Below, one piece after another: positions 1 through 64,000 of a stretch of DNA of 64,000 bases. A model generated the notes under the pieces. The model saw only the letters and a list, made by a program, of their open reading frames with translations, was not told the origin of the DNA and made no database searches. Every line of letters begins with the position of its first letter. Positions within the stretch are counted from its first letter, which is position 1. The DNA is taken from IMG/VR virus record IMGVR_UViG_3300021255_001778, positions 1-64,000 of that record. One strand, 5' to 3'. The DNA is from a virus. Lineage: Duplodnaviria; Caudoviricetes. The translations under genes and the position numbers were made by a program.

Positions 1-41
1 GCGGGTATGACACCCGCCGTATTTTTTATTGGAGGTTAATT

Positions 42-341
42 ATGGCTAAAGCAACCAGAATTTGCAAAGTATGCGGCAAGGAATATCCGTATTGCAAGAC
101 ATGGCTGTCTACGGATAAGTTCCGTTGGCAGGATGTGGCTTGCTCTGAATCCTGTGGTATCAAATACTTTGAAATGATCGAGGCTTCCAGATCCGGTAAA
201 AAGGTCGAAGCCGAACCGGGAAAGAAAGTTGAGAAGGTCGAAGCCAAGGCCGCTGAGAAGAAGGCCGAAAAGAAATCTGCCAAGAAAGAAGCAGAAGTCG
301 TGGAGGACATTCTCAAAGATGATAAAGACCTCGATTGGTAA
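42..341 (+). CDS. Cys-rich (putative Zn-binding) hypothetical protein with Lys/Glu/Ala-rich tail
   Basis: ORF with GGAGG RBS; CKVC...C...CSESC pattern. Confidence 0.75.
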   Translation: MAKATRICKVCGKEYPYCKTWLSTDKFRWQDVACSESCGIKYFEMIEASRSGKKVEAEPGKKVEKVEAKAAEKKAEKKSAKKEAEVVEDILKDDKDLDW

Positions 342-423
342 GAACGGGCAAGCGTCCGGGGTATGCAAGGTTACGCCTGTGGCTAGCTGAGCGCTGCCCC
401 GGGCTTTTGCATACAGGTGATAT

Positions 424-993
424 ATGAATACTGAATTGCGAATTACCGCTCCTATCCCGCCAAGCGTGAATCACTATATGGGGTATCGGGCGGTTTTGAA
501 AAAAGGTAAACCGTTAGCTATTCCTTATAAGACGGCGGAAGCCGTCGCGTTCTGTAAGGAGTTTGCCGACACGGTAAAGCAAGCAGTTCATGAGCAGGGA
601 TGGGATGTGCCGCTCGACGGATCGAAACATGTGTATGTAGATGCGGTGTTTTACTTTCCAAGGACACGAATGGACTGCAATAATTATTGGAAGGTTTTGC
701 TTGACACGATAACTGATACACAGCTTGTGTGGCATGATGACAGTACGGTATGTGAACGTGCTCAGGCAATTTTTTACGACACACAGAATCCAAGAATAGA
801 ACTAACCATACACCCCGTTGAGTATACCGGGGTGTTTTTTGATTCTAATGAATTTGACGAGTTTGAATCCAGATGTAAAACGTGTGTCAGATACACACGA
901 AATTGCAGCTTGCTGAATAAGGCTATGGAAGGCCGAATTCAAAACGAGATTCAAAATGGTGTGTGTGCTAAGCACAAGGAGAAAAAGGAATGA
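424..993 (+). CDS. rusA: RusA-like Holliday junction resolvase
   Basis: IPPSVNHY N-terminus and D-x-x-N-Y-x-K-x-x-x-D...DDS acidic motif typical of RusA. Confidence 0.8.
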   Translation: MNTELRITAPIPPSVNHYMGYRAVLKKGKPLAIPYKTAEAVAFCKEFADTVKQAVHEQGWDVPLDGSKHVYVDAVFYFPRTRMDCNNYWKVLLDTITDTQLVWHDDSTVCERAQAIFYDTQNPRIELTIHPVEYTGVFFDSNEFDEFESRCKTCVRYTRNCSLLNKAMEGRIQNEIQNGVCAKHKEKKE

Positions 994-1577
994 GAATATT
1001 AGTTGCTATACCAACGTTTGAAAATATACTACCGGATACATTCCGGTCTGTTTATAACGCGTGCCACAAGTACGAGAATGCCGATTTTGATTTTATCAAA
1101 GGTTATGATTGTGCTAAGGCTCGAAATGAAATTATGAAAAAAGCAATCGATGGAAATTATGATTATGTGTTAATGGTCGATAGTGATGTTGTTATTCCAG
1201 AGAACACTCTCGATTGCTTACTTGAACACCCTGTCGATATTTGTACAGGGTTATATCCGAGAAAGAATACAAAGTCTCATGAAATCGAGGCGTTTAAATT
1301 AGGAACTAAGAACTACACTAATCGGTTCACTTTCGATGAGATACAATCTGTGGATAGGTTCCAGGTCAAAGGTTGTGGGTTTGGATGTGTGCTAATTAAT
1401 GTAAATATCTTAGAACACATGAGCTATCCGTTTTTTAAATACGTGATATATGACAATGGCAGTGTTTTATCGGAAGATCTTTACTTCTGCTCTCAAGCGG
1501 ATCGAGCTGGCTTCAGTATCTGGGCTGATCCGAGAGTAAGATGCGGTCATTCGATAAGGGGTTTTCAATATGAATAA
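990..1577 (+). CDS. GT-A fold glycosyltransferase (GT2-like)
   Basis: ILVAIPT start, ARN motif, VDSD (DxD), GFGCVLI and SEDLYFC motifs. Confidence 0.8.
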   Translation: MRILVAIPTFENILPDTFRSVYNACHKYENADFDFIKGYDCAKARNEIMKKAIDGNYDYVLMVDSDVVIPENTLDCLLEHPVDICTGLYPRKNTKSHEIEAFKLGTKNYTNRFTFDEIQSVDRFQVKGCGFGCVLINVNILEHMSYPFFKYVIYDNGSVLSEDLYFCSQADRAGFSIWADPRVRCGHSIRGFQYE

Positions 1578-1607
1578 AAGACTTATTTGAGATAAAGGAG
1601 ATTCAAA

Positions 1608-2249
1608 ATGGAAAATATTAAAGCTGAGGCTTTTGAAGAATATATGAATGATCACTTTCCGAAAACAAAGGTGATCACTATTGGAGATATTGATATTGAG
1701 GTAAAGACGCATCTGACGTTTGATGAGATGCTCGACTTCGTTGACGGTATTGTCGATAGATGTTTTCAAGATGATGGTGACACATACATCCCAGAATTCA
1801 AAGACTATCTGATTCGTGAAAGCATCATTGTGTACTACACGAATATTGAGCTTCCTGAAACGTCTCGTGAACGGTATGACTTTGTGTACGGATCAGATTT
1901 GATCGCAAGGATTGTTGACGAAGCGATTAATAAAAATGAGTTTAATAATATTTTGCAAGCTATTGATTCTCATCTCATGCACATGGGCGATGTTTATCAT
2001 TTGCAGTACAAACAGAAAATTGATGAGATCTACTCTTCTATCACTGCTGTAACGGAACAGGTTGCTAGTATGTACGCAGATATGTCGAGTGAGGAGCTGG
2101 CAGATCTTGTTAAGGCGGTTGCTGGGATGGCTGATGGAAGTGTCGATGATGAGGCTATCGCAAAAGCCGTAATGAATTTTAAAGCGTCTGAAAAGAAAGA
2201 AGAGGTCAAGTATGACCGGGATGATTTGGTGAAAGAAGATGGTGAGTGA
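1608..2249 (+). CDS. Acidic hypothetical protein, possible tail assembly chaperone
   Basis: Helical acidic ORF two genes upstream of the tape measure; function from position only. Confidence 0.45.
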   Translation: MENIKAEAFEEYMNDHFPKTKVITIGDIDIEVKTHLTFDEMLDFVDGIVDRCFQDDGDTYIPEFKDYLIRESIIVYYTNIELPETSRERYDFVYGSDLIARIVDEAINKNEFNNILQAIDSHLMHMGDVYHLQYKQKIDEIYSSITAVTEQVASMYADMSSEELADLVKAVAGMADGSVDDEAIAKAVMNFKASEKKEEVKYDRDDLVKEDGE

Positions 2250-2734
2250 TGCCATTAAATATAGCTGGGATAATGGCTGAAGTACAGGCGAATATCGGCG
2301 ACGGATCAGAGCTAGTGGGTGCTGATGGGGATGCTATAGCTGCCTTAGCTGCGTCGGAGTTAGCGAACTGCATGAATAACGCAATTGCCGGTTCTTTGAC
2401 TGGTAATGAGATGTATGCCGTTGGAGTTGCTTCTTCTGGCGGTTATTCAAAGATTGGCGGCGGAATGTATGAGGTTGGTGTGAATATACCAGCACAGTTC
2501 AGGCCGTCATTGTTGCCAGATATTTATGGTGGAGTGTCGGATATGGCCGCACTATTTAATAATGGTTACTCAGCGCATCCGCTGACGGTTATTGACGTTA
2601 GTGGCAATATAAGGAGTTCAAGGCCGTATAGATCTCCTGCTCAATTTGTGCAAACAGGATTAGCGATGTTCGCAGGGCAAGGTGGGGGCGCTTATACGGT
2701 GGTCAGTACGCAGCCAAGTGGAAGATTTGTTTAG
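2246..2734 (+). CDS. Hypothetical tail-region protein (Gly/Ala-rich)
   Basis: ORF coupled to the previous gene by a GTGA/ATG overlap. Confidence 0.6.
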   Translation: MMPLNIAGIMAEVQANIGDGSELVGADGDAIAALAASELANCMNNAIAGSLTGNEMYAVGVASSGGYSKIGGGMYEVGVNIPAQFRPSLLPDIYGGVSDMAALFNNGYSAHPLTVIDVSGNIRSSRPYRSPAQFVQTGLAMFAGQGGGAYTVVSTQPSGRFV

Positions 2735-2764
2735 GATTGGCATCTTCGCCAATCCTTTTCTTTA
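2733..2764 (+). terminator. Intrinsic terminator-like hairpin upstream of the tape measure gene
   Basis: AGGATTGGC-ATCTTC-GCCAATCCT followed by TTTCTTT. Confidence 0.6.
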
Positions 2765-2775
2765 TGTAAAGGTAG

Positions 2776-5700
2776 GTGAAGATTATGCCAGGGGATGCTG
2801 GTAGCGCGATAATCAAAATTAAGACAAGTATTGACTGGGGAGACCTAAGCAGTCTTGAAAGTAAGATAGATGCTCTCGAAAAAACCACGCACACTATTAA
2901 GGTTAAAGTCGAGGCCGCCGAAGGACAAAAAGGGTTAGACAAGTATCTAAAGGACATTGATAAGCTTGGTCAGGACGCCTTTAGGAAAACGTCTGGAGGT
3001 GCAAAAAATGCATCTAAAGATATTCAAAACGTTGGTTCCGGCGCGAAAGATGTTGCGGACAATTTTAAGAAGGCCGGTAAAAGCGCTAATGTGCTGTCAG
3101 CCAGTAGTAAACAAATAAAAAAAGATTCGGACGAATACGTTACTGCGCTAAAAGCTGCTAATCACACTATTGATGGTATGAAAAAGAATCTTTCCAAGAT
3201 GCAAGATGCCGGATTTTATGATTCCGACTCTTATGATGACTGGAAAAATTATAATAAGCAGTTAGAAAAAATGATCGCTCTCAGAGATAAACTAGGCGAT
3301 CCGCATGGTAATCAAACAAATAATTCTTTTAACCGCAATTTTAAAGAGATAACCAGTTCTGCTGAAAGAAGCCTTCAGGAAATAACAAGGCGAGGCGATT
3401 TTTCAAGTGAGCTGACAAACGGCTATAAAACTGCGCAAAAAGAGGCTGCGAAGTTAGCACAGTTAGAGCAGAAAAATAGCGAAAAAGAGGTGGCTCGTCA
3501 GGCAGTTGCCAGAGAAAAAGAACAGGCGGCTCAGCAAAAGTCATGGGATAGTCGTATAGCGAATATCGAGAAGCAAGAAGCTGCTTGGAACAAGCAACTT
3601 GAAAGAGCTGGCAAACAGTATGAAGCCGAAATAAAAGAATACGATCGGCTGAATTCGGAAGTAGAGTCAGACTCAAAGGCTAGATGGAATGCCCAAAAAC
3701 AGACGATGGCTGAGGAGCAGCGCTTCTCAAGAGAAATTAGTGGATGGACTGCCGCTGCAAAAAGTAGTAAGACGGCAGACAGCTATCAAAAGTTAATAGA
3801 ATCCAGAGATGATATGGCTCGTCTTAACGATGAGCTTTCCAGGGGAAAAATTCTCTGGGGCGATTACGAGAAACAATATCAGGACGCATATAAATCTGGA
3901 AGAGAAGCCGAAAACACTATTATAAAGAATGGCAAAGCTCAGCTCTCGTTCGGCGATAAATTTAAGAATGCGTTCTCGGAGCTGAGTAGGTATATCACAC
4001 CTGCGATGGCATTACGAGAAGGTGTCCAGGCTGTTAAGCAGATGGTACAGGCTTCGATGGATATAGAAAGCGCGATGACGCGCATTCAGATTGTCACAGG
4101 GTCTACTGATACGCAGATGTCTCAGTTTTTCGAAACTGCCAGTAATCAAGCTCAGGAGCTTGGTAAAGGGATAACGGATGTTGCTGGATCGATAGAGGTT
4201 TTCAGCCGATTAGGTTTCCAGTTGCCTGATGCAACTAATTTATCAAAATTTGCAAATATAATGTCAAATGTTGGTGATGTTTCAGTCGATGAGGCAACAA
4301 CTGGCTTGACATCCATAATTAAAGGTTTCGATCTTGAAGCGTCTGATGCAGAACATGTTAGTGATGTTTTGATCGAAGTTGGACAAAAATATGCAATCTC
4401 AGCTTCTGAGTTGATGCAAGCATTTCAGCGTGGTGGTGCCGCATTACATGCTTCCGGGGCTTCTTTTGAGGAGTCGGCAGCGTTATTTGCCGCCACAAAC
4501 GCAGCGCTTCAAAATGCGAGCACAACAGGAACAATGTGGAAGACAGTTAGCGCTAGGTTAAGAGGCGCTACGAGCGAATTGTCAGAAATGGGTGAAGAAA
4601 CGGACGGGCTTGCTCAGGGGCTGTCTAAATATCGTGATGAACTCATCCAACTTTCTGGCGTAGACATCATGAAAAACGCCAGCGAGTACAAGAACCCTTA
4701 TCAGATTTTTACTGAGCTTGCTGAAAACTGGGATAAAATAAACGGTGATCCTGCGAAGGCGCGTGTTGCCGAAATACTTGGTGGAACACGTCAGCTCTCC
4801 GGTATCATGTCAACCATCACAAACATCAAAGATGCGATGGGAGCTTATAGCGATGCTATGGATTCAGCTGGTGTTGCTACAAAGGCAAACAACCTCTATA
4901 TGGAAACAACCGCCGCTCACGTCGAACAGCTTAAAGCGGCATTCCAGGAACTTTCTTACGATACATTCAATGGTAACGTGATGAAGTTCTTCGTAGATTT
5001 CGGCAAAGGATCTCTGAATGCAATTGATGGCATTATTGATCACGTTGGTACCCTTGGAACAGCTCTATTAGGAATCGCAAGTAGCAAGGTCATCCGTTCG
5101 TTTTTTAAGGACATGTCCGAAAGTAGTAATGATCTCGAATGGTCGTTAGGGCATACATTCAGCAACAAAGGAAACTTAGCTATGCTCGGAGTTGCGGCGG
5201 GTGTGTCTACGGCGATTGGTATTTACCAAGCTTATCAGCAAAAGAAACAGAACGCTCGTAATACTGCTGATGAGGATGCTGAATCATTCAGAGAATTAGA
5301 GAAGTCTATTTCTGATAGTATAGATCAGGCAAAAGAACTTAGAAGTCAATTAGACACAGGGACATTGTCTGACGAAGCTGCATATGAAGCTAAAAAGAAA
5401 CTTTTAGAGATACAAACTCAGCTCGCCGAATCATATCCTGCTATGGCTGAAGGACTCGACTTAGTCAATGGTCAAATGGAAAGACAGATCGAATTGTCTA
5501 ATCAGATTCTTCAAAAAGAAGCAACTGAGACAATTCAGAAAAATAGATCCGCATATGAAGAAGCTGAGAAATATATGACAAGTCCGGCAAAAGAACTTGT
5601 CGGAACACTTCAGCAGGGTCTTGATATACCTGATGAAATATTTTCAAAATACAAGGACTATCTATCTATTGAAGGAACTGACTTTGGAGTTGATTATTAT

Positions 5701-8700
5701 ATTAACGGAAAGGATCCGCAAGAAGCTTATGATCAACTTGTAAACTTTAGTGCAGAACTTTCAGAGTTCAGAGATAAGGCTAAGGCTGACGGTAAAGACG
5801 TCGGTAATATAAACGAATTCTTAAAATCCGTACAAGGGACAATAAACAAGATTGGCTCGGAGCTTGAAGTACAAAGTAAACTTTATAGCGAGTACCAAGA
5901 ATTAGGGCTTAATGCCGATAATAAAGATTACAACTATCTACTCAATAATGGCGACGTGGATTCTCGTAAAGCGATTGACTGGATTGATAGTTATCGTAAA
6001 TCTGTCGAAGAACTAAATGATGCGCTGCTTTCTGGCGATACAGAAAGAATAGGCGGTGCTCTCGAGTCGTTTGAATATTACGATAAAGCTCTTTCCGCGT
6101 TCGTTGGTCTTGGTGGCAAGTTTAGTAATTATTCCAATATAATCCAAGAGATACGTAGTCAGCTACAAGAATCTTTGCTTGAAACAAACGAGTTGCAGGA
6201 AACTCTTGGCGGTTCGATGTTGAAGCCATACACAGATCAAGTAAAAGGTCTGAATATGACGGCCGACGCGTTCCGTAACTTTCTTCTTGATTATAAGAAT
6301 GGTACTCTTGAGCAAAACAACCTAGAGAAAGAATCTATCACTACCCTTTCTTCGTTTATAAGTGCACTCGGCGAAATGGGTATAAAGGCTTTTGATGCAT
6401 CCGGAAATATCAACGAGGAGCTTGTTTCTGCATTAATTAATTTAGATGCTTTTACAATACAGGCAACGGAGTCGACAGAGCAGGCTGTGTCAACTCTTGA
6501 GTCGTTCGGGTCATATCAGTCGACTCTAACATCAGCGCTTAACTCTTCCGCGTCAGCGACCGGGCTTACGTCTGAACAAATTGCTGGCCTCACTGAGGCG
6601 TATCAAGATATCGAGGGTTTCGATCCAAATAGATTGTTTGAAACCACAACAAACGGAATTCACCTTAATGCAAAAGAACTAAACAATCTTAACAAGATTC
6701 TCGAGAATACTAAGATGAAAAAGTTCGCAGAGGATATTAAGGATGCTCAGGACGAACTTGATAAGCTAACTGCTGAATATGGTAAGAATAGTGACCAGGC
6801 AAAAGCAGCACAAAAACGTTTAGACGATCTCAGACGCGAAGAAGCTCAGTATGAAGGGTTAACATCTGCTTATAATAAATGGCAACAGGCACAGTCTCAG
6901 ACAGACGAGCGTGCAAGTTACGAATCAGTTGGCAAGGGATTTGAAACTGTAGAAAATCTCGTTGAGCATGGATGGATTGAAGATGCAGAGGTCGGTGCAT
7001 TTCTCGATCTTGTTCTTGGAAAAGTCGATGCTATTGGAAATGTGGCAAAACGAAGTGGAAATAATCTTAAAGACTTTGAAAGCCTTTCGCAGAATATTGT
7101 TGGCGGTATATCAGGAACCGACTACGGTCTTTCCGTAAGAGATTTGTGGACATATGGCGAGGATGGCGGACTTACTCCTGGCGGCATCCAGCAGATGCTA
7201 AAACTTGCAAATCAGTTTGACTCTTCTATTGTTTCGATGAGCGAGACAGCTGACGGAACTTCAGTCAAGATTAACTTGATGGGCGATAATATGAACCGAT
7301 TATCGCAAGAGTTAGGTCTGTCGGCAGAAATGATTCAGCTATTTGAGCGTGCTGCATTAGACGCTGGAGCTGATATGATCCTTGATAGCACAAATCTTGG
7401 ATTAATGACAGACCAGGTAAAAACGCTGACTCAAAACAACGAAGCACTGGCACAAACATTATCCGGATTTGACTGGAGTAATGTCGAAAATTGGGACTCA
7501 GATGAGGTGCAACGAGCAATTGAGGCACTCGACGAGGGTATAAAACAGGTTGGTGACGATACAGAAGAAGCCAGAAACCAGGCTGATTTGATGCGCACAA
7601 CGATAGAGTCACTTCAAATGCAGCAGGTTCGAACAGAGGTCAACGCTCAGATTTCTAGCGGAAAGTCATATGATGATCTTCTTAACATGAGCGATGAAGA
7701 GATTCAGGCTACATTCCATGTCGAGGCTGATGGCGTTGATGAAGTTCGCTCGCAAATTGAAGAACTTAAGGCCGAAGCAGAATCAACATCGATAACTGTT
7801 AGTCTCGAGGAAGGACAGTTTAATGAATTAACTGGTGGCGGCGAAGAAACAGAAAAGACTGCTACGGTCAGGTTTGAGAAGGACACGTCTGAGATAGATG
7901 GCTATGAACCTGGTGAGAAGTCTGCGACTGTAAGATATGGTAAGGACACATCACTTCCTGATGGATGGCAACCGCAGGATAAGACAGCTACTGCTACTTA
8001 TACATTAAATGCTCCTGCCCCACCGTCGTATCCCAATATGAGTAGAACCGTCACGTATACTATACGAACGATTGGTTCTAAACCATCACTTGCCACAGGA
8101 ACAATGATATCGATGGCTCATGCAGATGGGTCGATGGTAAATGCTCCGTGGAATTGGATATCTGGAGCGTATGCGAATGGTAGAGTCGATTTGCCACAGG
8201 ACGAATACGCTCTTGTGAATGAGCTTCCGGGAACTGAGTCCATTATACGTGACGGTCATTGGATGATGTTACCGGGTGGTATGCACATGGAGGCGCTCAA
8301 AAAGGGCGATATCATTCTATCTGCTGCGCAAACGAAAGCGTTGATTAATTCTGGTCGTGCTGCTGGTCATGGACATGCGTATGCATATGGTAGTTTGATT
8401 TCCAATGCTTATGATATGGGGTCATGGAACTGGAACAAAGACTGGACATCTCCTGCATCTTCATCGTCCAACTCTGGCGGTGGTAGCAAAGGTTCTGGTG
8501 GATCTGGCGGTTCAGGTAACAACAGCAACGACAACAATTCCGACGACGAACTCGAAATTTTCGACTGGATCGAACTCGCAATAGATCGCATTGAGCGAGC
8601 GATCAAGCAGCTCGGCATTACAGCAAAATCTACCTTCAAGACTCTCACTACCCGTCTCGAAGCAAACGCAACCGAGATCAAAACAGTAACCGACGAAATT

Positions 8701-8854
8701 GAACTTCAACAGAAGGCATACGATCGTTACATTCAGCAGGCAAATTCTGTAGGACTTTCTGAAGACTTGGCGCAACGAGTACGTGATGGCGCAATCGACA
8801 TCAACGAATATGACAAAGAAACTCAAGAGCTTATAGATGATTATCGTGAATGGT
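2776..8854 (+). CDS. Tape measure protein, exon 1 (spliced product ~2722 aa)
   Basis: Very long helical ORF with a TMP-type repeat region (~aa 430-700); joins in frame to 9970 as TGG T|AT GAA (W-Y-E). Confidence 0.92.
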
Positions 8855-9969
8855 ATCTAACAATGCCCTCTTATGTAGTAATACATATGAGAATTTCATT
8901 TAATTGACTGGGACACCCTTAGAGCCTTATCACCAAAACGGAATAGCGAATAGCTATAAACGGCGATGGTTAAAAACGATAAGGATTGGGTGATCAGCAG
9001 CGAAGACCCGAATAGGGTAACGTTCAACGACTATCCGATAATGGAGTAGGACGGCAAGCGATTGGCCGTTCGAAATAATGAATTACCTATAATATTAACT
9101 ACTCACAGAACGCATATGCGTTCTTATTTTATTATGCAAAGGATTTGGTTATGAGTGCGTAGGAATTTTTCAGCAACAAAATATTACACTACAGCTAAGG
9201 ATATATGTGATCAAAAAGGATATACATTAATTACTCCGTTTTCAAACGATATTACTGGTGTTACGAAAATAAAATTCGAATGTCCATTACATGGAGAGCA
9301 AACAATGCAAATATACAATCTTGTGAATGGGCATGAATGTATACGGTGTTCGTATGAAAAACGAGGTAAAAAGCTTAAATATTCTCAGGAGTATATAAAA
9401 TCTGAGATCGATAAGGTTAATAATAATTGTCTTTTAAACCCAGAAGATTATGTAGATGTGTTTACGAGGAATTTAAACATAAGGTGTTCGTGTGGAAATG
9501 TGTTTACAACATCTTTCGGGAACTATATAAAGAAAAGTATCAATCGATGCCATATATGTTCATGCAAAGAAAGTTCTGGCGAAAAAAGGATTAGAGAATT
9601 TTTCGACAAGAATGGTATCAAGTATGAACGAGAAAAACGGTTTCCAGATTGTCGAGACAATAAGTCACTGCCTTTCGATTTTTATATCCCAGAAAAAAAT
9701 ACAATCATTGAATTTGATGGACAGCATCATTATAAGGATATAGATGGATACAACAATTATAGTATAACTAATAAACACGATAATATTAAAAACGAATACT
9801 GTAAAAAGAACGGCATCACTCTTATACGCATTCCATATTGGAGCGGAAATTGCATAAATGAAATTCTCACAAAAGAATTATTATAGGTAAAAGATATAGT
9901 CTAGTCTCACGGGAAACTGTGAGCGAGTTTAACTCGGATCGGGGGTAGCGTCCCGATTAAATACATACG
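8855..9969 (+). ncRNA. Group I intron, subgroup IA2
   Basis: P1 with U8854.G8865 wobble; P2 with GUAA loop; P (8902-8913), Q (8992-9000), R (9022-9033), S (9891-9902); P7 GACUA/UAGUC; P7.1/P7.2; 10-bp P8 (9085-9094/9879-9888); terminal G9969; removal restores the reading frame. Confidence 0.95.
9155..9886 (+). CDS. Intron-encoded putative homing endonuclease (Cys-rich N-terminus + Vsr/DUF559-like nuclease)
   Basis: CPLH, CIRC, CSC, CHIC pairs; LPFDFY...IEFDGQHH...D-x-x-K-N-x-Y...LIRIPYW; located in the P8 loop. Confidence 0.85.
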   Translation: MRRNFSATKYYTTAKDICDQKGYTLITPFSNDITGVTKIKFECPLHGEQTMQIYNLVNGHECIRCSYEKRGKKLKYSQEYIKSEIDKVNNNCLLNPEDYVDVFTRNLNIRCSCGNVFTTSFGNYIKKSINRCHICSCKESSGEKRIREFFDKNGIKYEREKRFPDCRDNKSLPFDFYIPEKNTIIEFDGQHHYKDIDGYNNYSITNKHDNIKNEYCKKNGITLIRIPYWSGNCINEILTKELL

Positions 9970-12059
9970 ATGAAAAAGCTCTTGACTGCTCTGACGCGAT
10001 TCAGCAACTTCACGAAGATCTCGGTCAGCTTTATGAAGATCGCTTCAACGATACAAAAGACGATTTTGATGCACAGCTTGCTCTCCTCGAGCACATGACA
10101 ACCACGTTCGAGAACGGCATGGATGACATCGAAGCTCGTGGTTATCTCATGACCACTAAGTACTACGAAGCGATGCGTGACGTCGAAAATAAGAACATCG
10201 ACATCATGAAGAAAGAACTCGATGCTCTTACAGAGAAAATGTCTCAAGCCGTCAATTCTGGCGAGATAAAAGAAGGTAGTCAGAGTTGGTACGACATGCA
10301 GCAGGAAATCAATTCTGTCAAAGAGGCGATACAGGAAGCTGAAACATCCGTCATCGAATTCGGAAATTCTATCCGCGAAACGCTCTGGGATCGATTTGAC
10401 TATCTGCAAGATCGTATTACAGAGATTACGGACGAAGCTCAGTTCATGATCGACCTCATGGATTACACGAAACTTTACGACGATCAGGGGCAGTTCACAG
10501 ACACCGGCATGGCAACGATGGGTATGCACGGTGTGAACTACAATGTTATGATGAATCAGGCAGACCGTTATGCCGCAGAGATTAAGAAGATCAATAAAGA
10601 ACTTGCAAACGATCCGTATAACACGAAGCTCCTTGAGCAACGTCAGGAATGGATTGAATCTCAGCGTGAGTCTATTCTTAACGCCGAAGACGAAAAGCAA
10701 GCGATTGTTGATATGGTTGAAGAAGGCATCCGGCTCGAGCTTGATGCGCTTAATGAATTAATAAACAAATACAAAGAGTCTCTCGACACCGCAAAGAGTC
10801 TTGCAGACTATCAGAAGAAAGTTAAGGAACAGTCGGACAACATCTCTACTATTCAGAAGAGAATCTCTGCATATGCCGGAGATAACTCTGAGGAATCTCG
10901 TTCTACTGTGCAGAAGCTTAATTCTGATTTGGTCAAAGCAATGGATCAGTTGCAAGAGACTCAGGAAAATCGGCGTATCAGCGAAACTAAAGAGATGCTT
11001 AGCAACCTGTACGACCAGTACGAGCTGACGCTGAACCAGCGACTCGACAATGTCGATGCCCTTATTGCAGATATGATAAGCGTCATCAATGACAATGTTG
11101 GCAACATCAACACTACTATTCAGTCCGAGGCGAAAGATGTCGGATATACTCTTTCCGAGTCTATGCGTAACATTTGGACAACTGATGGTAAAGTCAGCTC
11201 TGTCATAACTCTTTACGGCGACAACTTTGTCAAATTCGGCGAAGGCTATACTGGTCTCCTTACGTCCGTCAATGATGTCATTCTTAGAATCGCAGAATAT
11301 GTAGCTAAGATGGCCGGAGTTAGCGACAAAGAGGCTAAAGCTCGTATCAAAGAGACTACGCCTACGACTAAGACAAATACAGCGGCTAAACCTGTAACGC
11401 CGCCTGTACAGAAAACTGTAAAGAAACCTGCCGAGACTAAGAAAGACGCTCATACTGATCAAGAGAAATATGGCGTTGCCATTGCTATTTGGAATGGTCT
11501 ACAGGGCTGGGGCGCTGGCGAAGATCGTAAGAAGAAGCTGCAGTCGAAAGGTTTCAACTACGACGAGATACAGGGCATTGTCAATAAGATCAGAGGCGAT
11601 ATATTGAGCAATTCTTGGGGCGGTAAATACTACGGTATTACCGGAGCGGATATCCCGAAATATGCTTATAATAAATTCAAGTCTGGAGGTATTGTTGATT
11701 ATACTGGTATCGCGCAGGTTGACGGTACTCCTGGCAAACCAGAAGCATTCCTTAATGCGCGGGATACTCGAAACTTTACGGTACTCAAAGAGGCGCTTAA
11801 TAAAGCGATCGGTTCTAGTGGTCATGGCATTGATCTGTTCAGCGGTTTGGGTGCTATATCTAAACCGAGCGGCGTTAGAAGCAATCTGTTTGGCGACGTT
11901 ACTTATCAGATCAATATACCGATCGATCACGTCGAGAATTACGACGACTTCGTTAATAAGATGCGGAGTGATACTAAGTTCGAGCGGCTGATACAGTCGA
12001 TGACGATTGATCAGATGGCTGGACGCGGAAGCTTGTCGAAGAACAAGTATAAATGGTAA
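9970..12059 (+). CDS. Tape measure protein, exon 2 (includes a CW_7-like repeat near the C-terminus)
   Basis: Open frame from 9970 is continuous with the 10095 ORF (41 codons upstream of it). Confidence 0.9.
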
Positions 12060-12067
12060 TAGCGATT

Positions 12068-12092
12068 GGGGCGGCTTCACTACCGCCCCTTT
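12068..12092 (+). terminator. Hairpin after the tape measure gene
   Basis: GGGGCGG-N8-CCGCCCC then TTT. Confidence 0.5.
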
Positions 12093-12112
12093 ACCTATAT
12101 TGGAGGAAAAGG

Positions 12113-12400
12113 ATGGACACTGATTATAAGATCAAACGACTGCGTAGACAGATAGAGAGTCTTCAGAAAAGGAACGAAAGTCTGCGTACTGAAAACACAG
12201 AGCTAAAGGAGAAGAATTCTATATTGGAAGAAAAAGCTTCTGAGGCAGAGGAAATCATAGATGAATATCAGGCTTTAATAGACGAGATGCGTGATATACG
12301 TATCGCATACCGTACCTCTATTCATGATCTTATCGAACTTAAACAAGAATACACGAAGAAATTTCAAGAGCACGTTAAGCGTATTAAACGGCAAACTTGA
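12113..12400 (+). CDS. Coiled-coil hypothetical protein
   Basis: GGAGG RBS before ATG 12113; heptad-like charged sequence. Confidence 0.7.
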   Translation: MDTDYKIKRLRRQIESLQKRNESLRTENTELKEKNSILEEKASEAEEIIDEYQALIDEMRDIRIAYRTSIHDLIELKQEYTKKFQEHVKRIKRQT

Positions 12401-12417
12401 TAGGGAGGTGATATAAC

Positions 12418-13215
12418 ATGGATAATTGTGATTTCAGTTTTCGGGGAGAAACGCTCAGCAGTCATGGTTTCATGTTATGCGATTTTAGTGGAGCTTCCTC
12501 TGGTGGCGCTATAACTACAGACTCTCAGAGATCTTTTACGCAAATGTCTATGTTTGGAGGAAAACAGCTCCCGTTTCTTTATTATAGATATGACACCGGA
12601 TTGGTAATTCAGCTTTCGATTTGCAAGAACACAGATGACTCCGATATGCGTATTGCTGCGTCAGATGCACAAAAACTGAAGCGATGGCTTGAGTCTCCTA
12701 ACCCAGAAATCTTTAGACTGCTTGACAGCGAATATCTTGATGTCTACTGGGAAGGAACGTTTAACGTCGAGGAATACAGAATTGCAAGCGAGCTTTACGG
12801 GTTTAATATCACGTTTACTGCTACTGCCCCGTGGGGATATAAAGAGGATGTTATTACATCTGGAAACGTTGCAGCGAATGGAACCGTGACGATCAATGAT
12901 TCGAGCGATGAAGAAGGATATATTTATCCTGATATCAGACTGAAAATATTAGAGGCTGGTGATCTTACTATCACAAACTCGTTTGACGCGAGAGAAACAT
13001 TGATAACGGATTGCGAGCTTAACGAAGTGATTCATATCAATCACTTCCTGCAACTGTATACAGATAGCACTACTCACGATCTGTATAACAGCTTCAACTA
13101 CAGATTTCTACGAATTCATAATTCATACGATGAGAACGAGAACGTATTAACATTCAGCTTACCGTGTGAATATGAAATCACATATAAACCGATAGCAAAG
13201 GCGGTGTTCGATTGA
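12418..13215 (+). CDS. Distal tail protein (Dit)-like
   Basis: Follows the TMP; F-x-A-T-A-P-W-G-Y and IYPDI motifs typical of Dit-like proteins. Confidence 0.7.
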   Translation: MDNCDFSFRGETLSSHGFMLCDFSGASSGGAITTDSQRSFTQMSMFGGKQLPFLYYRYDTGLVIQLSICKNTDDSDMRIAASDAQKLKRWLESPNPEIFRLLDSEYLDVYWEGTFNVEEYRIASELYGFNITFTATAPWGYKEDVITSGNVAANGTVTINDSSDEEGYIYPDIRLKILEAGDLTITNSFDARETLITDCELNEVIHINHFLQLYTDSTTHDLYNSFNYRFLRIHNSYDENENVLTFSLPCEYEITYKPIAKAVFD

Positions 13216-16200
13216 ATAATTTATATGGTGATATTATAGAAGTTGACGAGCATCGCTGTCCGGTATATCCGGATGTGGTGGTAGCATATAGAAACGGAAA
13301 GAAAATCGGCATCCTCAGAAATGTAGATGCGCTGGTGAATTCTAATCACATGATGGAGGCGCCTGAGCTTTCGTTTGATGTTCACAAAAAGCTAAATGGC
13401 GTAGAATGTGAACTGTGGGGAGATGTAAAGGATTTTCGGCTTATATATGTACCAGTGCTGGATGCTCCAGACTTCAATCCGTGGTATGAACTTCATGTAA
13501 CAATTGACGAATATGATGAAACCGTAAAACACTGCGAGTGTTTTCATATTCAGGAAACGGAGCTGAGTCAGCTCTCTCTGCATAATATCGAAATCAATAC
13601 TGAGTCAGATATCGACAGAAACGATTATGTTCCTACGAAAATTTACGATGAGACTAACCCGGAAGCTTCTCTTCTCAACAGGCTTCTGAAAGACAAGGCA
13701 TCTCACTACTCTATTCATCATGTGGACGGATCGATTGCAAATCTGCAGAGGACATTCTCCTGGAGTGATACAGATATAAAAAGCGCATTCGACGATATTG
13801 CCGAAGAGGTTGAGTGTCTGTTTGTATATGGTCTGTCTACGCTGGATGACGGCAAGATTCATCGTACAATCTCGGTATATGATCTTAACGATGTATGTCT
13901 GGACTGTGGGGAACGTGGATCATTTGAGGATGGAATATGTACAAAATGCGGATCGACAAACATTCGCGACGGATACGGTCTTGATAGTGGTATTTTTATT
14001 AATACAGAAAATTTTGCGTCTAATATTTCGTATGAATCAAACGCTGATGATGTAAAGAATTGCTTCCGACTTGAGGGCGGCGACGACATAATGACTGACG
14101 CCATTCGGAATATTAATCCGACACGCAGTCAATACATATGGCATCTTAGTGATGATACTAGATCCGATATGTCAGAGGAATTACAGTCTGCTCTCTCACT
14201 TTACGACGCTAGATATAAAGCATATGAGAGCACAGAGGAACTTCAGATTTCTCAGGCTGATGTAGATGCATATAATACCTTAGTAAATAAGTACTCTTCG
14301 TTCGACGAGGATCTTGAGACAGTTACGTATCCTATTACTGGATATTCAAACCTGACGGATTTTTATTATAAAAATATGGAGCTGCATTCTTTTCTGCAAA
14401 CTACTCTTGCGCCGAGTATGCCGGACGGTACTAGTACTACTGCTGCTATTGAGGCCGAGAAATTATCGTCTGGTGTTCTGTCATCTATGGGTATTCAGAA
14501 TGCGGAAATAGCATCGGAAACAACCGTTAATTCTGCAATGATAAACTACGCTAAGGTGTATTTCGAGTCAGCTCTATACGGAATAAAAATCAAGACTTCA
14601 AGCTACAATTCGTCCACTCATATTTGGACAGGCATATTCACTCTCACATCGTATACAGATGACGAAGATACAGCCGATACAGACACAATAACTACTACGG
14701 TTACTGGTGCGACTGCTGAATATCTGAAAACGCTTCTTGAAAAGACAATGAAGAAGAATGGAAAGGATGCTACCGGAACGGTAGCTCTTTTTGAATTGAC
14801 CGAATCGCAATTCGAGACTGCACTGTCGAGTTATAGCCTTGATAACCTGTCAATGTTTTCTCAGATTGCGCGGGCCTGTCTTGATGTCCTTATCGATCAA
14901 GGTTGTGCTACTGAAGGATCGTCTTTATATGCAGACACCTATAACGCTATATATCTTCCGTATTACAGAAAGAGCGGATTAATTGAGAGCGAGCTTGCCG
15001 AACGCGAGGCTGAAGTAGCGACAGTTGATGGTATATTGGAGGATATTGAAAAGGAACGTACGAGAATCGCTACTGTGTTGGATTTGAAGTCATTCCTTGG
15101 CAATGATTTATGGGCGGAGTTCTGTTCGTTTAGACGCGACGGTGAATACAAAAATGAGAATTATATCTCTGATGGTCTTGACGATAAAGAAATCATAACG
15201 AATTCTCAGGAATTCATGAAGCGTGCTCAGCGCGACCTTATTAAGGCGTCTACGCTTCAACACACAATTAGTTGCAATCTTAATGATTTCATTTTGTATG
15301 ATGCTAGGGACTATTCTGTTCGAGAAGAAATTAAAACATTGCTCGTCAGTAATAATGGAACAAATATCGTGACAGCAGATGATGAGGATATTATTGTATA
15401 TGTCCCGCCATCTGAGAGGATATACATTAATAATCATCCGTACGTCATCAATAAAAAATCTGTATTCGCACCACTGCTCACATATTTTAAAATCGGTAAC
15501 TGGATACGTGTAGAAATTGACAGTAAGATTTATAAACTTCGTATGACCGATTATACGGTTACATATGATGATCTTGCAGTTATTGAGGTAGAGTTTTCTG
15601 ACGTGACGTATGCTCTTGGTGCCATGTCCGATATCGCAAGTATTCTATCTAAATCAGCATCTATGTCTACATCATATTCTACTGTGTCTAGGCAGGCTGG
15701 TAATGGTCAGAAAGCTAATGCTGAAATTATAAATATGGTCGAGAACGGTCTGTACTTGACGAATAAGAAAATTGCAAATGCTGATAATCAGAACTTGACA
15801 CTTGATGAATATGGAATGCTGGTACGTCAGATTGGTGAATACACGAATGACTATTTACCTGAACAAGTTAAGATTATAAATAAGGGATTATATTTTACCG
15901 ATGATGATTGGTTGACAGCAAAAGCTGCTATCGGCAAATTCGAGTACTATGATCCTATGGATGGAATATATAAAGAAGGATACGGCGTTATTGCCGAGAA
16001 GATTATCGGTAATTTGATCCTCGGTAATGATCTTGGAATTTATAACGAGTCTGGTTCATTTACCGCAAATGAAGATGGGGTTATAATTACAGCCTATCCT
16101 AATCTAGATAATTCCAATCTTTTTACAGTTCGGAGAAGTAATGGCGACGGTACATATACAACGTATATGGACTTTAACGCAAATGGTGATTTTGAGCTTA

Positions 16201-17579
16201 ACGTAGATAAAGGGTCGATAAATCTAGGTAACGGGAATTTTGTCGTCACATCTAATGGTGTTATGACGGCAAAGTCAGGTACTTTCTATGGGTCTTTATC
16301 TCTTGGCGGAAGCACAAGTCCAGGTTCGTTAAAGGTTTATGATTCTAGCGACAGGCTAATAGCCGCAATTGATAAGTCGAATTTTTATATACAATCATAC
16401 TCGGGAAATAACACAAGTAAGTTAGACCTTTTGTCTGGTGCTTTACGACTTCTTACAAACAACACATATCATGGCGGTGTTCATAATAGACTAACTACAA
16501 ATGCAGAGGGCGCTACGTTGGAAGGGCTAAATACTGTTGGTCTGGGAATTGGAAATGGATCTACAGGGACTAATTACTATAATCTTGCCAGTGATACAGC
16601 AATAGGAAATCTTTCATATTGTGTTTACAGACATAATTTCTATGGTTCTATGGGTTCTGTTTTTGGCAACGTGTCTCTCAAATCTTCTAATAATAATATA
16701 ACTAGCAACACAGCTTTAGGATACGGAGTTGCAGAGTCTAATAAGTATAACGTCGGCATGTTTGAAGTGAGCGCGATGACAGATGGAAAGACAAGAACTG
16801 CTGTTTGGGTGTTTAATAGAAACTCATCTGGCACGCAAGTGGCAAGTGGTTGCATAGGTCTCATAGCGGATAAATCTGGAAATGTTACTTATAGTGTTAC
16901 ACAGCCTGCAAATTTCAGATCGGCGATAAGCGCAGTAAATAAAGGCGGCGATACGATGACTGGATCGCTTACAGTAAGCTACAGTGGCGCATCTTATTAT
17001 ACAAAACATACTGGTATCAACGCAAAGGCTACAAATAACGGAGTCTCCTCTACTCAATGGTGGGGGTTGTGGAATCAAGATAATAATGGGTATAGTATAG
17101 GCGCATTTCTTGCGTTCGCGCAATCTGACGGTAAAACGGGTGCTGGTATTTGGGTATACAACAGAAATACAGCGGGCACTCAAATAGGTTCATGTGCCTT
17201 ACAGATGTTCTACGATAAATCCGGTAATGTATCGTATTCTGTATCAGCACCTAGAGCCTTCTTTAGAGCAGTCGGTACGTGGATTCAAATAGCTTCAACA
17301 TCTGGTACAACCAAAGCCACTTTTAATATAAGTGGGTACAACGAGGTTCTAATTGTTGCTTGGTATGGCACATCCTATGCAGGATCTGTTGTTGTCCCAA
17401 CAGCTGAAATGAATAACACAGAATATGAATGGTACTTAGGTGGAGGTAAAAGTGGAGCGGCAGCTTCTGCGTCCGGACGCCGAGCATGTTGTAAATTGAC
17501 CAAAACATATATCACGCCTGTCACGATTGCTGTCAATGGTGTTGAAAATAATGGCAATTGGCGTGTATACGCGAGATAA
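13212..17579 (+). CDS. Tail tip/baseplate hub protein with C-terminal fibre-like extension
   Basis: 1455 aa after Dit; beta-rich Gly/Ser/Thr C-terminus with an internal duplication. Confidence 0.75.
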   Translation: MNNLYGDIIEVDEHRCPVYPDVVVAYRNGKKIGILRNVDALVNSNHMMEAPELSFDVHKKLNGVECELWGDVKDFRLIYVPVLDAPDFNPWYELHVTIDEYDETVKHCECFHIQETELSQLSLHNIEINTESDIDRNDYVPTKIYDETNPEASLLNRLLKDKASHYSIHHVDGSIANLQRTFSWSDTDIKSAFDDIAEEVECLFVYGLSTLDDGKIHRTISVYDLNDVCLDCGERGSFEDGICTKCGSTNIRDGYGLDSGIFINTENFASNISYESNADDVKNCFRLEGGDDIMTDAIRNINPTRSQYIWHLSDDTRSDMSEELQSALSLYDARYKAYESTEELQISQADVDAYNTLVNKYSSFDEDLETVTYPITGYSNLTDFYYKNMELHSFLQTTLAPSMPDGTSTTAAIEAEKLSSGVLSSMGIQNAEIASETTVNSAMINYAKVYFESALYGIKIKTSSYNSSTHIWTGIFTLTSYTDDEDTADTDTITTTVTGATAEYLKTLLEKTMKKNGKDATGTVALFELTESQFETALSSYSLDNLSMFSQIARACLDVLIDQGCATEGSSLYADTYNAIYLPYYRKSGLIESELAEREAEVATVDGILEDIEKERTRIATVLDLKSFLGNDLWAEFCSFRRDGEYKNENYISDGLDDKEIITNSQEFMKRAQRDLIKASTLQHTISCNLNDFILYDARDYSVREEIKTLLVSNNGTNIVTADDEDIIVYVPPSERIYINNHPYVINKKSVFAPLLTYFKIGNWIRVEIDSKIYKLRMTDYTVTYDDLAVIEVEFSDVTYALGAMSDIASILSKSASMSTSYSTVSRQAGNGQKANAEIINMVENGLYLTNKKIANADNQNLTLDEYGMLVRQIGEYTNDYLPEQVKIINKGLYFTDDDWLTAKAAIGKFEYYDPMDGIYKEGYGVIAEKIIGNLILGNDLGIYNESGSFTANEDGVIITAYPNLDNSNLFTVRRSNGDGTYTTYMDFNANGDFELNVDKGSINLGNGNFVVTSNGVMTAKSGTFYGSLSLGGSTSPGSLKVYDSSDRLIAAIDKSNFYIQSYSGNNTSKLDLLSGALRLLTNNTYHGGVHNRLTTNAEGATLEGLNTVGLGIGNGSTGTNYYNLASDTAIGNLSYCVYRHNFYGSMGSVFGNVSLKSSNNNITSNTALGYGVAESNKYNVGMFEVSAMTDGKTRTAVWVFNRNSSGTQVASGCIGLIADKSGNVTYSVTQPANFRSAISAVNKGGDTMTGSLTVSYSGASYYTKHTGINAKATNNGVSSTQWWGLWNQDNNGYSIGAFLAFAQSDGKTGAGIWVYNRNTAGTQIGSCALQMFYDKSGNVSYSVSAPRAFFRAVGTWIQIASTSGTTKATFNISGYNEVLIVAWYGTSYAGSVVVPTAEMNNTEYEWYLGGGKSGAAASASGRRACCKLTKTYITPVTIAVNGVENNGNWRVYAR

Positions 17580-17594
17580 TAATAGGAGAAAATT

Positions 17595-17816
17595 ATGTAT
17601 CCTGAAGGAACGAAATTTATAGTAATCGAAATACAAAAGGATAAAGATGGAAATATAGGAAATCTAATATGGTCGTATGATAATCAAAATCAAGCGGAAA
17701 GTCAGTATTACACAGTTCTTGCCGCCGCTGCGATAAGTACCATTCCTAAGCATAGTGTAAGTCTTCTGCATGAAGACGGGTTTGTAATTCGTACAGAAAC
17801 TTATACACATGAATAA
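17595..17816 (+). CDS. Hypothetical protein
   Basis: ORF with AGGAG RBS. Confidence 0.7.
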   Translation: MYPEGTKFIVIEIQKDKDGNIGNLIWSYDNQNQAESQYYTVLAAAAISTIPKHSVSLLHEDGFVIRTETYTHE

Positions 17817-17825
17817 TAGAACAGA

Positions 17826-18236
17826 ATGAAAGGAAATAACATGTTAGCAATAGATATTAAAAATGCATACGAAAACTTATCAATGTTCAAAATGGATCAG
17901 AATGAACGTCATCTTCCTCCGAAGATGGAACTCTATATTATTCGTAATCTGAAAAATCTCAAAGACGCTGCAGAAGATATTGAAACCGCTCGCGTAGAAA
18001 TCTGCAATCGTTTTGCGAAAAAAGACGATGAAGGAAATGCAGTCTTGAATGATCGCGAAGAATATATCATTGAGGATGTGACTGAGTTCAATAAGGAGAT
18101 GAGCGAATTGCTCTCTTCTGAGATAGATGTCAAATTAATGCTGCTTGACTCGGACGTAATAGAAAACTATGACGATGATAAGTACGACAATTTATCTATG
18201 GATGATCTATTAAAAATAGAATGCATGATTGAATAA
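17826..18236 (+). CDS. Acidic hypothetical protein
   Basis: ORF in the operon, followed by a terminator. Confidence 0.7.
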   Translation: MKGNNMLAIDIKNAYENLSMFKMDQNERHLPPKMELYIIRNLKNLKDAAEDIETARVEICNRFAKKDDEGNAVLNDREEYIIEDVTEFNKEMSELLSSEIDVKLMLLDSDVIENYDDDKYDNLSMDDLLKIECMIE

Positions 18237-18255
18237 TATAAGTTTTTGTTTTATT

Positions 18256-18281
18256 AAGAGGCTGCTTCGGCGGCCTCTTTT
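18256..18281 (+). terminator. Intrinsic terminator
   Basis: AAGAGGCTGC-TTCG-GCGGCCTCTT then TT. Confidence 0.8.
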
Positions 18282-18318
18282 GCAATGTTATTTTTCCTAA
18301 AGACAAGGAGGGAAAATA

Positions 18319-19374
18319 ATGGGAAAAAGAATTACAGAGCTAGAGGAGACTCAACTGGTGTCGACTGGTGACTTCGTAATGCTAGATAACGACACTCTTG
18401 GCGACTCAAAATATGATCTCGGGAAAAAAATCGATAGCATAGATCAGGCTGTTACCGGAATACAGAGCGACATACATAATATTAATCTGTCGTTAAGTGA
18501 CGTATCGGATGAAATAGATAATATCAATCAATCACTTGACGATGCGAATGACGATATTTCTGCCGCATCATATTTTTCAAATATTACCGGAGTAAAAAAT
18601 TTGGCAAAATATCCGTACTATCATACAGGATCATCTCCGTTGGAACAAAATGGTATTACATGGACTGATAACGGAGATGGGACGATTACGGCGGATGGTA
18701 CGCCTTCTGGAACATCGCTTTTTTTGTTATGGTCAAATTTAGATGGAATACTACCAAATACTGAACCTGGGAAAAAATATATCCTCAGTCTCGAAGTGCA
18801 AGGCGGATCTTGTTCATGCAGTTTTCAGTATAATTCTAGCAGTTCTGTTGTCGTAGAACACCTTCTTACTAAAGTCACAAACACGACAGAAGAAATCGAA
18901 TTTACAGCACCGACAGAAGGATATACTGCAAATACCTTCAGCTTATTTATCCGTGCAGATCATGGTGCTCAAACAGGTACGTTGATCAAACCGATGTTAA
19001 GACCTGCTGTTGTAAGTGATAATACGTATAAACAATATGTCGATCCGAGCATAGCCGCAATCAGAGAAATGTTTTCCAAAATGATTGTGATGAAGAGATA
19101 CAGAGCTTTAGATGTAACCATTGAGGCTGGACAAACTGCAATTATTACAGGCGCTGATTTGGGTATAGAAGCCCCAAGTGGGTATACATTGCTTGCAATT
19201 CGTCGTTTTCAGTCGTCGATAGAAAAGGTAGTGATATCAACATTAATGCCCGGAGCGTCAGCTACTGGTTCTGCAATAAGAGCCGTCAATACAAGCGATG
19301 CTTCAGTTACATGTATGTTTACTATAGACGTTGTGTACATAAAGAACGATCTCTATTTTGCTCTCAGTACATAA
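18319..19374 (+). CDS. Putative tail fibre/receptor-binding protein (coiled coil + beta-sandwich-like region)
   Basis: N-terminal coiled coil; NGITWTDNGDGTIT-type beta region. Confidence 0.55.
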   Translation: MGKRITELEETQLVSTGDFVMLDNDTLGDSKYDLGKKIDSIDQAVTGIQSDIHNINLSLSDVSDEIDNINQSLDDANDDISAASYFSNITGVKNLAKYPYYHTGSSPLEQNGITWTDNGDGTITADGTPSGTSLFLLWSNLDGILPNTEPGKKYILSLEVQGGSCSCSFQYNSSSSVVVEHLLTKVTNTTEEIEFTAPTEGYTANTFSLFIRADHGAQTGTLIKPMLRPAVVSDNTYKQYVDPSIAAIREMFSKMIVMKRYRALDVTIEAGQTAIITGADLGIEAPSGYTLLAIRRFQSSIEKVVISTLMPGASATGSAIRAVNTSDASVTCMFTIDVVYIKNDLYFALST

Positions 19375-19419
19375 TCTGAAAACACAGATATCTCTATTTG
19401 GAAGGGATGGTGATTATAT

Positions 19420-19752
19420 ATGTTCTATGTTGATGGAAATGACATCTATCTAACCCGTGGAGATACGATGATATTAAATGTGACAATCACAAAAGACGGA
19501 AGCTCCTACACTCCGGCATCCGGAGACACAATTCGTTTCGCTATGAAGCAACGATACGAAGATTCGGACGCAGACGTACTTATTAATAAAAACATTGACA
19601 TGAGCACAATGCAACTAACTCTCCTGCCCTCTGACACAAAGAATCTCAAGATGGGACGGAGCTACGTATACGACATCGAGTTCGTCGACGCAAGTGGCAA
19701 TGTCGATACGTTTATAAAAGGAAACTTTTATCTCGGTGAGGAGGTGCTGTAA
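19420..19752 (+). CDS. BppU-N-like baseplate/fibre attachment protein
   Basis: IYLTRGDT...L-x-P-x-D-T...Y-x-Y-D-I-E pattern. Confidence 0.55.
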   Translation: MFYVDGNDIYLTRGDTMILNVTITKDGSSYTPASGDTIRFAMKQRYEDSDADVLINKNIDMSTMQLTLLPSDTKNLKMGRSYVYDIEFVDASGNVDTFIKGNFYLGEEVL

Positions 19753-20009
19753 TGGCTGATATTTCTGGTAGCTTATCAGGATCTTCTACAGTATCCGGAT
19801 TGTTGGGATCTTCTACAATATCCGGATCGTTAGCTATGCCATTTGGTGCAATCGACGCTGAGATTGAAGAGCTTCGAAATGAATTACAGAATATTCGTTT
19901 GGGGGCAGACGGTACTACATATGACACGGCAGGTATCTCTGTCAGAACACAGATTCAGAATATTATAAACAACTCTCCTACCGTGGAGAATGGTAAGTTA
20001 GTCATTTAA
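19752..20009 (+). CDS. Hypothetical fibre-associated protein
   Basis: Coupled ORF; IRLGADGTTYDTAG motif. Confidence 0.6.
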   Translation: MADISGSLSGSSTVSGLLGSSTISGSLAMPFGAIDAEIEELRNELQNIRLGADGTTYDTAGISVRTQIQNIINNSPTVENGKLVI

Positions 20010-20019
20010 GAAAGGAGGC

Positions 20020-21165
20020 GTGAATATGGCTCTTAATGTTACTGTTGTTAAATTTAGAAAAGGAAACACCACTGCTCTCGCGTCTCCTTTGTATCAGTAT
20101 GACTACGGTCAGATTATTAAAATAGAAGGTCTCGATCTGCCAGACGCTTACGAGGTTCATTTCGACAATGTACTTGATGGCGTTGAAGCGATACCTCAGA
20201 TTGGCACAGCCGACGGCGTTGTCATCCCGGATGTTCTTCTCGAGGAATCGGATCCGATTTACGCATGGGTCTTCCTTCACGAGGGCGAGGATGATGGTGA
20301 GACAAAGTATGTCATTACCATTCCTATAAAGGCACGTTCTAAGGCCACACAGGTCACTCCCGATCCTGTTAAGCAGGATGTTATCACTCAGACGCTAGCG
20401 GCGCTGAATACGGCTGTAAACAAGGCTAATATAGCTATTAAGCATTATCCTTATATCGGCGAGACTGGTACGTGGCTCGTGTGGGATGTTGAGACTGAAG
20501 CGTATGTCGATACAGAGATTGACGCTACAGGGCCGCAAGGCGAACAGGGTATTCAAGGTGAGGTTGGCGAAACTGGAAATGGCATCGAGAGTGTCGTATT
20601 AAATCAAGACTATACTCTCACTATCAATTATACGAATGGTGATACGTACACAACATCGTCTATCAGAGGCGAGAAGGGTGCGACCGGTGATGCTGGTAAT
20701 GGCATTCAGGATATTCGTATGAACGCTGACTATACTCTCACTATTACTATGGAAGACGGATCGGTATATACTACCACTTCTATCCGTGGTGAAAAAGGTG
20801 AAAAGGGTGCGGACGGTGCGACTGGTAACGGAATAGATAGAATTACATTGAATCAGGATTACACCCTGACTGTGTATTTTACGGACGGAACCTCGACCAC
20901 GACATCTTCTATTCAAGGGCAGAAAGGTGAAAAGGGCGAGAAAGGAAGTACTGGAGATACTGGCAACGGTATTGATCATACCGTCCTTAACGACGATTAT
21001 ACACTTACGATTTATTATACAGATGGAACGTCTTTTACTACTACCCCAATTCGTGGCGCTCAGGGCGAGCAAGGTATTCAGGGTGAAAAAGGCGAGAAAG
21101 GTAAGGACGGATCTAAGATTGAATTTAATAATGGCGTGATGATTATCACAGGAGGTGACGCATAA
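20020..21165 (+). CDS. Collagen-like fibre protein with four ~40-aa repeats
   Basis: (GXY)n segments alternating with GNGI...LNxDYTLTIxYxDGxxxTTxxI repeats. Confidence 0.8.
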   Translation: MNMALNVTVVKFRKGNTTALASPLYQYDYGQIIKIEGLDLPDAYEVHFDNVLDGVEAIPQIGTADGVVIPDVLLEESDPIYAWVFLHEGEDDGETKYVITIPIKARSKATQVTPDPVKQDVITQTLAALNTAVNKANIAIKHYPYIGETGTWLVWDVETEAYVDTEIDATGPQGEQGIQGEVGETGNGIESVVLNQDYTLTINYTNGDTYTTSSIRGEKGATGDAGNGIQDIRMNADYTLTITMEDGSVYTTTSIRGEKGEKGADGATGNGIDRITLNQDYTLTVYFTDGTSTTTSSIQGQKGEKGEKGSTGDTGNGIDHTVLNDDYTLTIYYTDGTSFTTTPIRGAQGEQGIQGEKGEKGKDGSKIEFNNGVMIITGGDA

Positions 21166-22685
21166 TGCCATATGTTAATGTAATAAAAGACAAGGATACA
21201 GGCATAGAATATGAATTAACGCCGTCTTCTACCGCCGCTCTGTACAGCGCCAGCAGCACTTACGCAGTTGGCGATTTTTGTTATTATGACGGAACTTTGT
21301 ATAGATGCAAAACGGCGATCACAACTGGCGAAGCTTGGACAGCTGCTCACTGGGAAGCGACCACAGTCGGAGACAGTTTGAACGATGATGTATCGAACTT
21401 AAAGGACAATTTAAACGATTTAAACGATGCTCTTGGTACAACAGAACAAAGTGATAATTTGCTAAACCCATTGGGTTTTTCTGAAGGTTATTATTCGAGA
21501 GGAGCGTGGGTTGAGTCTACCACCTATTTGACAAGTGATTACATGGAATGTTTCGCTGAATCCGTGTATATTCATATGTTCAATCTGAATGATGGAACCT
21601 TGCAGGATACAGCACGAACATTCAGTTATATCTACTGGTTTGATGCACAGAAGAATTATCTAGACAGAACAAATCTTACGGCTGGAACAACTAGCTATAG
21701 TGTGCCAGATGGAGCGGTATTCTTCCGAGTCATGGATAGCAAAACCAGTATAACGAATAAACTGAATGACAACAAAGGCTTCTACGTTGGAGTCAAGGAC
21801 ACAGTAACATGGATTGCATACGATAAAGGCGGTGTGCCGAATTATGTTGAAATCATTGATGGAATAAATTCCAAAATTCAGAGTGCTTCATTAACTTTTG
21901 CGAATGGGGTTTACACGATAACAACAAATCATGCACGTTATATCATGCAACGAGTTACAATTCAGTCCGAAAATCTTGATACTTTCCGCCTATATAGGGG
22001 GGACCTTGTAAAAGGAAATGAAACATTCAACATGTGGAACAACTCTGATGCGGAAGGGGCTATTAGAATACAAAACGAGACGGATTTCGTAAGTGGTTAT
22101 CATGGCTCTGAAAAAATGACAGCTTATAAAATTTTTATGGACGGGGTAGACGTTACTTCTGAATTGTCCATTGATTCAGATTTTAACACGTTAATGTTCT
22201 ATGTTGAATCGGATGTTTACCATTGTTATCAAGACACATCTGTTGCGGACATCGTTGCGTTCAAGAGGAGTAAAATCGTTTGCTTTGACGGTGACAAAGT
22301 AACTATCAGTAATTCATACGTTGCACAAGAACCTTTGACTATTACGTCCGCAAAAATTACTCTGTTCCAATGCTACAAAACGGATGGAGACACCCCTATT
22401 TTTACTGATTTTTCGGTAAATACTGATTTTAAAAATTATTCAGTTTCAACTGTGGCAACGAGTAAGCCTACAGATAGCAACAAAATGTCCGAGGCAATTT
22501 TAAATACAACGTATGGAAATATTCGCTTTAAATCTCTTATGACAAGCGGACAATCATACAAGGGAAGCGTTACTGATTTTGCTTCGCAGAATCGTATTAA
22601 GTTCTATTTTGATACAATTTCTACGCCTACAGAAGTTCAAAGTGGAGAACAGATTGCGTCGCAATTTGAATTTGAAATAACTTAA
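21165..22685 (+). CDS. Putative receptor-binding/fibre protein with N-terminal CBM5/12-like anchor and variable C-terminal module
   Basis: YSASSTYAVGDFCYYDGTLYRC...WTAAHW motif; beta-rich C-terminus. Confidence 0.6.
   Translation: MPYVNVIKDKDTGIEYELTPSSTAALYSASSTYAVGDFCYYDGTLYRCKTAITTGEAWTAAHWEATTVGDSLNDDVSNLKDNLNDLNDALGTTEQSDNLLNPLGFSEGYYSRGAWVESTTYLTSDYMECFAESVYIHMFNLNDGTLQDTARTFSYIYWFDAQKNYLDRTNLTAGTTSYSVPDGAVFFRVMDSKTSITNKLNDNKGFYVGVKDTVTWIAYDKGGVPNYVEIIDGINSKIQSASLTFANGVYTITTNHARYIMQRVTIQSENLDTFRLYRGDLVKGNETFNMWNNSDAEGAIRIQNETDFVSGYHGSEKMTAYKIFMDGVDVTSELSIDSDFNTLMFYVESDVYHCYQDTSVADIVAFKRSKIVCFDGDKVTISNSYVAQEPLTITSAKITLFQCYKTDGDTPIFTDFSVNTDFKNYSVSTVATSKPTDSNKMSEAILNTTYGNIRFKSLMTSGQSYKGSVTDFASQNRIKFYFDTISTPTEVQSGEQIASQFEFEIT
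21396..21413 (+). other. Candidate recombination site L (AACTTAAAG-GACAA-TTTA) inside the RBP gene
   Basis: TAAA-N6-TTTA dyad; 9-bp direct repeat with 22679; read in frame as N-L-K. Confidence 0.5.
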
Positions 22686-22705
22686 AGATACCATTATTTA
22701 AGTAA
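22678..22705 (+). other. Candidate recombination site R (TAACTTAAAGA-TACCAT-TATTTAAGTAA)
   Basis: 11-6-11 imperfect inverted repeat (9/11) containing the RBP stop codon, immediately upstream of the recombinase promoter. Confidence 0.55.
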
Positions 22706-22708
22706 ATT

Positions 22709-22726
22709 TGCCATATAAATGTATTG
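22709..22726 (+). promoter_or_regulatory. 18-bp operator-like motif TGCCATATAAATGTATTG, copy 1
   Basis: Exact copy; last 3 bp overlap the -35 TTGACA. Confidence 0.8.
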
Positions 22727-22752
22727 ACAATACTACCCTTCTCGCTTATAAT
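22724..22752 (+). promoter_or_regulatory. SigmaA promoter of the XerD-like gene
   Basis: TTGACA-N17-TATAAT perfect consensus. Confidence 0.9.
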
Positions 22753-22769
22753 CCTAAGTATAAGAACGA

Positions 22770-23786
22770 ATGATTACAGGCGAGGAGGTGTTATTTGTGC
22801 CTGATTACAAGAATCAAGTTATTAAAAATATAGAAGTTATACTTGTCGAGAACGATAACTACTCTGCGGATTTGATGGATAAAATTGTATTGATGCTGAA
22901 CGACTATGATATCACTAAAACGTGTACTGACATAGTAGCGTACGACGATATCAATGAACGGATTTTGAATAGATATTGTGCATGTTTATATGTAGACGGT
23001 AAATCTGAAAAGACTATATATCAGTATAGAAGGTGCGTGGAGAAGTTTATCGGATACATTAAGAAGACCTTCATTGAAATCGATGTCTATGATATCAGAA
23101 TGTATCTCGCATCAGAAAAAGAACGTGGATTAGCCGATCGAACCACAGAGAATACAAGAGCTAATCTTTCCGCCTTCTTTCAGTGGATGACTGATGAGGA
23201 AATGATCAAGAAAAATCCATGCCTTAGTATCAGGCCGATAAAATGTAAGAAGGAAATAAAGCTTCCGTTCTCGAGCGTTGAACTTGATGCGTTGCGTAGC
23301 GCCTGTAGAAGCGATAAGGAACGTGCGATCATAGAGCTTCTGGTAACGTCAGGCATACGTGTGAACGAACTATCTAGAATGGATGTGACAGATATTAATT
23401 TTTCAGATATGTCAGTACACGTTCGGTTCGGTAAGGGTGCAAAAGAAAGGGTTACATTTATTAATGATGTAGCCAAAACATATATACAAAAATACATATC
23501 AAAAAGAAAAGATAGAAATATATCACTGTTCTGCAACAGAGCTGGAGATAGACTTGATACAGGCGGAGTCAGATACATAGTCAATAGCATCGGCGAAAGG
23601 GCTGGTATAGATAATGTCTATCCGCATAGATTTAGAAGGACATTCGCTACTACTCTTGCCGCTCGCGGAATGGCGATACAGGAAATTCAGAAGCTGCTCG
23701 GGCATAGCAATCTTAACACGACTATGGAATATGTTATCACAAGTGAGAGTATTCTGAGAGGATCCTATGATAAATTCATAGCTTAA
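22770..23786 (+). CDS. XerD-like tyrosine recombinase (catalytic residues intact)
   Basis: SGIRVNE, GKGAKER, HRFRR, LGH, TMEY; SAM-like N-terminal domain. Confidence 0.92.
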   Translation: MITGEEVLFVPDYKNQVIKNIEVILVENDNYSADLMDKIVLMLNDYDITKTCTDIVAYDDINERILNRYCACLYVDGKSEKTIYQYRRCVEKFIGYIKKTFIEIDVYDIRMYLASEKERGLADRTTENTRANLSAFFQWMTDEEMIKKNPCLSIRPIKCKKEIKLPFSSVELDALRSACRSDKERAIIELLVTSGIRVNELSRMDVTDINFSDMSVHVRFGKGAKERVTFINDVAKTYIQKYISKRKDRNISLFCNRAGDRLDTGGVRYIVNSIGERAGIDNVYPHRFRRTFATTLAARGMAIQEIQKLLGHSNLNTTMEYVITSESILRGSYDKFIA

Positions 23787-23790
23787 TATA

Positions 23791-23994
23791 ATGGGGGTGA
23801 CAGACGTGATGATTGCTGGCTCGGTGATGAATCAGATAGACTGGAAAGATTATTGCTATAAGAATGGTTTGGATGAACGAAAATGTAAGGATTGTTTTTG
23901 GTATTCTGATGTCACTGTAAAATGTTGCGAACGTGATGGATCGTATCCGTGCGATCAGCTGAGTCCTGCTTGTTCTGAGTTTTTAAATAAGTAA
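23791..23994 (+). CDS. Small Cys-rich hypothetical protein
   Basis: CKDC...CC...C...C pattern. Confidence 0.55.
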   Translation: MGVTDVMIAGSVMNQIDWKDYCYKNGLDERKCKDCFWYSDVTVKCCERDGSYPCDQLSPACSEFLNK

Positions 23995-24057
23995 GGACAT
24001 TTATGTCCTAACAAAAATGATTGACTGCCGGAGGGTTACTGCTCTCCGGCTTTTTGA

Positions 24058-24363
24058 ATGGAGGAAATGAGAATGGATATTATTGAGATTATTACAGAGA
24101 TTGGTGTTGTTGTCGGTATCGTAGCTCTGTGCTACATCATTGGAATTGGTCTGAAGGCGTGGAACAAATTCACTGATAATTGGATCCCGTTCATGATGGC
24201 TGTTTCTGGTGCTGTGATTGGCGTGATTAGTTACTTTGTCGAGCCGACTTTGCTCGGTGAGGTCGGAGGAATTATGTCTGCGATTATTAAAGGCGCAGTG
24301 TCCGGTCTGGCAGCGACAGGAATCAACCAGGTTGTTAAACAGGCACAGAAACCTGCTGAATAA
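24058..24363 (+). CDS. Holin
   Basis: Three hydrophobic helices; NWIP and GLAATGINQ motifs; upstream of the endolysin. Confidence 0.85.
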   Translation: MEEMRMDIIEIITEIGVVVGIVALCYIIGIGLKAWNKFTDNWIPFMMAVSGAVIGVISYFVEPTLLGEVGGIMSAIIKGAVSGLAATGINQVVKQAQKPAE

Positions 24364-24391
24364 AATTCTACTTTTATAAATCAGAAATGAG

Positions 24392-24706
24392 GTGATTTTA
24401 GTGACGCGTGGGACTACTCCTACACATACATTCACCACAGATATAGATTTATCCGAAGCTACAGCTATTTATGTTACCTATCAGCAGGAAGGTGAGAACC
24501 TTGTTGAGAAGACACTCGAGGATGTTACGTTCATCGACGGTGGGTTTCAGGTGACACTGACTCAGGATGATACTCTCCTCTTCTCTTCGGATAAAACAAA
24601 GAAAGTGTATATTCAGGTCAGAGCCGTTCTTTCTGATGAAACAAGAATTGCATCGAATATCATCAGAACAGATATACATGCGATTCTGAAAGACGGTGCG
24701 ATATGA
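24392..24706 (+). CDS. BppU-N-like small protein
   Basis: RGTTPTHTF...LTQDDTLLF...IQVRA pattern. Confidence 0.55.
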   Translation: MILVTRGTTPTHTFTTDIDLSEATAIYVTYQQEGENLVEKTLEDVTFIDGGFQVTLTQDDTLLFSSDKTKKVYIQVRAVLSDETRIASNIIRTDIHAILKDGAI

Positions 24707-24867
24707 TCTTTCGAATTGAATTTGATCAGGACTCTGACTTCAAGCTATCGATGGAGGACACGGACGTCATGCCAATGACGTTTCAAGAGAACAATGAGTT
24801 CGACATCAAGATAGCTGATTATGAACCACAGACAACTGCCGAGGCTTAATGCCTCGGCTTTATTTAA

Positions 24868-26679
24868 TTGGAGGTGAGTCCGTTGGCAAATAAAAATGTA
24901 ACTGCTCTTGACGCTATTAATGTCATGAGATCGTGGATTGGTTTGAGCCGAGCCGCACAGACGCACAGAGTGATTATAGATATCTATAACAGTCATACTC
25001 CTCTCGCAGTTGGTTACAAGGTCTCGTACTACGACGATTACTGCGACACAACGGTATCTGCTGTCTTTATTAAGCTTGATGCTGTAGAGATGATTGGCGG
25101 AACTGAATGTGGAGTCGAGCGACATGTTCAGATTTTTAAACAGGCTGGTATATGGGAGGAAGACGGATCTGTAAGACCTGAGCCAGGATGGATTATTGTC
25201 TACAATTGGGACGATAACACACAGCCTAATGATGGGTATTCTGACCACATCGGTTTCGTAGAGTCTGTTTCCAATAATGTAATCACTCTTATCGAAGGGA
25301 ATATGGACGGTGGCGTTGTTGGTCGTAGACAGATCCCTATTGGATATGGATATATTCGTGGTTTTGCTAAGCCGAAGTATGCAGCTTCTGCTAGTGAACA
25401 GACTATCTCATCTTCTTCTACTCCGAAGAAATCTATAGAGGAAATTGCCAATGAGGTTATGGATGGTAAGTGGAGCAACGGCGATACTCGTAAGTCTCTT
25501 CTTGCTGCTGCCGGATATGATTACAACGCTGTTCAGGCGAAAGTAAATGAACTGTTAAACGGTACGTCTAGCTCGCCGAGTCAATCTACAAGCAATACTA
25601 CAACTGTAAAAGGAAGTGATGGCATGACAAAGACTGTTATTGACGTGTCTTATGCTCAGCCGAACGTTGATTGGAATAAAGTTAAATCTCAGATTGATGG
25701 CGCGATTCTTAGATGTGGATATGGTTCTGACATTTCTTCTCAGGATGACAAACAGTGGGCTAGAAATATCGCAGAGGTAGAACGTCTGGGCATTCCGTAT
25801 GGCGTGTACCTGTATTCATATGCAAGTAATTCTTCTGAGATTCAGAGCGAAATCAACCATACCCTGAGATTGATTAAAGGACACAAACCGAAGCTCGGAG
25901 TTTTCTACGATCTTGAAGAAGCTGGAAATGGTGCTGTTGCTGCACAGGCCGCAAAGACATGGTGCAAGCAGATTAAAAATGCTGGGTATCGTCCCGGCAT
26001 TTATTGTGGCGCTTATTTCTATAAAGCGTATTTGAATGGCGTACACAACGCAGTAGATGCTCTCTGGTGGATTGCTGGATACGGCACGAACACTGGTGTG
26101 CCTCAGCTCAATTATAAGCCGAATACAGGCTTTGAATACGATGCATGGCAATATACCAGCGTTAAGACTTATGACGGCATTAATGGAGGTGTAGACACCT
26201 CAGAATGGTATGCTAGCTTCGATGATGACGTTAAGCCTGCAACCGATACGAATATCTATTATCGTGTGCACTGTCAGACACACGGATGGATGAACGCTGT
26301 ATCTAACGGTGAATGGGCTGGCACAAGCGGCGAATCAAAACGTCTTGAAGCCTTAAAGATCACTCCGCCTGAAGGAGTGGAGCTTGAGGTCACTGTTCAC
26401 ATTCAGACATATGGTGACAGAACATACAAAGGAATAAAGAAAGGTGTGTCGTCTGGACTTGGTTCTTCTACGAACGATCCGATCATCGGTACGACTGGCG
26501 AAAGCAAACGTATTGAAGGCATCACGATTAAGTGTACGAAGAACACGACAGGAAAACACATCAAATATCAAGGACACTGCCAGACCTATGGAGATACAAA
26601 AATCTGTTCTGATGGCGAGTTCTGCGGAACGAAAGGTGAGTCTAAGAGATTAGAGGCTATTAGGATTTGGTTTGAGTAA
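24868..26679 (+). CDS. Endolysin: CHAP + CW_7 + GH25 muramidase + ChW repeats
   Basis: YCDTTVS/DHIGFVE/IEGN (CHAP); KKSIEEIANEV...GYDYNAVQ (CW_7); IDVSYAQ...YDLEE (GH25); YRVHCQTHGW...KRLEAL (ChW). Confidence 0.9.
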   Translation: MEVSPLANKNVTALDAINVMRSWIGLSRAAQTHRVIIDIYNSHTPLAVGYKVSYYDDYCDTTVSAVFIKLDAVEMIGGTECGVERHVQIFKQAGIWEEDGSVRPEPGWIIVYNWDDNTQPNDGYSDHIGFVESVSNNVITLIEGNMDGGVVGRRQIPIGYGYIRGFAKPKYAASASEQTISSSSTPKKSIEEIANEVMDGKWSNGDTRKSLLAAAGYDYNAVQAKVNELLNGTSSSPSQSTSNTTTVKGSDGMTKTVIDVSYAQPNVDWNKVKSQIDGAILRCGYGSDISSQDDKQWARNIAEVERLGIPYGVYLYSYASNSSEIQSEINHTLRLIKGHKPKLGVFYDLEEAGNGAVAAQAAKTWCKQIKNAGYRPGIYCGAYFYKAYLNGVHNAVDALWWIAGYGTNTGVPQLNYKPNTGFEYDAWQYTSVKTYDGINGGVDTSEWYASFDDDVKPATDTNIYYRVHCQTHGWMNAVSNGEWAGTSGESKRLEALKITPPEGVELEVTVHIQTYGDRTYKGIKKGVSSGLGSSTNDPIIGTTGESKRIEGITIKCTKNTTGKHIKYQGHCQTYGDTKICSDGEFCGTKGESKRLEAIRIWFE

Positions 26680-26694
26680 GACATTGTCTGGAAA

Positions 26695-27156
26695 GTGAGG
26701 TTAAGTCCGATGGGACATATAGATTGGAATGCTGTGTTAATCGCAGCCATAGCTTTTCTTGGCTCGGCTGGTATATGGAATTATATAGATCACAGACAGC
26801 AAAGACTAGATGACAAAGAAAAGGATAACAGTGAGGTTCTTAAAGAACTGAAATGTATTCGAGAGGAAATTGCTGAGATAAAAGGTGGAATGGCTGAAAA
26901 TGAAGCGAAGTTGAGACGTGTTCGTATTCTTCGATTTGCGGACGAAATCTTTATGAATATCCGGCATACGAAAGATAGTTTTGATCAAGTCTTGTCGGAC
27001 ATAACTGATTACGAATCATATTGTGATTCACACCCTGATTTTAAGAACAACCAAACAGGTGAAACTGTAAAGTATATTAAAAGGGTGTACGCTAAGCGAA
27101 TGGAAAAGAAAGACTTTGCTCAATACGAGCCAAAAGATCTTGACACAACAGATTAA
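26695..27156 (+). CDS. Membrane-anchored coiled-coil protein (lysis-module associated)
   Basis: N-terminal TM segment followed by a coiled coil. Confidence 0.65.
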   Translation: MRLSPMGHIDWNAVLIAAIAFLGSAGIWNYIDHRQQRLDDKEKDNSEVLKELKCIREEIAEIKGGMAENEAKLRRVRILRFADEIFMNIRHTKDSFDQVLSDITDYESYCDSHPDFKNNQTGETVKYIKRVYAKRMEKKDFAQYEPKDLDTTD

Positions 27157-27166
27157 AATATTAGTT

Positions 27167-27197
27167 AGACCGTGCCTTTGGGTGCGGTCTTTTTTTT
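27167..27197 (+). terminator. Intrinsic terminator of the late operon
   Basis: AGACCGTGCC-TTTG-GGTGCGGTCT + T7. Confidence 0.9.
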
Positions 27198-27219
27198 ACG
27201 CGATCTGCTCCAGCAAGTA

Positions 27220-27412
27220 TTGATGACATGTTTGATGACAGTCGGTTTGATGACACCGTAGAATCATTGATATTACTGCGTTTGCGGGATTCGTGTTTAC
27301 CGTTCAAATCCCCCTCTCGCTACTTACTCCCATCGCGGAAGCCTTTATTTTTAAGGGTTTCCGCGTTCCTTTTTTCAAGCGACAGGGCTGAAATTGATGA
27401 CACTTGATGACA
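27220..27412. mobile_element. attP-like region: five TTGATGACA arm-type repeats flanking a tRNA T-loop-like core
   Basis: TTGATGACA at 27220, 27232, 27247, 27394, 27404; GTTCAAATCCCCTCTCGCTA at 27302-27321; adjacent to the integrase 3' end. Confidence 0.7.
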
Positions 27413-28664
27413 CCTGAGACAGCGCTATTATCTTCTCTTTCGTTTCACTGATGTCGTAGTTATAGCACATCTCATTAGTAGTCTCTAAATGTCCGAGCAT
27501 GTTAGCAACAGCTCTTACAGGTAGGACTGTCCTCAGTAAAGAGGAAACAGTCCTACGTATCCCATGGATAGAAGTCTTTTGTATACCAGCATCTGATGCT
27601 CTTCTTGCTGTCGCGCAACTTATATCATGTCCGGTATATCTACTCCCATCCTTTCTAGCAAAAATGAAACCGTTCTCATCATATGTGTCTAGTACTTTTA
27701 GTCTGTCAAGAAGTAGTTTAATCTCAGCTGTCATTGGGATTTTTCTGTGTTTGTGGCTTTTCGGTTCGCCGATAACGAGTTCGCATGACTTATCTTTGTA
27801 ATCAAGTCGATGCTCTGAGAAGTCCACATTTATATACTCGTCTGTGATACTATCCCACCTCAGTACTGCGATCTCACCAACACGCATCCCAGTAAGTATC
27901 GCCAACTCTATAGCATAGTCAGGCATATAATTAGGATGTTTTTCTTCATGTGCGACTACAGCATCTCTTAGCTTGTGAAGCTCTTCTATAGTAAGAACAC
28001 GATCCGCATCTTCTTTCGGTTCTGCGTAGCTACACATTGATAACAGTAATCTCACATCAAGCATGTCGGCTGGGCTATCTTGTAGCAGCCCGGATCTTAT
28101 TGCGTAACTGAACATTTGTCGTATATATCCGATAAGGTTATTCGCACATCTCTCTTTCATTGTATTTACCTTAATCAGATTTACGATTTCTGTCTCCAGT
28201 ATCACCGGAGTGATGGTCTTTATCGGAGCGCTTGCAAATTTGCATTTAGATAGATACTTATCATAGTCTCTTTCGAAACGACGTATGGTTGACGGCGACA
28301 ACCCTTTGTTCTTGTTTACAGCTCCGACAAACTTGCGTTTGTAATCGAGCCATTTATTGAACAGATCGGCGAACGTCATCTCACATCCATCAAGCATATA
28401 GAACTCCAATAAATAATGACGCATCTCATCTTCGTTTTTCTTGCGAACCTGCCTCCTTCCGTTTGGTTTGGTAATGTCTGGTACATATGATATACAACGT
28501 CCATCTTTACCAACCGTAATAGAGTATCGGTGAACTTGTTCTAGTATCATTTTCATCATGGTCTCCTTATCTGATCCCACGATGTCATCAAACGATATTA
28601 TACCATTTGCTATGTAATATTTGAACAGCGTTTCTTCCGATACCCTATCACGTCTTACGCTCAT
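27375..28664 (-). CDS. int: Tyrosine integrase
   Basis: TGMRVGE, HGIRR, LGH and C-terminal Tyr; 429 aa; next to attP-like repeats. Confidence 0.92.
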   Translation of the reverse strand: MSVRRDRVSEETLFKYYIANGIISFDDIVGSDKETMMKMILEQVHRYSITVGKDGRCISYVPDITKPNGRRQVRKKNEDEMRHYLLEFYMLDGCEMTFADLFNKWLDYKRKFVGAVNKNKGLSPSTIRRFERDYDKYLSKCKFASAPIKTITPVILETEIVNLIKVNTMKERCANNLIGYIRQMFSYAIRSGLLQDSPADMLDVRLLLSMCSYAEPKEDADRVLTIEELHKLRDAVVAHEEKHPNYMPDYAIELAILTGMRVGEIAVLRWDSITDEYINVDFSEHRLDYKDKSCELVIGEPKSHKHRKIPMTAEIKLLLDRLKVLDTYDENGFIFARKDGSRYTGHDISCATARRASDAGIQKTSIHGIRRTVSSLLRTVLPVRAVANMLGHLETTNEMCYNYDISETKEKIIALSQVSSSVINFSPVA

Positions 28665-28837
28665 ACCTTTGCGTATGTGCAGAATATATCGTCGAAGTAG
28701 TAAATAGTAAACGTCCTATTGCAATCCAGACATTTTCTCTGACATTCTTCTCGTTCGCTAAGAACTTCCATTTCTCTCTTGCTTACGCGGCCTTTTGTCC
28801 CACAATAAGGACATTGTATTACTCGAGAATCATCCAT
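28661..28837 (-). CDS. 58-aa Zn-ribbon protein (possible directionality factor)
   Basis: Own translation: MDDSRVIQCPYCG...CLDC...; stop overlaps the integrase ATG. Confidence 0.6.
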   Translation of the reverse strand: MDDSRVIQCPYCGTKGRVSKREMEVLSEREECQRKCLDCNRTFTIYYFDDIFCTYAKV

Positions 28838-28838
28838 A

Positions 28839-29561
28839 TTAACTTCCCCTCTTTTGGTTATCGTCCCATGTTAGTCCTTCCGGCCACGGTTTATCAGCCC
28901 ATCTTTTTACGATATCCATTTCTGTCCAATCACCATGTCCCGCAAAATGAATTACTTTAGGATTATCACCATGCGCAGTCCAATCATTTGCGTTATAATT
29001 GCCATCCATTTCTAGTATTCTACCCTGGCAAAGATAATTATTAACGTCTTGTTCCACCCATGTATACTTTCGCAGATTCAATACGTTTATGATTTCTTGA
29101 GCCTTTCCATCTCTTAATTTGTCGAGGTTGTACATTGCAACTCCTGTATTGCAATAGAGTAACCCATAATAGCATCTATGACTTTCAGGCGCTGCTGCGA
29201 AGTAATAATCGTCAAGGTTCAATTGCCACAATTCAGATATATCGTCATTAATGATTACATCTGAATCCATGACAAGAACTCTATCTATATCTTGTGGCAA
29301 TACGTAACACATAGCAATACGCATCATTGCCATGTATGTAAACTGAGAGTTCATATTAGGTCCGTTAGGATAGAAAAATTTTTGATCTGATACATTTATT
29401 GTCCGCACCTCGTTCGGTAACGGATATGGGAAAACATCATCTTCAATAAGAAAGAAGACTGTTACGTCGTCTACATGTGAGAGCAAACTCTTTACAGACG
29501 GAAGCATATCTTTATACATATTTCTTGTTCCTGTATATGCTGCATATTTCATGACCAACAC
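28839..29561 (-). CDS. Glycosyltransferase family 8-like
   Basis: VMDSD (DxD), CNTGV, EQDV, IHFAG motifs. Confidence 0.88.
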   Translation of the reverse strand: MLVMKYAAYTGTRNMYKDMLPSVKSLLSHVDDVTVFFLIEDDVFPYPLPNEVRTINVSDQKFFYPNGPNMNSQFTYMAMMRIAMCYVLPQDIDRVLVMDSDVIINDDISELWQLNLDDYYFAAAPESHRCYYGLLYCNTGVAMYNLDKLRDGKAQEIINVLNLRKYTWVEQDVNNYLCQGRILEMDGNYNANDWTAHGDNPKVIHFAGHGDWTEMDIVKRWADKPWPEGLTWDDNQKRGS

Positions 29562-30180
29562 CTCGTTATAGATCTCTTTGTGACTATATTTTTATTTTCT
29601 CCACGAGAACATGACTCGTATGGAAACCAGAATGTATCATTTATTGGACAGTATCCAATACGTTCATCCATATCATCTGTCCATTCAGTATCATAGTTCT
29701 CACAATCTTGACACATAACAATGTCAACTACATATTCATCCGGAATATCATTAATGTCTGTTATAAGCATATCTTCTCCGAACAAATCATTATTTTCTTT
29801 CCAGACTTCAAACAACGGATCATTTAGAATATCGGCTTTTATGTACTTCATCTTAGATCATCCTCTGGCAAGCATTTTTCAAGCATGTCATTAAATTTAT
29901 CTGTAATCCTTCTAATGGTATCTACAGCCTCTTGCAGCGTAAATGAGCCACTCTGTAATTCATCGTGAACTAACTTCTGCATACACGCTCTAATAGCGCT
30001 GTGTAAGCTCATATAGTATCCTAGATACTTTAATACTGGCCTCTCTTCCGTCGTTCCGTCTTTCTTCTGTATCTGTTGAGTCTTGCCAGTATCATATACG
30101 AGGGCATAATTATAATCATCTACGCCCACTTTATATCCATCAATTAAATCAATCATCTTTCTGCTCCGTGTATGTATCAA
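29549..30180 (-). CDS. Two small hypothetical proteins (29549-29851, 29848-30180)
   Basis: Coupled ORFs from the track. Confidence 0.6.
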
Positions 30181-30454
30181 GTAAAAAGTTTCTAATTGCG
30201 TGCCACCTGTTTGCGTAGTCCATAGTATTCATATATGGATCTAATTCAGGCCAAAACTGTTGCACGAGCCAGTCTGTAAAATCATCTACATCCATCTTCT
30301 GAATGTGTTCTAAGTTAGTCATTGTTCTACGAATCCCTCCATATAGAGTACTGTTTAACTATTAACGCGCAGATGGCTTCATCCAAAGCATCATATCTTG
30401 GGTCACATTTTATATAGTCGTCCCTTATGCCTTTTAATGTTCTAATGATGCTTC

Positions 30455-30814
30455 CTATACGTTCGAACTCGGAAGATTCAGCTTGCCTATTCCCCATAAA
30501 ACGTCATCTCCTTCTGCTTCATAGACGATATATTTGTTGTGCTTAACAGCGTAGTCACGTTCTTCGTTAGCGCCTTCGCTATACTCCCATCCTCGCAACA
30601 TATATATCGCATCACAGTATTTCAGCATGTCTATCGACAAGTCCATGTAACATCCGCGAGGAGTGTCATTAGGTAGTTCTGCCATGACCTTTGCAGGATT
30701 GACTACTATAAATCCATTTTCTTTTAGCACTGTCTCGGCTCTACCAAATTTTTCCAAGTAGTCATCAACACCCGTTATCTTACCTGATATATATATCTTC
30801 ATTTCACCGTCCAT
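30455..30814 (-). CDS. DUF4406-like (nucleoside deoxyribosyltransferase-fold) protein
   Basis: KIYISGKITG...VVNPA...CDAIYML-x-GW-x-x-S-x-GA-x-x-E. Confidence 0.8.
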   Translation of the reverse strand: MDGEMKIYISGKITGVDDYLEKFGRAETVLKENGFIVVNPAKVMAELPNDTPRGCYMDLSIDMLKYCDAIYMLRGWEYSEGANEERDYAVKHNKYIVYEAEGDDVLWGIGKLNLPSSNV

Positions 30815-30827
30815 ATCTTTAAATTAG

Positions 30828-31193
30828 TTAGTAGTTGATCACATGTACATTTGCTCCTTGCTTTTGGGCTGTTTGAATCATGTTCATTGTACCCTTGCTT
30901 TTACCGTCCCAAAAAGCGATAACTGTAGCATTTCCGGCAGTAGCGTATTCTAACATTTGTCTATTGCGAATTGGTCCGGCTGCACGCCCATACTTGTCCC
31001 ACTCAGCAGGGAATCTTTTTACTGATATTTTTCTTGCGAGCGCGTACTCTTCTCCGTATGTATCAGCACCACGACAACCACCGGATATTATTTCTACAGA
31101 TTGCATTCCACTCAAAACTGAATCAAGTGTTTTTTGGAGCAATGACTTGTCGTTGAAATCTCTTGTACCGCAAACAATAATTCTATTTTGCAT
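30828..31193 (-). CDS. YspA/DUF2493 SLOG-family protein
   Basis: IIVCGTRDF, IISGGCRGAD, AAGPIRN motifs. Confidence 0.85.
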   Translation of the reverse strand: MQNRIIVCGTRDFNDKSLLQKTLDSVLSGMQSVEIISGGCRGADTYGEEYALARKISVKRFPAEWDKYGRAAGPIRNRQMLEYATAGNATVIAFWDGKSKGTMNMIQTAQKQGANVHVINY

Positions 31194-31204
31194 TTCTGAT
31201 CCTT

Positions 31205-33104
31205 TTATAAATCCATAGGGTCACACCTATCACATGGCGGATCTCCTTCGTATATCCATGTACAATGAGAACAACAGAATTGCGCATCCCATCCGTCACA
31301 ATCTCTATTACAGTCGAAGCACGGATCATCATCTCCGTACCAAGAATAATCATCATTCGACTCTTGGTATGTATGTTCTTTTGTCATGATATTCTTCCAC
31401 CTTCCTTACTTTACCAAGTAATTGCGTGAGCTTATCCATCGTCTTCTTTGCAATTGGATCATTGATTAATTCAATGATCGGTTCAAGCTCTTCGACGGCG
31501 TCTTTGTTCTCTCTACGAGTCATCCTACTCGCTTTAAGCTTTGTACAGATCTTGCTGCGTTCTTTGGCTTGCGGTTCAAATTCGATTGCATGAAGCAAAT
31601 CTTGTGTTCGTTTATCTTCTATGCCGACAGCTTCATACGCAGAGTTATATTCAGTTTGGCACTCCCTGAGAAAATCAAGGAATGCCTTTATATTTTCTGA
31701 ACGTTTTTCGTACATTTACGTATCACCACCAGTATCAGTACCATACAGGAGGCGTTTCATCTCAGACATATAATCATCACAATGCTTTTTTAAATCATCG
31801 TATCTGTGAGATGGCTTACTTAGTTCTCCGTCCGGGCATGTTTCTGTTCCTTTGAACAATGCGTATGAATGTGGGAACTCCTTCTCCCTGATATTGGATG
31901 GGTGTCTCATACACTCTTCGTTATCACACTCGGACGCACAAAACGTTATATCATCACTAAAGAGACTGTACATTTAACCCTCCGTTTCTAATACTACAAT
32001 GCGAGAATCATCCAATTCTTTTACACCATACTCATACATATCTATCGCATTTCTAATCAACCACGTTTCATATTCTTCTGACGTGTAGTCTGGATATGCA
32101 TAATATGCGTAGTCCTTGCAAGAATGCGCTTCGTATTCTTCTCCAAATTCATCAGTCTTCGGTTTTGGCGGTCCGAAAGTTAATTCATTCTGCATTCTCT
32201 GTGCGTACACTTCGAGTGGGATGTAATCATAAAACAGGTCGAATATATCTCCGCCACGTTCATATGCAATAATGTCATCTATAAGAAAGTATCCCTTTCG
32301 AATATAGCTTCCACTCGGAAGACTACCGAGGTAAGCAAACCGAACGTCGCCAATACATACCTTCCCTGAATAATCATCATATCGAAACTCTTCTTCGAGC
32401 GCGACTGAATACTTTTCTTTCGGGATTAGATAAAATCGTTCATGAAGATCTGACGCAAATGATCTTGATCTTGAAAGGACATTATGCATCGTTCCGTTCA
32501 TATCGTACGGTCCGAGCGGATAAAATAATCCATCATCATTTCTTTGATATCCAAGAAAATAATTATAGTAGTAACTCATAACTAATACTCTCCATTAATC
32601 GTGATACATCTTATACAGTACCGCTGCTACGATAAGCACTATGCCAACGATTCCGACTTCAATCCACATTGGAATCAATACTTTTACCCATGACCAGTTA
32701 ATTACTCCGACCAGTTTCAACACAATAAATGCTACCTGTAAAAGTCCAAGAATACCTATGCCACCATACGTTGCGCTACCAGTTCCGTTATTCTTCATAA
32801 TTCATTACCTTCCTTATGTTACTTTTCTTGTTGTTGATTCTTCGATGACGACTTCTGAGTTATATAATCTATATGTGACTTCTCCTTTTTTAATGATTAT
32901 TACGCTTGTGTGTGTTTTGAAGTCTGTCGCTGCAGCCTGTACAGAATCAACATCATTAAATACTTCTACAGTTCCGTCTCGATGATATACAGTCACTTTC
33001 TTTGGAGGCGCAGCGTTAACTACGCCCCCAGCACCGAGAATTATTACTGTCGTAACTATCGCTAATATTATTGTAATCAGTAGCGACTTCTGTTCTTTTG
33101 ACAT
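31205..33104 (-). CDS. Cluster of six small hypothetical proteins incl. a two-TM protein (32595-32798)
   Basis: Tightly packed track ORFs: 31205-31387, 31353-31715, 31716-31973, 31974-32579, 32595-32798, 32814-33104. Confidence 0.6.
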
Positions 33105-33119
33105 ACATTCTCCTATGTA

Positions 33120-33596
33120 TTAAATACCGTAATCAGAAATATGCATCTGTCCAGGAAGTTGGTCTGTGCTGCCGAAACCGCCATCACCTCGCTTTGTCTC
33201 TTCTAACTCTTTTACTTCACAGAACTCAGCCTGTACATATGGAAGTATTACAAGCTGTGCAATGCGCTCTCCTCCCTGTATATCTTGCGCTTCGTCCGTA
33301 TCGTTATGTATCGCTACAACGATTTCTCCCGTAAAATCGCTGTCTACAACTCCAACACAGTTCCCTGGACGTAATCCTCTCTTGGTAGCGATGCCACTTC
33401 GTGCGAATATAGCTCCGAAGCACACATTCGGAATAGACATTGCCAACCCAGTCCCAATCTTTACGGTCTGATGTGGCGGGATTATCAGTTTCTTGTTGGA
33501 AGCAAACGCAGCATACAAATCGTATCCAGCAGCGTATTCAGAACCTCTTGTGGGTACATGTGCATATTCATTAAGTTTCTTAAAGCTAATCTCCAT
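33120..33596 (-). CDS. dut: Trimeric dUTPase
   Basis: AGYDL, ARSG, GVVDSDF-x-GE, RIAQLV, RGDGGFGST; start moved to ATG 33596 after the AGGAG RBS. Confidence 0.95.
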   Translation of the reverse strand: MEISFKKLNEYAHVPTRGSEYAAGYDLYAAFASNKKLIIPPHQTVKIGTGLAMSIPNVCFGAIFARSGIATKRGLRPGNCVGVVDSDFTGEIVVAIHNDTDEAQDIQGGERIAQLVILPYVQAEFCEVKELEETKRGDGGFGSTDQLPGQMHISDYGI

Positions 33597-33605
33597 TGTT
33601 TCTCC

Positions 33606-33623
33606 TGCCATATAAATGTATTG
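33606..33623 (+). promoter_or_regulatory. 18-bp operator-like motif, copy 2 (abuts the dut RBS)
   Basis: Exact copy. Confidence 0.8.
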
Positions 33624-33698
33624 TTAGATTAAAGAATAGTTGCGTATACTTCTATTGATGATAATATTTCGCCATTACCAAATGCGAGACTGATATCA

Positions 33699-34200
33699 TC
33701 AATGTACGCTTCTCTCTCTGGTCAACAAATCGAGGTACTCACGACCTTTGTCGGTAAGTTCAAACCTATCATCTTCGTCTATGTATCCTTCTTCTGCCTT
33801 ACGGACAGCTTCTTTAATTTCATCCATATCCATCGTACGACTAAGCATTTTTACCGTATTACCGCCATTGTATACCTTTGCGTTTATTTCAACTTCAATA
33901 GAGTTGTGCGGTATATAAATCATTGCGCGATCTGATTCCACTTCAACCTGATCCGCTACTTGTTTGTTCTCCTTTGTCTCCATCAGCTCTTATCAACTCC
34001 TGTATAATACTTTCATGTTCATTAACCAATTGTTCGTCCTCATACATTTCTTGCAATACTGGACAAAAATAGTATCTTGCAACGTACGTGAATGCGCCAC
34101 ACTCCTCTACAACTTGTGTCATTAACTGGTCGTGATATGGTGGATTTTGATGCTCGTTATCATTACAACATGGACATCTGAACGTTTGATTCATTTTCAT
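33699..34200 (-). CDS. Two small hypothetical proteins (33699-33983, 33943-34200)
   Basis: Track ORFs in the operon. Confidence 0.55.
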
Positions 34201-34676
34201 CCAACTCTTTCTGCGTATTGATTGTCTGACGCTAGCATTACACCAATGACATCATCCATATGAGGTGTGCAGTCTGGCATAAATCGTCCAAACTTAAACA
34301 CGATGTTTTTCAGGTCTGACAGTAAATCAACCTTCTCTGTGATCTCAGATAAATCATATCCAGTATATATAACAACATCATCAAGGCATTTATATCTTGT
34401 ACGTAATGTACTGATAAAATTTTCGAGATCGTTGAACGAGTCCATCGGTTCGAGTCCCTGACATACTACTGATCCGGTTATTTTATTGTTAATGTATCTC
34501 TCGCATAGATAGTCAATGGGTACGATTATGTCTTTTGCTGAGGCGAGAGACGCGTTTTGACACGCCTCTTCGCCACATTTAAAATTGCATTTAGGGAACA
34601 TCAGCGTCATCGACGGAATTTTGTAGTTCACAAAATCTTCGTCAATGATACCCTTAAGAACTATTGAATTGTTCAT
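34197..34676 (-). CDS. nrdG: Anaerobic RNR activase-like radical-SAM protein
   Basis: Downstream of nrdD; CNFKCGEEAC cluster motif; GLEP; YTGY; SDNQ. Confidence 0.8.
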   Translation of the reverse strand: MNNSIVLKGIIDEDFVNYKIPSMTLMFPKCNFKCGEEACQNASLASAKDIIVPIDYLCERYINNKITGSVVCQGLEPMDSFNDLENFISTLRTRYKCLDDVVIYTGYDLSEITEKVDLLSDLKNIVFKFGRFMPDCTPHMDDVIGVMLASDNQYAERVG

Positions 34677-36598
34677 TCCATCACTCCGTCATTCGACAGT
34701 ACATTCATCCACTTGCGCTTATCGAACTCGCGTTTTCTAATCTTCTGATATCCGCTTGTCGGAACGTAGAAGCCTACTACGCGAGCATATGTGTCAGCTA
34801 TAGGTTCTCCGCATTTCGGACACTTCTTTTCGCTGATGAATGCATGTCCATCTTTACATACGCTAATCTTCGTAGTGAATGCAAAATAGATTACTCCTTG
34901 CGACGCTACATAATTTAGCATATTCCACGCCGCCTCTTCATTTGGAAATCTATTCTCTATATCAATATGGGCGATACATCCACCGCCGCACTTTTTATCA
35001 AATAGAGACCCGAGTCTGCACTTCTCCTGAATAGTACATTTCTCCATGAGTGGGATCCACTGGTTCGAATAAATAAAGTACTTATCATTCTCATAAAGAA
35101 GATTGTCCGCCTGACAAATCACACCAGCACAATTTTCAGCAGGGATCATTTCAATATTAAAAGTGAAATCGCATTCGAAGTTATCTTTCACTTCGTTCAT
35201 AACATCCAGGATTTCAGATGCAAATTCTACAGCCTCATCTGAATAGCTCTTGCATCCGACTTCATCCTCATTGATAAGACCGAACATGTCCATAACTTCA
35301 TACATTCCGATCCCGCCGATTGTACAGAATTGCTTGTCAAGCTCAAGAGCACCATCTTGATAGTTTGGCAACAGACCTTTTTCAATATTTCTCTTGATTA
35401 TATGTCTCATCGAAGTAAGAGCTTTGCAGTCCAGCAAGACTCTCTTTTTCAATATGTCGATATATTTCTTTTTACTCAGTCCGCTTTCATATGCGATTCG
35501 CACAAGATTAATTGTACTAACCCTACATGACCCTACTGACAATGCAGTGCCCCCAATTGAGTTGATGAACGCATCGAGCTTAGATGTATCGGAAAGCAGA
35601 CGACAGCAGTTGCTCAAAATACCAACATTATCGCTCACAAAGAAGTTCGAGTCAGACCACTTAATATTGTGATTAGAACACCACCTTGCAAAATCTTCGT
35701 CAACAAATTTACCATTTTGGTATAACAAACTGTATGTGAGAACTGGATATGTAAACATCTGCGTTTCTCTAGTTTCGCTTACCACATCCATAAACTCTTT
35801 TTGCGCTTCAATTAAATCTTCTATATGATCTATAGCCATCTCTCCGTCTGGAAAAACGATCCCACCGAACAATGACTCAAGATACGGTCTGTCGAAAATC
35901 GAAATATTTGTAAACGCACTTTGGTCAATTCTCAGGAAGGGCTGATTAAGCCTAAACACTAATTTTTGACACTCCTGTTTCCAGTAGTACTTTGGATCTT
36001 TAATGCAGAATCCATCCTTTACATCCTTTTGCCAGAACCACCATGCCCATATCAGCACGTTAGGCATACCAACTGCACCTGACTGTCTGTTCGACAAAAA
36101 GCTGACAAATTCAATTACATCGTCTATGTATGTAGTGAGATGCTTCGGAGCCTCATTATTATAGTTATTCAGAAAAAACAGTCCTTCTGTTGCGAGCCTT
36201 GAAAAGTCATCTGCCCAACAGTACGGGAAGTAGGATGCTGTTGTACTGTCGTTCAGATAAAATCCTCTACTGAACTCCTGCTCAAGCCACTGCTTTGCCG
36301 TTCTAAGTCCCCACATCTTTTTAATTTCTGTGAAAATCTTATTCAGACCAAACAGCTTATCTTCGCTTTTCGCCTTCTCCGTCATAAAGCTCCTGATGTC
36401 TCTATTCCTTGCATTTGCATTCGGATCAATTGTGCTGTCCGCCAGAGTGCTTTTATCGATAAAATTATCTATGAACTCAGAGAAGTCAAGCTGGCTTGGA
36501 TGCAATCCGTTTATATATTCAAATTCTTCTCCGTACTTTTCTTTCAGCCCTTCGAGACATCTCTCAAAATCTTTTGTAAGTTTCAACTGAATATCCAT
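34673..36598 (-). CDS. nrdD: Class III anaerobic ribonucleotide reductase
   Basis: SNCCRL, IPAEN, C-x-x-GH...CPKCG, RVVGFY glycyl-radical loop. Confidence 0.95.
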   Translation of the reverse strand: MDIQLKLTKDFERCLEGLKEKYGEEFEYINGLHPSQLDFSEFIDNFIDKSTLADSTIDPNANARNRDIRSFMTEKAKSEDKLFGLNKIFTEIKKMWGLRTAKQWLEQEFSRGFYLNDSTTASYFPYCWADDFSRLATEGLFFLNNYNNEAPKHLTTYIDDVIEFVSFLSNRQSGAVGMPNVLIWAWWFWQKDVKDGFCIKDPKYYWKQECQKLVFRLNQPFLRIDQSAFTNISIFDRPYLESLFGGIVFPDGEMAIDHIEDLIEAQKEFMDVVSETRETQMFTYPVLTYSLLYQNGKFVDEDFARWCSNHNIKWSDSNFFVSDNVGILSNCCRLLSDTSKLDAFINSIGGTALSVGSCRVSTINLVRIAYESGLSKKKYIDILKKRVLLDCKALTSMRHIIKRNIEKGLLPNYQDGALELDKQFCTIGGIGMYEVMDMFGLINEDEVGCKSYSDEAVEFASEILDVMNEVKDNFECDFTFNIEMIPAENCAGVICQADNLLYENDKYFIYSNQWIPLMEKCTIQEKCRLGSLFDKKCGGGCIAHIDIENRFPNEEAAWNMLNYVASQGVIYFAFTTKISVCKDGHAFISEKKCPKCGEPIADTYARVVGFYVPTSGYQKIRKREFDKRKWMNVLSNDGVME

Positions 36599-36796
36599 TT
36601 ATTGTGCTCCTACCCATTTAATAGCTTCTCCGAACTCCATTGCTTCACCATTTACTTCAAGTATTGGCGCAGCCTGGAACCCTTTAGCAACCATTTCATC
36701 CATATCGTCGATAACTGTATACGGTAATCCTTTATCGTTCAGTTTCGACTCGAGGACTCTACACTTTGGACAATGTGTTGTATATAAAATATTCAA
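36599..36796 (-). CDS. nrdH: Glutaredoxin-like NrdH
   Basis: LYTTHCPKC...APILEV. Confidence 0.85.
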   Translation of the reverse strand: MNILYTTHCPKCRVLESKLNDKGLPYTVIDDMDEMVAKGFQAAPILEVNGEAMEFGEAIKWVGAQ

Positions 36797-36810
36797 GCCT
36801 ATATCACCGC

Positions 36811-37524
36811 CTATCTTAATTCGTCTGCGTGCTGGCTAATCCAACCTCTATGATTGTTTTTAAGCGTACACACGGCAGCTCTTTCTTTTCTTCTAAAGTG
36901 TTCTATATATTTGCTAAAGCCGCTCTGCCTCGGTTCTTCCAAGTCGCACTGTAACTTATGACCAATTACAATTACTTTTGACTTGCTCCCAATTCTTGTG
37001 AGAACTTTCTTCAATTGAGGCGTAGTGAAGTTCTGCGCTTCGTCTATGATGATCACTGCATCGTCAAGATTTTGCCCTCGAAGGAATGTGTCTGTGATGC
37101 ACGTTACATATGCACTCCCGTTCTTCTGATTATCGATGTCGCTAGTTAATGCGGTGAACGGATTTACGCCACAAGTTATAAGCGCTTGGTAGCATGGTTC
37201 GAAATACACAGATGACTTCTGGTCAAGATCGCCCGGGAGATATCCCTGCTTGCGTTCTCCGTAAGGAGACATTACGTACACGATTTCTTTAAATCGACCA
37301 TACTGCACAAGCAGGTTCGCAACGCCAACAGAGATTGTTGACTTCCCGGTTCCGGCTTTTGCATCCGCGAACACGATGTCAATATCGTTACTCCAGATAG
37401 CTTCAGCAAATTCGTACTGCTCATCGTCAAGTTGCATCCCGTAAAAATTATTTTTGTCAAGGTGCTCCGGAGGGTTACTGTTGGACACCGTAGCAGTCGT
37501 TCTTCTCTTGCCGCTCAAGGTCAT
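36811..37524 (-). CDS. phoH: PhoH-family ATPase
   Basis: AKAGTGKS, FLRGQNL, IIDEAQN, TRIG, GH-x-x-QCD. Confidence 0.92.
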   Translation of the reverse strand: MTLSGKRRTTATVSNSNPPEHLDKNNFYGMQLDDEQYEFAEAIWSNDIDIVFADAKAGTGKSTISVGVANLLVQYGRFKEIVYVMSPYGERKQGYLPGDLDQKSSVYFEPCYQALITCGVNPFTALTSDIDNQKNGSAYVTCITDTFLRGQNLDDAVIIIDEAQNFTTPQLKKVLTRIGSKSKVIVIGHKLQCDLEEPRQSGFSKYIEHFRRKERAAVCTLKNNHRGWISQHADELR

Positions 37525-37530
37525 CCCTCC

Positions 37531-38169
37531 TTAAATAACAAAGTCAATATCGCAATCTTCTCCGATGATGTAATCTGTAAACCCTTTCTCTTTCGCTTCA
37601 TCAGCAAACATATACCATTCAACACGAAGCTTGCTGTCGTATTCTTTTTCTGTCAGTTTGCTTCTATCGATCACATACTGACGTACACGTTCATTTACTT
37701 TCTTTTGGAACTCAACCTGATCCTGTACCTTTGTGCTTGAATCCCAGACGAAACTGGAACCATCGTGCATCAGGAATTTTGCGTTCTTAGTAGCAAACCT
37801 CTTATGTCCTGCAAGTCCAATCAGGAACCCCATGCTATACTGATATCCAAGATTGATTGTGTACACCGGCGTTTTGCTTGCGAGAATGCAATCAATCACT
37901 TCAAAGCCAGCGTCAACACTGCCACCATTTGAGCAGCAATACAGCAAAATCGGCTGACGCTCTTCGACCGGAACATCCTTATCTTCTTTGTTGTACTGCA
38001 GAATATGCAGCACGATATCATCGATATTTTCCTGATAGATAGTTTCTGTGATGAACAGTTTTCTCTGTTTCAGATTTTTAATAGCGAACAACTCACCGAG
38101 ATCCCAGTAAGCACAATCTCCCTGTGTATCAGTAGTGATGTCGTAAAAACCTTCATTCATTGTTTGCAT
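37531..38169 (-). CDS. clpP: ClpP-like protease subunit
   Basis: SNGGSV, YSMG (Ser), LMHD (His), A-x-EA-x-x-x-GF-x-D. Confidence 0.85.
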   Translation of the reverse strand: MQTMNEGFYDITTDTQGDCAYWDLGELFAIKNLKQRKLFITETIYQENIDDIVLHILQYNKEDKDVPVEERQPILLYCCSNGGSVDAGFEVIDCILASKTPVYTINLGYQYSMGFLIGLAGHKRFATKNAKFLMHDGSSFVWDSSTKVQDQVEFQKKVNERVRQYVIDRSKLTEKEYDSKLRVEWYMFADEAKEKGFTDYIIGEDCDIDFVI

Positions 38170-38698
38170 AAGCTAAGTTCTCCTTAATCCATTCAGAAAT
38201 TTTTTCCTTTAAGTCCTGCAAAGTGCCGTTGTTCTGTATATAACAGTCTGGCTCTACTTCCATAATCTCATTCTCAGATATATGATGAGCTAACTCGCCA
38301 CCTAATCCGTTGTCGAAATTCGGTCTTTCGATGTGCATATGCACCACCTGAAACCCACATTCTCTGAGCTTCTCGACCTCGTTTCGAAATCGCACATCTG
38401 GAATCAAAACATAGTCCCATCTGTCTTCAAAGAACGTCAAGATTGAGATAATGAAGTCAACCCAGAAGTCTGGCGCTCTACGTCTGATTACATCAGTTCC
38501 TACATTTTGTAATAACCTCCTTCCGTCCTCATCTTTCTGGCCGTTCCAATCGAGAAATTCTCGGCATATGTATTTAAGAAGATCGGCGTAATGAGTGATG
38601 AGTATTTTTGTATTTTCATCATCTAGTTGTTCCTTCAGCATTAGTGCGACCGTGTCCTTACCGTGCTGAGCACGTCCGGATATCGCTATGATTTTCAA
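38153..38698 (-). CDS. Deoxynucleoside monophosphate kinase-like P-loop protein
   Basis: ISGRAQHGKDT, R-x-LLQ-x-VGT, D-V-R-F-x-N-E, H-x-SE. Confidence 0.85.
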   Translation of the reverse strand: MKIIAISGRAQHGKDTVALMLKEQLDDENTKILITHYADLLKYICREFLDWNGQKDEDGRRLLQNVGTDVIRRRAPDFWVDFIISILTFFEDRWDYVLIPDVRFRNEVEKLRECGFQVVHMHIERPNFDNGLGGELAHHISENEIMEVEPDCYIQNNGTLQDLKEKISEWIKENLAYANNE

Positions 38699-39345
38699 CT
38701 CTCTGCCTCCTTTCCGGTGATTAAGTAACTAGATGGTAATGACTCAATCCACTTGCAAAACTGTCTCCATTCCGGAAGTCTGTGATCTTTTCGCTGATTA
38801 TAAATAATCTTTAGCTGTCTATAGTTTGTTGTCATACGTGCTGTTAGTTTGAATCCTGCCGGATTCGTATACAGTATCTCAAGATATCTATCTCTGAACT
38901 CTTCGATCTGGTCTGGCGATGATGACATATTAGGAAAGTCGTCAGAAAAACTACGTATTTTTTCTTTCATAATCTCGATCACTCTTGGATCGACATACTC
39001 GTTATACGATTTATCAAGATCGAACTTAATCATCTTGTGCATGGTCGAATTCGACGATATGAATTTCAAATTAGAGTATCTCTCTGCTTCTACCCACGCC
39101 TTGTTAGTAAATGTCAGATCCATCTGTACCACTACGCCAGTTAACCATTGGTCATGCCCTTCGCCAGGTCTTGTTTTGGCGAGAGCTTCGATACCTTTTG
39201 TAAGCTCGTCTGTCACACTATCAACGTCAACAGACATAGGAAATTTTGCACCTCGTATACTGTTTCTTAATCCATAGACATATGCGTTCGATACACATTC
39301 ACATCCCGGAACTTCGATAACATCTGTTTTTAAATCTGGCATCAT
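38695..39345 (-). CDS. ThyX-like (flavin-dependent thymidylate synthase-like) protein
   Basis: GH-D, S-x-STMH, TNYRQL...QR-x-x-HRLPEW; start set to ATG 39345 after AGGAGG. Confidence 0.65.
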   Translation of the reverse strand: MMPDLKTDVIEVPGCECVSNAYVYGLRNSIRGAKFPMSVDVDSVTDELTKGIEALAKTRPGEGHDQWLTGVVVQMDLTFTNKAWVEAERYSNLKFISSNSTMHKMIKFDLDKSYNEYVDPRVIEIMKEKIRSFSDDFPNMSSSPDQIEEFRDRYLEILYTNPAGFKLTARMTTNYRQLKIIYNQRKDHRLPEWRQFCKWIESLPSSYLITGKEAES

Positions 39346-39355
39346 ACCTCCTATC

Positions 39356-39373
39356 TGCCATATAAATGTATTG
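39356..39373 (+). promoter_or_regulatory. 18-bp operator-like motif, copy 3 (in the thyX-like 5' UTR)
   Basis: Exact copy. Confidence 0.8.
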
Positions 39374-39403
39374 CTCGGTAAAAAAATATTTATCCCTATT
39401 AGC

Positions 39404-39447
39404 ATTGTACCAAATTGCTCTTCTTATGTCAATACATTTTTATGGCT
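39404..39447 (-). promoter_or_regulatory. SigmaA promoter (TTGACA-N17-TACAAT, extended TG) with operator copy 4 overlapping the -35
   Basis: -35 at 39427-39432, -10 at 39404-39409; motif variant AGCCATAAAAATGTATTG (2 mismatches) at 39430-39447. Confidence 0.8.
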
Positions 39448-39644
39448 TTTTTCGCATTAATATCTTCTATTATTATACCTTCAATTGTTTTGCACCACGT
39501 CCTATTTTGGAAGTTTTCGCCAGTAATACATTCATTACATGGGCTTCTGTTGCTTACGCATATAGAGTATTCACATTGCGGGCATAAACTTCTGTTTCTT
39601 CTGATACGCTTAAGCAGCGTCTTAATTGTTTCTATAATAATCAT
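39429..39644 (-). CDS. Small Cys-rich hypothetical protein
   Basis: CPQC...C...CNEC. Confidence 0.55.
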   Translation of the reverse strand: MIIIETIKTLLKRIRRNRSLCPQCEYSICVSNRSPCNECITGENFQNRTWCKTIEGIIIEDINAKKAIKMY

Positions 39645-42600
39645 AACTCTTTGATATACGACGTCATCCTAAAGTATATGCCATCACGCTCCCATCCAGT
39701 ACACGAGATGATGTCGCCTTTATGAATCGGATCCTTGTTATACACATAATTGAATACGGTGAATCTCGATTCTTTTCCAGAGCCTATTGACTTAGTTACA
39801 ACAGAGTATCCGAATTGCTTGCCATCTCTCTTTCTCTTCAACGGATACACATCTAATATATACAGTCTGCGTCTGTCAATTTCTTTACCGGAAGCATAGC
39901 CAATGTAGCCCATGTATTCTGCGAAGTTCTTAATTTTAATACGGTCTTCGATATCATCCATATGTGCTTCTTTAACGTATAGCTCCATGTCTCTCAGCAG
40001 ACATTCCATATTGGTAATTGTGTATGACTTTGCCTCATCTCCGTTTTTTGTCGTCCAAGTTGAATGCTTTCGCATTATCGATTCGAAAGGAGATCCATCA
40101 ACTTGGTCACGCTTGACCTGCTTGGCATCACCGCGTTTAAAGAATCTGTCATACATATCATATATCGTTAAAAGCTCTCGTTGATTACCGAATTCAGAGA
40201 AGAAATCGAGCTTGATTAAGATTTCTGTCTGGCGAGAATTTATAGATGTCTCTTTATCAATTGCTGCAAGTACATCTACAAAGTACTTATACTCATGATC
40301 ATGCGCTAATTCATATAGCTTCTCTGCTACAGATTCGCTCATATATTTAATAGAAGACATCCCTTTAGTAATCAGTTTTCTTTCTTTGTCAAACGAATAC
40401 GTTGACCTTGACACACCCCATTTTGGTGCAGTCACTTGGATATTATTTCTCTTTGCATATGCCATTATTGCAGCCGTTTTCTCTGTATTATCGCTAAAGA
40501 TATTCAGCGCAGCTGTTAGAAACTCGTACGGATAATAATATCTCAAGTAGCCAGATATATATCCAATACAACTATAGCTGTCACTGTGGTTCCAACTGAA
40601 CGCATACGCAGATGCGTCGAGGATAACCTGTAAAAACGGTTTAATAACTTCTCTTGCTTTTTCTTCACTTATACTATAATGCTCTGTCGAATACTTAATG
40701 AAGCGCTCCTCTATCTCTGGGAGTAGGGTCTCTGTCCCTTTTTTCTTTGCTATAGCACGTCTTACAGAATCACTTTCAGCAGCTGTGTATCCGCAGAACT
40801 TAACAAGGAACTGCATGATCGTCTCCTGCATAGCAATTCTACCAGCTTCTGGTGCTAAGAATTCATTTAACTTATCGAATCCATTATCGTAGAATTCTCC
40901 GCTCGCGACCTTATCTCTAAAGCTTGCACACGCTGGCCTAAGCAGTCCATTGCCGAATGATAACCATTTTATCATGGAGAAATTCGGTACTTTTTCTTTT
41001 GCAATAGCCAATGTGTTGTCGGACATGAACCGCTTTATATACTGCTGTGCAGAGTTACTCTCCCATTGGAAGATTAACGTGGTATTATCACGTATGCTCT
41101 TCCATACTTTCTCGTCTTCTAGATCAACATTGTCAGGCGTCATTCTATCTATTCCGATCATTTTACATGCATCGTTTATAACGCCTATATTGTCCAGGCC
41201 AAGGATGTCTAACTTGACATACATCAAGTCGTCCAGTTCTTTCATATTAAGCATGGACACAGGATAGTCTGATGTAGATAAAGAGCACAGCCCTATAAGT
41301 TCTTCTATTTGCAGATCACTTATCAATACGCCGCTTGGGTGTGTACCAACTGACACGATAGTTCCATTTACAATATCTACATATTCAAATACGTCAGGAT
41401 ATTGTTCCCTTGCTTTTGTTTCATCACTTTCGATAAGTTTATTTATCTCACTAGATAAACTCAGATAATCATATGTGTCAGACTCTTTGTACAACGCTCG
41501 GCATACATCGCGTACAGCACCTTTCATTGCTATCGTGTTAAATGTAATAATCTCCGCAGACTTTATCTTGGGCAAATTCATTTTGTCTCTTAACAAAAAT
41601 TGCTTGACCCTGTCCCTATCCGCACCACTGTAATCACTGTCAATATCTGCATTTGTCACACGAGCAGGATTCATAAACCTGAAGAAGTTGAGATCAAACC
41701 GAAGGCTGTCCATCTGAGTTATTCCGAGCAGATATGCAATTTCACTGCCCGATACTGAGCCACGCCCATATCCACACTGTATTCCATTCTCCTTCTCCCA
41801 TTCACGGAGATACGTCTGTAGAAGCATAAAGTCGATTGATTTTGTCTTTTTGTAGACTTCCATCTCTTCATCTATTTTTGCTTGCAGCTCCTCTCTTGTA
41901 TGGTTTTTAAGAGCATATGGATGATTGTCGATAGCTTCAGATACCTTTTGCGCAAATATAGTCTCTGGATCATCATATATGTGTGGATACTTTGTACCTC
42001 TGTCCAAATCAAACGGTTCGACCATATCTGCCAGTTTATTCGTGTTCTCTATCGCTTCAAGATTTACTTCTTGTGGCAAGCAGTTCTGAATTTTGAACGC
42101 TTCTATAAGCTGATCGTAGGACTTAAACTTAAGATCCCAGTTCTCTTCTCCTGGAAAGTTAATATTCTTCGATCGCTGTAAGATACTTCTACCTTTTTCA
42201 TGTTTCTCATCAAGCACATGTGTATCAGTGCCTGCAATCAGCGGTATGCCTGTCATATTATGCAAGATGTATAGCGTTTTATTGTATGTTTTTTGTTTGT
42301 CATCAATGTGATGGCCAATCTCTAGGAAACATCTTTCTTTATTGGCCTCCATAAAGTTTACAAATCGTTCTCTTACTCGTTCTTCTCCTTTGCCGAGAAC
42401 ACCGCCAACACAAGCTGATGTAACTATTATATTGTCGGATGTACGAAAAAGTTCATCGAACGATACTCTCGGCACATAGTAAAAATGATTATCTGATCGA
42501 TTGAATGAATTCGTGACTAGCCTATTCAACTCAAGGAAGCCGTCATAGTTTCGTGCTATTAACACGCAGTGGTAATTATCCCTCACTTTTTCTGCGAGTG

Positions 42601-42844
42601 ACTCTGTGAGATAGCACTCTACTGCATGTATGTATTTCATACCGGCTTCCTCGATAGCACACTTTTTATGCCACCACTCCATTACAGATCCGTGTTCACT
42701 AAATGCCATAGCTTTCATACCGCATTTCTGTGCAGCTTTCACGTATTCATTGTATTTCGTTACACTGTCTATATTTGTAACAGCGTTACTTAAATCTGAA
42801 TGCAAATGGTATACGACATAATTATCCATTATTGCTCCACTCAT
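39641..42844 (-). CDS. dnaE: DNA polymerase III alpha subunit
   Basis: PHP domain HLHSD...SEHG; GRGS; ADIDSD; HPSG; KLDILGL; F-S-x-N-H-S-x-x-Y. Confidence 0.95.
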   Translation of the reverse strand: MSGAIMDNYVVYHLHSDLSNAVTNIDSVTKYNEYVKAAQKCGMKAMAFSEHGSVMEWWHKKCAIEEAGMKYIHAVECYLTESLAEKVRDNYHCVLIARNYDGFLELNRLVTNSFNRSDNHFYYVPRVSFDELFRTSDNIIVTSACVGGVLGKGEERVRERFVNFMEANKERCFLEIGHHIDDKQKTYNKTLYILHNMTGIPLIAGTDTHVLDEKHEKGRSILQRSKNINFPGEENWDLKFKSYDQLIEAFKIQNCLPQEVNLEAIENTNKLADMVEPFDLDRGTKYPHIYDDPETIFAQKVSEAIDNHPYALKNHTREELQAKIDEEMEVYKKTKSIDFMLLQTYLREWEKENGIQCGYGRGSVSGSEIAYLLGITQMDSLRFDLNFFRFMNPARVTNADIDSDYSGADRDRVKQFLLRDKMNLPKIKSAEIITFNTIAMKGAVRDVCRALYKESDTYDYLSLSSEINKLIESDETKAREQYPDVFEYVDIVNGTIVSVGTHPSGVLISDLQIEELIGLCSLSTSDYPVSMLNMKELDDLMYVKLDILGLDNIGVINDACKMIGIDRMTPDNVDLEDEKVWKSIRDNTTLIFQWESNSAQQYIKRFMSDNTLAIAKEKVPNFSMIKWLSFGNGLLRPACASFRDKVASGEFYDNGFDKLNEFLAPEAGRIAMQETIMQFLVKFCGYTAAESDSVRRAIAKKKGTETLLPEIEERFIKYSTEHYSISEEKAREVIKPFLQVILDASAYAFSWNHSDSYSCIGYISGYLRYYYPYEFLTAALNIFSDNTEKTAAIMAYAKRNNIQVTAPKWGVSRSTYSFDKERKLITKGMSSIKYMSESVAEKLYELAHDHEYKYFVDVLAAIDKETSINSRQTEILIKLDFFSEFGNQRELLTIYDMYDRFFKRGDAKQVKRDQVDGSPFESIMRKHSTWTTKNGDEAKSYTITNMECLLRDMELYVKEAHMDDIEDRIKIKNFAEYMGYIGYASGKEIDRRRLYILDVYPLKRKRDGKQFGYSVVTKSIGSGKESRFTVFNYVYNKDPIHKGDIISCTGWERDGIYFRMTSYIKEL

Positions 42845-43194
42845 CTAGATATTCGTTGAATTGTTCTGTGTCGATATTTTCAGCTCGCTGATGTTTTGAA
42901 TCATCCATTACTTGATAAAAATGTTTACGGCCGTCCGCAACATCCTCTCGAGTTAACTCATACTGCGCTCTCTCGAAAGCGTCAGCTAGTTCTTCGAAAA
43001 TAGTGCGTCCTCCCGGTCCATATATTGCGTCATTAAGAGGATAATGATATATTTGCCCGTCAGTATCAATTGCGTAATCAGGATAATAATGATATAATTG
43101 CCCGGCAGTATCATATACAGTTTGTATATTGATAGCAGTTGTATTATTGTCAAAATGGTAGATCGGCGCGCCATCTCCAGTACCAATCGCTATA

Positions 43195-44217
43195 TTATTT
43201 GTACCGTAATCTGTTATCATATAACCGCTTGAACACCTCCTCTCCTTTATCAACGGGAGCATCTTTTTCATCGAGTAGGTTATCTTTGTCCCACAGATAA
43301 TACACATTTACATACTGCTTGAGTCGCCGTATATTCTTGTCATCACGGATTTGTATCTCTTTATCGAGCGCAAACACAACGTCAAATCCTAATTTTATTA
43401 ACAGATTTGTCTGCATTTTGCTCAAATGCGACGTCAAAATTGCTCCACAATTGTGCATTTTGTACGTATCAGCAAGTAGTACACTCTTGCATCCCTCGAA
43501 CAAAATAACCTCTCGCCTCTTTTTAATATCTTCCATGTTTTCAGCCATACCATATATGGTGTTGATCGTGCCCCACTTATATCGATACGTATACTTACGC
43601 AGTCTTTTTTCTTTCCAGTCTGGATCAAGAGTGCGTCCGCCGATGTTAACAATCTTTCCATCTAAATTGCGGATGGGATATACAAGTCTGTCGTCTAGGC
43701 TATCGTATCGTACTTGAAATTTTTCAAGTGATTCGTCAGATATACCTTCGTCTCGCCATACTTGCAGCTTATCGCTTCGGCGTTCGTATCTATCCATCAC
43801 ATCGTCCGGCAGAATTATACCTTTCGATTCTTTCTGTGATGGCTGTCTGGTTGAATACTGCTTACACACACTCAGTGCAGATAATCTATCCTTCGGCATG
43901 TTGACATCTCCGTCATATCCTGAGTATTCTTTTAATTTTTTGACCACTTCTCGTGGTGTTAAGTTAAAGTACTCCTTTATGAAGCTAAACAGATTTCCAG
44001 ACTTGCCACTAGAATAATCATACCAAACTGGCGGATCCGGTCTTACTGAGAATGACGGGGTTTTCTCATCTTTAAATGGAGAAAGCCCCCACCATTCTTC
44101 GCCTCTTTGCTCCATCTCAACAAACTGCGATATGTATTCTACGATATCTATTGATTTAATCAGTTCGATGAGATCCATAGCTTTACAGTATCTTTTCGAG
44201 CATATCGATAGCTTCAT
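43195..44217 (-). CDS. DnaG-like primase
   Basis: Degenerate CHC2-like N-terminus (SPFKDEKTPSF); IGGR; KY; TOPRIM FEG...D. Confidence 0.85.
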   Translation of the reverse strand: MKLSICSKRYCKAMDLIELIKSIDIVEYISQFVEMEQRGEEWWGLSPFKDEKTPSFSVRPDPPVWYDYSSGKSGNLFSFIKEYFNLTPREVVKKLKEYSGYDGDVNMPKDRLSALSVCKQYSTRQPSQKESKGIILPDDVMDRYERRSDKLQVWRDEGISDESLEKFQVRYDSLDDRLVYPIRNLDGKIVNIGGRTLDPDWKEKRLRKYTYRYKWGTINTIYGMAENMEDIKKRREVILFEGCKSVLLADTYKMHNCGAILTSHLSKMQTNLLIKLGFDVVFALDKEIQIRDDKNIRRLKQYVNVYYLWDKDNLLDEKDAPVDKGEEVFKRLYDNRLRYK

Positions 44218-44752
44218 CAGATGTCATATGTTTAGCGACATAATCGCTGTCAACCATATAACATGCATCCTTTTCTTCGTCAAAAACATAATAATAGTCT
44301 CTTGCACTGTCATATCCGACTACTGTCATCGGTTTACTGATATCAATAAAATCGGGATCAACTTCATATGCATATTTTGCGACAAGACTTTTATCCTCAA
44401 TATTTTCGAACACCCAAGTCGGGCAGCTTTCACGGATACCGTGACTGTTTATAATCAGCACGCGATCTCCGATATCGGGCAATATGCATTTCATCAGCTT
44501 CTCTTCATCAATCTCGTCATCACAAGATTCACAATCTCCGCAGCATGTGCAATCATCGTTAAAGAGACGTTCTTTGAAATCATTCATCTCTTGTTTTATC
44601 TCGTCGATATCGATGTTCGGAAAATCATCTTTCTTTGCAAACTCAAGAGCCAAGTCAAAGATTGATATATCGATTGCTTCGATAGTTTTATGTAAATCAT
44701 CCAGCGCTTCATGTACATTTGTCAGTCTCTTTACAACTTCTTTATTTGTCAT
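44183..44752 (-). CDS. Hypothetical protein
   Basis: Track ORF between helicase and primase. Confidence 0.65.
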   Translation of the reverse strand: MTNKEVVKRLTNVHEALDDLHKTIEAIDISIFDLALEFAKKDDFPNIDIDEIKQEMNDFKERLFNDDCTCCGDCESCDDEIDEEKLMKCILPDIGDRVLIINSHGIRESCPTWVFENIEDKSLVAKYAYEVDPDFIDISKPMTVVGYDSARDYYYVFDEEKDACYMVDSDYVAKHMTSDEAIDMLEKIL

Positions 44753-44763
44753 GTTATTCTCCT

Positions 44764-46116
44764 TTAATATGGCGTTGTGGGAATGTGTTGGTTCTTAGCC
44801 TGTTCGTAACTTATGTGTGACCCGTCGAATGCAAGGTCAATATACTCACCCTGTGCATGTTGCATCCCATTTCTGTTTATAGTTACAATCATCTTTTTAT
44901 TACCGCAGTCTCTGCCGTCCGCATTGTCCGCCTCTATCTCTTCTGGTGTTTTGTCGACGAGCATAACAATCGTCGACGCATTTCTAGCTATCTTTGCAGA
45001 GTCTGCAAGTTTGTTTGTCGCGGTTGCCTGAGCCGCTCCTATAGCAGCTATATTCATAGCTCCGGCGATTTCATTTTTAATAACATCTACGCATTTACCC
45101 ATTGACGCATATGTTTGGAATGCATCCATATCATTTCCTGTGGATTTAAAGTAATCTACAACTAGAACGTCTATCGGCATTGTGTGATTGACGCGTTTTA
45201 CAGTTCTATATATCTCTTCTGCGCTAAAATACGGCATGTAGATATGTTCGAACTTGCTATTCTTCAGCCAAGTCATTGACTCCATAATTCTATCCGTTTC
45301 TTCTTCTGAGTAATTACCAGATGTCAGGTTTTTGTATGTCACGCCACTCAGATGTGCAAGCATTCTTGCAGTAAAAAGTCTGTCGGATAGTTCTGAATCT
45401 ATATAAAGAACGGAATAGCCGCGTCTCAGCAGGTCAACCGCACAGTTCAGAAGCATGATACTCTTGCCCACTTTTTGTTGTGCACCAAAGATAATTAGCT
45501 CTCCACGCTCTATCGTTACATAGTCGTTTAACAGTGGAAATTTAAACGGTATGCCGGAATATCCATCGCCCTGCCTATTCTCAATTTCTTTCCACAATCC
45601 ATCTAGCTTTTTCGAGTATGGCTCTACCGCCTCGTTATCAGCATATGAAGTGGCTACGTTGTCAACTATACTGTATATTCGCTTACACACATCCTCTTCA
45701 TCTGGGTCAAGCAAGATAGATTTACACTCGTCTAGTTTTACATACATCTCTTTTCTGAACGCAGCCTCGAACACATTCGATACGAGTATCATATAGTCTC
45801 TCGTGGAATGTCTTGCAATTGAACTACTTTGTTCTTCGACAAAGGCTCTTACGCTTTCAAGACTTAATGCATCAGCATTTGATGGATCATATTTCTTTAG
45901 ATACTCAAGAATAATGTAAGCATCAATGTCGGTAACACCGTCCTGCCCGAGACCCTTTAGAGCCTCGAACAGGAGCTGGTTATCTCTGTCGGAAAAATGC
46001 TTTGGCTGCAAAAACTCAGAGTGATATATGTATTCTGGATGGTGAACAAGCGTTGCAAGTATTCCGGCCTCGCTTTCACGTCTGTCCATGTCTTCTATAG
46101 ATCTATACCTATCCAC
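44764..46116 (-). CDS. dnaB: Replicative DnaB-like helicase
   Basis: GIP, GKS Walker A, YIDSELS, VVDY, AAQ, DS-x-KI-x-R-x-AS. Confidence 0.9.
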   Translation of the reverse strand: MDRYRSIEDMDRRESEAGILATLVHHPEYIYHSEFLQPKHFSDRDNQLLFEALKGLGQDGVTDIDAYIILEYLKKYDPSNADALSLESVRAFVEEQSSSIARHSTRDYMILVSNVFEAAFRKEMYVKLDECKSILLDPDEEDVCKRIYSIVDNVATSYADNEAVEPYSKKLDGLWKEIENRQGDGYSGIPFKFPLLNDYVTIERGELIIFGAQQKVGKSIMLLNCAVDLLRRGYSVLYIDSELSDRLFTARMLAHLSGVTYKNLTSGNYSEEETDRIMESMTWLKNSKFEHIYMPYFSAEEIYRTVKRVNHTMPIDVLVVDYFKSTGNDMDAFQTYASMGKCVDVIKNEIAGAMNIAAIGAAQATATNKLADSAKIARNASTIVMLVDKTPEEIEADNADGRDCGNKKMIVTINRNGMQHAQGEYIDLAFDGSHISYEQAKNQHIPTTPY

Positions 46117-46135
46117 TCATAAGCCGCCTCCCTTC

Positions 46136-46153
46136 TGCCATATAAATGTATTG
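46136..46153 (+). promoter_or_regulatory. 18-bp operator-like motif, copy 5 (upstream of the dnaB RBS)
   Basis: Exact copy. Confidence 0.8.
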
Positions 46154-46159
46154 TCAATA

Positions 46160-46936
46160 TTACTGATTATTCCAGTACTCACATTCATCGGTCAAACCAC
46201 ACAGATGAACGCAACCGAAATATTCAACATTCGGGCTGAAATCTTCTGTTTCTGCTATATACTTCACAGAATTTTTTGCCCACTCAATAGCTTCTTCGTA
46301 CTTCTTTTCTACGAACGGTTCTTCAATAAACACGCCGTTTTTAAAACAGTTGAAGCACAATCCTTTCGGATACTTTCCGTAGATTTCTTTGATTGCAGCT
46401 GCATACAGATACAACTGCACGAGCATGGTGTCAAGCTCTTCGTCTTTCTTGGTCGGTTTTTTTCTACCGCTTCTCGGCTTTAGCTCTCTGGACTTGTTAT
46501 CTACGATGTAGTATTCACCGTCTTTCTCACCGAGATAGTCTATGTATCCGATAAACGGTATATCACCAATATGGTACTTGACCTCAAGTTCAACGTCGAT
46601 CATGTTGTAAGGAAACGGCTCAAATGCACTCAGGTATTCAACGCCTTTGCTGATATAATTTTGCACTGCTTTCTCTGATGGACGTTTGCCTCGTACCTCT
46701 GTCGAGAAGTCCAGAAGAAATTTCATCTTCATCTCTTCTTTGGTAAGCTCTCCTCTGTAGTAACTCTCGATCAACTTGTGCATAAAGCTACCGTATGAAG
46801 TATAGAATCGCCCATCCTCTTTCATGCCGAGTATGTATTTGCAGAACCATTTGTAACCGCACTGCTCGTAGCAATTGATTCTTGAGTAGCTCCATGTCAT
46901 ATCATCTATCAGCGGACGGTAACTAATATCTCCCAT
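46160..46936 (-). CDS. PD-(D/E)xK exonuclease, Cas4/AddB-like with putative Fe-S staple
   Basis: WSYSR...C, YGS-x-x-H, E-x-E, GYID, DNKS, Q-L-Y-x-Y, C-terminal C-x-x-x-C-x5-C. Confidence 0.85.
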   Translation of the reverse strand: MGDISYRPLIDDMTWSYSRINCYEQCGYKWFCKYILGMKEDGRFYTSYGSFMHKLIESYYRGELTKEEMKMKFLLDFSTEVRGKRPSEKAVQNYISKGVEYLSAFEPFPYNMIDVELEVKYHIGDIPFIGYIDYLGEKDGEYYIVDNKSRELKPRSGRKKPTKKDEELDTMLVQLYLYAAAIKEIYGKYPKGLCFNCFKNGVFIEEPFVEKKYEEAIEWAKNSVKYIAETEDFSPNVEYFGCVHLCGLTDECEYWNNQ

Positions 46937-47218
46937 TTATGTATCTCCGTTTTCAACGTCATTAAAGGCACCCCGAATTATATCAAGTAATTCACCGCCT
47001 TCTACTGAGTAGACTTCTTGTCCGATGATATCACTTCTGTCTAAAGACTTCATAAGAATATATCCGCAATCTTCTCTAGCGCTATACACAACATATTCTA
47101 CATAGCACCCGGATCCGCAGTCGTACATGTCCCATAACTCTTTGGACGTATCATCACTTGGCACGAAGTAATAATCAAGCTCGTTAGCTTTTAAAAAGAT
47201 TAAGTCTTCTTTTTTCAT
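46937..47218 (-). CDS. Hypothetical protein
   Basis: Track ORF. Confidence 0.6.
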   Translation of the reverse strand: MKKEDLIFLKANELDYYFVPSDDTSKELWDMYDCGSGCYVEYVVYSAREDCGYILMKSLDRSDIIGQEVYSVEGGELLDIIRGAFNDVENGDT

Positions 47219-47613
47219 CAGTATGGCAGTTCAGCCTCCACTTCGCCGCTGTCAACGCCATAATTTACATCAACCTGTGGTGCTTGCTGCGGTTGTTCAT
47301 GCTGACTACTACCCTGAACTCCGTTGTCAAGTTCAAAACTAAAACAGCTGAAGTTTGTATATGTAACCTCATTCTCTTTGTCGTATCGGTTTGTTACGTC
47401 AATATCTCCGAGTTTAATTGAATCTCCCTCTTTAAGCTTCGCTGCTTTACCAGCTGCGGAAGTGCCAAGAAATGAAACAAATCCACCAAATTCTTGTTCG
47501 TAAACACCAGTATCTCTATTCTTCTTAGCGATAGATATTCTACAACTAGTCACCGTGTCTCTCTTCGGTTCAATGCTCCAAACCTTGGCATAAGCACCTG
47601 TACGAAATCCCAT
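47218..47613 (-). CDS. ssb: Single-stranded DNA-binding protein
   Basis: OB-fold-sized with acidic tail ending ELPY; between the annealase and exonuclease. Confidence 0.75.
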   Translation of the reverse strand: MGFRTGAYAKVWSIEPKRDTVTSCRISIAKKNRDTGVYEQEFGGFVSFLGTSAAGKAAKLKEGDSIKLGDIDVTNRYDKENEVTYTNFSCFSFELDNGVQGSSQHEQPQQAPQVDVNYGVDSGEVEAELPY

Positions 47614-48341
47614 TAGCCTTCCTCCTTAATATTAAATGTCTTCTTGAAATCTTCGAGTAACTTAGCCGCTAACGCAGGCTCTTTGATCTGGAAATAGTTC
47701 GCAGTCTTAACATATTTCTTAATGAACTTCTTCAGCTCTTCTTCTTTGTCTCTGTTGTCTGCTAGCCACTTCTTCAGAATCGTATCAAATTCAGCAATAA
47801 TGCTCTCCGCAATAGCGCGTCCTTCAGATGCTTCAGCTTCTTTCTGTTTACTACGGTACGCATCAACATCGTAATCTGACTGAGCAATCTGGAAGTACGA
47901 CGTTAAGAACTGTCTCATCGTGTATGTCATCGCAGATCCTTGGGCTTGCGAGACGTCGCCCATTGAAGCAGCTGCAAACCAAGGTACTTCGATCCTTTCT
48001 TCTGGGTTCTCATCATTCACCCAGATAAATACCATATCCGCTTGAAACATAAACTCTTCGGCGTGATTAAGATACTGCTCACCAGTCTTTGTAAATTTTG
48101 TATTTTCTATTACGACCTTAATAACACTCCCTGATTCCGGTACAATGCTCGGTATCAATGATACCTCGTATTTCTTCATGCCAGCTGTCACATTCGCAAG
48201 AATCTCTGTAATATCTGTGTATGTATAGTTGTAGCCTTTCTTGCTCTTCTTGGCTACCTCACTGATCGCACGAATCTTTGCAAGCTTCTGATATAAATTT
48301 AATGTGTTCTCTTCGCTCAAATTAGTTCTCCTCTTCTTCAT
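47613..48341 (-). CDS. ERF-family ssDNA annealing protein
   Basis: NLYQKL...Y-x-Y...G-S-A-M-T-Y-x-x-R...D-x-D. Confidence 0.8.
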   Translation of the reverse strand: MKKRRTNLSEENTLNLYQKLAKIRAISEVAKKSKKGYNYTYTDITEILANVTAGMKKYEVSLIPSIVPESGSVIKVVIENTKFTKTGEQYLNHAEEFMFQADMVFIWVNDENPEERIEVPWFAAASMGDVSQAQGSAMTYTMRQFLTSYFQIAQSDYDVDAYRSKQKEAEASEGRAIAESIIAEFDTILKKWLADNRDKEEELKKFIKKYVKTANYFQIKEPALAAKLLEDFKKTFNIKEEG

Positions 48342-48526
48342 TAAAAGGTATCATGTATGTAATTCTTGCGCCGCAATTTGTGCAATGACATTCATGTATT
48401 AGACCGTCGCTATCGAAGCCATAGTCTTCGTAACTGAAATCATTGTCCCAAATTACAGTTCTGCACCCACAATGGAAACATTCATACATATATTATTCTT
48501 CACCGCCCTTTTGTTTGCACTTACGT

Positions 48527-49794
48527 TCATGTTTTCTTTTGCTTTCTTTTCTTATATGCAAGATTTAATTGCCTTTCATAGCTTTTCTTTTCCATTGGAT
48601 TTTTAGAATGTTTAATTCTTTTCTTTAAAGCTTCTATGTCATTTTCAAGATAATTCTCTGGATTTGTCGGCTTTATAATCTCCATGCTCGTTGGATAATA
48701 TTTGGATTTATCTATTGCTAAAACATACCCATCTTTTGTAACCCAAACGCCATTACTGCCATCTTCAGTCGTTATCAGCGTTCCGAGCTTTTCATCTTCT
48801 TTAAGCAGTTCATTTTGAAGTCTATTTACAATTTCTTTTAATGCTGTGCCTGAAAAGCAATCAGTCATAGCTGGATTAGTTTCATTCATTTCTTTTCCTT
48901 TTGACTTTGCAAATTCGTTAAGTGTCAACCCCAACAATCCTCATCATAAATCTATCCTAGATCTATATTAAATCCGTACTGTATTGTTCCTTCCGGCACA
49001 TAGATCTGAGTATAATAACTAACCGGAATTGCAAAAATGTAGTACCACCAATGTACGAATTTTTCCGCCGAATACTTTTCAATTCTTGGACTGTCTTCTG
49101 AATATATAATTGTCGCATCTCCAGCTTTAATCCTGCTAATTTTATACGTGCCATGCTCATTAGTTACGTAATAAAACACCATATCGTTGTTAATGTATCC
49201 GCTACCAAGAAAAAATCTCCCATCTGCATTGCCATTATCTTTAAGCGCGACAATTTCTTTGTCATACTGTTTTTCGAATATAAGATTATCATCATCAATG
49301 TAAGATGATGCAGCTATTATAAACATGAACGCAAGTAAGGACATTACAAGAGCAGTAAGCGCACATATAAAAAATTCGCCAATATCCGTGAAACTTATTC
49401 GTTCAATCGGAAGAAGATCAAAAGTATTCATCATTAATATCAGCGTTGTTACAAACACGGCTATTATAATTACCATTTAAAATCGTCCAACCCCTTTTCT
49501 TCTTCATGTATCACATATGCCATAACTGCCGTCGCACCGGCAACGGCACTGATAAAACACAGAAAAATCGTCTGTAAAATGCTCATTTTATTCACCATTT
49601 TCGATACCTCTGTATGCAGTTTCTATACTATCAGTATTATTTTTCGCCCTCATTGACTCCCGTCCGAGCAAATATGCCACATGCGAAAGCAGAGCAACGG
49701 CAACGCTCTTCATTTCATCAAAAGTGCACTCACTTGTTACTAAGTCTGTGTAGCGGTTTATTATTTCACTATGATTCTCGTCCATGATTTTCAC
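48527..49794 (-). CDS. Hypothetical proteins (48527-48937; TM protein 48952-49476; 49588-49794)
   Basis: Track ORFs. Confidence 0.6.
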
Positions 49795-49802
49795 CTCCTG
49801 TC

Positions 49803-50048
49803 TTAGTCATCTATTTTTCCATTTCGCCTGTTCCACATTAAAGTAGCGTTTCGTTTTGCGTCATCTGATAGCATCTTAAAAGACATTGTTCTGAGTCCAC
49901 ATTTTTTACATTCAACCCAATACTCATTTCGGAAAAGGCCGAGAGTACATTTTATTTCAGCAGAACCACCACACATAGGGCATGTTTTTAATTCACTCAC
50001 CAGCGTTTTTGCGTCATCCATTATGATATCTCTAAGTTGTTCGTACAT
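49803..50048 (-). CDS. Lar-like (restriction alleviation) Zn-binding protein
   Basis: LKTCPMCGG...VECKKCG...WNRR. Confidence 0.7.
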   Translation of the reverse strand: MYEQLRDIIMDDAKTLVSELKTCPMCGGSAEIKCTLGLFRNEYWVECKKCGLRTMSFKMLSDDAKRNATLMWNRRNGKIDD

Positions 50049-50050
50049 GA

Positions 50051-50744
50051 TTATTCTCTCCAGTTATAAAACGGACAATTGTATCTGACCATTTGCCCAG
50101 GCTCTGGTTTGTACTTGCAACAAATCTCATTTCCACAATCATTACAACTTCCGCTGTTATAGATGTTTCGCAATGCCATCAGACAATCGAGCATGTACGC
50201 CGTCTGTGATATAGCATCGTCAAGTCTGCTCATGGCTGTTCTCCTTCCATCTCATCAATGTGCATGTCTGAAATCGCCTTGTTCAGCGCGTCCTCTATGG
50301 CTCTGAGTCTGTCAGGATTGTTCCCCAAGAACATTGCCACTTTTGCATCCTGTACCGCTTTCGCTTTTGCCTTTTCTGGTAAGCCACAAGCTATATAACT
50401 TTCGTAATATGTCATGACCGTTCTCCCTTCCACGGTTTTGGTAACGGCATCCACGCAAGAATATCTAAATCGCTTCGCCACCCGTTTTTACAATATTTAT
50501 CCGGATAAAATTCGTAGCAAGTAAGACTAGACACTCCACTGTCATTTGTTGTGAGATACCACCCTCTTCTTTGTTCATTCGACTCTGGTTTTGGCATGGC
50601 CATATCGCATGGAGTCCAGCCCTGGATTATTTTGTTTATTTCTAGGAACGCGATCACAGCCTCTGCGCAATCTAACACATGATTATCCTTTGCCCATTTT
50701 CTGTATTCGCTTGCTATCTCCACTCTTTCTTTATATGTGATCAT
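50051..50744 (-). CDS. Small hypothetical proteins incl. a DUF551-like protein (50412-50744)
   Basis: WTPC...P and ILAWMPLP motifs in the DUF551-like ORF. Confidence 0.55.
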
Positions 50745-51005
50745 TCATTCCCTCTTTTCTCGCACGTTCCATTGCCACGCTATACACTCTCGAACATCAT
50801 CAAACGCTACACCATTGTCTTTTGGTGTTTGTGTAAACTGCGTAATAGCTCCGCAGCTTTTACAATAGACTCCGTACGGTTTGCCAGATAATTCTTCTAC
50901 GATGCTAACGCTGACGCTTTTACAAAATGGACATGGTTCTAATTCGATCATTGAACTCTCCTTATCATCATCAATCAACATCCACATCATTAGTTTCTCC
51001 CTCAA
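50745..51005 (-). CDS. Second Lar-like protein
   Basis: LEPCPFCKS...VYCKSCG...WN. Confidence 0.65.
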   Translation of the reverse strand: MREKLMMWMLIDDDKESSMIELEPCPFCKSVSVSIVEELSGKPYGVYCKSCGAITQFTQTPKDNGVAFDDVRECIAWQWNVREKRE

Positions 51006-51544
51006 ATTTGCGTGTTAATTCTTGCATAAATGTCGCAGTAGACACTGTCAAATGCATCATCGACTTTCTCGATAAACCACGGCTGACTTACCACTTCCTC
51101 GTAATAGTAAGGCCAGTTTCCACCACCAATTTTTGCGTGAATATATAGGATGTCATCCATTCCTACATATTTATTCCAAGTGTCGTATTGTTTTTTGTAC
51201 CTCATATGCTGATTATGGATAGCAGTTTTAAGAACCTTACGTTTCCATCCGTGTATTCTGTCCCATCTAACCCTTTTGCTCTCTTCATCGCCAGACAGAT
51301 AGAACTTTTCTTTCTGATCTGTTTTCCAACTGTATTCGAAATAGAACGTTCCTTCTGTCCAAAACGGTACGCTATGACACAAGTTAAACACTATATCTGT
51401 GATGTAGCTTTCATCTTTCCAAAACGCATCGACAGGCTCTTCGTCCTTCATAAGTCTGTAGCCACGAAGCCTAGGACAATAGATGCCGTTCTTATCAGCT
51501 ATCGCATCGAGCGCATCTATTTGAGAATATGCGTATAAGTCCAT
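51002..51544 (-). CDS. Hypothetical protein
   Basis: Track ORF with RBS. Confidence 0.65.
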   Translation of the reverse strand: MDLYAYSQIDALDAIADKNGIYCPRLRGYRLMKDEEPVDAFWKDESYITDIVFNLCHSVPFWTEGTFYFEYSWKTDQKEKFYLSGDEESKRVRWDRIHGWKRKVLKTAIHNQHMRYKKQYDTWNKYVGMDDILYIHAKIGGGNWPYYYEEVVSQPWFIEKVDDAFDSVYCDIYARINTQI

Positions 51545-51545
51545 A

Positions 51546-53380
51546 TTATTTATCTCCTTTCATAGCGTATCCGCACCATGGACAATACGGAGTTTCCATT
51601 TCTTCAGACAGGATATTATATCCGCAATTTGAGCACTCCTCTGTGTCTACAAGAGGGTTCTGCTTTATCCATCTTGCTGTTTTCTGCTTTAGCTCTACTG
51701 TCGGCGTATTTCTTATCGCTCGATCCACAGCGATCGTACATTCATGCCATCCTTCCCACAGCCTCTCTGCTTTATCTCCGTCCATCTGGATCGGATCTTT
51801 AAGCCTAAGCATCAGCTCATCTTCATCAATCAGCCTGCCCATTGTCATCTCCTTCACTTCTTTCCGGAGCATCTTTCGCCCATTCTGGACACGTATCAGA
51901 CGCTTCAACTTTCAACCGAACATATCTGCCGTCACGCATCTTGAATCCGTACGCAAAAGCGTTATCTCCATCCGGAATTTGAAAATACATGTACTGTGTT
52001 ACGGCATTGATTGCTTCGTTAGTTACATCTGATTTGTTTCGCCATTCATCTCCGCTCTGCTTCAGAGTCCCTGCATAAATACCGGCAATACCGCAGCCAA
52101 CGTGATATTCAGCCATTGTCTTCTCCTTCCTGCACCATCCTTGCTCCGCAGTGCCAACAATAATCCGACTTTGTATAAGCCAAATGTCTATTCGAATTGC
52201 ATCCCATCATAATTTTCGGAGCACACCAATTACACTCTGAGCAAAGAACATTCCCATACTTGTCAGCTATCCACTTCCCCGTCTTTCGCTCTTCGATGAC
52301 AGGCGCATTTTTAATTATTTGTTTAATTTCGTAGTAAGTTTCTCTGCTATGCTCGTTTGCCTCGTAAAATCCTGCAATGTTGGCCTCGGTCACTTCGTTG
52401 AGTAATGCTTTTACATCTATCAACACCTGTTCAGCCATTATCTTCTCCTTTTTGCGTCACCGCAAAACCAGTCGCCATCAATCGAAGCGCACATGGTATG
52501 TATCTGTCTTCCGTCATCTATATCAAACCAGTGTACACAGTCCTTACAGCATATGATTTCTGATTCAACCGTAGGCGCAGCATCTATTCTCTCTTCAATC
52601 GAATCAATAAGGTGATAGCTGTCTGCGAAATAAACATTTATATCATCTTTTAGTGCGTCAGCATCTATCGTTCTCATTCGCACCCCATATAACGCATATC
52701 CGCACCGCAGCTCGGACAAAAATCAGTCATCAATCCGCTCTTTGGCTCATTCTTACACTCTGAACAATATGGGTAGTATCCGTCAGAGTTGATATACCAT
52801 CTACCTGTCTTTCTTTCTGTAACTGTTGGTGCTTCTAAAATGTCACCAACATCTACGACCTGTACATATCCAGCTCTTGTATCTGCATCCCACGCTTTTT
52901 CAAGCAACGCATCAGCATCAATTATTCTCAATACACACGTTTTCCTTTCATTTTATTTCCGCAGTTAGGGCAATACGGAGACAGCGCTTTTACATTTGCA
53001 TATTGCTCTTTGTACACCTTCTTATGGCAGATAGAACAGTACACGCCAGCATTCGAACAATCTTCGAAAACCTCCCAATGTCCGACCTCTGGGATCTCCG
53101 CGTCTATAATATCAATCGCAACTTTCAAACCCCATGCAACCATGTTTCCATTATTTCTAACTTCACTAGCATGGTGTTTACCGTTTTCGATAAGCTTATC
53201 TGCGTCCTCTTTGAGGCGTGCTTTTATTTTTTCAATGTCCACCATCGTCTTCATATTGGCTGTCGGAACACTTTCTAAGATACATGTAATGTCATCATTT
53301 AATACAAGTCCGTCTGGAGTATCCGTTGTGTGAAGATCAATAGCTTTTATAACAGCTTCATCAGTAACTAATCTGCTCAT
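51546..53380 (-). repeat. Tandem family of five IDADAL...(A/T)PTV...Zn-ribbon proteins, interrupted by one unrelated ORF (51826-52116)
   Basis: Shared R-x-I-D-x-D-x-L, P-T-V, K-T-G-x-W, C-S-x-C and C-P-x-C-G motifs. Confidence 0.75.
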
Positions 53381-53395
53381 CGTATCATGCCTTTC

Positions 53396-54103
53396 TTACT
53401 CTTGTTCGCGGGCACTCTTAGTCCATTTATACCAACCATAGATGCAGTTAATAGTCCAGAAAATGAACATGACGACCATCATCCAATTTCCAATCATGAG
53501 GAACATAATTACCGACGCCACATCAATAATCAACCAGTGCAGCCATTGCTCTCTGTACCCTAATACCATCAAGATCTGTGCAATAAACGCAGGGATCGTG
53601 CTGATAGCATCAAGGAACGGAAGCGGATCGTTCGTATGATGTAACACGAGAGTTAATACCGTTACTCCTGCGGCTAATCCACCCATCGTGATAGCCCAGC
53701 CGAGTGTATTCAGCTTCTTGGCTTTGACTTCTGCGGATTTGTTCTCTTTCTTCACTCTGTAGATTTTGTACCATGCGTATATTCCGTACGTTTGCGTGAT
53801 AAAGTAGAACAAATTCTCCCACGCCTCACCCCATAGGTGATTCGGGATTGCTACACCGAACGTGTATGTAAACATCTGGATGTACGCAAAGATATAAAAG
53901 CTGATTTTGCCCTGCGCACAGAATACTACGCTGATCACGCCAGCTATTGCGCATATAATCGAGATCAATCCGTCAGGTGTACCAGTCACATATCCGTAAA
54001 TAATTGCGGCTACCTGAAGCAACAGTCCTAATCCTAAGAAACACCAGTCAAATGGTCTTCTTCCGTTAATAAATTCAGCCTTTAGCTTTTCTGTAAATGT
54101 CAT
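53396..54103 (-). CDS. pnuC: Nicotinamide riboside transporter PnuC
   Basis: Multi-TM; P-F-L-D-A, AQILM, E-Q-W-x-x-W-x-x-x-D, G-W-Y-x-W. Confidence 0.9.
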   Translation of the reverse strand: MTFTEKLKAEFINGRRPFDWCFLGLGLLLQVAAIIYGYVTGTPDGLISIICAIAGVISVVFCAQGKISFYIFAYIQMFTYTFGVAIPNHLWGEAWENLFYFITQTYGIYAWYKIYRVKKENKSAEVKAKKLNTLGWAITMGGLAAGVTVLTLVLHHTNDPLPFLDAISTIPAFIAQILMVLGYREQWLHWLIIDVASVIMFLMIGNWMMVVMFIFWTINCIYGWYKWTKSAREQE

Positions 54104-55187
54104 CGATATATCCTTTCACGCTTAAATAGTTGTCGTAATATGTTCCATCAAGTATTTCATACTCATATCCGAAATAATCGTACAGTCGCATAAGTGTCTC
54201 GAAAAACTCGCATCTGATATCATAATCTCCGTCCGGCATGTATCTCTCTCCGTCATCAACTATCCCGTTATCATGAGGAGCAAGCAAAAAGATCTTGTCC
54301 CATTTGGTAGTCTTTCTATATTTTTCAGCCATCTCGAAAAGGAAATCATAATCTGAATCATTTATGGAAAAGTCTTCCCGTTGTGCGTAATAATATGCGT
54401 ACATGAGTGTCACCATATTGTCAGTATCAGATATAAATATTCCAGGATTCTGCGGATTAGTGATTAGTTCTTCGTTATATTTATGCTGTTCATAAATGTT
54501 ATATATGAAGTCTTTCACCGTAAATTCTGGATCAGTTTTCAGACTGCAATTATCTCTCCCTTTTTCATATGAATATGGCAGACCGTAATACTTTCCTATA
54601 TCTTTAACTAACGTCGTCTTTCCTTCTGATGCTGTTCCGGCAATCAAAATATTGTGACTAAAATATGCTCTGAACGGAGTCGTGATAATGTCCCAGTATT
54701 TTAAAGGATTTTCTCTGCATTGCGTACCAGAAACAGGGTTATATGTTCTATCTCGAATCTCTACACGACATGAGAAGTCACAATATTTTTCTAAGCACTC
54801 CTTATAAAAAGGCTCTCCTACATAAAACGTAACTACATCGTCTTGCTTTATGTTTGTTTTTGTCTGCAATGCGTGTGTCCATACCTTCCAATTATCTGGA
54901 CACATGGACTCGTCTAATCCAAGTTCTGTGTCGTTGATATAGGTCACTTTCACTAACTCGTCTTCGAGATAATTTTTCACGATTCTATACTTTTTCATTA
55001 GAGATAATCCTTCTGGCTGTCCTCTTGGATCGCCGTCATATCCGCATACGACCACATGCGTAAGATCGTTCTTCTTTTTTGACTCCATTATTAAATCAAG
55101 ATGGCCTCTATGCAGTGGGCAATATCCGCCAAAACATATTCCAATATTCATAACTATTCTTTCCTCACTATTCCGATTAAACGACAT
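54075..55187 (-). CDS. nadR: NadR-like NMN adenylyltransferase / ribosylnicotinamide kinase
   Basis: FGGYCPLHRGH (HxGH), VSGT-x-x-R, GTASEGKTTL Walker A, DTD. Confidence 0.9.
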   Translation of the reverse strand: MSFNRNSEERIVMNIGICFGGYCPLHRGHLDLIMESKKKNDLTHVVVCGYDGDPRGQPEGLSLMKKYRIVKNYLEDELVKVTYINDTELGLDESMCPDNWKVWTHALQTKTNIKQDDVVTFYVGEPFYKECLEKYCDFSCRVEIRDRTYNPVSGTQCRENPLKYWDIITTPFRAYFSHNILIAGTASEGKTTLVKDIGKYYGLPYSYEKGRDNCSLKTDPEFTVKDFIYNIYEQHKYNEELITNPQNPGIFISDTDNMVTLMYAYYYAQREDFSINDSDYDFLFEMAEKYRKTTKWDKIFLLAPHDNGIVDDGERYMPDGDYDIRCEFFETLMRLYDYFGYEYEILDGTYYDNYLSVKGYIDDIYRKAKG

Positions 55188-55734
55188 CGATTAAGCACGA
55201 CTTCATTACTTCGAGCGCCGCCTTGTGCTTTTCTGGCGTTGTTCCGGCGCAACAGTCCTTGATAACTCTGATAGTTGACTTTGGAAAAATACTTCTTGCA
55301 ACCAACGCGTTACTTATGACACATATATCTGTACAAAGTCCGACGAAATCGAATTCTATCTCTTCATCCTTCGTACCGGTGTACTCAGTCTGGTCAAAGT
55401 AACTTAAAAGATCGATTCTTAAGAACAGTTCTGTAGCGGCAAATGACTCTTTCTCTATGACAAAAGAGCTAGATACGCATTTTGCTATAGAATTACATAT
55501 TCTTTCTCCGTCTGTACCTTTCGCGCAGTGTATAGGTATATACCTACTTTCAACTAGCTTCTGATAAGCACTCTCAGTATGACTATCTTTTGTTGCCCAG
55601 ATAAAGTCATATTCGTCTACATATCTATCTAAGTATTGGCATATGTTATTTACTGCTGCTACAGCCTCATCCGTACCTAATACTCCGTCTATAAAATCAT
55701 TCTGTGCATCGACAATAATCAGATGCTTTTTCAT
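55177..55734 (-). CDS. pncA: Nicotinamidase/isochorismatase
   Basis: VDAQNDF, D-x-H, HC, EK, GLCTDICV. Confidence 0.85.
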   Translation of the reverse strand: MKKHLIIVDAQNDFIDGVLGTDEAVAAVNNICQYLDRYVDEYDFIWATKDSHTESAYQKLVESRYIPIHCAKGTDGERICNSIAKCVSSSFVIEKESFAATELFLRIDLLSYFDQTEYTGTKDEEIEFDFVGLCTDICVISNALVARSIFPKSTIRVIKDCCAGTTPEKHKAALEVMKSCLIDVV

Positions 55735-56127
55735 ATTACGTAACTCCTATTTAACCGACGCTCTTCTTCTTTTCTGATCTTATACAGTTCAATCTCCTGA
55801 TTCGGGATGCATACATCGTATCCGCCACCAATTTTTGTCGGTTTAAAAAATCTTGTGAAATACTTGTACTTCTTTACAGGAATCATATCTAACCACTTGG
55901 GTCTGCTATTATCTTCGTCCATAGTCTTGCTCCTATTCTGGATCAATCACTTCTTCGAGTGGGCAAAAAGCACTTCTTCTGCTTGTAGTCGGCAACTCAA
56001 CTGGTGGTGTACCATATGTCGCTACACATCTACTAAAATCCTCGTCGTATGAAAGCAATCCGTATACCCTAAACGGACATTCATGACACGACAACGGCAT
56101 TTCCATATCACAAATAACTACGCTCAT
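55731..56127 (-). CDS. Two small hypothetical proteins (55731-55946, 55933-56127)
   Basis: Track ORFs; the second has MPLSCHECPF...CPL. Confidence 0.55.
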
Positions 56128-56266
56128 GTCTTCTCTCCGTATTCTGCCATCAATTCATCAAGCACACCGTCTATAATTGCGATACAATTTCTCACGCCCT
56201 GGTTATATGCTTTATACTCAGATAATTCCATTAATAGTAGTCGCTCCATACGGTTTTTGATCTCTA

Positions 56267-56929
56267 TCAAGGTTCCCATGCCATATCTCCTGTGCGCTCA
56301 AAATCTCTACATTTTATCTTTGTCATGATTGGCTTACCACTTTTGTCGAACAACATCGTTTTAGGTCTTGCAACAACTCCCTCCATCTCGTAATCTCTAA
56401 GTCTAGATTTTGGATGCTCTCTTACATATTCGACAGCCTTCCGCAAGCTTCCCTGGCCAACAATCGGCACTACGTCGATATCAAACGTCTTCGCTATATC
56501 TTCTACATTCTCACGATCAAGCCAATAACCATTCACAACAACGTCAAACAGTATGAAATTCGTGTCTCCGTACAAATCTCCGTGTTTTTGGATCTTTCCA
56601 CCGTATCCTTCGCCGTATAAAACTGTGATTTTATCACCAAAAATGCGCTCAAAAACCTCTTCTCGAGCCTCTCCGCCGAACATTTCGTCCAATTTTTGTT
56701 GTAAATCTTGCGGAATTTGTGTTTTTTCTGTGCGTCCCATGAAGCTCACTCGGTATCCATCCCATAAAATTCTTATATTGGTTCCGTCGACCTTCTCACT
56801 CCAAACCCATTCGGCGTTACAGAGATAATCAATCTCAGGAGTGGATGCTTCGCCCTCAATCAACTTGTTCTTATTCGGCCCGTCCGTATACCTCTTAAAG
56901 ATATTCGGTATTTTTACATATTCGTTCAT
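56267..56929 (-). CDS. RNA ligase (Rnl2-like nucleotidyltransferase)
   Basis: EKVDGTN (motif I KxDG), LYGE, FILFDV, EGVV, KIK. Confidence 0.85.
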   Translation of the reverse strand: MNEYVKIPNIFKRYTDGPNKNKLIEGEASTPEIDYLCNAEWVWSEKVDGTNIRILWDGYRVSFMGRTEKTQIPQDLQQKLDEMFGGEAREEVFERIFGDKITVLYGEGYGGKIQKHGDLYGDTNFILFDVVVNGYWLDRENVEDIAKTFDIDVVPIVGQGSLRKAVEYVREHPKSRLRDYEMEGVVARPKTMLFDKSGKPIMTKIKCRDFERTGDMAWEP

Positions 56930-57084
56930 GTCATTACCCTCGTACCAATCAGTAATGCAATCATTAGCATTGCAAAAATTAATATGTATAGATCAATCTC
57001 GTCCTTGCCATTAGTAAACACACAAAGTTCAATCACCGTTATAATTGCCAGCCAGAACAATAAAGCCCAAAACATAACCACCAT
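56926..57084 (-). CDS. 52-aa two-TM membrane protein
   Basis: Own translation MVVMFWALLFWLAII...; stop overlaps the ligase ATG. Confidence 0.6.
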   Translation of the reverse strand: MVVMFWALLFWLAIITVIELCVFTNGKDEIDLYILIFAMLMIALLIGTRVMT

Positions 57085-57105
57085 CCTTCCTTTTCACATT
57101 GATTA

Positions 57106-57251
57106 AGGCACGGGCGAGGATTTGAACCTCGCATGGAAAACCGCCCGTCCTTCATGGCTTAGTTGTTATGCACTTATTTGATGGCATAGTTCCTGGTTTC
57201 ATGAAAGCATTTCCTTACGGCGTAAGCGTCTACCCATTTCGCCACCGCGCC
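57106..57251 (-). ncRNA. 146-nt tRNA-like RNA (acceptor stem, D arm, T arm; mini anticodon hairpin; 80-nt variable arm)
   Basis: GGCGCGG/CCGUGCC acceptor; U8, Leu-type D loop AAAUGGGUAGA; GCGAGG-UUCAAAU-CCUCGC T arm; no encoded CCA. Confidence 0.8.
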
Positions 57252-57255
57252 ATAT

Positions 57256-57273
57256 TGCCATATAAATGTATTG
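57256..57273 (+). promoter_or_regulatory. 18-bp operator-like motif, copy 6 (4 nt upstream of the tRNA-like RNA)
   Basis: Exact copy. Confidence 0.8.
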
Positions 57274-57283
57274 ATTGATTTTT

Positions 57284-57305
57284 CAAAAGCCTGCCTAAGC
57301 AGGCT
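57284..57305 (-). terminator. Terminator of the mazF / dead-recombinase transcript
   Basis: AGCCTGC-TTAG-GCAGGCT then TTT on the - strand. Confidence 0.7.
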
Positions 57306-57310
57306 ATGAT

Positions 57311-58315
57311 TCATATTATTGTAAGCTTCCAGTTCTCGTAGTCCTTCTTGTAGTCATTCACTCTCCGCAAGAATGTGTTCCTATCTTGAACTGTTATACT
57401 CGGGTCATCTTCTTTGTAGTTCAAGTGTCTGTCATGATATTCACCCTGTGCTTTTATCCTCAGAAACATGTTTGCAAGTCCTTCGAAGTTCTTATCTGTC
57501 AGATATCCGGCAATTTCAAGCTCTCTAAGTCTGTAAAACGCACCAGACAACCATACTCTGTAGTAACTCAGGTTCAGATCCGTCTTGCCTTCGGCTATTG
57601 CAGCCTTTATCTTTCTGGATATATTCGATCTAAATACTGAAAGGTCTGGATCGCTAGAACCTCTTACTCCTCTAAAAATGCAATCTCCTGGGACTCTATC
57701 TCTCGTTATCCATCCCTTGTTTATGTACTTAGAGTTGATGTATAAGAAGCTCTTAGCTTCTACGCACTGCCTTACTGTATTAATTCCTTCCTTATATAAA
57801 ATGCCTTGCCAAGTCTTCGCCTTTATAATCATTCGATCAAAATCAATATCATTGCTTGTAAGATATATAACATCTTCTTCTCTACACCCACCATATGCCA
57901 TCCAGAAGAAACATTTTATCGGATCAAATGTCGTTCCATCTTCTTCAATAAACACGTCATCGAGGAATTTCTTCAAATGTAACGGACTCTTCACCGTGCG
58001 AGTTCTCATTTGTTCTACAGCCGGACTCGTGACGTTCAATCCATCAAGACAAGTCCCGTCTACATTTTTTGAAGCACACCACTTAATATAAGAACGAATA
58101 GTTACAATGTCGTTCTCACTACTTCTTGCTCTTGTACCAGTAGTAGCGTTATTGAGTACAGCCTGTATCTTCTCTGCACTCATTGTACAAACATCTTTTC
58201 CTTCTTCCTTCTCTATCTTCTGGAAAAGATTGAATGTTTTTCTTCTTGCGGCTCGCGCAGCCTCAGTGTTAGTGGTTTCGACCAAAAAGCGTTCCTTTAA
58301 TTCCGCGTTATACAT
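57311..58315 (-). CDS. Tyrosine-recombinase-fold protein lacking box II catalytic residues; candidate MrpR/YopR-like repressor
   Basis: Box I MAYGGCREEDV retained; H-x-x-R replaced by LSYYRVWLSG. Confidence 0.6.
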   Translation of the reverse strand: MYNAELKERFLVETTNTEAARAARRKTFNLFQKIEKEEGKDVCTMSAEKIQAVLNNATTGTRARSSENDIVTIRSYIKWCASKNVDGTCLDGLNVTSPAVEQMRTRTVKSPLHLKKFLDDVFIEEDGTTFDPIKCFFWMAYGGCREEDVIYLTSNDIDFDRMIIKAKTWQGILYKEGINTVRQCVEAKSFLYINSKYINKGWITRDRVPGDCIFRGVRGSSDPDLSVFRSNISRKIKAAIAEGKTDLNLSYYRVWLSGAFYRLRELEIAGYLTDKNFEGLANMFLRIKAQGEYHDRHLNYKEDDPSITVQDRNTFLRRVNDYKKDYENWKLTII

Positions 58316-58346
58316 TGTTTACCCTCCTAAGATTATATGTATAACG

Positions 58347-58772
58347 CTACACTAATGTAGCGTTTAAGTAGGAAGCTTTTTGCCAAACCATCAGCAAGGT
58401 TTCCTGATCGATATACGATATAGCCGACGTTGCAAGCAGATTAGCCACCGCTATCTTAGACATATATTCGTCTGGCATCTTCGTGAGATAATTTCCTATA
58501 CGCTCTTTGGACATTCTTTCAGGATTTTCACATAATACCATGCTATCCTTTTTTAGTCCTGTGTCTTTTGATGATACAAAAACATGAGTAGGAAGATTTT
58601 TCTTTTTCACAGAAGATGTTAGTGGCAGAGCGATTATGTTAGGGCTATATTTATTGCCAACATTGTTCTGAAAAACCAGCCCAGGACGCCATCCACTCTG
58701 TTCGCTGCCATGCCCGTCGAATCGCATCAAATAGACCTCACCGATCCTGATACTTCTAGCCGCGCGAGTCAT
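58347..58772 (-). CDS. mazF: PemK/MazF-family endoribonuclease
   Basis: GEVY...GSEQSGWRP...QNNVGN...PLTS...LPTHV...DSMVL, closely following EndoA/MazF motifs. Confidence 0.9.
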   Translation of the reverse strand: MTRAARSIRIGEVYLMRFDGHGSEQSGWRPGLVFQNNVGNKYSPNIIALPLTSSVKKKNLPTHVFVSSKDTGLKKDSMVLCENPERMSKERIGNYLTKMPDEYMSKIAVANLLATSAISYIDQETLLMVWQKASYLNATLV

Positions 58773-58800
58773 GAGAGCACCTCTTTTCTCTGCTATATGT

Positions 58801-58844
58801 ATAATAACACGTCAGAGAACAGATGTCAATACACTTTTATGGCA
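58801..58844 (-). promoter_or_regulatory. SigmaA promoter of mazF (TTGACA-N17-TATTAT, extended TG) with operator copy 7
   Basis: -35 at 58824-58829, -10 at 58801-58806; motif variant TGCCATAAAAGTGTATTG (2 mismatches) at 58827-58844. Confidence 0.8.
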
Positions 58845-58846
58845 AA

Positions 58847-59182
58847 TTATTTCTTATCTACAATAAGATAAAACCTGTTTTCACCATTTTTAGTACTTTC
58901 GTCCCTGCATATTATCATAGCAGAATTTGTGATACCCCCCTCACCCTCTTCAAACTCGATTCTGATGACATTGGTGAAAGATATATACGTTTCCTTGTAC
59001 TTTGACGTAAAATAAATTGTATCAGGACATGGAAAAGCGGCTACATTCGCAAACCTCATAGAAGCACTGCAATTTCCAACCCCAGTAAACTTCTCAACTT
59101 GATCGCAGAGATTGAAAATAAACTGATTGTATTTATTTTCCTTGCAAAACCTCTCGAACTCAAGAACTGTCAACTTTATCAT
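58847..59182 (-). CDS. Hypothetical protein downstream of the structured leader
   Basis: Start set to ATG 59182 after GGAGGT. Confidence 0.7.
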   Translation of the reverse strand: MIKLTVLEFERFCKENKYNQFIFNLCDQVEKFTGVGNCSASMRFANVAAFPCPDTIYFTSKYKETYISFTNVIRIEFEEGEGGITNSAMIICRDESTKNGENRFYLIVDKK

Positions 59183-59350
59183 GTCATACCTCCAATTGCA
59201 TTTTGATTGGCGGTATGGTACACTAATCAAGAGCGAATTAGTGGGAAAATGGTTCGCTCTGGCTGTATATCAGCCGCCAATCTGTACCTTACGTCTGCCA
59301 AACCTTGGTACGGATTGTTACTTTTTGCCGGAGACCCTTGCGGGTCTCCT
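59183..59350 (-). ncRNA. Structured ~168-nt leader RNA with an H-type pseudoknot
   Basis: 8-bp GCAA hairpin (59330-59349), 5-bp stem, 9-bp closing helix, 8-bp stem + 6-bp pseudoknot. Confidence 0.65.
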
Positions 59351-59356
59351 TTTAAA

Positions 59357-59385
59357 ATGATAGCACATCAGCTTTTAAAAAGCAA
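59357..59385 (-). promoter_or_regulatory. SigmaA promoter TTGCTT-N17-TATCAT (extended TG)
   Basis: Predicted +1 (~59350) coincides with the first hairpin base. Confidence 0.7.
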
Positions 59386-59398
59386 ACACGTGTTCGGG

Positions 59399-60350
59399 TC
59401 ACTCAATAGCTTCTCTTAGCATACCGATCGCCTCATTTATCATAGACACCGCATCTTCAAGATAGTCAACGCACTCTTCCATCTTGGAATACCTGTCAGA
59501 ACTCTCGAGATTTTCCGGCATATTTCCAAGAGCATCACTCTCTTCGTCATATACATCACTTACAATATCATAGGCGTTTTCTAATTCTGATATCGCAATG
59601 TTAAGGCGATTTCTTCTCTTGTTATTCATGATATCCACACTCCATCAAACCGCATTTCCATTCTGATCGCAGGTGGGTTTTCTTTTGATGCGGATATCGT
59701 TATATCATTTGCTCCACGCAAAAATGTGTACACTGGATCGTTTTCTTTAAACTCACACATGTCGAACTCGACACCTATGATAATTTCTTTTGTGTCTATA
59801 TCAACGTCTACATCGATACCATATGAATTATCGCATCTGCCTGACAACAATTCATCTATCCCGTCACATATTCTATGGATATTATCCATACGTCCTGGAG
59901 AAAACCTCCATCCATCTTCGATTTCCTTTGTTGCCTGATTAATAACAATTTCTGCCACATCATAACATTTTATCAATCTTCCACCACCTTTCTCGAAGTC
60001 CCGTAGTATGTTACATTGAACGAGATATCACCATTTCTGACAGGAACTATCTCAGCCACATCTGCGTGCTTTAGTAACTCGCATAACACTGTCGGATTTT
60101 TGATGTGTATTTCCTTGCCAGACATTAGAATATCTGCACTTCCGATAAATGGTTCATCAACTCTTTCTTTGATGTCATCACAATCAATTATGCGTGAAAA
60201 TACACTTAGAGCAGTTCTGACCTCATACATTCTGTCTTTATCCTGTATAAATGTTCCCACCATGTCTTTCCGAATGTCTTCTTTTAGGTCTTGCAAGACT
60301 TCTTCGAAATCACTGTCCATGTAGTCACCGTCCTTTCTTGTCCATATCAT
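59399..60350 (-). CDS. Three acidic hypothetical proteins (59399-59638, 59626-59976, 59973-60350)
   Basis: Coupled track ORFs. Confidence 0.65.
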
Positions 60351-60543
60351 TCAGAATGAGATCTATAGCCCTATTTATTAAGGAATTAACACTCTCTCCG
60401 TTGGATGCTGCCACCTCTTTTAATACGTCTTTCTTTCCTTTGCTTGTCAGTACGAGAATCCGGTCGTATTTCGTTTCGTACGATTTATCGTTCCATTTTT
60501 TATTTGCCCTTTTCTTTGCTTCGCTCATAGACATAATGATCAT
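60325..60543 (-). CDS. Arc/RHH-type small DNA-binding protein
   Basis: SEAKKRANKKW...YDRI...KG-x-K...A...GESVN-x-x-I-x-x-AI. Confidence 0.75.
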   Translation of the reverse strand: MIIMSMSEAKKRANKKWNDKSYETKYDRILVLTSKGKKDVLKEVAASNGESVNSLINRAIDLILNDMDKKGR

Positions 60544-60604
60544 CCCGCCTACATTCTTATTATTCTATAAAAAATATGTAGAAGCAACCTCTTGTGCAGT
60601 CTTT

Positions 60605-61750
60605 TTACAGAAAACCACTATATTCTTTTAGCCTAAATGCCGTTTCTGCAATCACTTTAGCCGCTTCTCCAACCTCTTCCTCTGTATTATACTTGGAAAA
60701 TGATATTCTGATCGAGTCTCTGGCCTGGTCATCCGTCAAACCAATTGCCCTCAGTACTCTACTTGGCTCCTGTTCGTTACTTCTACATGCAGAACCAGCT
60801 GAAACGCACACATCCATTGCGCTAAGCATCAACAGCATAGTTTCCGCATCAATACCGTCGAATCTTACGTTCAAAACCTTGCCAAAATTGCTACTCGATT
60901 CGGCATTGTCGTGGATTATGTCTGACATACCGTATTTTCCCATGTGGTACTTCAGATCTTTCCACATTTTCTTCTTTAACACAGAAATCTCGGCACCAAT
61001 TTGTGTCTCGATGCCTGTTATCACCTGACAAGCCTTGCCAAACCCGACAATTCCTGCCACATTCTCAGTTCCGCCACGAATCCCGTACTCATGATCCTTG
61101 CCACCGATCCTCCCCATCAGTTCTGGCCGGACATCATTTTTATCTCGTATATACAAAGCCCCTACGCCCTTCGGACCGTGTATTTTGTGAGAACTTATCG
61201 TTGCAAAGTCAAGACACAGCTCATTTACATCGATTTTTATGCACCCAGCTGCTTGTGTGCAGTCACTGTGAAACAAAATGTTCTTTTCCTTGCAAAATTC
61301 CCCGATTTTTTCGACCGGATTTACCGTTCCGATCTCATTATTGGCAAACATAACCGAAACCATCTCCGTCATATCGGTTACATTCTTTTCGAAGCTTTCC
61401 CAGATGATTTTGCCATTCTTGTCGACATCTATGTAGCCTGTAAGCGCGTTTAAACCTGCCATATTCATTATCGAGTCGTGTTCTATATTGGAAACGACGT
61501 TAAACGTATATGATGATAGCGCCATATTGTTAGATTCCGTACCGCCAGAAGTAAAAATTATCTGTTCTGGACTATCCGCTCTTAAAAATGTTGCCACACG
61601 CTCTCTTGCTAATGTAATTGCCTGCTTTGCGTCCTGTCCAAGCTTGTGTGGAGACCCAGGATTCCCATATCGCGTTGTTAGGTATGGCATCATTTCATCA
61701 AGAACTTCCGGCGCAATTTTGGTAGTCGACGCATTGTCAAGATATATCAT
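60605..61750 (-). CDS. iscS: Cysteine desulfurase (IscS/NifS family)
   Basis: IYLDNASTT, YGNP-x-S-x-H, FTSGGTESNN, H-x-D-x-x-Q, SSHK-x-x-GPKG, SAGSAC. Confidence 0.95.
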   Translation of the reverse strand: MIYLDNASTTKIAPEVLDEMMPYLTTRYGNPGSPHKLGQDAKQAITLARERVATFLRADSPEQIIFTSGGTESNNMALSSYTFNVVSNIEHDSIMNMAGLNALTGYIDVDKNGKIIWESFEKNVTDMTEMVSVMFANNEIGTVNPVEKIGEFCKEKNILFHSDCTQAAGCIKIDVNELCLDFATISSHKIHGPKGVGALYIRDKNDVRPELMGRIGGKDHEYGIRGGTENVAGIVGFGKACQVITGIETQIGAEISVLKKKMWKDLKYHMGKYGMSDIIHDNAESSSNFGKVLNVRFDGIDAETMLLMLSAMDVCVSAGSACRSNEQEPSRVLRAIGLTDDQARDSIRISFSKYNTEEEVGEAAKVIAETAFRLKEYSGFL

Positions 61751-61942
61751 TCACTCACCTTCTTCTGCCCATGCGATGACCGTATACTCTTTCGTTTGAG
61801 CATTTACAACCCATCCTTTTTCAGTGTACATACCATTTGTAAATACCTCACCGCAAATTCCATCGAAATCATTTGACCACAACTGAAGGAATACTTTCTT
61901 ATCAAATTCTGGCGTTCCGTCCTCTACGTTAATCCAAAGCAA
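61751..61942 (-). CDS. DUF551-like small protein
   Basis: WINVED-x-x-P...VIAW. Confidence 0.5.
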   Translation of the reverse strand: MLWINVEDGTPEFDKKVFLQLWSNDFDGICGEVFTNGMYTEKGWVVNAQTKEYTVIAWAEEGE

Positions 61943-61945
61943 TCG

Positions 61946-63051
61946 TTAAACCCCCATTCCATACAGCATGTCGATTTCCTCAGTTTTGTATTCTTCGTAA
62001 TTCTGGACGATAAATTCCGTTATCATATCCGATGTATAACCCCACTCTCCATCATCCTCATACATACGATATACTTCAACGCCATCGACTACATTTGCAT
62101 CAGTGATTGTCATAATTTCACCGGCGAAATCTACCATTTCTTCACGCACGAACCATGAATAATCGCCTCCGTAATGTAATTCTGGATCAATACGAACCCT
62201 GTCTCCTACTTTATACATAATTACACCTCGTATAACATATCTATGTCTTCTATTTCGTAATGTCCTTCTTTAGCTAATCCAATGAAACATTCTGTAGACC
62301 ATACCCAATTACCATCATCCTCTTCTATATGATACCTCTCGTCTTTCGTTAATCGTATGATCTGACTGATCGTAACCTCTCGTCCGGCGTACTCTAACAT
62401 TTGTGGAACTACGTAAAGCCCACCAATAGGAAGATATGAGTCACCAAGCAACTTATCGCTAACTATCACTCTATCCCCAACACCGTATGTATATTCCATG
62501 TTATTCACCCGTATAAAACACTAATTTCCTCGACATTATATTCACGCTCAATATCTTCAAACATATCTTCCCCCCAACTATATCTTTGTCCATCCTCTAC
62601 TATCAGATAATATCGATTTGCCGTAATATCAAAAATAGTCACCTCTTGCCCCATAAGACTCGCAAGTGTTTTAAGCATTTTTACGTCTGATATCTTTTTC
62701 GCAGCGATTTCTGCCTGTCGTTCACCTATAACAACTTTATCTCCAACATTATATTTCATTGATAACTACCTACTTATCTCATTAGAGATGTCACCCATAT
62801 AGCAACGAAATGTCCTCGGCCTCTATCTGATATTCCGGAACTTCTAATCTTTCTAACATCGTAGGATGCCAGAAAAATCTATATGGATCTTCGACTAACA
62901 ATACACAATCGGAATCAGTTTCAAGAACCGTCATTACCTCACAAATAAATTTATTCATCCCAGTTACATAAAAATCAATATCCGGTCCGACCTCATTCAA
63001 ATCTTGACGAACCATTACAATATCTCCTGGCTTAAAATCCATATTTATCAC
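61946..63051 (-). repeat. Four tandem paralogous KOW/SH3-like small proteins (61946-62218, 62221-62508, 62505-62759, 62791-63051)
   Basis: Shared (Y/F)-x-(V/P)-G-D-x-V start, ED...W, and C-terminal E-(D/E)-I-x-x-L-Y. Confidence 0.8.
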
Positions 63052-63063
63052 CCAAAAATTAAG

Positions 63064-63387
63064 TTAAAAGTATAGTGAAAAAGTTCCATCACATTCCATG
63101 CGAAAAGTAGCAGTAATGTATCGACCACTTTCTCCGAGAATTTCCTTGAAATTTTCATCTGTCATGTTACTTCTCTTGATTGCCTCGATCAGCCGCTCTT
63201 TTATTGATATTTCTAATTCCTCGCGTTCACATTTCTTCATGATTACCACATGCCTATTTCCCTGTATTATTTTTCTGGCCGGACGGAGCCTCTCACTCCT
63301 GCAGCACTCCTGCGTGGATGTCAGTATCTTTTTAACGTGGTACGATCCCACTTGTTCCACCGTACGGGAGCGGATTATTGTCTTCAC
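63064..63387 (-). CDS. Hypothetical protein (true start uncertain, possibly 63240)
   Basis: Track ORF. Confidence 0.45.
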   Translation of the reverse strand: MKTIIRSRTVEQVGSYHVKKILTSTQECCRSERLRPARKIIQGNRHVVIMKKCEREELEISIKERLIEAIKRSNMTDENFKEILGESGRYITATFRMECDGTFSLYF

Positions 63388-63541
63388 CGTGTTTATCTTT
63401 CACCACCGACCATAAGACTAAAATGATTTAGATTCCGTGCGGGTACCCCCGAACAAGCGTGCCCGCAAACCCGCATAAATACTGGGTTTTTTGAAAAAAA
63501 CCTTATAAGAAAAAAGAAAATTTGTACGACAAAACCAAGAA

Positions 63542-63760
63542 TTAGAAAGGAGAAACTTGGTTGAAATCTAAATCATATTCATCTTCATATTCGCGAAACT
63601 GTTGTTTTACTCTTTCTTCCATTTTTATGTACTGAATCCTGCGATTTTCAGCGCACCATTCACATCCTCCGTGGTTCCTGCACGTTCTATCGAACGCTTT
63701 ACTTCCGTGATATTCTTCTCTGTATTCTTTTCCGTGCTCAATTGCCTTGTCTAAACTCAT
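63542..63760 (-). CDS. Small basic hypothetical protein
   Basis: MSLDKAIEHGKE...CRNHGGCEWC. Confidence 0.7.
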   Translation of the reverse strand: MSLDKAIEHGKEYREEYHGSKAFDRTCRNHGGCEWCAENRRIQYIKMEERVKQQFREYEDEYDLDFNQVSPF

Positions 63761-63769
63761 TGCAAGCTC

Positions 63770-64000
63770 CTATGTGAATAACAGCTGTATGTCCTCTGTT
63801 TCGTATTCAATGTTCGACGAATGCCTAAAATCAAACATAAATATCGACCACGAAAAGCCTGTGTATTCGCCATCATCTGTTACTAAAAGATGTCGTGTGC
63901 TTTTAAGATCGTCATCTATACAAAATTCAATTCCGTACTCACAAATTGTATCAAGTACACATTTATCATACCCACCAATCCATTCTGTTATTGCGCCTTC
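63770..64000 (-). CDS. 3' part of a fifth member of the E-D-I-x-x-L-(Y/F) family (runs off the window)
   Basis: Own translation ends ...GFSWSIFMFDFRHSSNIEYETEDIQLLFT*. Confidence 0.7.
   Translation of the reverse strand, partial: EGAITEWIGGYDKCVLDTICEYGIEFCIDDDLKSTRHLLVTDDGEYTGFSWSIFMFDFRHSSNIEYETEDIQLLFT

Follow-up and report, generated by a model that had tools for sequence, protein, structure and literature searches.

The variable end of the tail fibre gene described here most probably belongs to one copy of a widespread platform for the replacement of receptor-binding ends by site-specific recombination in temperate phages of Clostridia (rumen and gut Lachnospiraceae-type), a reading to which we assign a probability of about 65%. 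In three sets of near-identical phages, whose flanks are up to 100% identical, unrelated DNA lies between two short sites, and the breakpoints fall inside the sites. The stretch analysed, referred to below as the window, comprises 64,000 nt (positions 1 to 64,000 of record IMGVR_UViG_3300021255_001778, which is 83.8 kb in full) of a temperate phage of rumen Clostridia.

The 506-aa tail fibre or receptor-binding protein is encoded at 21165..22685 (+ strand) and consists of a constant N-terminal and a replaceable C-terminal part. Its N-terminus is common to many proteins with other C-termini, and its C-terminus to proteins with other N-termini. The constant anchor is a CBM5/12-like small β domain (aa 27-60; 21243..21344, + strand), which scores 23.6 bits against the Pfam cut-off of 26.2 for PF02839; homologues of the fibre are annotated with PF02839 although the segment in the window is below the cut-off. 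In the AlphaFold model (mean pLDDT 79.5) strands occur at aa 38-66. Right after this anchor, as the original prediction had it, lies Site L (21393..21420, + strand), composed of a left arm (21393-21403), the spacer GGACAA (21404-21409) and a right arm (21410-21420). The site is read in frame 0 as S-N-L-K-D-N-L-N-D, and in the AlphaFold model it occupies a linker helix (aa 71-89). Site R (22676..22703, + strand) comprises a left arm (22676-22686), the spacer GATACC (22687-22692) and a weak right arm (22693-22703). The fibre stop codon was expected here in the form ACT TAA, and the TAA at 22683-22685 is indeed inside the left arm. From the L spacer to the R spacer extends the cassette (21404..22692, + strand; 1283-bp period), which codes for aa ~81-506.

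Downstream of Site R is the gene for a tyrosine recombinase of 329 aa (22797..23786, + strand), which matches PF00589 (2.7e-35) and carries a SAM-like N-domain (Phage_int_SAM_1/4, aa 67-145). The lambda-type arm-binding domain is absent, and the first ~60 aa have no family match. The enzyme had been described as intact, and its full catalytic set (R188, H277, R280, H303 and Y312) is invariant in an alignment of 27 family members. Its scores fall short of the NCBIfam cut-offs for XerA_Arch (210 vs 220 bits), XerC (176 vs 335) and XerD (158 vs 330), and by far those of the integron-integrase models TIGR02249 (IntI; 88 vs 265) and PRK15417 (48 vs 435). The best PDB matches are XerC-like 4a8e, XerA 5hxy and XerD 1a0p, and more than 1400 homologues of 329-333 aa were found. 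From its sequence the protein is thus classed as a Xer-type "simple" arm-less tyrosine recombinase that passes no equivalog cut-off, and it would be the catalyst of recombination at the two sites.

The start codon is likely the GTG at 22797, which has an upstream RBS and is replaced by ATG at the same position in relatives; an alternative ATG is found at 22770. The expectation that the gene starts less than 100 bp downstream of the fibre holds for the alternative ATG only, whereas the likely GTG lies 112 nt after the fibre stop. The predicted consensus promoter is present (TTGACA-17-TATAAT, 22724-22752, + strand) and matches at 12/12 positions. It is overlapped by an operator-like motif, ATATAAATGTATTG (22713-22729, + strand), of which the window has 9 copies where 0.63 would be expected. 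With this operator-bearing promoter of its own (22713..22752), the recombinase could be expressed apart from the late operon. An exact scan of viral contigs with the promoter/operator stretch returned three unrelated loci only, and Rfam gave nothing at gathering score for the conserved leader and the window region. A perfect 16-bp inverted repeat inside the recombinase gene is not kept in relatives and was treated as incidental.

The recombinase gene is followed by a Cys-rich ORF of 67 aa (23791..23994, + strand) without a family match, by a terminator-like hairpin 3' of this ORF (24027-24050) and by the right-hand backbone, in which a holin (24058-24363, + strand) and a CHAP/GH25/ChW endolysin (24868-26679, + strand) were recognized by Pfam and PHROG matches. 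The product of the Cys-rich ORF is a possible accessory factor; the ORF is optional among relatives, being found in L009 and L158 and not in L008 and L010. A canonical phage integrase (PF00589 and Phage_int_M) is encoded further on, at 27375..28664 (- strand). Since it is only 24% identical to the Xer-type enzyme, the latter represents a second, separate recombinase.

The locus was originally singled out by a 9-nt direct repeat, AACTTAAAG, reported at 21396 and 22679. The two copies were located on the + strand at 21396-21404, where the repeat encodes N78-L79-K80 of the fibre as predicted, and at 22679-22687, that is 1283 bp apart, and they are the only two in the window; the extended pattern AACTTAAAG-N5-WTTA likewise occurs in the whole window at the same two places only. 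The repeat came with the caveat that so short a sequence can arise by chance, and this was well founded: two or more copies appear in 18 of 100 shuffles, the extended pattern is reached in 6 of 100, and the 3.2-kb region contains 25 direct-repeat families of at least 9 nt. Taken alone, the 9-mer repeat is at chance level and not significant. Any significance of the sites therefore comes from comparison with relatives only, and not from the repeat count. That an AT-rich 9-mer merely happened to occur twice is nevertheless an explanation of negligible probability, because the matrix, site-distribution, contig-end and breakpoint results given below are independent of the repeat; the family-wide site and the breakpoints refute it.

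In more than 20 loci or phages a dyad of the form ACTnAyTTAAA-N6-TTTAAnTnAGT is found about 120-215 nt upstream of the recombinase start, and the accompanying recombinases are 44-79% identical to that of the window. A matrix was built from 19 such recombinase-upstream sites of other phages, with the window excluded. Site L is its top match both in the 64-kb window (19.2 bits, compared to 9.6 for the runner-up) and in the 83.8-kb record (runner-up 12.8 bits), and its score was equalled in 2 of 300 shuffles. Site L, proposed as a recombinase site, thus genuinely corresponds to the site found with recombinases of this family. At 120 nt before the recombinase start, Site R of the window can be aligned gap-free with the R site of L008-L010 (21.7 bits). 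The window site itself reaches no more than 8.6 bits and has a weak right arm; this copy of the module may be poorly active. An 11-6-11 dyad had been predicted at Site R, and one is present (22678-22688 / 22695-22705, 9/11 symmetric), but its register is 2 nt off that of the family dyad. Beyond this pair, no family-type sites were found on either strand of the 83.8-kb record. The cassette surroundings contain no significant inverted repeats, and there is no long palindrome at the cassette ends.

Same-strand sites of at least 12 bits number 18 in the 61 kb upstream of the R sites, compared to 2 in the 62 kb downstream. Without exception, in 16 loci and in the window, the second (L) site is read in frame 0 of the fibre ORF, the last cassette ORF generally, if not invariably, stops within the R left arm, and the L/R pairs of relatives are in direct orientation. 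In-frame fusion with a separate stop codon in each cassette, postulated for the window, is thus a general design across the loci; as all L sites share one codon phase and each cassette brings its own stop, any incoming module would be fused in frame.

Unlike cassettes occur in phages that differ in little else. The window and its relatives L008, L009 and L010 have flanks that are 94-99.5% identical (94% to L008 over 24058..26679) and four unrelated inserts of 1.28 kb (window), 3.5 kb (L008), 2.27 kb (L009) and at least 0.6 kb (L010); neither blastn nor tblastx detected similarity between the window cassette and the other three inserts. The homology of the window with L008 stops at Site L, and L008 and L010 combine like flanks with unlike inserts and junctions within the sites. 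In a second set (L167, L168, L170 and L161) the recombinase is identical and four unrelated inserts of 1.4-1.8 kb are found; identity is 100% along the upstream flank as far as nt 21-28 of L, and from nt 7-9 of R it is 99.9-100% along the downstream flank. Here the right arm of L and the left arm of R vary with the cassette, the left arm of L and the right arm of R remain with the backbone, and there is one R spacer with a single-position difference. This behaviour of the arms, as read from the alignments, is what the exchange model predicts. In L011, L012 and L013 the 100% identity starts within the R left arm, and L011 and L013 again combine identical flanks with unlike inserts. The test proposed for the original prediction, namely whether relatives lose homology at the two sites and differ in the modules that these enclose, was therefore positive.

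The assemblies themselves tend to break at this locus: 10 of 23 contig ends lie within 130 nt of a site and 2 more contigs start inside one, compared to 1.9% for random positions. Counting against the exchange reading, three assemblies of the window phage contain the same cassette. Further searches gave little: blastn of 19400-24400 against 50,697 phage records produced no match, the fibre protein had no relative among viral contigs, and an exact scan of metagenome contigs with the upstream flank and the L left arm yielded one match, an unrelated chance occurrence.

Fibre-gene mosaicism is usually ascribed to chance homologous or illegitimate recombination. On this account host RecA or a single-strand annealing protein of a phage would recombine the genes at short patches of homology in the conserved linker and the conserved intergenic stretch, and the neighbouring recombinase would be irrelevant. 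Some observations are in its favour. Other mosaic junctions of the fibre (query aa ~235, and internal ones in L021 and L017) have no site, none having been found on inspection of the internal junctions of L021 and L017, so that ordinary recombination also shuffles fibre genes. A conserved sequence of 20-30 bp could serve a phage homologous recombinase. The L sites lie within a conserved linker-helix peptide, (S/T)-(D/N)-L-K-x-D-L, which they encode recurrently, and their similarity could therefore be partly protein-driven; a synonymous-codon test, itself subject to ascertainment bias, favours selection on the L sites at the DNA level. L001 and L002 retain both sites and have no cognate recombinase within 6 kb. 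Integrases encoded by L001 and L002 were considered as cognate recombinases and rejected, being unrelated to the Xer-type family. On the side of the platform, the cassettes in L001, L002 and L003 are 58-63% identical (aa) to that of the window, and both sites are present in the first two and neither in the third, which indicates that a cassette takes its sites along. We nonetheless regard mosaicism of this kind as an unlikely explanation of the locus, since it accounts neither for the resemblance of the non-coding R to the coding L in both arms, nor for the 11-6-11 dyad form, nor for a fixed distance between site and recombinase among enzymes no more than 44-60% identical. Moreover, flanks that are 100% identical go together in the L167 set with common patches of no more than about 21-28 nt.

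The spacers suggest how site-specific replacement might proceed. Those of L and R differ in all 17 loci examined and are alike at 3 of the 6 positions at most; GGAAGA recurs as the L spacer (7 loci), and GGGCAA and GCAGAC recur as R spacers (4 loci each). Deletion by recombination between L and R is accordingly disfavoured, and exchange between like sites of different phages fits better. In the proposed mechanism a dedicated arm-less Xer-type recombinase, encoded between the last fibre gene and the holin, would act on two direct 11-6-11 sites, the first (L) placed in frame 0 in the linker helix between the constant anchor and the variable part, and the second (R) overlapping the stop codon with which the last cassette gene ends, immediately before the recombinase promoter. 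The enzyme would bind both sites and exchange strands in the 6-bp spacers. Paired exchange, L with L' and R with R', with a co-resident or co-infecting relative, or with a cassette circle, would then replace the cassette.

According to the original prediction, recombination between L and R would instead release a 1283-bp circle, which could re-integrate, by an integron-like single-strand exchange tolerant of unlike spacers. Recombination between L and R, which are in direct orientation, would result in excision, the deletion product does keep an open frame ending in VSNLKIPLFK* as stated, and three consecutive sites in L019, L032 and L100 look like short arrays. The unlike spacers in 17 of 17 loci argue against such a release, and the enzyme is Xer-type, the IntI model having failed. 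The sites are short, symmetric 28-bp dyads of the double-strand type, unlike attC sites, which are long imperfect palindromes recombined as folded single strands. No empty platform was found; L011 was considered as one and set aside, the CBM5/12 protein there being a separate two-repeat protein without an L site. Excision within one genome is thus very unlikely, and the integron-like mechanism is not borne out. The locus does resemble integrons in that a recombinase and site form a platform that takes unrelated cassettes in one orientation, with expression set by position in the platform and two cassettes in a row at a few loci. In contrast to integrons, which insert cassettes at attI and express them from Pc, the recombinase here is downstream of the cassettes and co-oriented with them, and the cassettes are fused in frame to the fibre gene.

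The recombinase and Site R might also serve another purpose, as a Cre/loxP-like or dif-like system for genome resolution or circularisation, or for autoregulation of the promoter; the R junctions would then be a hot-spot by-product and the L sites secondary pseudo-sites. At every locus R is directly next to the recombinase promoter, which recalls the closeness of loxP to cre, and dimer resolution at 11-6-11 sites is the classical function of Xer-type enzymes. The Tyroviruses of Bacillus also encode a tyrosine recombinase, gp50, within their structural module, next to an 11-6-11 site (PMC9703825). Like the present enzyme, gp50 is Xer-like, its gene is located among the virion genes of a phage with other recombinases, and an inverted repeat (11 bp, around a 6-bp core) adjoins that gene. 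Unlike it, gp50 is encoded between the neck and tape-measure genes, its site is read as attP, and neither a second site nor cassette variation is reported (PMC9703825). We consider such a purpose quite improbable, because the phages already possess a canonical integrase and repressor for lysogeny, the module is always beside receptor-binding genes (isolated phages included), and the L sites are recurrent, share one codon phase and are themselves breakpoints of homology and assembly. L023, in addition, has a second fibre gene, located downstream of the recombinase, around which an in-frame L site and R-type sites of its own are found, away from the promoter; this suggests that the sites are not merely an operator.

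The closest published precedent for the replacement platform is the Rin shufflon of prophages of Bifidobacterium (and Eggerthella), described by Mavrich et al. 2018 (PMC6109161; PMC8778435). Both systems have a phage XerD-like tyrosine recombinase without an arm-binding domain, separate from the prophage integrase, and in both it lies beside a receptor-binding gene with constant N-terminal and variable C-terminal parts and short crossover sites between them. A Rin-type shufflon in the window, in which inversion would join silent C-terminal cassettes to the fibre gene that is expressed, would thus have a like layout, with the XerD-like recombinase after the variable C-terminus (PMC6109161). Rin, however, stores several silent Rv cassettes per genome and inverts them at an asymmetric 11-bp rix site, whereas here a single cassette is bounded by two 28-bp sites in direct orientation, which are dyad-symmetric and have unlike spacers. 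Neither inverted sites nor silent cassettes occur in the window or the rest of the 83.8-kb record, the rix crossover sequence TTCCCTAACCC gave 0 matches with up to 1 mismatch, and the site pairs of relatives are direct. The shufflon is contradicted for the window and has scarcely any probability left. As the alternative cassettes lie in other genomes, replacement is indicated here and not inversion, in agreement with the original view that C-terminal modules are swapped: unrelated inserts between like flanks. The inversion systems Gin (Mu), Cin (P1) and Min (p15B) likewise alter the C-terminal part of a fibre by site-specific recombination and leave the N-terminal part constant; they differ in using serine recombinases and inversion, with the alternatives stored in the same genome.

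Two further systems share the logic of the sites. In lox/FRT systems one tyrosine recombinase acts on palindromic arm-spacer-arm sites near its own gene, as the enzyme here would, and in engineered cassette exchange with heterospecific versions sites with incompatible spacers flank the cassette, so that deletion is avoided and like is swapped with like. The corresponding marks are seen here, namely unlike spacers around exchangeable DNA and identical flanks with different inserts and junctions within the sites. The heterospecific arrangement is a laboratory design, whereas the spacer rule here is one that we infer. The natural Cre/loxP of phage P1 has one site and functions in plasmid-prophage maintenance (PMC2409434). 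The pdif modules of Acinetobacter plasmids (PMC9455709) are similarly bounded by Xer-type 11-6-11 sites, occur in varied backbones and have breakpoints at the sites. They depend on the XerC/XerD of the host, their site pairs are inversely oriented, and the genes in them are for resistance or accessory functions (PMC9455709); the phage module, in contrast, has a dedicated enzyme and direct sites, and it carries part of a structural gene, in frame.

A wider proposition, to which we give about even odds, is that these loci constitute a natural, in-frame "plug-and-play" platform common to many Clostridia phages, in which a single small Xer-type recombinase, together with a pair of 28-bp sites whose spacers are incompatible, would let phages that meet in one cell trade host-recognition cassettes, from single fibre tips to multi-gene sets including a diversity-generating retroelement. 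The frame would be kept and self-deletion avoided, and the platform would be a dedicated route of host-range evolution, distinct from inversion switches, diversity-generating retroelements and homologous mosaicism. No description of such trading of receptor-binding cassettes was found in the literature searched. Host range is the central variable in phage ecology and phage use. If the proposition is true, phages carry machinery selected for the population-wide exchange of receptor-binding parts, the phage equivalent of integrons and pdif modules. The proposition would further account for the breakage of rumen and gut metagenome assemblies of such phages at the fibre locus, and explain why annotation assigns no role to the "second integrase" that isolated Clostridium and Terrisporobacter phages encode between fibre and holin. 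Should it be confirmed, the system would provide a small enzyme-and-site pair amenable to testing.

The product of the window cassette is modelled by AlphaFold as two β-sandwich domains joined by a helix (aa 227-237), and its fold matches, which are weak, are to accessory β-sandwiches of carbohydrate enzymes. The GC content of the cassette is about 0.38, compared to 0.44 upstream.

The fibre gene of the window (506 aa; 21165-22685, + strand) lies in an 83.8-kb linear IMG/VR virus record, surrounded by a tape-measure-like gene (1455 aa) and further tail genes on the + strand. It is preceded by a collagen-like fibre gene (20020-21165, +) with Collagen and CFSR repeats, whose internal repeat units are spaced at 129-138 nt; a 190-aa antisense ORF overlapping the latter gene was rejected as spurious. 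Downstream, a tyrosine recombinase gene (22797-23786, +) is followed directly at its 3' end by a Cys-rich 67-aa ORF (23791-23994, +), then by a holin and a CHAP/GH25/ChW endolysin (both +). Family searches gave no match for the 67-aa ORF, which has a counterpart in two related contigs (L009 and L158) and none in two others (L008 and L010), and which may represent a candidate accessory or directionality factor. Since a canonical integrase is encoded at 27375-28664 (- strand), the enzyme at 22797-23786 is the second recombinase of this phage. The GC content, about 0.44 upstream of Site L (the upstream fibre-gene site), drops to 0.33-0.39 over the cassette and the first part of the recombinase gene (low stretch, 21400-23200), and returns to about 0.42-0.44 in the lysis genes.

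Homologues of the recombinase, 329-333 aa in length, number more than 1400; its relatives derive from metagenomes of the rumen and gut, as well as from genome bins of Lachnospiraceae or Oscillospiraceae. In every context examined, the gene is located between the last tail/fibre gene and the holin, and the phages also carry an ordinary integrase beside their repressor. Two distantly related isolates, Terrisporobacter phage TPELB_ph1 and Clostridium phage phiCp-D, show the same fibre-recombinase-holin order; their recombinase gene is annotated only as "integrase". The catalytic residues of the window enzyme are intact and its best matches are XerA, XerC and XerD, all under the equivalog cut-offs; judged by its sequence, it is an arm-less Xer-type tyrosine recombinase. 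The integron-like mechanism originally proposed is not borne out, as the enzyme fails the integron-integrase models. Its coding sequence contains a perfect 16-bp inverted repeat (22919-22934 and 23408-23423, arms 473 nt apart), which is not conserved in relatives and is probably incidental.

The original prediction started from a 9-mer direct repeat bounding the distal part of the fibre gene. This repeat, together with the reading frames and the promoter described with it, is present in the window, but as a within-window statistic it is unremarkable: two copies occur in 18 of 100 shuffles, and the 3.2-kb region holds 25 direct-repeat families of at least 9 nt. The case therefore rests on comparison with relatives. 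In more than 20 loci, a dyad with the consensus ACTnAyTTAAA-N6-TTTAAnTnAGT is found upstream of the family recombinase gene, about 190-215 nt from its start (120 nt in the window's clade), and shares its 11-6-11 layout with dif. A weight matrix was built from 19 sites of other phages, and both strands of the window were scanned with it. The top match is Site L (21393-21420), with 19.2 bits against 9.6 for the next best; of 300 dinucleotide-shuffled versions of the window, only 2 contain a hit as high as 19.2 bits anywhere. Site L also ranks first in the full 83.8-kb record. Site R, which adjoins the recombinase gene, reaches 8.6 bits: its left arm matches well and its right arm poorly. It aligns base for base with a 21.7-bit site of the closest relatives. 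Three assemblies of the window's phage carry the same cassette, and this, with the weak Site R, indicates that the window copy may be slow or inactive. In TPELB_ph1, a perfect 8-8-8 dyad (TGCACAAT...ATTGTGCA; L159:4740-4770) directly follows the fibre stop and may be a candidate cognate site of a distant member of the system.

In three independent sets of near-identical phages, the differences are confined to the DNA between the sites. Homology thus breaks at both sites with different modules in between, as had been predicted, both for the window with L008-L010 and for a second set (L167, L168, L170 and L161). The window and L008 match at 94% up to Site L; divergence starts within the site, and homology is back at Site R, extending over the recombinase gene (76%) and the lysis genes (94%). 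L008, L009 and L010 have an identical recombinase; starting 3 nt ahead of the R left arm, they show 98.7-99.5% identity. Among the inserts of these four phages, no similarity was detected by blastn or tblastx: that of the window (1.28 kb) encodes a fibre tip, that of L010 (2.27 kb) a Big_2 protein, and the multi-gene insert of L008, the closest relative (3.5 kb; L008:269-3532), a reverse transcriptase (RVT_1) and a DUF6273 protein, apparently a DGR-like diversifier set as exchangeable cargo.

The recombinase of the second clade is 57% identical to that of the window. Its members L167, L168 and L170 share an upstream flank that is 100% identical through nt 21-28 of the L site and a downstream flank that is 99.9-100% identical from nt 7-9 of the R site; their inserts (1.38, 1.49 and 1.84 kb) are unrelated, and L161 contains a fourth. 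The L right arm and R left arm vary with the insert, the two outer arms (L left, R right) are constant with the backbone, and a single position differs in one R spacer. Such an arm pattern would be expected of crossovers in the spacers. In the third clade (L011, L012 and L013), 100% identity begins inside the R left arm, and L013 is different upstream. Of the contig ends in family loci, 10 of 23 are no more than 130 nt away from a site, and another two contigs start inside one (1.9% for random positions), which suggests that assemblers met branching populations there. Cassettes homologous to that of the window (58-61% aa identity) are flanked by both sites in L001 and L002 and by neither in L003. 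Other junctions in these fibres have no site, indicating that ordinary recombination contributes too.

The L and R spacers are unlike in all 17 loci compared; GGAAGA recurs in L (7 loci), and GGGCAA and GCAGAC in R (4 loci each). Tyrosine recombinases need matching overlap regions for productive exchange, so this layout argues against L x R deletion, the reaction first proposed, and in favor of exchange at like sites, L x L' and R x R', of two phage genomes sharing a cell. Exchange at both pairs would swap the cassette, following the same logic as engineered cassette exchange with heterospecific sites; collinear genomes would likewise yield viable hybrids from a single crossover at one site or the other. 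We infer like-site exchange, and the recombinase's own involvement, from the sequences compared.

The position of the sites relative to the reading frames was also assessed. Counted over 4 kb on the upstream side of the recombinase-proximal site per locus, across loci, same-strand sites of at least 12 bits number 18 in 61 kb, versus 2 in 62 kb downstream. In 16 loci and in the window, the upstream site lies within the fibre ORF, every time in codon phase 0, and encodes the peptide (S/T)-(D/N)-L-K-x-D-L. Upon randomisation of synonymous codons, the real L sites fall in the top 0.02-7%, a value biased by the fact that the sites were found by their DNA. In an AlphaFold model of the fibre, Site L falls in a linker helix (aa 71-89) lying between a small beta domain at the N terminus and two beta-sandwich domains, the modelled fold of the latter weakly resembling carbohydrate-enzyme accessory domains. 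The last ORF before the recombinase commonly ends within the proximal site, its stop codon falling in the left arm; read in phase 0 this arm is open, and both other phases contain stops. In the related locus L023, a second fibre gene (L023:9567-12473; 884 aa, SGNH/GDSL C-terminus) lies on the downstream side of the recombinase, with an in-frame L-type site of its own at 10422 and, after the stop, two R-type sites at 12281 and 12446. The proximal site is therefore not simply a promoter operator, and one recombinase may serve two cassette loci in L023.

Among published phage systems, the nearest one found is the Rin shufflon of prophages in Bifidobacterium, in which a XerD-like recombinase adjoins a receptor-binding locus with constant N-terminal and variable C-terminal parts, and silent cassettes are inverted at the 11-bp rix site (PMC6109161). 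Here, rix is absent and there are no inverted sites, which speaks against inversion of this type in the window. Integrons, the pdif modules of Acinetobacter (PMC9455709) and Cre/loxP are functional analogies, and the module belongs to none of these families. The unexplained recombinase gp50 of the Tyrovirus structural module, with an 11-6-11 site (PMC9703825), may by analogy be related in kind. Direct-site replacement of fibre cassettes was not described in the literature searched, most subscription journals being outside its coverage.

The recombinase promoter is a perfect sigma-70-type match, and its -35 box is overlapped by a copy of an operator-like motif, ATATAAATGTATTG(ACA), which recurs at other promoters of the phage. 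Nine copies with up to 3 mismatches are present in the window (0.63 expected), at 22713-22729, 33610, 39360, 39427 (-), 46140, 57260 and 58824 (-), together with two weaker ones. The copy at the -35 box suggests a phage-wide regulon taking in the recombinase, which, having its own promoter and the overlapping motif, can be controlled apart from the late operon. The window's clade has a shorter leader without the structured element that is conserved in most family members downstream of the promoter, in the roughly 135 nt leading up to the start of the recombinase gene (for example L017:6860-7000; also L011, L014, L015, L018-L021, L024, L026-L031, L033, L034, L036, L081, L095, L100 and L006). 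This element has no match in Rfam; it comprises two hairpins, in which 11 of 15 pairs show compensatory changes, plus a small third one that overlaps the ribosome-binding site.

What the first reader, a model, noticed from the sequence alone, without database searches (positions are those of the whole stretch)
56267..60543. Integrated MazF - dead recombinase - tRNA-like RNA - RNA ligase locus as a possible new lysis/lysogeny and translation-control system
Seen in one co-directional block: RHH protein, promoter plus pseudoknotted leader, ORF, operator-bearing promoter, mazF, recombinase-fold protein, terminator, operator, tRNA-like RNA, small TM protein, RNA ligase. Established: SPbeta-family phages use a recombinase-derived repressor and tune host MazF to favour lysogeny; MazF cuts RNA and creates non-stop mRNAs. 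Inference: this phage carries its own MazF co-expressed with the repressor to impose dormancy or lysogeny (or superinfection defence), while lytic de-repression supplies a ribosome-rescue or decoy RNA and a ligase to undo the damage. No arbitrium aimR/aimP is visible in the window. This model is speculative.
Basis: inference. Interest (0 to 1): 0.85.

Follow-up and report, generated by a model that had tools for sequence, protein, structure and literature searches.

The report
Phage repressor operon carrying its own MazF
A gut-bacterial phage keeps an RNA-cutting MazF enzyme in the same small operon as its SPbeta-type "dead recombinase" repressor. The pattern of MazF cut sites around that operon, seen across about 100 related phages, suggests the phage uses its own MazF to control dormancy. 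The neighbouring tRNA-like RNA and RNA ligase are only variable cargo.

Summary
All listed parts exist, on the minus strand. The 334-aa protein belongs to the MrpR/SroF (YopR) family of SPbeta integrase-fold repressors by Pfam, profile and fold. A 20-bp operator occurs 12 times in the 83.8-kb genome, abutting TTGACA promoters, including the mazF promoter and the site after the repressor's terminator.

mazF lies directly upstream of the repressor gene in 93 of 101 related loci from viromes and Clostridia MAGs. New here: UACAUA, the published cut site of Bacillota MazF, sits 20-29 nt upstream of the repressor start codon in 31 of 44 non-redundant loci (expected 1.2). It is the most depleted hexamer inside the two ORFs (5 against 43). 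On the sense strand of flanking phage genes it is 1.5-fold enriched.

It does not support the four-part system: the RNA ligase occurs in about 6% of loci, the tRNA-like RNA only in this phage, and its slot holds ordinary tRNAs or protein genes in close relatives. An SOS-box promoter with a structured leader drives the conserved upstream 111-aa gene.

All functions are inferred; nothing was tested experimentally.

The parts
59383..59396 (-). LexA (Cheo)-box-like motif CGAAC-N4-GTTTG overlapping the -35 of the promoter of the 111-aa gene
   Evidence: It is the only exact match in the 64-kb window. It is invariant in 6 aligned relatives. A strict box lies 1000-1360 bp upstream of the repressor start in 13 loci, against 4 elsewhere. 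A relaxed box gives 26 in that 500-bp bin against about 2 per bin.
59183..59352 (-). Conserved structured 5' leader of the 111-aa gene, about 170 nt, with three helices; the last reaches the RBS region
   Evidence: Alignment and RNAalifold: 43 pairs, 6 of them with compensatory changes. No Rfam family matches.
58847..59182 (-). p110: a 111-aa protein of unknown function, positionally conserved directly upstream of [mazF]-repressor; candidate SOS-controlled partner or antirepressor (inferred)
   Evidence: The family aligns across clades, including loci without MazF. The AF2 model has pLDDT 89.5 and is beta-rich and PH/YojF-like, with Z at most 5.7. No Pfam or PHROG match.
58826..58845 (-). Operator O1, a 20-bp repeat abutting the -35
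   Evidence: One of 12 genome copies.
58801..58829 (-). mazF-repressor operon promoter, TTGACA-17-TATTAT with an upstream TG
   Evidence: Best promoter match in 56200-60700, 11 of 12. Equivalent strong promoters stand upstream of mazF in other clades.
58347..58772 (-). mazF (141 aa): PemK/MazF endoribonuclease with a roughly 25-aa C-terminal extension
   Evidence: PF02452, E = 3e-22. Closest solved structure is B. subtilis EndoA/MazF 4mdx, E = 2.5e-20, with the catalytic Arg and Thr blocks kept. Present directly upstream of the repressor in 85 of 92 loci plus 8 of 9 MAG loci.
58343..58364 (-). Hairpin overlapping the mazF stop codon
   Evidence: Read from the sequence. Equivalent hairpins with different apical sequences occur in relatives.
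58336..58341 (-). UACAUA, the published cut site of Bacillota MazF, in the mazF-repressor spacer 26 nt before the repressor start codon
   Evidence: 31 of 44 non-redundant loci have it 20-29 nt before the start codon: 31 observed against 1.2 expected, P = 7e-33. It is in 7 of 8 MAG loci and in 1 of 5 lineages without MazF. Motif from bioRxiv 10.64898/2026.08.06.743204.
57311..58315 (-). MrpR/SroF-like integrase-fold repressor (334 aa)
   Evidence: PF22822, E = 3e-14. The family profile hits SroF 9rd5 (3e-7), YopR 8bjv (4.5e-7) and MrpR 8a0a (5e-6), with XerA only at 0.23. The AF2 model has pLDDT 88. The top 7 Foldseek PDB hits are all SroF, YopR or MrpR, ahead of XerD.
57284..57305 (-). Terminator-like hairpin plus U-run after the repressor gene
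   Evidence: Sequence. Conserved in L001, L002, L005, L006, L093 and L094.
57255..57274 (+). Operator O2, a copy inverted relative to O1, closing the operon and preceding the cargo slot
   Evidence: Conserved in relatives. Sequence identity to the near-identical phage ends right after it. Other clades repeat their own motif at the mazF promoter and just after the repressor gene.
57106..57251 (-). tRNA-shaped RNA of 146 nt, without a canonical anticodon arm; variable cargo, not part of the core module
   Evidence: No tRNA call by default ARAGORN and no Rfam tRNA hit. With introns allowed, ARAGORN gives a poor anticodon stem. The fold keeps the acceptor, D and T arms. The only other copy is in the same phage (L095). 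The slot holds tRNA-Ile(UAU) in L002-L004.
56926..57084 (-). 52-aa protein with two hydrophobic segments; cargo
   Evidence: 47-58% identical homologues in L001-L004 only.
56267..56929 (-). Stand-alone RNA-ligase nucleotidyltransferase domain (220 aa); cargo
   Evidence: PF09414, E = 1e-18. It aligns to positions 1-220 of the 326-position Rnl2 model, below its cut-off. Found in L002-L004, L006 and L012 only.
59399..59638 (-). p79: an acidic helical 79-aa protein (phrog_4068), conserved 1.2-3.9 kb upstream of the repressor in nearly all loci; role unknown
60325..60543 (-). Arc/RHH-like 72-aa protein; not conserved with the module
   Evidence: Among relatives, tblastn finds it only in L006, at another position.

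Best explanation
This is the lysogeny-control module of a temperate phage of gut Clostridia. The phage uses an SPbeta-type integrase-fold repressor (MrpR/SroF family).

The repressor recognises a 20-bp operator found 12 times in the genome. One class of copies abuts the -35 of TTGACA promoters. Inverted copies lie 50-75 bp downstream, in the leaders. One copy sits at the operon's own promoter and another directly after its terminator.

The repressor gene is the second gene of a two-gene operon whose first gene is an intact MazF endoribonuclease. I infer that this MazF cuts U^ACAUA, like its Bacillota relatives. I infer the following consequences:
- It cuts the many neighbouring phage messages that carry the motif.
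- It spares its own two ORFs, which almost lack the motif.
- It processes the bicistronic RNA at one conserved site just 5' of the repressor's ribosome-binding site.

The phage thus carries in cis what phi3T obtains by freeing the host's MazF: an RNase that biases the decision towards, or stabilises, repression.

A promoter with an SOS box and a structured leader drives the conserved upstream 111-aa gene, which is a candidate damage-induced antagonist of the repressor.

The tRNA-like RNA, the small membrane protein and the RNA ligase lie in a hypervariable cargo slot behind the second operator. They are not part of the mechanism.

Shown: gene identities, operators, synteny and motif statistics. 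Inferred: MazF specificity, the direction of its effect and the role of p110.
For: Repressor identity:
- Pfam MrpR_N_CB.
- The family profile's only significant PDB hits are SroF, YopR and MrpR.
- The top 7 Foldseek hits are the same proteins, ahead of true recombinases.
- A separate intact tyrosine integrase with R..HxxR..H..Y lies at genome 64157-64966.

Operators:
- 12 copies, with O1 copies fused to TTGACA-17-TAnnAT promoters and inverted O2 copies in leaders.
- Other clades show their own motif at both ends of the operon.

Synteny:
- MazF lies 351-461 bp upstream of the repressor start in 85 of 92 loci and in 8 of 9 MAG loci.
- MazF is 54-88% identical across loci, while the repressor is 28-75%.
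- Losses fall in at least 4 separate lineages.

Cut-site pattern:
- UACAUA in the spacer: 31 observed against 1.2 expected, P = 7e-33, always 20-29 nt from the start codon.
- Rank 1 of 3054 depleted hexamers in the two CDSs: 5 against 43.2, P = 2.5e-13.
- TACAT is followed by A in 5 of 75 cases in the CDSs against 456 of 1004 in the flanks, Fisher P = 9e-13.
- In the flanks the sense-strand ratio to a Markov expectation is 1.51; the antisense ratio is 0.98.
- The spacer site is present in 38 of 52 MazF-bearing loci against 1 of 5 MazF-less loci, P = 0.03.

Literature:
- Bacillota MazF cuts a strict U^ACAUA (bioRxiv 10.64898/2026.08.06.743204).
- Host MazF spares the sro operon and promotes lysogeny in phi3T (PMC10769878; bioRxiv 10.1101/2025.11.27.690993).

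Temperate lifestyle and host:
- Homologous loci occur in Ruminococcus, Oscillospiraceae and Clostridia MAG contigs of up to 320 kb.
Against: - No experiment: the specificity of this MazF is inferred from about 40-45% identity to B. subtilis MazF (estimated by eye from the alignment) and from the motif pattern.
- A within-gene synonymous shuffle explains much of the depletion. The repressor gene shows 2 sites against a mean of 5.9 (4% of shuffles at or below the observed count). mazF shows 3 against 3.2. The avoidance therefore lies largely in amino-acid and codon composition, and the 44 loci share ancestry.
- The window's own repressor gene has one internal UACAUA, at 57722.
- 13 of 44 loci lack the spacer site.
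- In B. subtilis reporters a UACAUA in a 5' UTR lowers expression. Cleavage might therefore reduce rather than protect repressor synthesis; the sign of the effect is open.
- No antitoxin was identified.
- p110 has no detectable Sar/YopT-like fold.
- Only 27 of 97 loci have even a relaxed SOS box upstream of p110.
- Flank strandedness was assumed from gene calls.
Confidence: 0.55

Rival explanations
1. mazF and the repressor gene form a toxin-first toxin-antitoxin pair. The integrase-fold repressor doubles as the MazF antitoxin. The pair acts as a prophage addiction, superinfection-exclusion or abortive-infection module, and the spacer cut site provides feedback on antitoxin synthesis.
For: - The two genes share one promoter, with a 31-bp spacer.
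- No MazE-type gene is adjacent.
- In a lysogen the repressor is the only obviously co-expressed protein.
- The repressor autoregulates through O1, as antitoxins do.
- MazF has a conserved C-terminal extension of unknown role.
- The repressor has an invariant acidic and aromatic C-terminal motif, DY..DYENWK.
Against: - Repressors from lineages without MazF keep every family-invariant residue, including that motif, so no MazF-dependent segment is visible.
- MazF was lost at least 4 times without loss of the repressor.
- A 6-nt-specific MazF is reported to be mildly toxic at low level, so an antitoxin may not be needed.
Confidence: 0.2
2. MazF is a lytic-phase host-takeover or anti-defence RNase. 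It degrades host messages carrying UACAUA and merely shares a promoter with the repressor gene.
For: - PHROGs files the family under 'moron, auxiliary metabolic gene and host takeover'.
- The promoter carries an operator, so it may be most active when the repressor is low.
Against: - The neighbouring phage genes are enriched, not depleted, in sense-strand UACAUA. That would be self-harming for a lytic-phase RNase.
- The tight, conserved linkage is to the repressor gene, and the cut site sits at its RBS.
Confidence: 0.1
3. One reading: MazF damage imposed together with the repressor is undone on induction by the tRNA-like RNA (as decoy or rescue) and the RNA ligase.
For: The genes are adjacent in this phage and in L095. 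An operator precedes the tRNA-like RNA, so the cargo may be de-repressed on induction.
Against: - The ligase is in 6 of 92 loci, and the tRNA-like RNA is in this phage only.
- Phages with a 95% identical repressor carry a protein gene in the slot instead.
- An Rnl2-type ligase needs 3'-OH and 5'-phosphate ends, whereas MazF products carry cyclic phosphate and 5'-OH (established chemistry).
- No PNK-type domain was found in the record.
- The tRNA-like RNA has no UACAUA (sequence).
Confidence: 0.05

Closest known systems
SPbeta/phi3T sro repressor operon (sroA-F; SroF = YopR = MrpR) with SPBRE operators
   Same: - An integrase-fold repressor homologous by Pfam, profile and fold.
- Many copies of one long (20-bp) operator spread over promoters of a large phage that also encodes a DNA pol III alpha-like polymerase and DnaB and DnaG homologues.
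- The repressor is the last gene of its operon.
- A small neighbouring gene lies behind an SOS box.
   Different: - Hosts are gut Clostridia (Ruminococcus and Oscillospiraceae MAGs), not Bacillus.
- Identity to SroF, YopR and MrpR is only about 12-16% in the structural alignment.
- The operon has two genes, not six.
- No arbitrium genes were seen.
- The operator sequence differs.
- The neighbouring small protein has a PH/YojF-like predicted fold, and no match to Sar/YopT was found.
- The phage has a tyrosine integrase rather than SprA.
Host MazEF control of lysogeny in phi3T (AimX, YosL and phi3T_93 acting on B. subtilis MazF)
   Same: - A MazF of the UACAUA-type Bacillota lineage is linked to the repressor operon.
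- The repressor operon appears protected from MazF while other phage messages are exposed.
   Different: - Here the MazF gene is on the phage, inside the repressor operon.
- No MazE, AimX or YosL-like antitoxin was identified.
- A conserved single cut site lies between the two genes; nothing like this turned up in the papers I read.
Canonical type II mazEF / pemIK modules
   Same: - PemK fold.
- Catalytic Arg and Thr are conserved.
- The toxin is co-transcribed with a DNA-binding autoregulator.
   Different: - There is no upstream MazE (RHH or AbrB) gene.
- The downstream partner is a 334-aa recombinase-fold repressor.
- The toxin carries a roughly 25-aa C-terminal extension.
- The context is phage lysogeny control.
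Phage tRNA genes and T4-type tRNA repair (Rnl1/Rnl2 plus Pnkp)
   Same: A tRNA or tRNA-like gene lies next to an RNA-ligase nucleotidyltransferase gene in this phage and in L002-L004.
   Different: - The ligase lacks the Rnl2 C-terminal domain.
- No Pnkp was found in the record.
- The RNA lacks a normal anticodon arm.
- The pair is not conserved with MazF.

Membership tests
MrpR/SroF (YopR) integrase-fold phage repressors | N-terminal MrpR-type core-binding domain | tested here: met
   PF22822: E = 3.4e-14, 53.7 bits against a cut-off of 27.
MrpR/SroF (YopR) integrase-fold phage repressors | Full-length CB plus CAT fold closer to SroF, YopR and MrpR than to active recombinases | tested here: met
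   Profile hits: 9rd5 at 3e-7, 8bjv at 4.5e-7 (positions 1-266) and 8a0a at 5e-6, against XerA at 0.23. Foldseek ranks 1-7 are SroF, YopR and MrpR (6.6e-8 to 6e-5); XerD scores 4.7e-4.
MrpR/SroF (YopR) integrase-fold phage repressors | Loss of the catalytic Arg and His residues of tyrosine recombinases | tested here: inconclusive
   Catalytic positions were mapped through the HMM alignment to YopR and Table 3 of PMC10516654. They fall on Y141/G142, Y252 and W255/L256, so there is no R-H-R. R145 is not conserved in the family. The mapping is indirect, and hhalign to the true integrase gave no alignment.
MrpR/SroF (YopR) integrase-fold phage repressors | A repeated operator (like SPBRE) at many phage promoters | tested here: met
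   12 copies of a 20-bp repeat at promoters and leaders.
MrpR/SroF (YopR) integrase-fold phage repressors | DNA binding and repression; loss gives a lytic phage | not testable with these tools
   Needs EMSA or ChIP and genetics.
MrpR/SroF (YopR) integrase-fold phage repressors | Membership of a six-gene sro operon next to an arbitrium module | tested here: not met
   The operon has two genes with its own promoter. This architecture is conserved in relatives. aimR and aimP were not searched for systematically.
MazF/PemK endoribonuclease toxins | PemK fold and conserved catalytic Arg and Thr | tested here: met
   PF02452, E = 3e-22. The alignment to B. subtilis EndoA keeps the GSEQ.G.RP and (L/I)T blocks. 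R29 and T52 are invariant in 12 family members.
MazF/PemK endoribonuclease toxins | Cognate MazE-type antitoxin encoded immediately upstream | tested here: not met
   The upstream gene, p110, has no antitoxin family hit and a PH/YojF-like model. It persists where MazF is absent.
MazF/PemK endoribonuclease toxins | Sequence-specific RNA cleavage (U^ACAUA for the Bacillota lineage) | tested here: inconclusive
   Only indirect evidence: motif conservation in the spacer, depletion in the ORFs and enrichment in the flanks. Cleavage itself was not tested.
tRNA | Acceptor stem, D arm and T arm | tested here: met
   A 7-bp acceptor stem, a Leu-type D loop and a GGUUCAAAUCC T loop.
tRNA | Canonical anticodon stem-loop, recognised by tRNA models | tested here: not met
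   No default ARAGORN call and no Rfam tRNA hit even at E = 10. The intron model has 2 mismatches in a 5-bp stem.
Rnl2-type RNA ligase | Nucleotidyltransferase domain with the KxDG motif | tested here: met
   PF09414, E = 1e-18. KVDGTN is present in the translation.
Rnl2-type RNA ligase | Rnl2 C-terminal domain and equivalog score | tested here: not met
   TIGR02307 scores 30.6 bits against a cut-off of 197, matching model positions 1-220 of 326. The protein ends at residue 220.
Sar (YopT) antirepressors of SroF | Small gene next to the repressor under an SOS box | tested here: met
   For p110 in the window's clade and several other clades. Only 27 of 97 loci have even a relaxed box.
Sar (YopT) antirepressors of SroF | Sar/YopT fold (intertwined alpha/beta dimer) | tested here: inconclusive
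   No Sar or YopT chain appeared among the Foldseek or VIA matches of the monomer model. A monomer model cannot show an intertwined dimer.

The most novel reading that the evidence does not exclude
The dead-recombinase repressor is itself the neutraliser of the phage MazF. The single conserved U^ACAUA site in front of its RBS then makes repressor (antitoxin) synthesis depend on free MazF. This would be a self-contained RNase-repressor bistable switch for lysis-lysogeny. It would be widespread in gut Clostridia phages and independent of arbitrium signalling or a host toxin-antitoxin system.
Probability: 0.2. Interest if true: 0.85.

Novelty: new variant of a known kind. Interest (0 to 1): 0.7.

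Why it matters
Integrase-fold repressors and the MazF-lysogeny link are so far known only from Bacillus SPbeta-family phages, where the MazF belongs to the host.

This locus shows a large family of such repressors outside Bacillus:
- 835 clusters at 50% identity with E at or below 1e-30.
- Found in gut and rumen viromes and in Clostridia MAGs.

About nine in ten of the loci examined carry their own MazF in the repressor operon.

The cut-site pattern is one conserved site at the repressor's RBS, almost none inside the two ORFs, and an excess in neighbouring phage genes. It gives a concrete, testable model of how a sequence-specific RNase can steer a phage's decision. It also suggests that the link between MazF and lysogeny control is old and general rather than a Bacillus peculiarity.

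It further supplies natural controls: at least four lineages lost MazF.

Tried and rejected
- Cultured-phage searches with the repressor protein and with 5 kb of DNA found nothing.
- A single-protein pattern scan of IMG/VR found nothing. The first genome contigs attempt with the 17-sequence alignment failed for lack of a conserved stretch.
- The 5-mer test showed UACAU not depleted in the operon (107 against 100), and no 5-mer was absent. This was superseded by the 6-mer result, once the conserved spacer TACATA was seen and the published 6-nt motif was read.
- hhalign of the repressor family against the phage's true integrase gave no usable alignment.
- Looking for a repressor segment lost together with MazF found none.
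- p110 gave no Sar or YopT match. PDB sequence profile, Foldseek and VIA-wide returned only weak PH/YojF-like similarity, Z at most 5.7. The ESM Atlas gave only unnamed clusters.
- Reading the tRNA-like RNA as an intron-containing tRNA-Ile(AAU) (ARAGORN with introns allowed) was rejected because the anticodon stem is poor. Its best Rfam hits were chance-level: mascRNA at E = 1.9 and tmRNA at E = 6.7. It has no paralogue in the genome.
- The leader has no Rfam family.
- Complex prediction (MazF dimer plus repressor) was unavailable after six tries, so binding is untested.
- No PNK-type kinase or phosphatase domain was found in the 83.8-kb record, which is about 70% complete.

Full report
**What is there.** The window is the first 64 kb of an 83.8-kb IMG/VR virus record, about 70% complete. 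The finding lies on the minus strand. In transcription order the block reads:

- A NifS-like gene.
- An Arc/RHH-like 72-aa gene (60325-60543).
- Three small ORFs of 125, 116 and 79 aa.
- A 216-bp spacer, followed by a 111-aa ORF (58847-59182).
- mazF (58347-58772).
- A 334-aa gene (57311-58315), followed by a hairpin with a U-run.
- A 146-nt tRNA-shaped RNA (57106-57251).
- A 52-aa protein with two hydrophobic segments.
- A 220-aa RNA ligase (56267-56929).

These are followed by NAD-salvage genes. Pfam confirms PemK/MazF (E = 3e-22), MrpR_N_CB (E = 3e-14) and RNA_ligase (E = 1e-18). The RHH assignment is weak.

**The repressor.**
- A profile of 17 homologues has only four significant hits in the PDB: SroF of phi3T (3e-7), two YopR sequences (4.5e-7 and 5.7e-7) and MrpR (5e-6). 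The best true recombinase scores 0.23.
- The AF2 model (pLDDT 88) finds these same proteins as its seven best Foldseek matches, ahead of XerD, lambda Int and Cre.
- Catalytic positions were mapped through the YopR alignment and Table 3 of PMC10516654. They are not Arg, His, Arg, and the one nearby Arg is not conserved. This mapping is indirect.
- The phage has a separate, intact tyrosine integrase at genome 64157-64966.
- The family is large: 835 clusters at 50% identity with E at or below 1e-30.

**Operators.** A 20-bp repeat with consensus nTGCCATAnAAnTGTATTGn occurs 12 times in the genome.
- Five copies run straight into a TTGACA -35 with a 17-bp spacer and a good -10. These include the mazF promoter and promoters of a late-gene block and of a block next to the replication genes.
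- Inverted copies lie 50-75 bp downstream, in the leaders, just before the RBS.
- One inverted copy sits directly after the repressor's terminator.
- Other clades repeat their own, different motif at the mazF promoter and just after the repressor gene. This is what one expects of operators co-evolving with a repressor, and it parallels SPBRE and MrpR (PMC10516654).

**Synteny.** I collected 101 related loci from Logan, ENA and JGI contigs, IMG/VR and GTDB genomes.
- mazF lies 351-461 bp upstream of the repressor start in 85 of 92 loci, and in 8 of 9 evaluable MAG loci.
- MazF is much better conserved than the repressor (54-88% against 28-75% identity).
- The loci without MazF fall in at least four separate lineages of the repressor tree.
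- A protein of about 95-140 aa related to the 111-aa ORF precedes the pair everywhere, including where MazF is missing.
- An acidic 79-aa protein and the NifS-like gene are also widely conserved.
- The RNA ligase appears only in L002-L004, L006 and L012. The RHH gene appears only in L006, at another position.
- The MAG hits come from Ruminococcus, Oscillospiraceae and other Clostridia, some on contigs of 256 and 320 kb. This points to a temperate lifestyle, though that is an inference.

**The cargo slot.**
- Phages whose repressor is 95% identical are identical in DNA up to the end of the second operator. After it they carry a protein gene instead of the tRNA-like RNA.
- L002-L004 have a normal tRNA-Ile(UAU) there, and L005 has a tRNA-Gln-like start.
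- The window's RNA keeps the acceptor, D and T arms but has no canonical anticodon arm. Default ARAGORN and Rfam do not call it.
- It has no paralogue in the genome.
- The ligase is only the nucleotidyltransferase domain of the Rnl2 type.
- No PNK-type end-healing domain was found in the record.
- The tRNA-like RNA, the membrane protein and the ligase are therefore accessory cargo, not partners of MazF.

**The MazF cut-site pattern (new).** The MazF is closest to B. subtilis EndoA/MazF and keeps its catalytic and loop blocks. Bacillota MazF enzymes are reported to cut a strict U^ACAUA (bioRxiv 10.64898/2026.08.06.743204). I analysed 44 non-redundant loci.
- The short mazF-repressor spacers hold 31 UACAUA against 1.2 expected (P = 7e-33). 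The site is always 20-29 nt before the repressor start codon, usually right after a hairpin that overlaps the mazF stop codon. The window copy is at 58336-58341.
- Inside the two ORFs, TACATA is the most depleted of 3054 hexamers (5 against 43.2, P = 2.5e-13).
- TACAT itself is not avoided. It is followed by A in 7% of cases in the ORFs against 45% in the flanks (Fisher P = 9e-13).
- In the flanking, co-directional phage genes, sense-strand UACAUA is 1.5-fold above a maximal-order Markov expectation. The antisense ratio is 0.98.
- The spacer site is present in 38 of 52 loci with MazF and in 1 of 5 without it (P = 0.03).

Caveats:
- A within-gene synonymous shuffle accounts for much of the depletion (repressor gene 2 against 5.9; mazF 3 against 3.2).
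- The loci are related by descent.
- The window's own repressor gene has one internal site.

**Upstream control region.**
- The spacer before the 111-aa gene carries the window's only exact CGAAC-N4-GTTYG box. It is invariant in relatives and overlaps the -35 of a promoter with an extended -10.
- A conserved leader of about 170 nt follows, with three helices and some compensatory changes.
- Similar boxes cluster at this position in several clades, but only 27 of 97 loci have one.
- In SPbeta phages the SroF antirepressor Sar is a small SOS-controlled neighbour (bioRxiv 10.1101/2025.11.27.690993). The 111-aa protein is therefore a candidate analogue.
- However, its confident model is PH/YojF-like, and no match to Sar or YopT was found.

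**Interpretation.** The best reading is an SPbeta-type repressor module that has taken a UACAUA-specific MazF into the repressor operon.
- In phi3T the host MazF is freed by an sro-operon protein. It is reported to degrade phage messages other than the sro operon and to favour lysogeny (PMC10769878). Here the phage brings the RNase itself, and the motif statistics show the same sparing.
- Three points remain open: whether the spacer cut raises or lowers repressor synthesis, whether the repressor also neutralises MazF, and what p110 does.
- Complex prediction and read mapping were not available.
- I found no paper in the held library describing a phage-borne MazF coupled to an SroF-type repressor. 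The library is incomplete.

**Verdict.** This is a new variant of a known kind, of clear interest to people working on lysis-lysogeny control.

Noticed in passing
window 22708-22727, 33605-33624, 39355-39374, 39429-39448, 46135-46154; genome 68487, 68542, 76118, 76948, 77001: The 20-bp operator regulon. Pairs of inverted copies bracket TTGACA promoters (O1 at the -35, O2 in the leader before the RBS). This suggests bridging or looping across the promoter by a repressor that is reported to be monomeric in SPbeta phages.
   Followed up: partly
window 59183-59352 (-): A conserved structured leader of about 170 nt with no Rfam family, downstream of an SOS-box promoter. Its last helix reaches the RBS region of the 111-aa gene. 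It is possibly a new cis-regulatory RNA controlling an induction gene.
   Followed up: partly
window 58347-58430 (-), MazF residues about 115-141: This phage MazF subfamily has at least 2200 clusters at 90% identity. In the 12 members aligned it carries a conserved, probably helical C-terminal extension of about 25 aa that canonical 116-aa MazF lacks. It could be an autoinhibitory or partner-binding element.
   Followed up: no
window 58796-58801 (-): A second TACATA directly follows the -10 of the mazF promoter in the window's clade and in L014. Whether it lies in the transcript depends on the start site.
   Followed up: no
window 53396-55734 (-): A phage NAD-salvage set: a PnuC-like transporter, a NadR-like AAA_28 protein and an isochorismatase/nicotinamidase. 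All three are also present in L002 and L003 (L004 ends after the isochorismatase gene).
   Followed up: no
window 60605-61750 (-): A NifS-like cysteine desulfurase (Aminotran_5), conserved 2-8 kb upstream of the repressor in most of the roughly 100 loci. This is an unusual, stable phage gene.
   Followed up: no
window 61946-63051 and 63770-64000 (-): A run of four or five paralogous small proteins of 84-95 aa, each ending in a similar (D/E)I(D/S)(M/L)LY(G/E) tail.
   Followed up: no
genome 64157-64966 (-), L092:358-1167: An intact 269-aa tyrosine recombinase with R..HxxR..H..Y, conserved at 77-85% identity in L001-L006. It is the likely true integrase.
   Followed up: partly
genome 65948-66829 and 81922-81994 (-): ARAGORN calls several odd tRNAs (95-nt 'Gly', 84-nt 'Trp', one with a 2-nt anticodon) beside a normal tRNA-Gln.
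   Followed up: no
genome about 70081-71487 (-), L092:6282-7688: A reverse transcriptase (RVT_1, 468 aa) next to ThiF/E1-like and other genes. Earlier notes propose a retron-like element and a ubiquitin-like conjugation set.
   Followed up: no
L010 4508-5272 (-): In one lineage without MazF, a classical CI-like repressor (HTH plus Peptidase_S24) is encoded divergently upstream of the p110-like and MrpR-like genes. This hints at module replacement or dual control.
   Followed up: no

Follow-up and report, generated by a model that had tools for sequence, protein, structure and literature searches.

A phage RNA with a tRNA-like chassis and no anticodon arm points to an uncatalogued RNA family with exchangeable arms

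The question raised by this locus is what an RNA with the acceptor end and elbow of a tRNA could be doing in a phage genome when it has no anticodon arm. The stretch of DNA analysed here, which we call the window, is the first 64 kb (64,000 nucleotides) of an 83.8-kb IMG/VR phage record, in which the genes from ~28 kb on lie on the minus strand. A sequence-only reading of the window had described an RNA consisting of an acceptor stem, U8, a D arm, a mini-hairpin, an 80-nt arm and a 6-bp T stem, and all of these structural parts were located exactly where that reading had placed them (Table 1). The D loop has 11 nt and carries GG, as in the Leu (class II) type, the acceptor/T stack comprises 13 bp (7 + 6), and CCA is not encoded at the 3' end. 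An identical copy of the RNA is present in a second, independent assembly of 108 kb (L148). The assemblies in which this phage occurs derive from samples SAMN02144230, SAMEA5383947 and SAMEA5384001. The folding energy of the RNA was unremarkable (MFE z = -1.13), and because it is not significant on its own, the case for a gene rests on comparison. A blastn search of the phage GenBank collection gave no match to the element, and an antisense search found no 14-mer of it that was shared with or complementary to the rest of the phage genome.

Table 1. Parts of the RNA gene and of the region upstream of it (RNA nt n corresponds to window coordinate 57252-n)
Feature	Window coordinates	Strand	RNA nt	Description
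RNA gene	57106..57251	(-)		146 nt
Acceptor 5' strand	57245..57251	(-)	1-7	GGCGCGG; partner is 57107-57113
Acceptor stem		(-)	1-7/139-145	GGCGCGG/CCGUGCC, 7 bp including one wobble, G4.U142; followed by U8
D arm	57226..57242	(-)	10-26	3-bp stem 10-12/24-26, GCG/CGC
Mini-hairpin	57215..57225	(-)	27-37	UUAC-GCC-GUAA, 4 bp and GCC loop; occupies the place of the anticodon arm
Cargo arm, "type W"	57135..57214	(-)	38-117	80 nt
Cargo closing helix	57210-57214 / 57135-57139	(-)		GGAAA/UUUCC
Cargo inner helix		(-)	45-52/96-103	CUUUCAUG/CAUGAAGG, predicted
Cargo tip helix		(-)	64-68/81-85	UAUGC/GCAUA, predicted
AU linker and T arm	57114..57134	(-)	118-119 (AU), 120-138 (T arm)	
T stem and loop		(-)	120-138	GCGAGG/CCUCGC, 6 bp, loop UUCAAAU
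Acceptor 3' strand and discriminator	57106..57113	(-)	139-145	CCGUGCC; then unpaired U146
Promoter-like TTGAAA-N16-TATATG	57256..57286	(-)		Range includes the repeated motif; TTGAAA 57286-57281, TATATG 57264-57259
Repeated motif	57256-57275			20 bp, overlaps the promoter
Hairpin and T-run ending the upstream MrpR-like gene	57285..57305	(-)		Read directly in the sequence

Compared with a canonical tRNA, the RNA has the 7-bp acceptor, U8 and a D arm with G18G19, but it has neither the 5-bp anticodon stem with a 7-nt loop (U33, purine 37) nor the 5-bp T stem of a 12-bp branch, and in place of an RF00005 score of at least 29 bits it gave no match to that model at E<=10. ARAGORN with default settings called no tRNA in the window and called none of the 195 distinct relatives described below a tRNA (0/195). 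A search of the window with Rfam returned nothing at gathering score and only irrelevant weak matches at E<=10, and Rfam 15 contains no model for the family to which the RNA belongs. The sequence-only reading had expected tRNA finders such as ARAGORN, and Infernal, to make no canonical call, and had not recognised the RNA as a member of a known family; both points agree with these results. Its statement that the RNA cannot decode conventionally also holds, with no anticodon arm found either directly or after deletion. Of the functions that it had proposed, action as an anticodon-nuclease decoy is unlikely in a family that lacks an anticodon loop altogether; a T-box or stringent-response modulator and a ribosome ligand gained no support here.

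An anticodon arm could nevertheless be restored if the arm, or a part of it, were an intervening sequence whose removal yields a working tRNA. Introns do exist in phage tRNAs ("enigmatic", Lak-type; PMC6784885), and ARAGORN, when allowed to consider introns, reported the window RNA as a tRNA-Ile(AAU) with a 53-nt intron; this candidate was rejected for its two mismatches in the 5-bp anticodon stem, and no intact anticodon stem flanks the insert. When each conceivable segment of the 93-nt region separating the D arm from the T arm was removed, one at a time, none of the products had a 5-bp stem and a 7-nt loop with U33 and R37; tolerating one mismatch gave only implausible solutions. When 109 Leu-bodied relatives were scanned in the same way, solutions were obtained for 12/109 versus 6/109 after shuffling, several of the 12 being artefacts of tandem tRNAs. 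The intron mode of ARAGORN called 7/195 relatives, with identities that disagree, and short members of the family, in which the D arm and the AU preceding the T stem are only 24-52 nt apart, still lack an anticodon arm and receive no ARAGORN call. Insert-bearing tRNAs are present in L037, a phage locus that also carries a Leu-bodied member of the 7/5 sister family, and this lends the intron reading some support; these are class I tRNAs with 35-49-nt inserts in an intact anticodon arm, and the Rfam tRNA model recognises them. Since they keep the anticodon arm, true insert-bearing tRNAs look different from the RNAs studied here. Taken together, an intron-bearing tRNA is a highly improbable explanation.

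A tmRNA was also reported by ARAGORN, only at a threshold lowered to 80%, and this candidate was rejected, the proposed frame being closed by UAG/UAA just after the D stem in many relatives. Because of this closure, we treat as chance the observation that the two arm differences at nt 57-58 between the window RNA and its nearest relative (L288) leave the amino acids of the frame proposed by ARAGORN unchanged. The likeness to tmRNA is that in both a large domain unlike tRNA projects from a tRNA-like acceptor/T domain. The window RNA differs in having a true D stem, no conserved G3.U70 (its wobble is G4.U142, which is lost in L288), no pseudoknots and no reading frame that is conserved and open in relatives, and there is no Rfam match.

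The comparison on which the case for a gene depends was made with RNAs that share what we call the 7/6 chassis, defined as a 7-bp acceptor, U8, a D arm of the form GGCG-(G/A)AAU(A/G)GGUAGA-CGC, AU, a 6-bp T stem (G-Y-N-N-G-G) with the loop U(G/U)CAAAU, and no anticodon arm. The window RNA has every one of these sequence and structure features. Hundreds of loci matched patterns in which the end of the D arm and the T arm stand a variable distance apart. Within IMG/VR, >117 contigs have a Leu-type D arm and, 80-110 nt further on, a T loop; in ~85 of these contigs the flanks can form an acceptor stem of 6 or 7 bp. The 7/6 chassis was obtained from IMG/VR, from 66 metagenome loci that are apparently mostly from rumen or gut, and from five genomes or MAGs, all of Firmicutes and including one isolate, Paenibacillus haidiansis M1. 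The short-form pattern occurred in 0/401 sampled genomes of the phylum of Paenibacillus haidiansis, a result that shows only its rarity in chromosomes. As a result, 195 distinct 7/6-chassis sequences were collected, with 130 different acceptor strands. The acceptor start in the relatives was picked by best pairing, and nearly all alignment rows begin exactly 7 nt before U8. An acceptor pairing of 6 or 7 bp was present in 159/195 and all six T-stem pairs in 186/195. The T loop was UGCAAAU in 169/195 and UUCAAAU, as in the window RNA, in 26/195. The discriminator base varies, being A in 114 sequences, U in 54, C in 19 and G in 8, and CCA is encoded in 1/195. The D arm, of the type found in the canonical phage tRNA-Leu D arms of L134, is nearly invariant in the family and the AUG preceding the T stem is invariant, although the searches demanded near-exact D-arm and T-arm motifs, so that the family is under-sampled and the conservation of the searched motifs is partly circular.

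The helices were examined in an alignment of 60 sequences. All 7 acceptor pairs, 3 T-stem pairs and 5/5 of the pairs that close the arm change on both sides, with 96.4% of the acceptor cells and 99.7% of the T-stem cells paired. Overall, 91.2% of the cells were paired, compared with 74.2% after shuffling and 37-52% with slid partners, and the covariation score was 0.494 versus 0.167 for shuffled alignments, none of 500 shuffles (0/500) and none of the slid controls reaching as high a value. A UUA-loop-UAA hairpin with loops mostly of 4-8 nt was found in ~75 relatives, the stem having been required by the search pattern, so that its conservation is not independent evidence. In hand-anchored sequences, the arm-closing helix starts directly after the UAA of this hairpin and stops directly before the AU; it has at least 5 continuous pairs in 50/59, with a mean of 5.3 versus 2.2 for mismatched partners. 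These patterns indicate that the helices of the chassis and the helix closing the arm are under selection, as judged from the sequence comparison. The sequence-only reading had named decay without compensatory changes among homologues as the outcome that would speak for a pseudogene, and what was found among the 195 relatives is compensatory change. Its view of the RNA as a tRNA mimic and not a decayed gene agrees with this covariation and with the intact helices of the nearest relative. A decaying tRNA-Leu pseudogene would be in keeping with the lack of a call by the standard finders and with the unremarkable folding energy, but not with compensatory changes and near-perfect helices in 195 relatives, and the 130 different acceptor strands indicate that these are not recent copies. 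On this sequence evidence, the 7/6-chassis RNAs make up a large family that has not been catalogued and is carried by phages of Firmicutes from the gut and rumen.

The closest relative of the window RNA is a sequence shared by two metagenome loci, L288 and L308. It differs at 15/146 positions, none of which breaks a helix: three pairs are changed on both sides (2-144, 3-143 and 122-136), two single changes keep pairing (G4.U142 to A-U, and a G-C to G.U), and the other differences are in loops. Its acceptor is GAUACGG/CCGUAUC. The acceptor readings with a G3.U70 pair or a G-1:C73 pair (Ala-like or His-like), which had been suggested for the window RNA, are absent in this relative, and the discriminator varies across the 195 sequences, so these readings were not upheld. 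Its 80-nt arm, by contrast with the differing chassis, shows 4 differences, which are located in loops or convert G-C to G.U. The type W arm was found only in the window RNA, with its copy, and in L288/L308, and its inner helices are therefore given as predictions, with a single homologue and four uninformative substitutions.

The arm of the window RNA is one of many. At least 10 recurrent arm types were found among the hairpin-bearing members, each conserved across different contigs. Type A, to which the copy in a prophage of Paenibacillus haidiansis M1 (L363) belongs, folds as an extended hairpin in which 19 pairs covary and one strand of 10 nt is conserved, a sign that the cargo itself is under selection. 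Identical chassis bear unrelated arms in L124 and L009, and the same arm is found on different chassis in the window and L288 and again in L051 and L124. A further case is L141, the ligase of which is 97% identical to that of the window: a related chassis occupies the homologous position, its arm is entirely different, and a second chassis RNA precedes it. Judged by these sequences, the middle part is a swappable module, or cargo, on a conserved chassis. A separate observation concerns the loop motif AGGAACUAYGCCAWCA, which is shared only with one unrelated cargo type, its other matches being due to chance.

The region upstream of the RNA suggests that it has a promoter of its own. The sequence-only reading had proposed such a promoter lying under an operator-like repeat, and both hexamers are present with the described spacing and are overlapped by the 20-bp motif, which occurs in 7 copies in the window versus 0.02 expected. 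A distance of 7 nt separates the -10 hexamer TATATG from nt 1, and the primary transcript would begin at nt 1 or just before it. The hairpin and T-run that end the upstream gene are kept in L138 and L142-L151; our terminator scan passed over this hairpin, its T-run being only 4 long. The product of the upstream gene matches the core-binding domain of MrpR only. MrpR is the SPbeta master repressor, which has a recombinase fold, has lost recombinase function and binds a repeated element in intergenic regions (PMC10516654). By analogy, the 20-bp motif may be a putative operator of the MrpR-like protein, and the RNA would then be made once this repressor leaves the repeated motif, i.e., on induction or during lytic growth.

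The genes of this region are arranged in the order MazF-like (58347-58772), MrpR-like, RNA, a 52-aa ORF and an RNA ligase (PF09414; 56267-56929); without an intervening terminator, the RNA is followed by the 52-aa membrane protein, the ligase and NAD-salvage genes. In sister phages, which were found through the ligase and the MrpR-like protein, the promoter region upstream of the slot and the flanking genes are kept, and the content of the slot varies. It is a canonical tRNA-Ile(UAU) in L138 and L145-L147, a tRNA-Gln(UUG) with a second kind of chassis RNA in L149, a PD-(D/E)XK endonuclease gene in L142 and L143, and nothing in L144. At the level of sequence, these comparisons establish a mobile, tRNA-gene-like cassette with its own promoter motif. 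They also bear on the possibility that the element is an attachment-site remnant beside a recombinase gene. It does adjoin a gene of recombinase fold, but the match of the encoded protein is to the MrpR core-binding domain only and the SPbeta MrpR is a repressor without recombinase function (PMC10516654). Furthermore, the slot is empty in L144 even though the MrpR-like protein there is 75% identical, and the attP reading was rejected because an attP site would not allow this. Whether taken as a pseudogene or as an attachment-site remnant, a relic is an extremely improbable account of the element.

The RNA is preceded by the promoter and followed, without an intervening terminator, by the ribosome-binding site, a position that would also suit a cis-acting leader, i.e., an RNA whose main role is to signal processing or stability for the operon, with the 5' end of the mRNA set by RNase P or RNase Z cleavage or protected by the fold. 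Processing signals of the tRNA-like, mascRNA type are an established precedent, and a weak mascRNA match was obtained with Rfam (E 1.5). An ORF start led by a Shine-Dalgarno sequence lies within 120 nt downstream in 53/76 family members, and many members, including the window RNA, lie 15-40 nt before a ribosome-binding site. However, the ORFs just downstream are unrelated across loci, members also occur in tandem and inside phage tRNA arrays, and the same operon is found in sister phages with an ordinary tRNA or nothing in the slot. A processing signal would also not need more than 10 conserved, covarying cargo types. We therefore regard a leader as unlikely.

The order of the neighbouring genes could matter locally in another way. 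The RNA might belong to an RNA-damage module, as a cofactor, substrate mimic or decoy for the adjacent RNA ligase and/or the MazF-like endoribonuclease, as has been proposed for the Y RNA-like YrlA and the band-7-associated tRNA of RNA-repair operons. The literature contains proposals of tRNA-like RNAs encoded beside RNA ligases (bioRxiv 10.1101/312249), and one family member, in L305, has two YrlA-like RNAs after it (E 6e-9 and 9e-5, below gathering score). Nevertheless, when 10 window proteins were compared by tblastn with all fetched loci, no conserved partner emerged, and the other loci with relatives contained no homologue of the ligase, MazF or the MrpR-like protein. Clustering of 516 neighbouring ORFs gave no cluster present in more than 3/62 loci, and a search of viral_contigs with the RNA ligase for related loci found nothing. 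Sister phages with the same ligase have a tRNA-Ile or nothing in the slot, and the RNA with the same cargo follows a reverse transcriptase instead. No TROVE (Ro60), Band_7 or RtcB was found in the 83.8 kb of the phage record, which is only 70% complete; the proteins of a Band-7/RtcB repair system are thus not seen there, and the adjacent ligase is of the PF09414 type. The adjacent RNA ligase and MazF are, as far as the sequences of these loci tell, not partners of the family, and an RNA-damage module is a quite unlikely explanation. The lack of a conserved ligase/MazF partnership and the modular nature of the 80-nt arm were both absent from the sequence-only reading. Ordinary tRNAs lie nearby in about half of the loci, and in the 23-tRNA array of L134 every canonical tRNA encodes CCA and the chassis RNA does not.

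The neighbourhood of the cargo twin raises the further possibility of a link to reverse transcription, in which the tRNA-like end is a primer or template handle for a phage retron-type reverse transcriptase, or the elements are spread by such an enzyme in a SINE-like manner. In L308, the RNA with the type W cargo is the first of three tandem chassis RNAs and starts 10 nt after the stop codon of a reverse transcriptase, which is 58% identical to that of the present phage (70087-71187). Homologues of this enzyme are also found in L283 and L337, and template switching could create chimeras of chassis and cargo. On the other hand, the reverse-transcriptase locus of the present phage has no chassis RNA and is 13 kb from the element, and no shared or complementary match of 11 or more nt to the element was found within it. 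Homologues of the enzyme occur in only four of the >450 fetched loci, and no target-site duplications are visible at two filled sites. An RNA linked to reverse transcription is accordingly a very unlikely reading.

Our literature search found no published description of the 7/6-chassis family. Its nearest described counterparts are RNA C and RNA D of phage T4 (rnaC and rnaD; species 1 and 2), the roles of which are still unknown (PMC3014915). Small and stable, these two RNAs (139 and 119 nt) are encoded in the T4 tRNA cluster, and rnaC resembles the window RNA in having a T arm, paired ends and no anticodon arm. It differs in having no sequence relationship to it, no Leu-type D arm, a 5-bp T stem and no modular cargo, and the T4 RNAs come from an Escherichia phage, whereas the 7/6-chassis family is found in phages of Firmicutes. 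Class II tRNA-Leu (RF00005) shares the 7-bp acceptor, U8, the 3-bp D stem, the 11-nt GG loop, the T loop and, at the place of the variable arm, a long arm; unlike it, the chassis RNA has no anticodon arm, a 6-bp T stem, a G55 T loop in 169/195, a variable discriminator and no CCA. tRNA-Sec and the allo-tRNAs (Mukai et al., PMC5389517) also combine a branch other than 7/5 with a long extra arm and are likewise found in both phages and Clostridia of the rumen, and the stack of tRNA-Sec has 13 bp, as in the chassis RNA, but their branches are 8/5, 9/4, 8/4 or 9/3 with a decoding anticodon arm, compared with 7/6 without one. YrlA (RF02553) and the band-7-associated tRNA are tRNA mimics that keep the D/T elbow, have another module in place of the anticodon stem and are sometimes found beside RNA ligases, as is the window RNA. 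YrlA is circularly permuted relative to the window RNA, with its two ends forming the Ro-binding stem, and its model gives no match in the window. By the features that define them, the window RNA is not a canonical tRNA, an intron-bearing tRNA, a tmRNA, a YrlA or a band-7-associated tRNA.

The explanation that we favour, and consider rather more probable than its opposite, is that this is a separately promoted, non-decoding, tRNA-derived RNA in which a constant chassis serves processing and stability and an exchangeable cargo arm does the work. The chassis corresponds to the acceptor end of a leucine-type tRNA together with its elbow, which is the part of a tRNA that RNase P, RNase Z and the CCA-adding enzyme recognise. 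The tRNA-like end could therefore allow the two nucleases of the host, and perhaps also its CCA-adding enzyme, to excise and stabilise the RNA. EF-Tu, in turn, recognises a 12-bp acceptor/T branch (PMC5389517), and the RNA would probably stay out of the ribosome owing to its missing anticodon, its 13-bp stack, which lies outside that branch length, and the G55 T loop. The 80-nt cargo arm would then be the working part, binding a protein or RNA partner. As a more speculative extension, which we put forward tentatively, phages of Firmicutes, together with many aquatic phages through the 7/5 sister family, may use a natural "tRNA scaffold", i.e., a host-processed chassis that displays interchangeable effector modules against targets in the host or in rivals, an RNA decoy aimed at a defence protein being one example. 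Recombination would move the modules from chassis to chassis and from slot to slot, and prophage induction would turn on the window RNA as one of these effectors.

This finding has a direct consequence for annotation, in that tRNA finders and Rfam miss the genes of chassis RNAs and the intron mode miscalls them as intron-bearing tRNAs. Stable tRNA-like RNAs in phage tRNA clusters have been known since T4 RNA C and D and are still unexplained. The present family offers a tractable version of them, with ~200 distinct members, a sharply defined chassis and at least 10 conserved cargos that are swapped like cassettes, and it is unusual in its 13-bp acceptor/T stack and in a T loop with G at position 55. 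What is new with respect to T4 RNA C and D is the Leu-type D arm, the 7/6 branch, the modular cargo and the hosts, and it is through the modularity of the cargo that the question of the function of such RNAs becomes testable.

The Leu-type D arm that marks the window's non-decoding, tRNA-shaped chassis RNA (the 7/6 form, with a 7-bp acceptor and a 6-bp T stem) was also found in a sister family with a 5-bp T stem (the 7/5 branch), represented by L010, L067, L219, and about 80 more IMG/VR loci. Members of this family have hypervariable middles of 85-120 nt, and their acceptor is often AGUCAGG/CCUGACU with discriminator A. A few were weak matches to the Rfam tRNA model, with a very large insertion.

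A second RNA with a Leu-type D arm is present in the 83.8-kb phage record that contains the window (G000), and it has a UGCAAAU T loop, a 6-bp T stem, and only about 4 acceptor pairs. The L149 homologue differs from it by compensatory changes, both in the T stem and in the inner helices. Several odd tRNA-like genes were also noted in the adjoining cluster (65.9-67.1 kb of G000). Two class I phage tRNAs of L037 bear inserts of 35 and 49 nt in an otherwise intact anticodon arm, and these inserts look like phage introns of the unexplained kind.

Coordinates of the RNAs, repeated motif, and reverse-transcriptase locus
Feature	Location	Strand	Counterpart
Insert-bearing class I phage tRNA	L037:11136-11248	minus	
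Insert-bearing class I phage tRNA	L037:12594-12695	minus	
Second Leu-D-arm RNA	G000 65748-65859, outside window	minus	L149:2760-2880
20-bp motif, core CAATACATTTATATGGCA	window 22709, 33606, 39356, 39428, 46136, 57256, 58825		
Retron-type reverse-transcriptase locus, repeated ncRNA cassettes	L308:7420-9300		G000 69400-71650, outside window

At the reverse-transcriptase locus of L308, three tandem 7/6-chassis RNAs are inserted after the stop codon of the reverse-transcriptase gene and ahead of a small Cys-rich ORF; the homologous reverse transcriptase of G000 (58% identical) directly adjoins the Cys-rich ORF. Other RNAs accompany chassis RNAs elsewhere: two YrlA-like (Y RNA-like) RNAs lie directly downstream of one (L305:8-256, minus strand; E 6e-9 and 9e-5, both below the Rfam gathering score), and another phage contig with a chassis RNA has a Pistol ribozyme match (L051:739-804, 63 bits) and two int-alpA RNA matches.

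With respect to protein genes, the chassis RNA and RNA ligase of the window share their direction of transcription with NAD-salvage genes at 53396-55734, which encode a PnuC transporter, a NadR-like kinase/adenylyltransferase, and an isochorismatase-family protein. A ligase homologue and a Band_7 gene of an unrelated phage contig are separated by about 2.3 kb (L139:4001-7954), and no tRNA-like RNA was seen in the two gaps read there. The 20-bp motif, present in seven copies in the window against 0.02 expected, probably serves the MrpR-like protein as operator or else acts as a phage-specific promoter element. The promoter-proximal slot after the MrpR-like gene is variously filled in sister phages by tRNA-Ile(UAU), tRNA-Gln(UUG), a PD-(D/E)XK endonuclease ORF, or chassis RNAs, or is empty, and is a hot spot of cassette exchange (L138, L142-L149, L151).

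Follow-up and report, generated by a model that had tools for sequence, protein, structure and literature searches.

The leader of a gene for a 111-aa protein, found in a phage DNA that we have analysed over a window of 64,000 nucleotides (the whole stretch), is probably a two-state switch that controls the translation of this gene in cis. A single strand of the leader (59226–59205) has two exclusive partners, an upstream segment (59282–59265) and a downstream one (59196–59181), and the latter covers the Shine-Dalgarno (SD) sequence and the first bases of the start codon, as in bistable SD-sequestering RNAs. Our computations show that both sets of helices exist, that they exclude each other, that they are within a few kcal/mol and that both are compensated. 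Indeed, among the related sequences, which form a small set, compensatory changes maintain the two alternatives. The leader belongs to an uncatalogued RNA family of gut Clostridia phages.

The leader and its locus

All coordinates of the leader are those of the minus strand, on which it extends over roughly 165 nt 5′ of the 111-aa gene (Table 1). It is preceded by a 79-aa gene, whose stop comes directly before an inverted repeat with an invariant stem and a 4-nt loop that varies in the relatives, the distant L015 and L017 included; this repeat is present in a single copy within the window and might serve as an operator or as a weak terminator. The predicted promoter of the leader has an extended −10 element (TGnTATCAT), of which T.TG.TAT.AT is invariant in the alignment of the relatives, and it is absent from the consensus-scan list because its −35 element matches at just three of six positions. 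Taking this conserved extended −10 as a guide, we infer a transcript start near 59350.

The 111-aa product, here called the partner, has no Pfam or PHROG matches and is a member of a conserved protein family of about 107 aa, whose genes are invariably found directly upstream of the same MazF subfamily. The latter is widespread among the phages and prophages that gut and rumen Clostridia carry. Modelling with AF2 from a deep alignment predicts a PH-like β-sandwich with an N-terminal helix (pLDDT 92), an earlier model having been poor (pLDDT 58). A Foldseek search with the partner model returned no match below an E value of 0.04, and the best VIA-align results (Z up to 5.8), to PH-like folds and to B. 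subtilis YojF, were weak. No function is derivable from such weak fold matches. The mazF gene forms a block with its own promoter, and a conserved upstream box accompanies the latter. A gene with a recombinase fold is found near the leader, and an MrpR-like repressor of the SPbeta type lies beside the mazF module.

Table 1. Positions of the leader elements and of the neighbouring features in the window.
Feature	Position	Strand	Details
Inverted repeat	59383-59396	-	CGAAC-N4-GUUUG then CUUUUU; right after the stop of the 79-aa gene; overlaps the -35 region
Predicted leader promoter	59357-59385	-	weak -35 TTGCTT (59385-59380), 17-nt spacer, extended -10 TGCTATCAT (59365-59357)
H1, 5′ hairpin	59349-59330	-	GGAGACCC-GCAA-GGGUCUCC, 8 bp
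H2	59284-59311	-	GUACC (59311-59307) / GGUAC (59288-59284); inner stem-loop, UUUGGC loop
P1, 5′ strand	59274-59282	-	GAUUGGCGG; 9/9 pairs with 59213-59205; look-alike of the SD region
Ps, small hairpin	59261-59275	-	GGCUG-AUAUA-CAGCC; 2-nt overlap with P1
P2	59230-59260	-	perfect 8-bp stem (59260-59253 / 59237-59230), 15-nt loop CCAUUUUCCCACUAA
Joiner (switch strand)	59214-59226	-	UUAGUGUACCAUA; GUGUA..CA pairs with Ps or with the SD-AUG region
P1, 3′ strand (anti-SD)	59205-59213	-	CCGCCAAUC; partner 59282-59274 (state A) or AUUGGAGG (state B)
Sequestor, 3′ strand	59181-59196	-	AUUGG-A-GGUAUG-ACAU; SD GGAGG (59193-59189) and first two bases of the start codon
Gene predicted to be regulated (111-aa protein)	58847-59182	-	start codon 59182-59180
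mazF promoter	58829-58801	-	TTGACA-17-TATTAT, preceded by TG; 11/12 consensus; kept in all clades
mazF	58347-58772	-	block with own promoter 58347-58844; PemK_toxin, E 3e-22

Folding of the whole leader yields −59.9 kcal/mol against −38.6±3.8 kcal/mol for shuffled sequences (z −5.6), with none of the 200 shuffles folding as well. This result, together with covariation-type support for H1, P1, Ps and P2, bears out the proposal made in a first-pass annotation of this DNA that the region encodes a structured RNA; the helices listed there (among them H1, the GUACC/GGUAC pairing of H2, the 9-bp P1, the small hairpin and the 8-bp P2) are all present at the positions given, and the helix said to close the structure about 11 nt before the ribosome-binding site ends 11 nt before the SD. 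Absent from that annotation was the hairpin which sequesters the SD and the AUG (59223–59206/59196–59181), and which is the minimum free energy (MFE) fold of the leader in the window. The consensus scan of the region evidences no terminator-like site after the leader RNA.

The individual helices differ in how their sequences vary among the relatives. H1, which is probably a 5′ stabiliser and has no U-tract on its 3′ side on the minus strand, has a C-G pair replaced by U-A in L006 and L007, and in L017 it is made of a wholly different sequence (GAAGGACUCC/GGAAUCCUUC). At the position of H2, which holds the first ACCA element, a hairpin is always found but its form varies, being UAUAACCC/GGGUUAUA in L010 and a longer stem with the UUUGGC loop in L017. 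The MFE fold in the window lengthens H2 by CAAUC/GAUUG; this extension was rejected, as GAUUG changes to GACUG in relatives with no compensation. Three pairs of P1 are changed on both sides in the window clade, and L017 has GGAGG/CCUCC at this helix; the 5′ strand of P1 would act as an anti-anti-SD, since its sequence is similar to that of the SD region and its pairing partner is the anti-SD strand. A C-G pair of Ps is replaced by U-A in L010 and L015, and all seven modelled pairs of P2 show changes on both sides within the window clade. The joiner (consensus AGUKUAYCAYACC) is the most conserved segment across all clades and has a single occurrence in the window.

Alternative folds and their conservation

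In the first of the two proposed states (state A), the joiner and the anti-SD would pair with a mimic of the ribosome site, composed of the Ps loop, the Ps 3′ half and GAUUGGCGG, thus forming a rod with the variable P2 hairpin on top and leaving the SD and the AUG free. The rod is an irregular hairpin of about 25–30 bp, which is lengthened by the alternative pairing of the Ps loop and 3′ half (59272–59265) with the joiner. In the second (state B), the upstream strand would fold back as the small hairpin, P2 would stand alone, and the joiner and anti-SD would be paired with the downstream segment, so that the SD would be hidden together with the first bases of the AUG, which would block initiation at the 111-aa gene. 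The calculated energy difference between the two states ranges from −5.6 to +6.4 kcal/mol in nine leaders. Some leaders strongly favour one state, an observation that also fits a mostly constitutive structure.

The conservation of these folds was analysed in a window clade made of nine distinct leader sequences, that of the window and eight relatives; L016, a short contig with an adapter-like start and a different upstream region, was set aside. Identity in the leader is 0.75, in comparison with 0.49 and 0.55 at the synonymous third positions of the two downstream genes. No small open reading frame of the erm/cat leader-peptide type is conserved. Single-base indels shift the frames among the aligned relatives, and indels in non-multiples of three argue against coding. 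In the rod, 90% of the alignment cells are paired and the covariation amounts to 0.377, versus 0.192 in shuffles and 0.05–0.13 in slid controls, with pairs 23-99 and 27-96 of its extension also covarying. The corresponding values for state B are 87.9% and 0.281, versus 0.159 in shuffles; its sequestor is 85% paired, with U-A replaced by C-G in L017 and A-U by G-C in L015. Covariation is found, in the window clade and by comparison with shuffles, for the helices of both states; as the sequences compared, here and in the wider family below, are related, the shuffle controls overstate its significance.

Searches for further close relatives were carried out at several levels. Neither blastn nor tblastn retrieved any from the deposited phage genomes, and scans of IMG/VR with either flanking protein alone or with DNA patterns of the leader RNA returned nothing. 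A metagenome pattern scan gave 15 loci, of which only L030, the same contig as that of L010, fits the model, the rest being at chance level.

The pattern of substitutions also bears on the level at which the element acts. Inverted repeats and the nearby gene with a recombinase fold would suit an element of the DNA itself, such as an origin, an array of operators or a site at which the neighbouring recombinase-like protein acts in recombination. However, the helices are kept through G·U pairs, as in P1 of L003, which has four, and these are possible only on the sense strand, which argues that the structure is that of the RNA of the mRNA strand; the covariation moreover preserves pairing and not sequence, and this pairing is directed at the SD and the AUG. 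A function at the DNA level has thus next to no probability. A different alternative is that nothing switches: the rod would have a constitutive role in processing or stability, serving for example as an RNase III site or as a barrier to decay, and the other fold would be incidental. The length and irregularity of the rod and the stable 5′ hairpin are in agreement with this, and phage leaders often carry RNase III sites; in the lambda cIII leader, RNase III binding relieves an inhibitory structure (PMC2777011). Against it, the helices specific to state B (Ps and the pairing of the joiner with the pre-AUG box) carry compensatory changes of their own, which are not expected if only the rod mattered, and we consider a purely constitutive role quite unlikely.

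The same comparison decides on the functional core put forward in the first-pass annotation, an H-type pseudoknot in which the loop of the 8-bp stem pairs over 6 bp with 59226–59221. The 6-nt complement CACUAA/UUAGUG (59243–59238/59226–59221) is indeed present in the window, and its 4-bp core CACU/AGUG is kept in four of six close relatives. However, a G to U change in the 3′ strand of L006 and L007 breaks the loop pairing and is uncompensated there, while in the rival helix it is compensated (pair 27-96, from U·G to A-U). The loop partner is absent from L002 (loop CGGCUU), L010, L015 and L017 (tetraloop UCGC), and the second stem is 76% paired among only the seven sequences with letters at these positions. 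The P2 loop is the homologue of the ACACCACUC or AACCACA loops of more distant members, and there ACACCACUC is without a complement in the joiner UGUAGUAUA. Also, a loop 3 of 3 nt would have to cross an 8-bp stem 1, which is sterically implausible. The proposed 3′ partner pairs instead with the Ps loop and 3′ half, and a conserved pseudoknot core is, in our view, very improbable.

The two-state arrangement extends to a wider family. An alignment search with MazF gave 104 loci, in 30 species-representative genomes and 74 viral contigs, and the leader is found at the same position in 70 of them (46 distinct core segments); about 37 distinct leaders from these loci were compared in MAFFT alignments, with one register corrected. 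The pairing of the joiner with the pre-AUG box comprises 6–11 bp in nearly all members, with pair 7-67 being U-A in 13 and C-G in 12, and pair 6-68 being C-G in nine and U-A in nine. These joiner bases covary with Ps as well, in its 3′ half (G-C in 12, A-U in 11 and G-U in six), and Ps itself is 71% paired, with 46 cells changed on both sides versus 21.9 in shuffles. The MFE folds of 36 leaders divide between states A and B. In the wide family, neither the outer helix P1 nor the direct pairing of the anti-SD rises above shuffled strands, the best-helix scores being 9.9 versus 9.3 and 10.3 versus 8.9, respectively. A first covariance model built from the close clade only (R1) gave weak matches in the wide family, from which a second one (R2) was then built. 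The window clade and the wide family are linked by synteny, a homologous partner protein, a common architecture and weak reciprocal model matches (E 3.5e-4 to 9e-4). The leader is single-copy and specific to the module, with one match per genome in five host genomes. A weak match (E 7e-4) in a sample of 151 genomes, L138, was discarded as by eye unrelated.

Candidate effectors and alternative functions

Comparison with Rfam 15 gave no match at gathering score in the window, and only two chance-level rows for the region 58000–60500 at E values up to 10; int-alpA was matched neither in the window nor in this region. The pemK motif (RF02913, gathering score 34.8 bits) is not matched in the 83.8-kb record, even with E values up to 10 admitted, and cmscan of six and of twenty related loci retrieved tRNA only and no pemK motif. 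As the Infernal comparison suggested in the first-pass annotation matches no family, the leader is absent from Rfam.

That annotation had also considered a single-copy RNA antitoxin, in which the folded RNA itself would bind and neutralise the phage MazF. Type III antitoxins (ToxI, CptI) inhibit toxins of the Kid/MazF-like fold, which speaks for the proposal. However, Tandem Repeats Finder reported nothing between 58300 and 59700 at a minimum score of 30, so that the tandem repeats of such antitoxins are missing, no terminator follows the RNA, and the RNA and mazF are separated by the 111-aa gene, itself conserved, and by a further conserved promoter. In addition, the conserved alternative pairing targets the SD and AUG of the next gene, the one upstream of mazF. 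These results leave the antitoxin reading extremely unlikely.

The annotation's other suggestion, an unrecognised riboswitch or attenuator, holds in so far as the element is a conserved cis leader with no Rfam match and with exclusive helices at the ribosome-binding site, and fails in its pseudoknot core. In its most specific form, the three-way junction of P1, Ps and P2 would make up, with the joiner, the aptamer of an orphan metabolite riboswitch, and a ligand stabilising P1 and the rod would turn translation on. Exclusive helices with the anti-sequestor 5′ of the sequestor resemble translational ON riboswitches, and both the high conservation of the joining strand and the lack of an Rfam match fit an orphan class. 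Nevertheless, two pairing partners explain most of the conservation of the joiner, and what is conserved among the unpaired bases is a short motif that recurs in hairpin loops, a feature that protein operators show more typically than ligand pockets do. Further, the length of P2 and of its loop is highly variable, with a tetraloop at the end in L017, and the 111-aa gene has no metabolic or transport function hinting at a ligand. A metabolite riboswitch is in our judgement unlikely.

Returning to the two-state translational switch, the balance between its states would be set by a trans-acting factor, whose existence is suggested by the repeated ACCA(C) motifs. In the leaders of the family, ACCAC, from the loop motif CCAC/ACCAC, occurs 59 times versus 12.6 expected (z 12.6), while the complement GUGG is not enriched. 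The joiner and the loops of H2 and P2 contain single-stranded ACCA(C) elements, and a protein recognising them is a candidate effector that we put forward tentatively. The module itself may encode this protein, as the 111-aa protein or as MazF, and there would then be a translational feedback on the toxin:partner ratio. The complement of the P2 loop occurs elsewhere in the window only at chance level.

A particular case of such feedback, a sensor for MazF having also been proposed in the first-pass annotation, would be a leader that senses MazF, with the free toxin binding or cutting ACCA(C) or UAC sites that are single-stranded in the joiner and in the loops. If the RNA were cut between the joiner and the SD, the sequestor strand would be lost and translation of the partner would rise, hence a negative feedback. 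The leader always heads the gene adjoining this MazF subfamily, the repeated single-stranded motifs are present, and E. coli MazF cleaves its own mazEF transcript as a post-transcriptional autoregulation (PMC5888573). However, taken as MazF sites, ACCAC and CCAC are not depleted on the sense strand of the window, nor in 101 partner and mazF genes compared by synonymous shuffling, and the role of the partner as antitoxin is only putative, so that we do not regard MazF sensing as a likely explanation. In more general terms, the leader might be the RNA sensor of an atypical module in which a PH-like protein replaces MazE and the two-state RNA reads the output of the module through ACCA(C). This broader reading is doubtful; the RNA would respond either to free MazF, by which it would be cut or bound, or to the partner, by which it would be bound alone or in its complex. 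If true, such a sensor would set MazF activity beside the MrpR-like repressor, and thereby bear on the lysis-lysogeny decision of gut Clostridia phages.

Relation to known systems

MazF modules are normally controlled by antitoxin-mediated repression of transcription, and to our knowledge no dedicated folded leader has been described for E. coli mazEF. In the subfamily under study the neighbour of the toxin is a predicted PH-like protein instead of MazE, whose translation is predicted to be gated by a conserved, uncatalogued two-state RNA. The autoregulation of E. coli mazEF offers a possible logic for this leader, as it is an RNA-level feedback in a MazF module (PMC5888573); it differs in acting through ACA sites in the coding mRNA, whereas cleavage of the present leader by MazF is hypothetical. 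The choice between lysis and lysogeny in phi3T, a phage of the SPbeta family, involves MazF together with small MazF inhibitors that the phage encodes (PMC10769878). The leader provides a testable handle on how a phage toxin is set next to an SPbeta-type (MrpR-like) repressor. It would also add a sizeable new family to RNA catalogues of the Rfam type, and offer a clean natural example of three-way covariation, with one strand and two partners, for the study of RNA switches.

Among RNAs associated with toxins, the pemK motif RF02913 is a candidate cis-regulatory RNA from comparative genomics, tied to genes of PemK/MazF-family toxins in Firmicutes. Its model has 61 positions, whereas our leader is about 165 nt long and lies before the gene of the partner and not before mazF. 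Like ToxI and CptI, the leader is a structured RNA encoded upstream of a gene for an endoribonuclease toxin, in a setting related to phages; unlike them it is single-copy, does not adjoin the toxin gene, lacks a terminator and is built to gate a ribosome site. The translational ON riboswitches, such as the adenine-sensing add of Vibrio vulnificus, share with it the order of anti-sequestor, sequestor and SD and a 5′ helix that frees the SD, but here there is no recognisable aptamer, Rfam match or ligand candidate, and the conserved unpaired bases are repeated loop motifs. A further parallel is the lambda cIII mRNA, whose alternative structures were reportedly described by Altuvia et al. Like our leader as proposed here, the latter is a leader or start region of a phage mRNA in which two folds exclude each other and one of them blocks the ribosome site; its gene is linked with the circuitry of lysis and lysogeny, and the balance between the folds is shifted in trans by a protein, RNase III (PMC2777011). 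The two RNAs have no homology in sequence or structure, the present one being distinguished by an upstream decoy held in a small hairpin, by hairpins with ACCA(C) loops and by its Clostridia hosts.

Two competing folds of the leader RNA

The RNA preceding the 111-aa gene upstream of mazF (here the partner gene) has a minimum free energy of −59.9 kcal/mol over 170 nt, against −38.6±3.8 kcal/mol for dinucleotide shuffles (z −5.6). The pairings that the first-pass annotation had drawn in this leader are all present, the helices P1 and P2 being perfect. The minimum free energy fold, however, differs from that structure: it retains the 5′ hairpin H1, the small hairpin Ps and P2, while the 3′ strand of P1 and the preceding bases pair with the ribosome site, CAUACC-G-CCAAU being joined to AUUGG-A-GGUAUG and lengthened by GUGU with ACAU. 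Given its span, this sequestor hairpin therefore covers the Shine-Dalgarno sequence (SD) together with the A and U of the start codon. The annotation was largely right, apart from overlooking the sequestor and proposing a pseudoknot; its interpretation is right in part, as the reading of an attenuator-like leader holds and that of an RNA antitoxin does not. Neither the whole window at gathering scores nor the segment 58000-60500 at E values up to 10 matched any Rfam family.

Homologues of the partner protein form five clusters with 66–78% identity, and more distant relatives came from a full HMMER search and from the 79-aa protein encoded upstream. Their contigs keep the order small gene, ∼220-nt intergenic region, ∼105–111-aa gene, mazF and MrpR-like gene, and one relative, L012, lacks the entire block. 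Among close relatives the intergenic region is alignable over its full length, with an identity of 0.75 in the close clade, where the partner gene and mazF reach 0.49 and 0.55 at synonymous third positions, and because of single-base indels it holds no conserved reading frame. A further partner homologue lies on a 572-nt ENA contig (L016), where positions 1-40 are adapter-like and the upstream region is unusable.

A covariance model (R1) was built from six close sequences, and the nine distinct leaders of the window's clade were aligned to it. In the rod, which leaves SD and AUG free, P1 is followed, across a slight asymmetry, by a second helix, formed by the loop and 3′ half of Ps (UG..UAUAC in the window) with the segment assigned to the pseudoknot (GUGUA..CA), and then by P2. 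Pairing holds in 90% of cells, covariation scores 0.377 versus 0.192 in column shuffles and 0.05–0.13 with slid partners, and both sides have changed in three P1 pairs, two extension pairs and all seven modelled P2 pairs. The alternative fold, comprising Ps, P2 and the sequestor, is paired in 87.9% of cells, with compensatory changes in Ps (C-G to U-A, L010 and L015) and in the sequestor (U-A to C-G in L017, A-U to G-C in L015); the three strands in L017 read GGAGG, CCUCC and GGAGG, the upstream one being a literal copy of the SD. Upon constrained folding, the two states differ by −5.6 to +6.4 kcal/mol in all nine leaders, the sequestor being favoured by the window and L004 and the rod by the remaining seven. 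In three relatives (L002:3771-3873, L003:3788-3873, L015:1435-1490) R1 also weakly matches (E 0.05–0.8) the mazF 3′ end and the beginning of the MrpR-like gene, probably an A-rich stretch plus SD, although these hits recur at one place.

The 6-nt complementarity between the P2 loop and 59226-59221, second stem of the proposed pseudoknot, exists, but this pairing is not conserved in relatives. A G to U change of the 3′ strand in L006 and L007 yields a C.U mismatch with the loop and is compensated at pair 27-96 of the rod extension, where U has become A. The loop sequence is missing from L002, L010, L015 and L017, P2 of the last being closed by a tetraloop, and in the wide family described below loop and joiner (the switch strand, 59226-59214) are not complementary. 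Furthermore, a 3-nt connector across an 8-bp stem is sterically implausible. The two stems assigned to the pseudoknot are better read as competition between folds.

Computationally, the leader has two exclusive, near-isoenergetic folds, both evolutionarily maintained, one of which occludes SD and AUG. The sequestor state would block initiation, and the rod could form co-transcriptionally before the SD emerges, so that new transcripts may begin in the ON state; a purely kinetic switch is possible.

A wide family of leaders

An alignment of MazF proteins allowed the collection of 104 loci, 30 in species-representative genomes, mostly Clostridia MAGs of human or animal guts (among them Oscillospiraceae, Ruminococcus, Roseburia and Acutalibacteraceae), and 74 on IMG/VR contigs. 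Four module-bearing MAGs (L050, L054, L057, L060) are titled Alistipes, Bacteroides or archaeon, all others being Clostridia; these labels likely reflect mis-binned phage contigs and not true host range. In most loci a ∼100–115-aa gene ends just upstream of mazF, nearly always homologous to the window's partner. In front of it, joiner (YUGUAGUAUAYCAC), linker with SD (AAAUCAAUGGAGG) and a box between SD and AUG (for example ACUACAGG or GCUACAAA) occur in a fixed arrangement at 70 of these 104 loci, which amount to 46 distinct core segments.

Joiner and box pair over 6–11 bp in nearly all members, and the same joiner bases have a second partner in a small upstream hairpin, namely its loop and 3′ half (e.g. 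CUACAGG). On MAFFT alignments, 75.5% of cells are paired between joiner and box (pair 7-67: U-A 13, C-G 12; pair 6-68: C-G 9, U-A 9) and 79.5% between joiner and hairpin 3′ half (for the same joiner position, G-C 12, A-U 11 and G-U 6). The small hairpin itself is paired in 71%, with 46 both-sides-changed cells versus 21.9 in shuffles and a covariation of 0.350 versus 0.181. One strand thus covaries with two different partners, the signature of a switch; the minimum free energy folds of 36 diverse leaders divide between the two states.

The window's clade and the wide family have synteny, a homologous partner and architecture in common. R1 weakly matches wide-family leaders at the syntenic place (E down to 3.5e-4), and R2, the model from the wide family, weakly matches L002 (E 9e-4). 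The window's clade, like the subgroup L095, L122, L119 and L039, shows a strong outer P1 and strong direct anti-SD pairing; over the entire wide family neither rises above the level of shuffles. Each of five host genomes (2–2.6 Mb) contains exactly one R2 site, always upstream of the partner-mazF pair. Among 151 sampled genomes of the same order R2 has two sites, one firm and one doubtful, a distribution that fits a prophage-borne element. Wide-family leaders matched nothing in Rfam 15, and the pemK motif (RF02913), a known candidate RNA associated with PemK genes, did not match this phage. Judged from the alignments, these RNAs are a new, sizeable and covariation-supported family of putative two-state leaders.

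The locus, the partner protein and mazF

The window derives from an 83.8-kb IMG/VR virus record, and all genes around the leader lie on the − strand.

Features of the leader and surrounding locus (window coordinates, in − strand order; + strand features last)
Feature	Position	Strand	Remarks
NifS-like cysteine desulfurase		−	first at locus
Small RHH protein		−	after the desulfurase
Two ORFs		−	no assigned function; between RHH protein and 79-aa gene
79-aa phrog_4068 protein	59399-59638	−	directly upstream of leader region
CGAAC-N4-GUUUG, then CUUUU	59378-59396	−	inverted repeat right behind upstream stop; overlaps −35 of leader promoter
Intergenic region		−	216 nt; between 79-aa gene and 111-aa ORF; holds leader
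H1	59349-59330	−	5′ hairpin
GUACC/GGUAC	59307-59311/59284-59288	−
P1	59282-59274/59213-59205	−	9 bp
Ps	59275-59261	−	small hairpin
P2	59260-59253/59237-59230	−	8 bp
CCAUUU	59247-59252	−	in P2 loop
Sequestor hairpin	59223-59206/59196-59181	−
SD GGAGG	59193-59189	−
111-aa ORF (partner)	58847-59182	−	real ATG 59182-59180
Gap partner-mazF		−	75 nt; contains strong promoter
mazF promoter with box CCAUAAAAAUGUA	58801-58846	−	box just upstream of promoter
mazF	58347-58772	−	PemK_toxin E 3e-22
MazF C-terminal extension	58347-58440	−	∼30 aa
MrpR-like protein		−	recombinase fold; downstream of mazF
RNA ligase		−	after MrpR-like gene
AAAUGG	57230-57235	−	D-loop region of neighbouring tRNA-shaped RNA
H1 read on + strand	59330-59356	+	U-run behind hairpin
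Promoter-like site	59112-59139	+	within 111-aa gene

A promoter-like TGnTATNAT upstream of the leader is conserved among relatives and, together with the inverted repeat, suggests a +1 near 59350. The repeat, single-copy in the window and kept even in the distant L015 and L017, is absent from the L010 clade, where the promoter differs; its role could be that of an operator or a weak terminator. Read on the + strand, H1 has a U-run behind it, of four residues in the window and of eight in L017 (∼705-740), and might also stop antisense transcription. The complementarity of CCAUUU to AAAUGG, at 6 nt, is at chance level.

No Pfam or PHROG family was found for the partner. Its AlphaFold model (58-sequence alignment, pLDDT 92) has an N-terminal helix on a PH-like beta-sandwich, and its structural neighbours are weak, with Foldseek E values no better than 0.04 and VIA Z scores, to YojF and to PH or PTB domains, no higher than 5.8. 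The mazF promoter, TTGACA-17-TGnTATTAT, is conserved in all clades, as is the box CCAUAAAAAUGUA, which the neighbouring MrpR-like protein may use as an operator. As mazF has its own promoter and no terminator was seen between the partner gene and mazF, mazF can probably be transcribed from both promoters, with partner translation gated separately. More distant MazFs (∼50% identity; L129-L132, e.g. L129:1962-2246 and L132:445-714) have an upstream HTH protein (HTH_7/HTH_28) and neither PH-like partner nor leader RNA; the leader thus travels with the PH-like partner, which by position would fill the antitoxin slot.

The MazF subfamily has a conserved C-terminal extension past the PemK domain; the Pfam match of the window protein covers residues 11-108 of 141, and the extension terminates in ASYLNAT. 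Behind the MrpR-like gene, ∼1 kb downstream of mazF, several relatives carry tRNA-Gln(UUG) (L034:3962-4036, L036:3954-4027, L037:3958-4033, L072:3997-4071, L074:3984-4058, L017:2829-2901) and one carries tRNA-Ile(UAU) at the same place (L003:4935-5006), which may bear on the cleavage target of MazF.

Effector and regulatory circuit

In 37 leaders the motif ACCAC is counted 59 times, 12.6 being expected, whereas its complement GUGG is not enriched in the same leaders. It lies in the loop of the second hairpin (H2), in the P2 loop and in the joiner, the window versions being UACCA, AACCA..CCCAC and UACCA. Neither of two tests showed ACCAC or CCAC to be avoided as a cleavage site. Since the repetition of a single-stranded motif in loops is characteristic of protein operators, we tentatively prefer a protein as effector, with the partner and MazF itself as possible candidates. 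A metabolite riboswitch is possible, as is control through RNase III of the kind seen in lambda cIII (PMC2777011). Were the effector indeed the partner or MazF, the leader would provide feedback at the RNA level, a logic comparable to that of E. coli MazF, which cuts its own mRNA (PMC5888573). In the SPbeta family, small MazF-inactivating proteins of phage phi3T affect lysogeny (PMC10769878) and the SPbeta repressor is MrpR (PMC10516654); by analogy, a lysis-lysogeny circuit could plausibly include a gated MazF partner located next to an MrpR-like gene.
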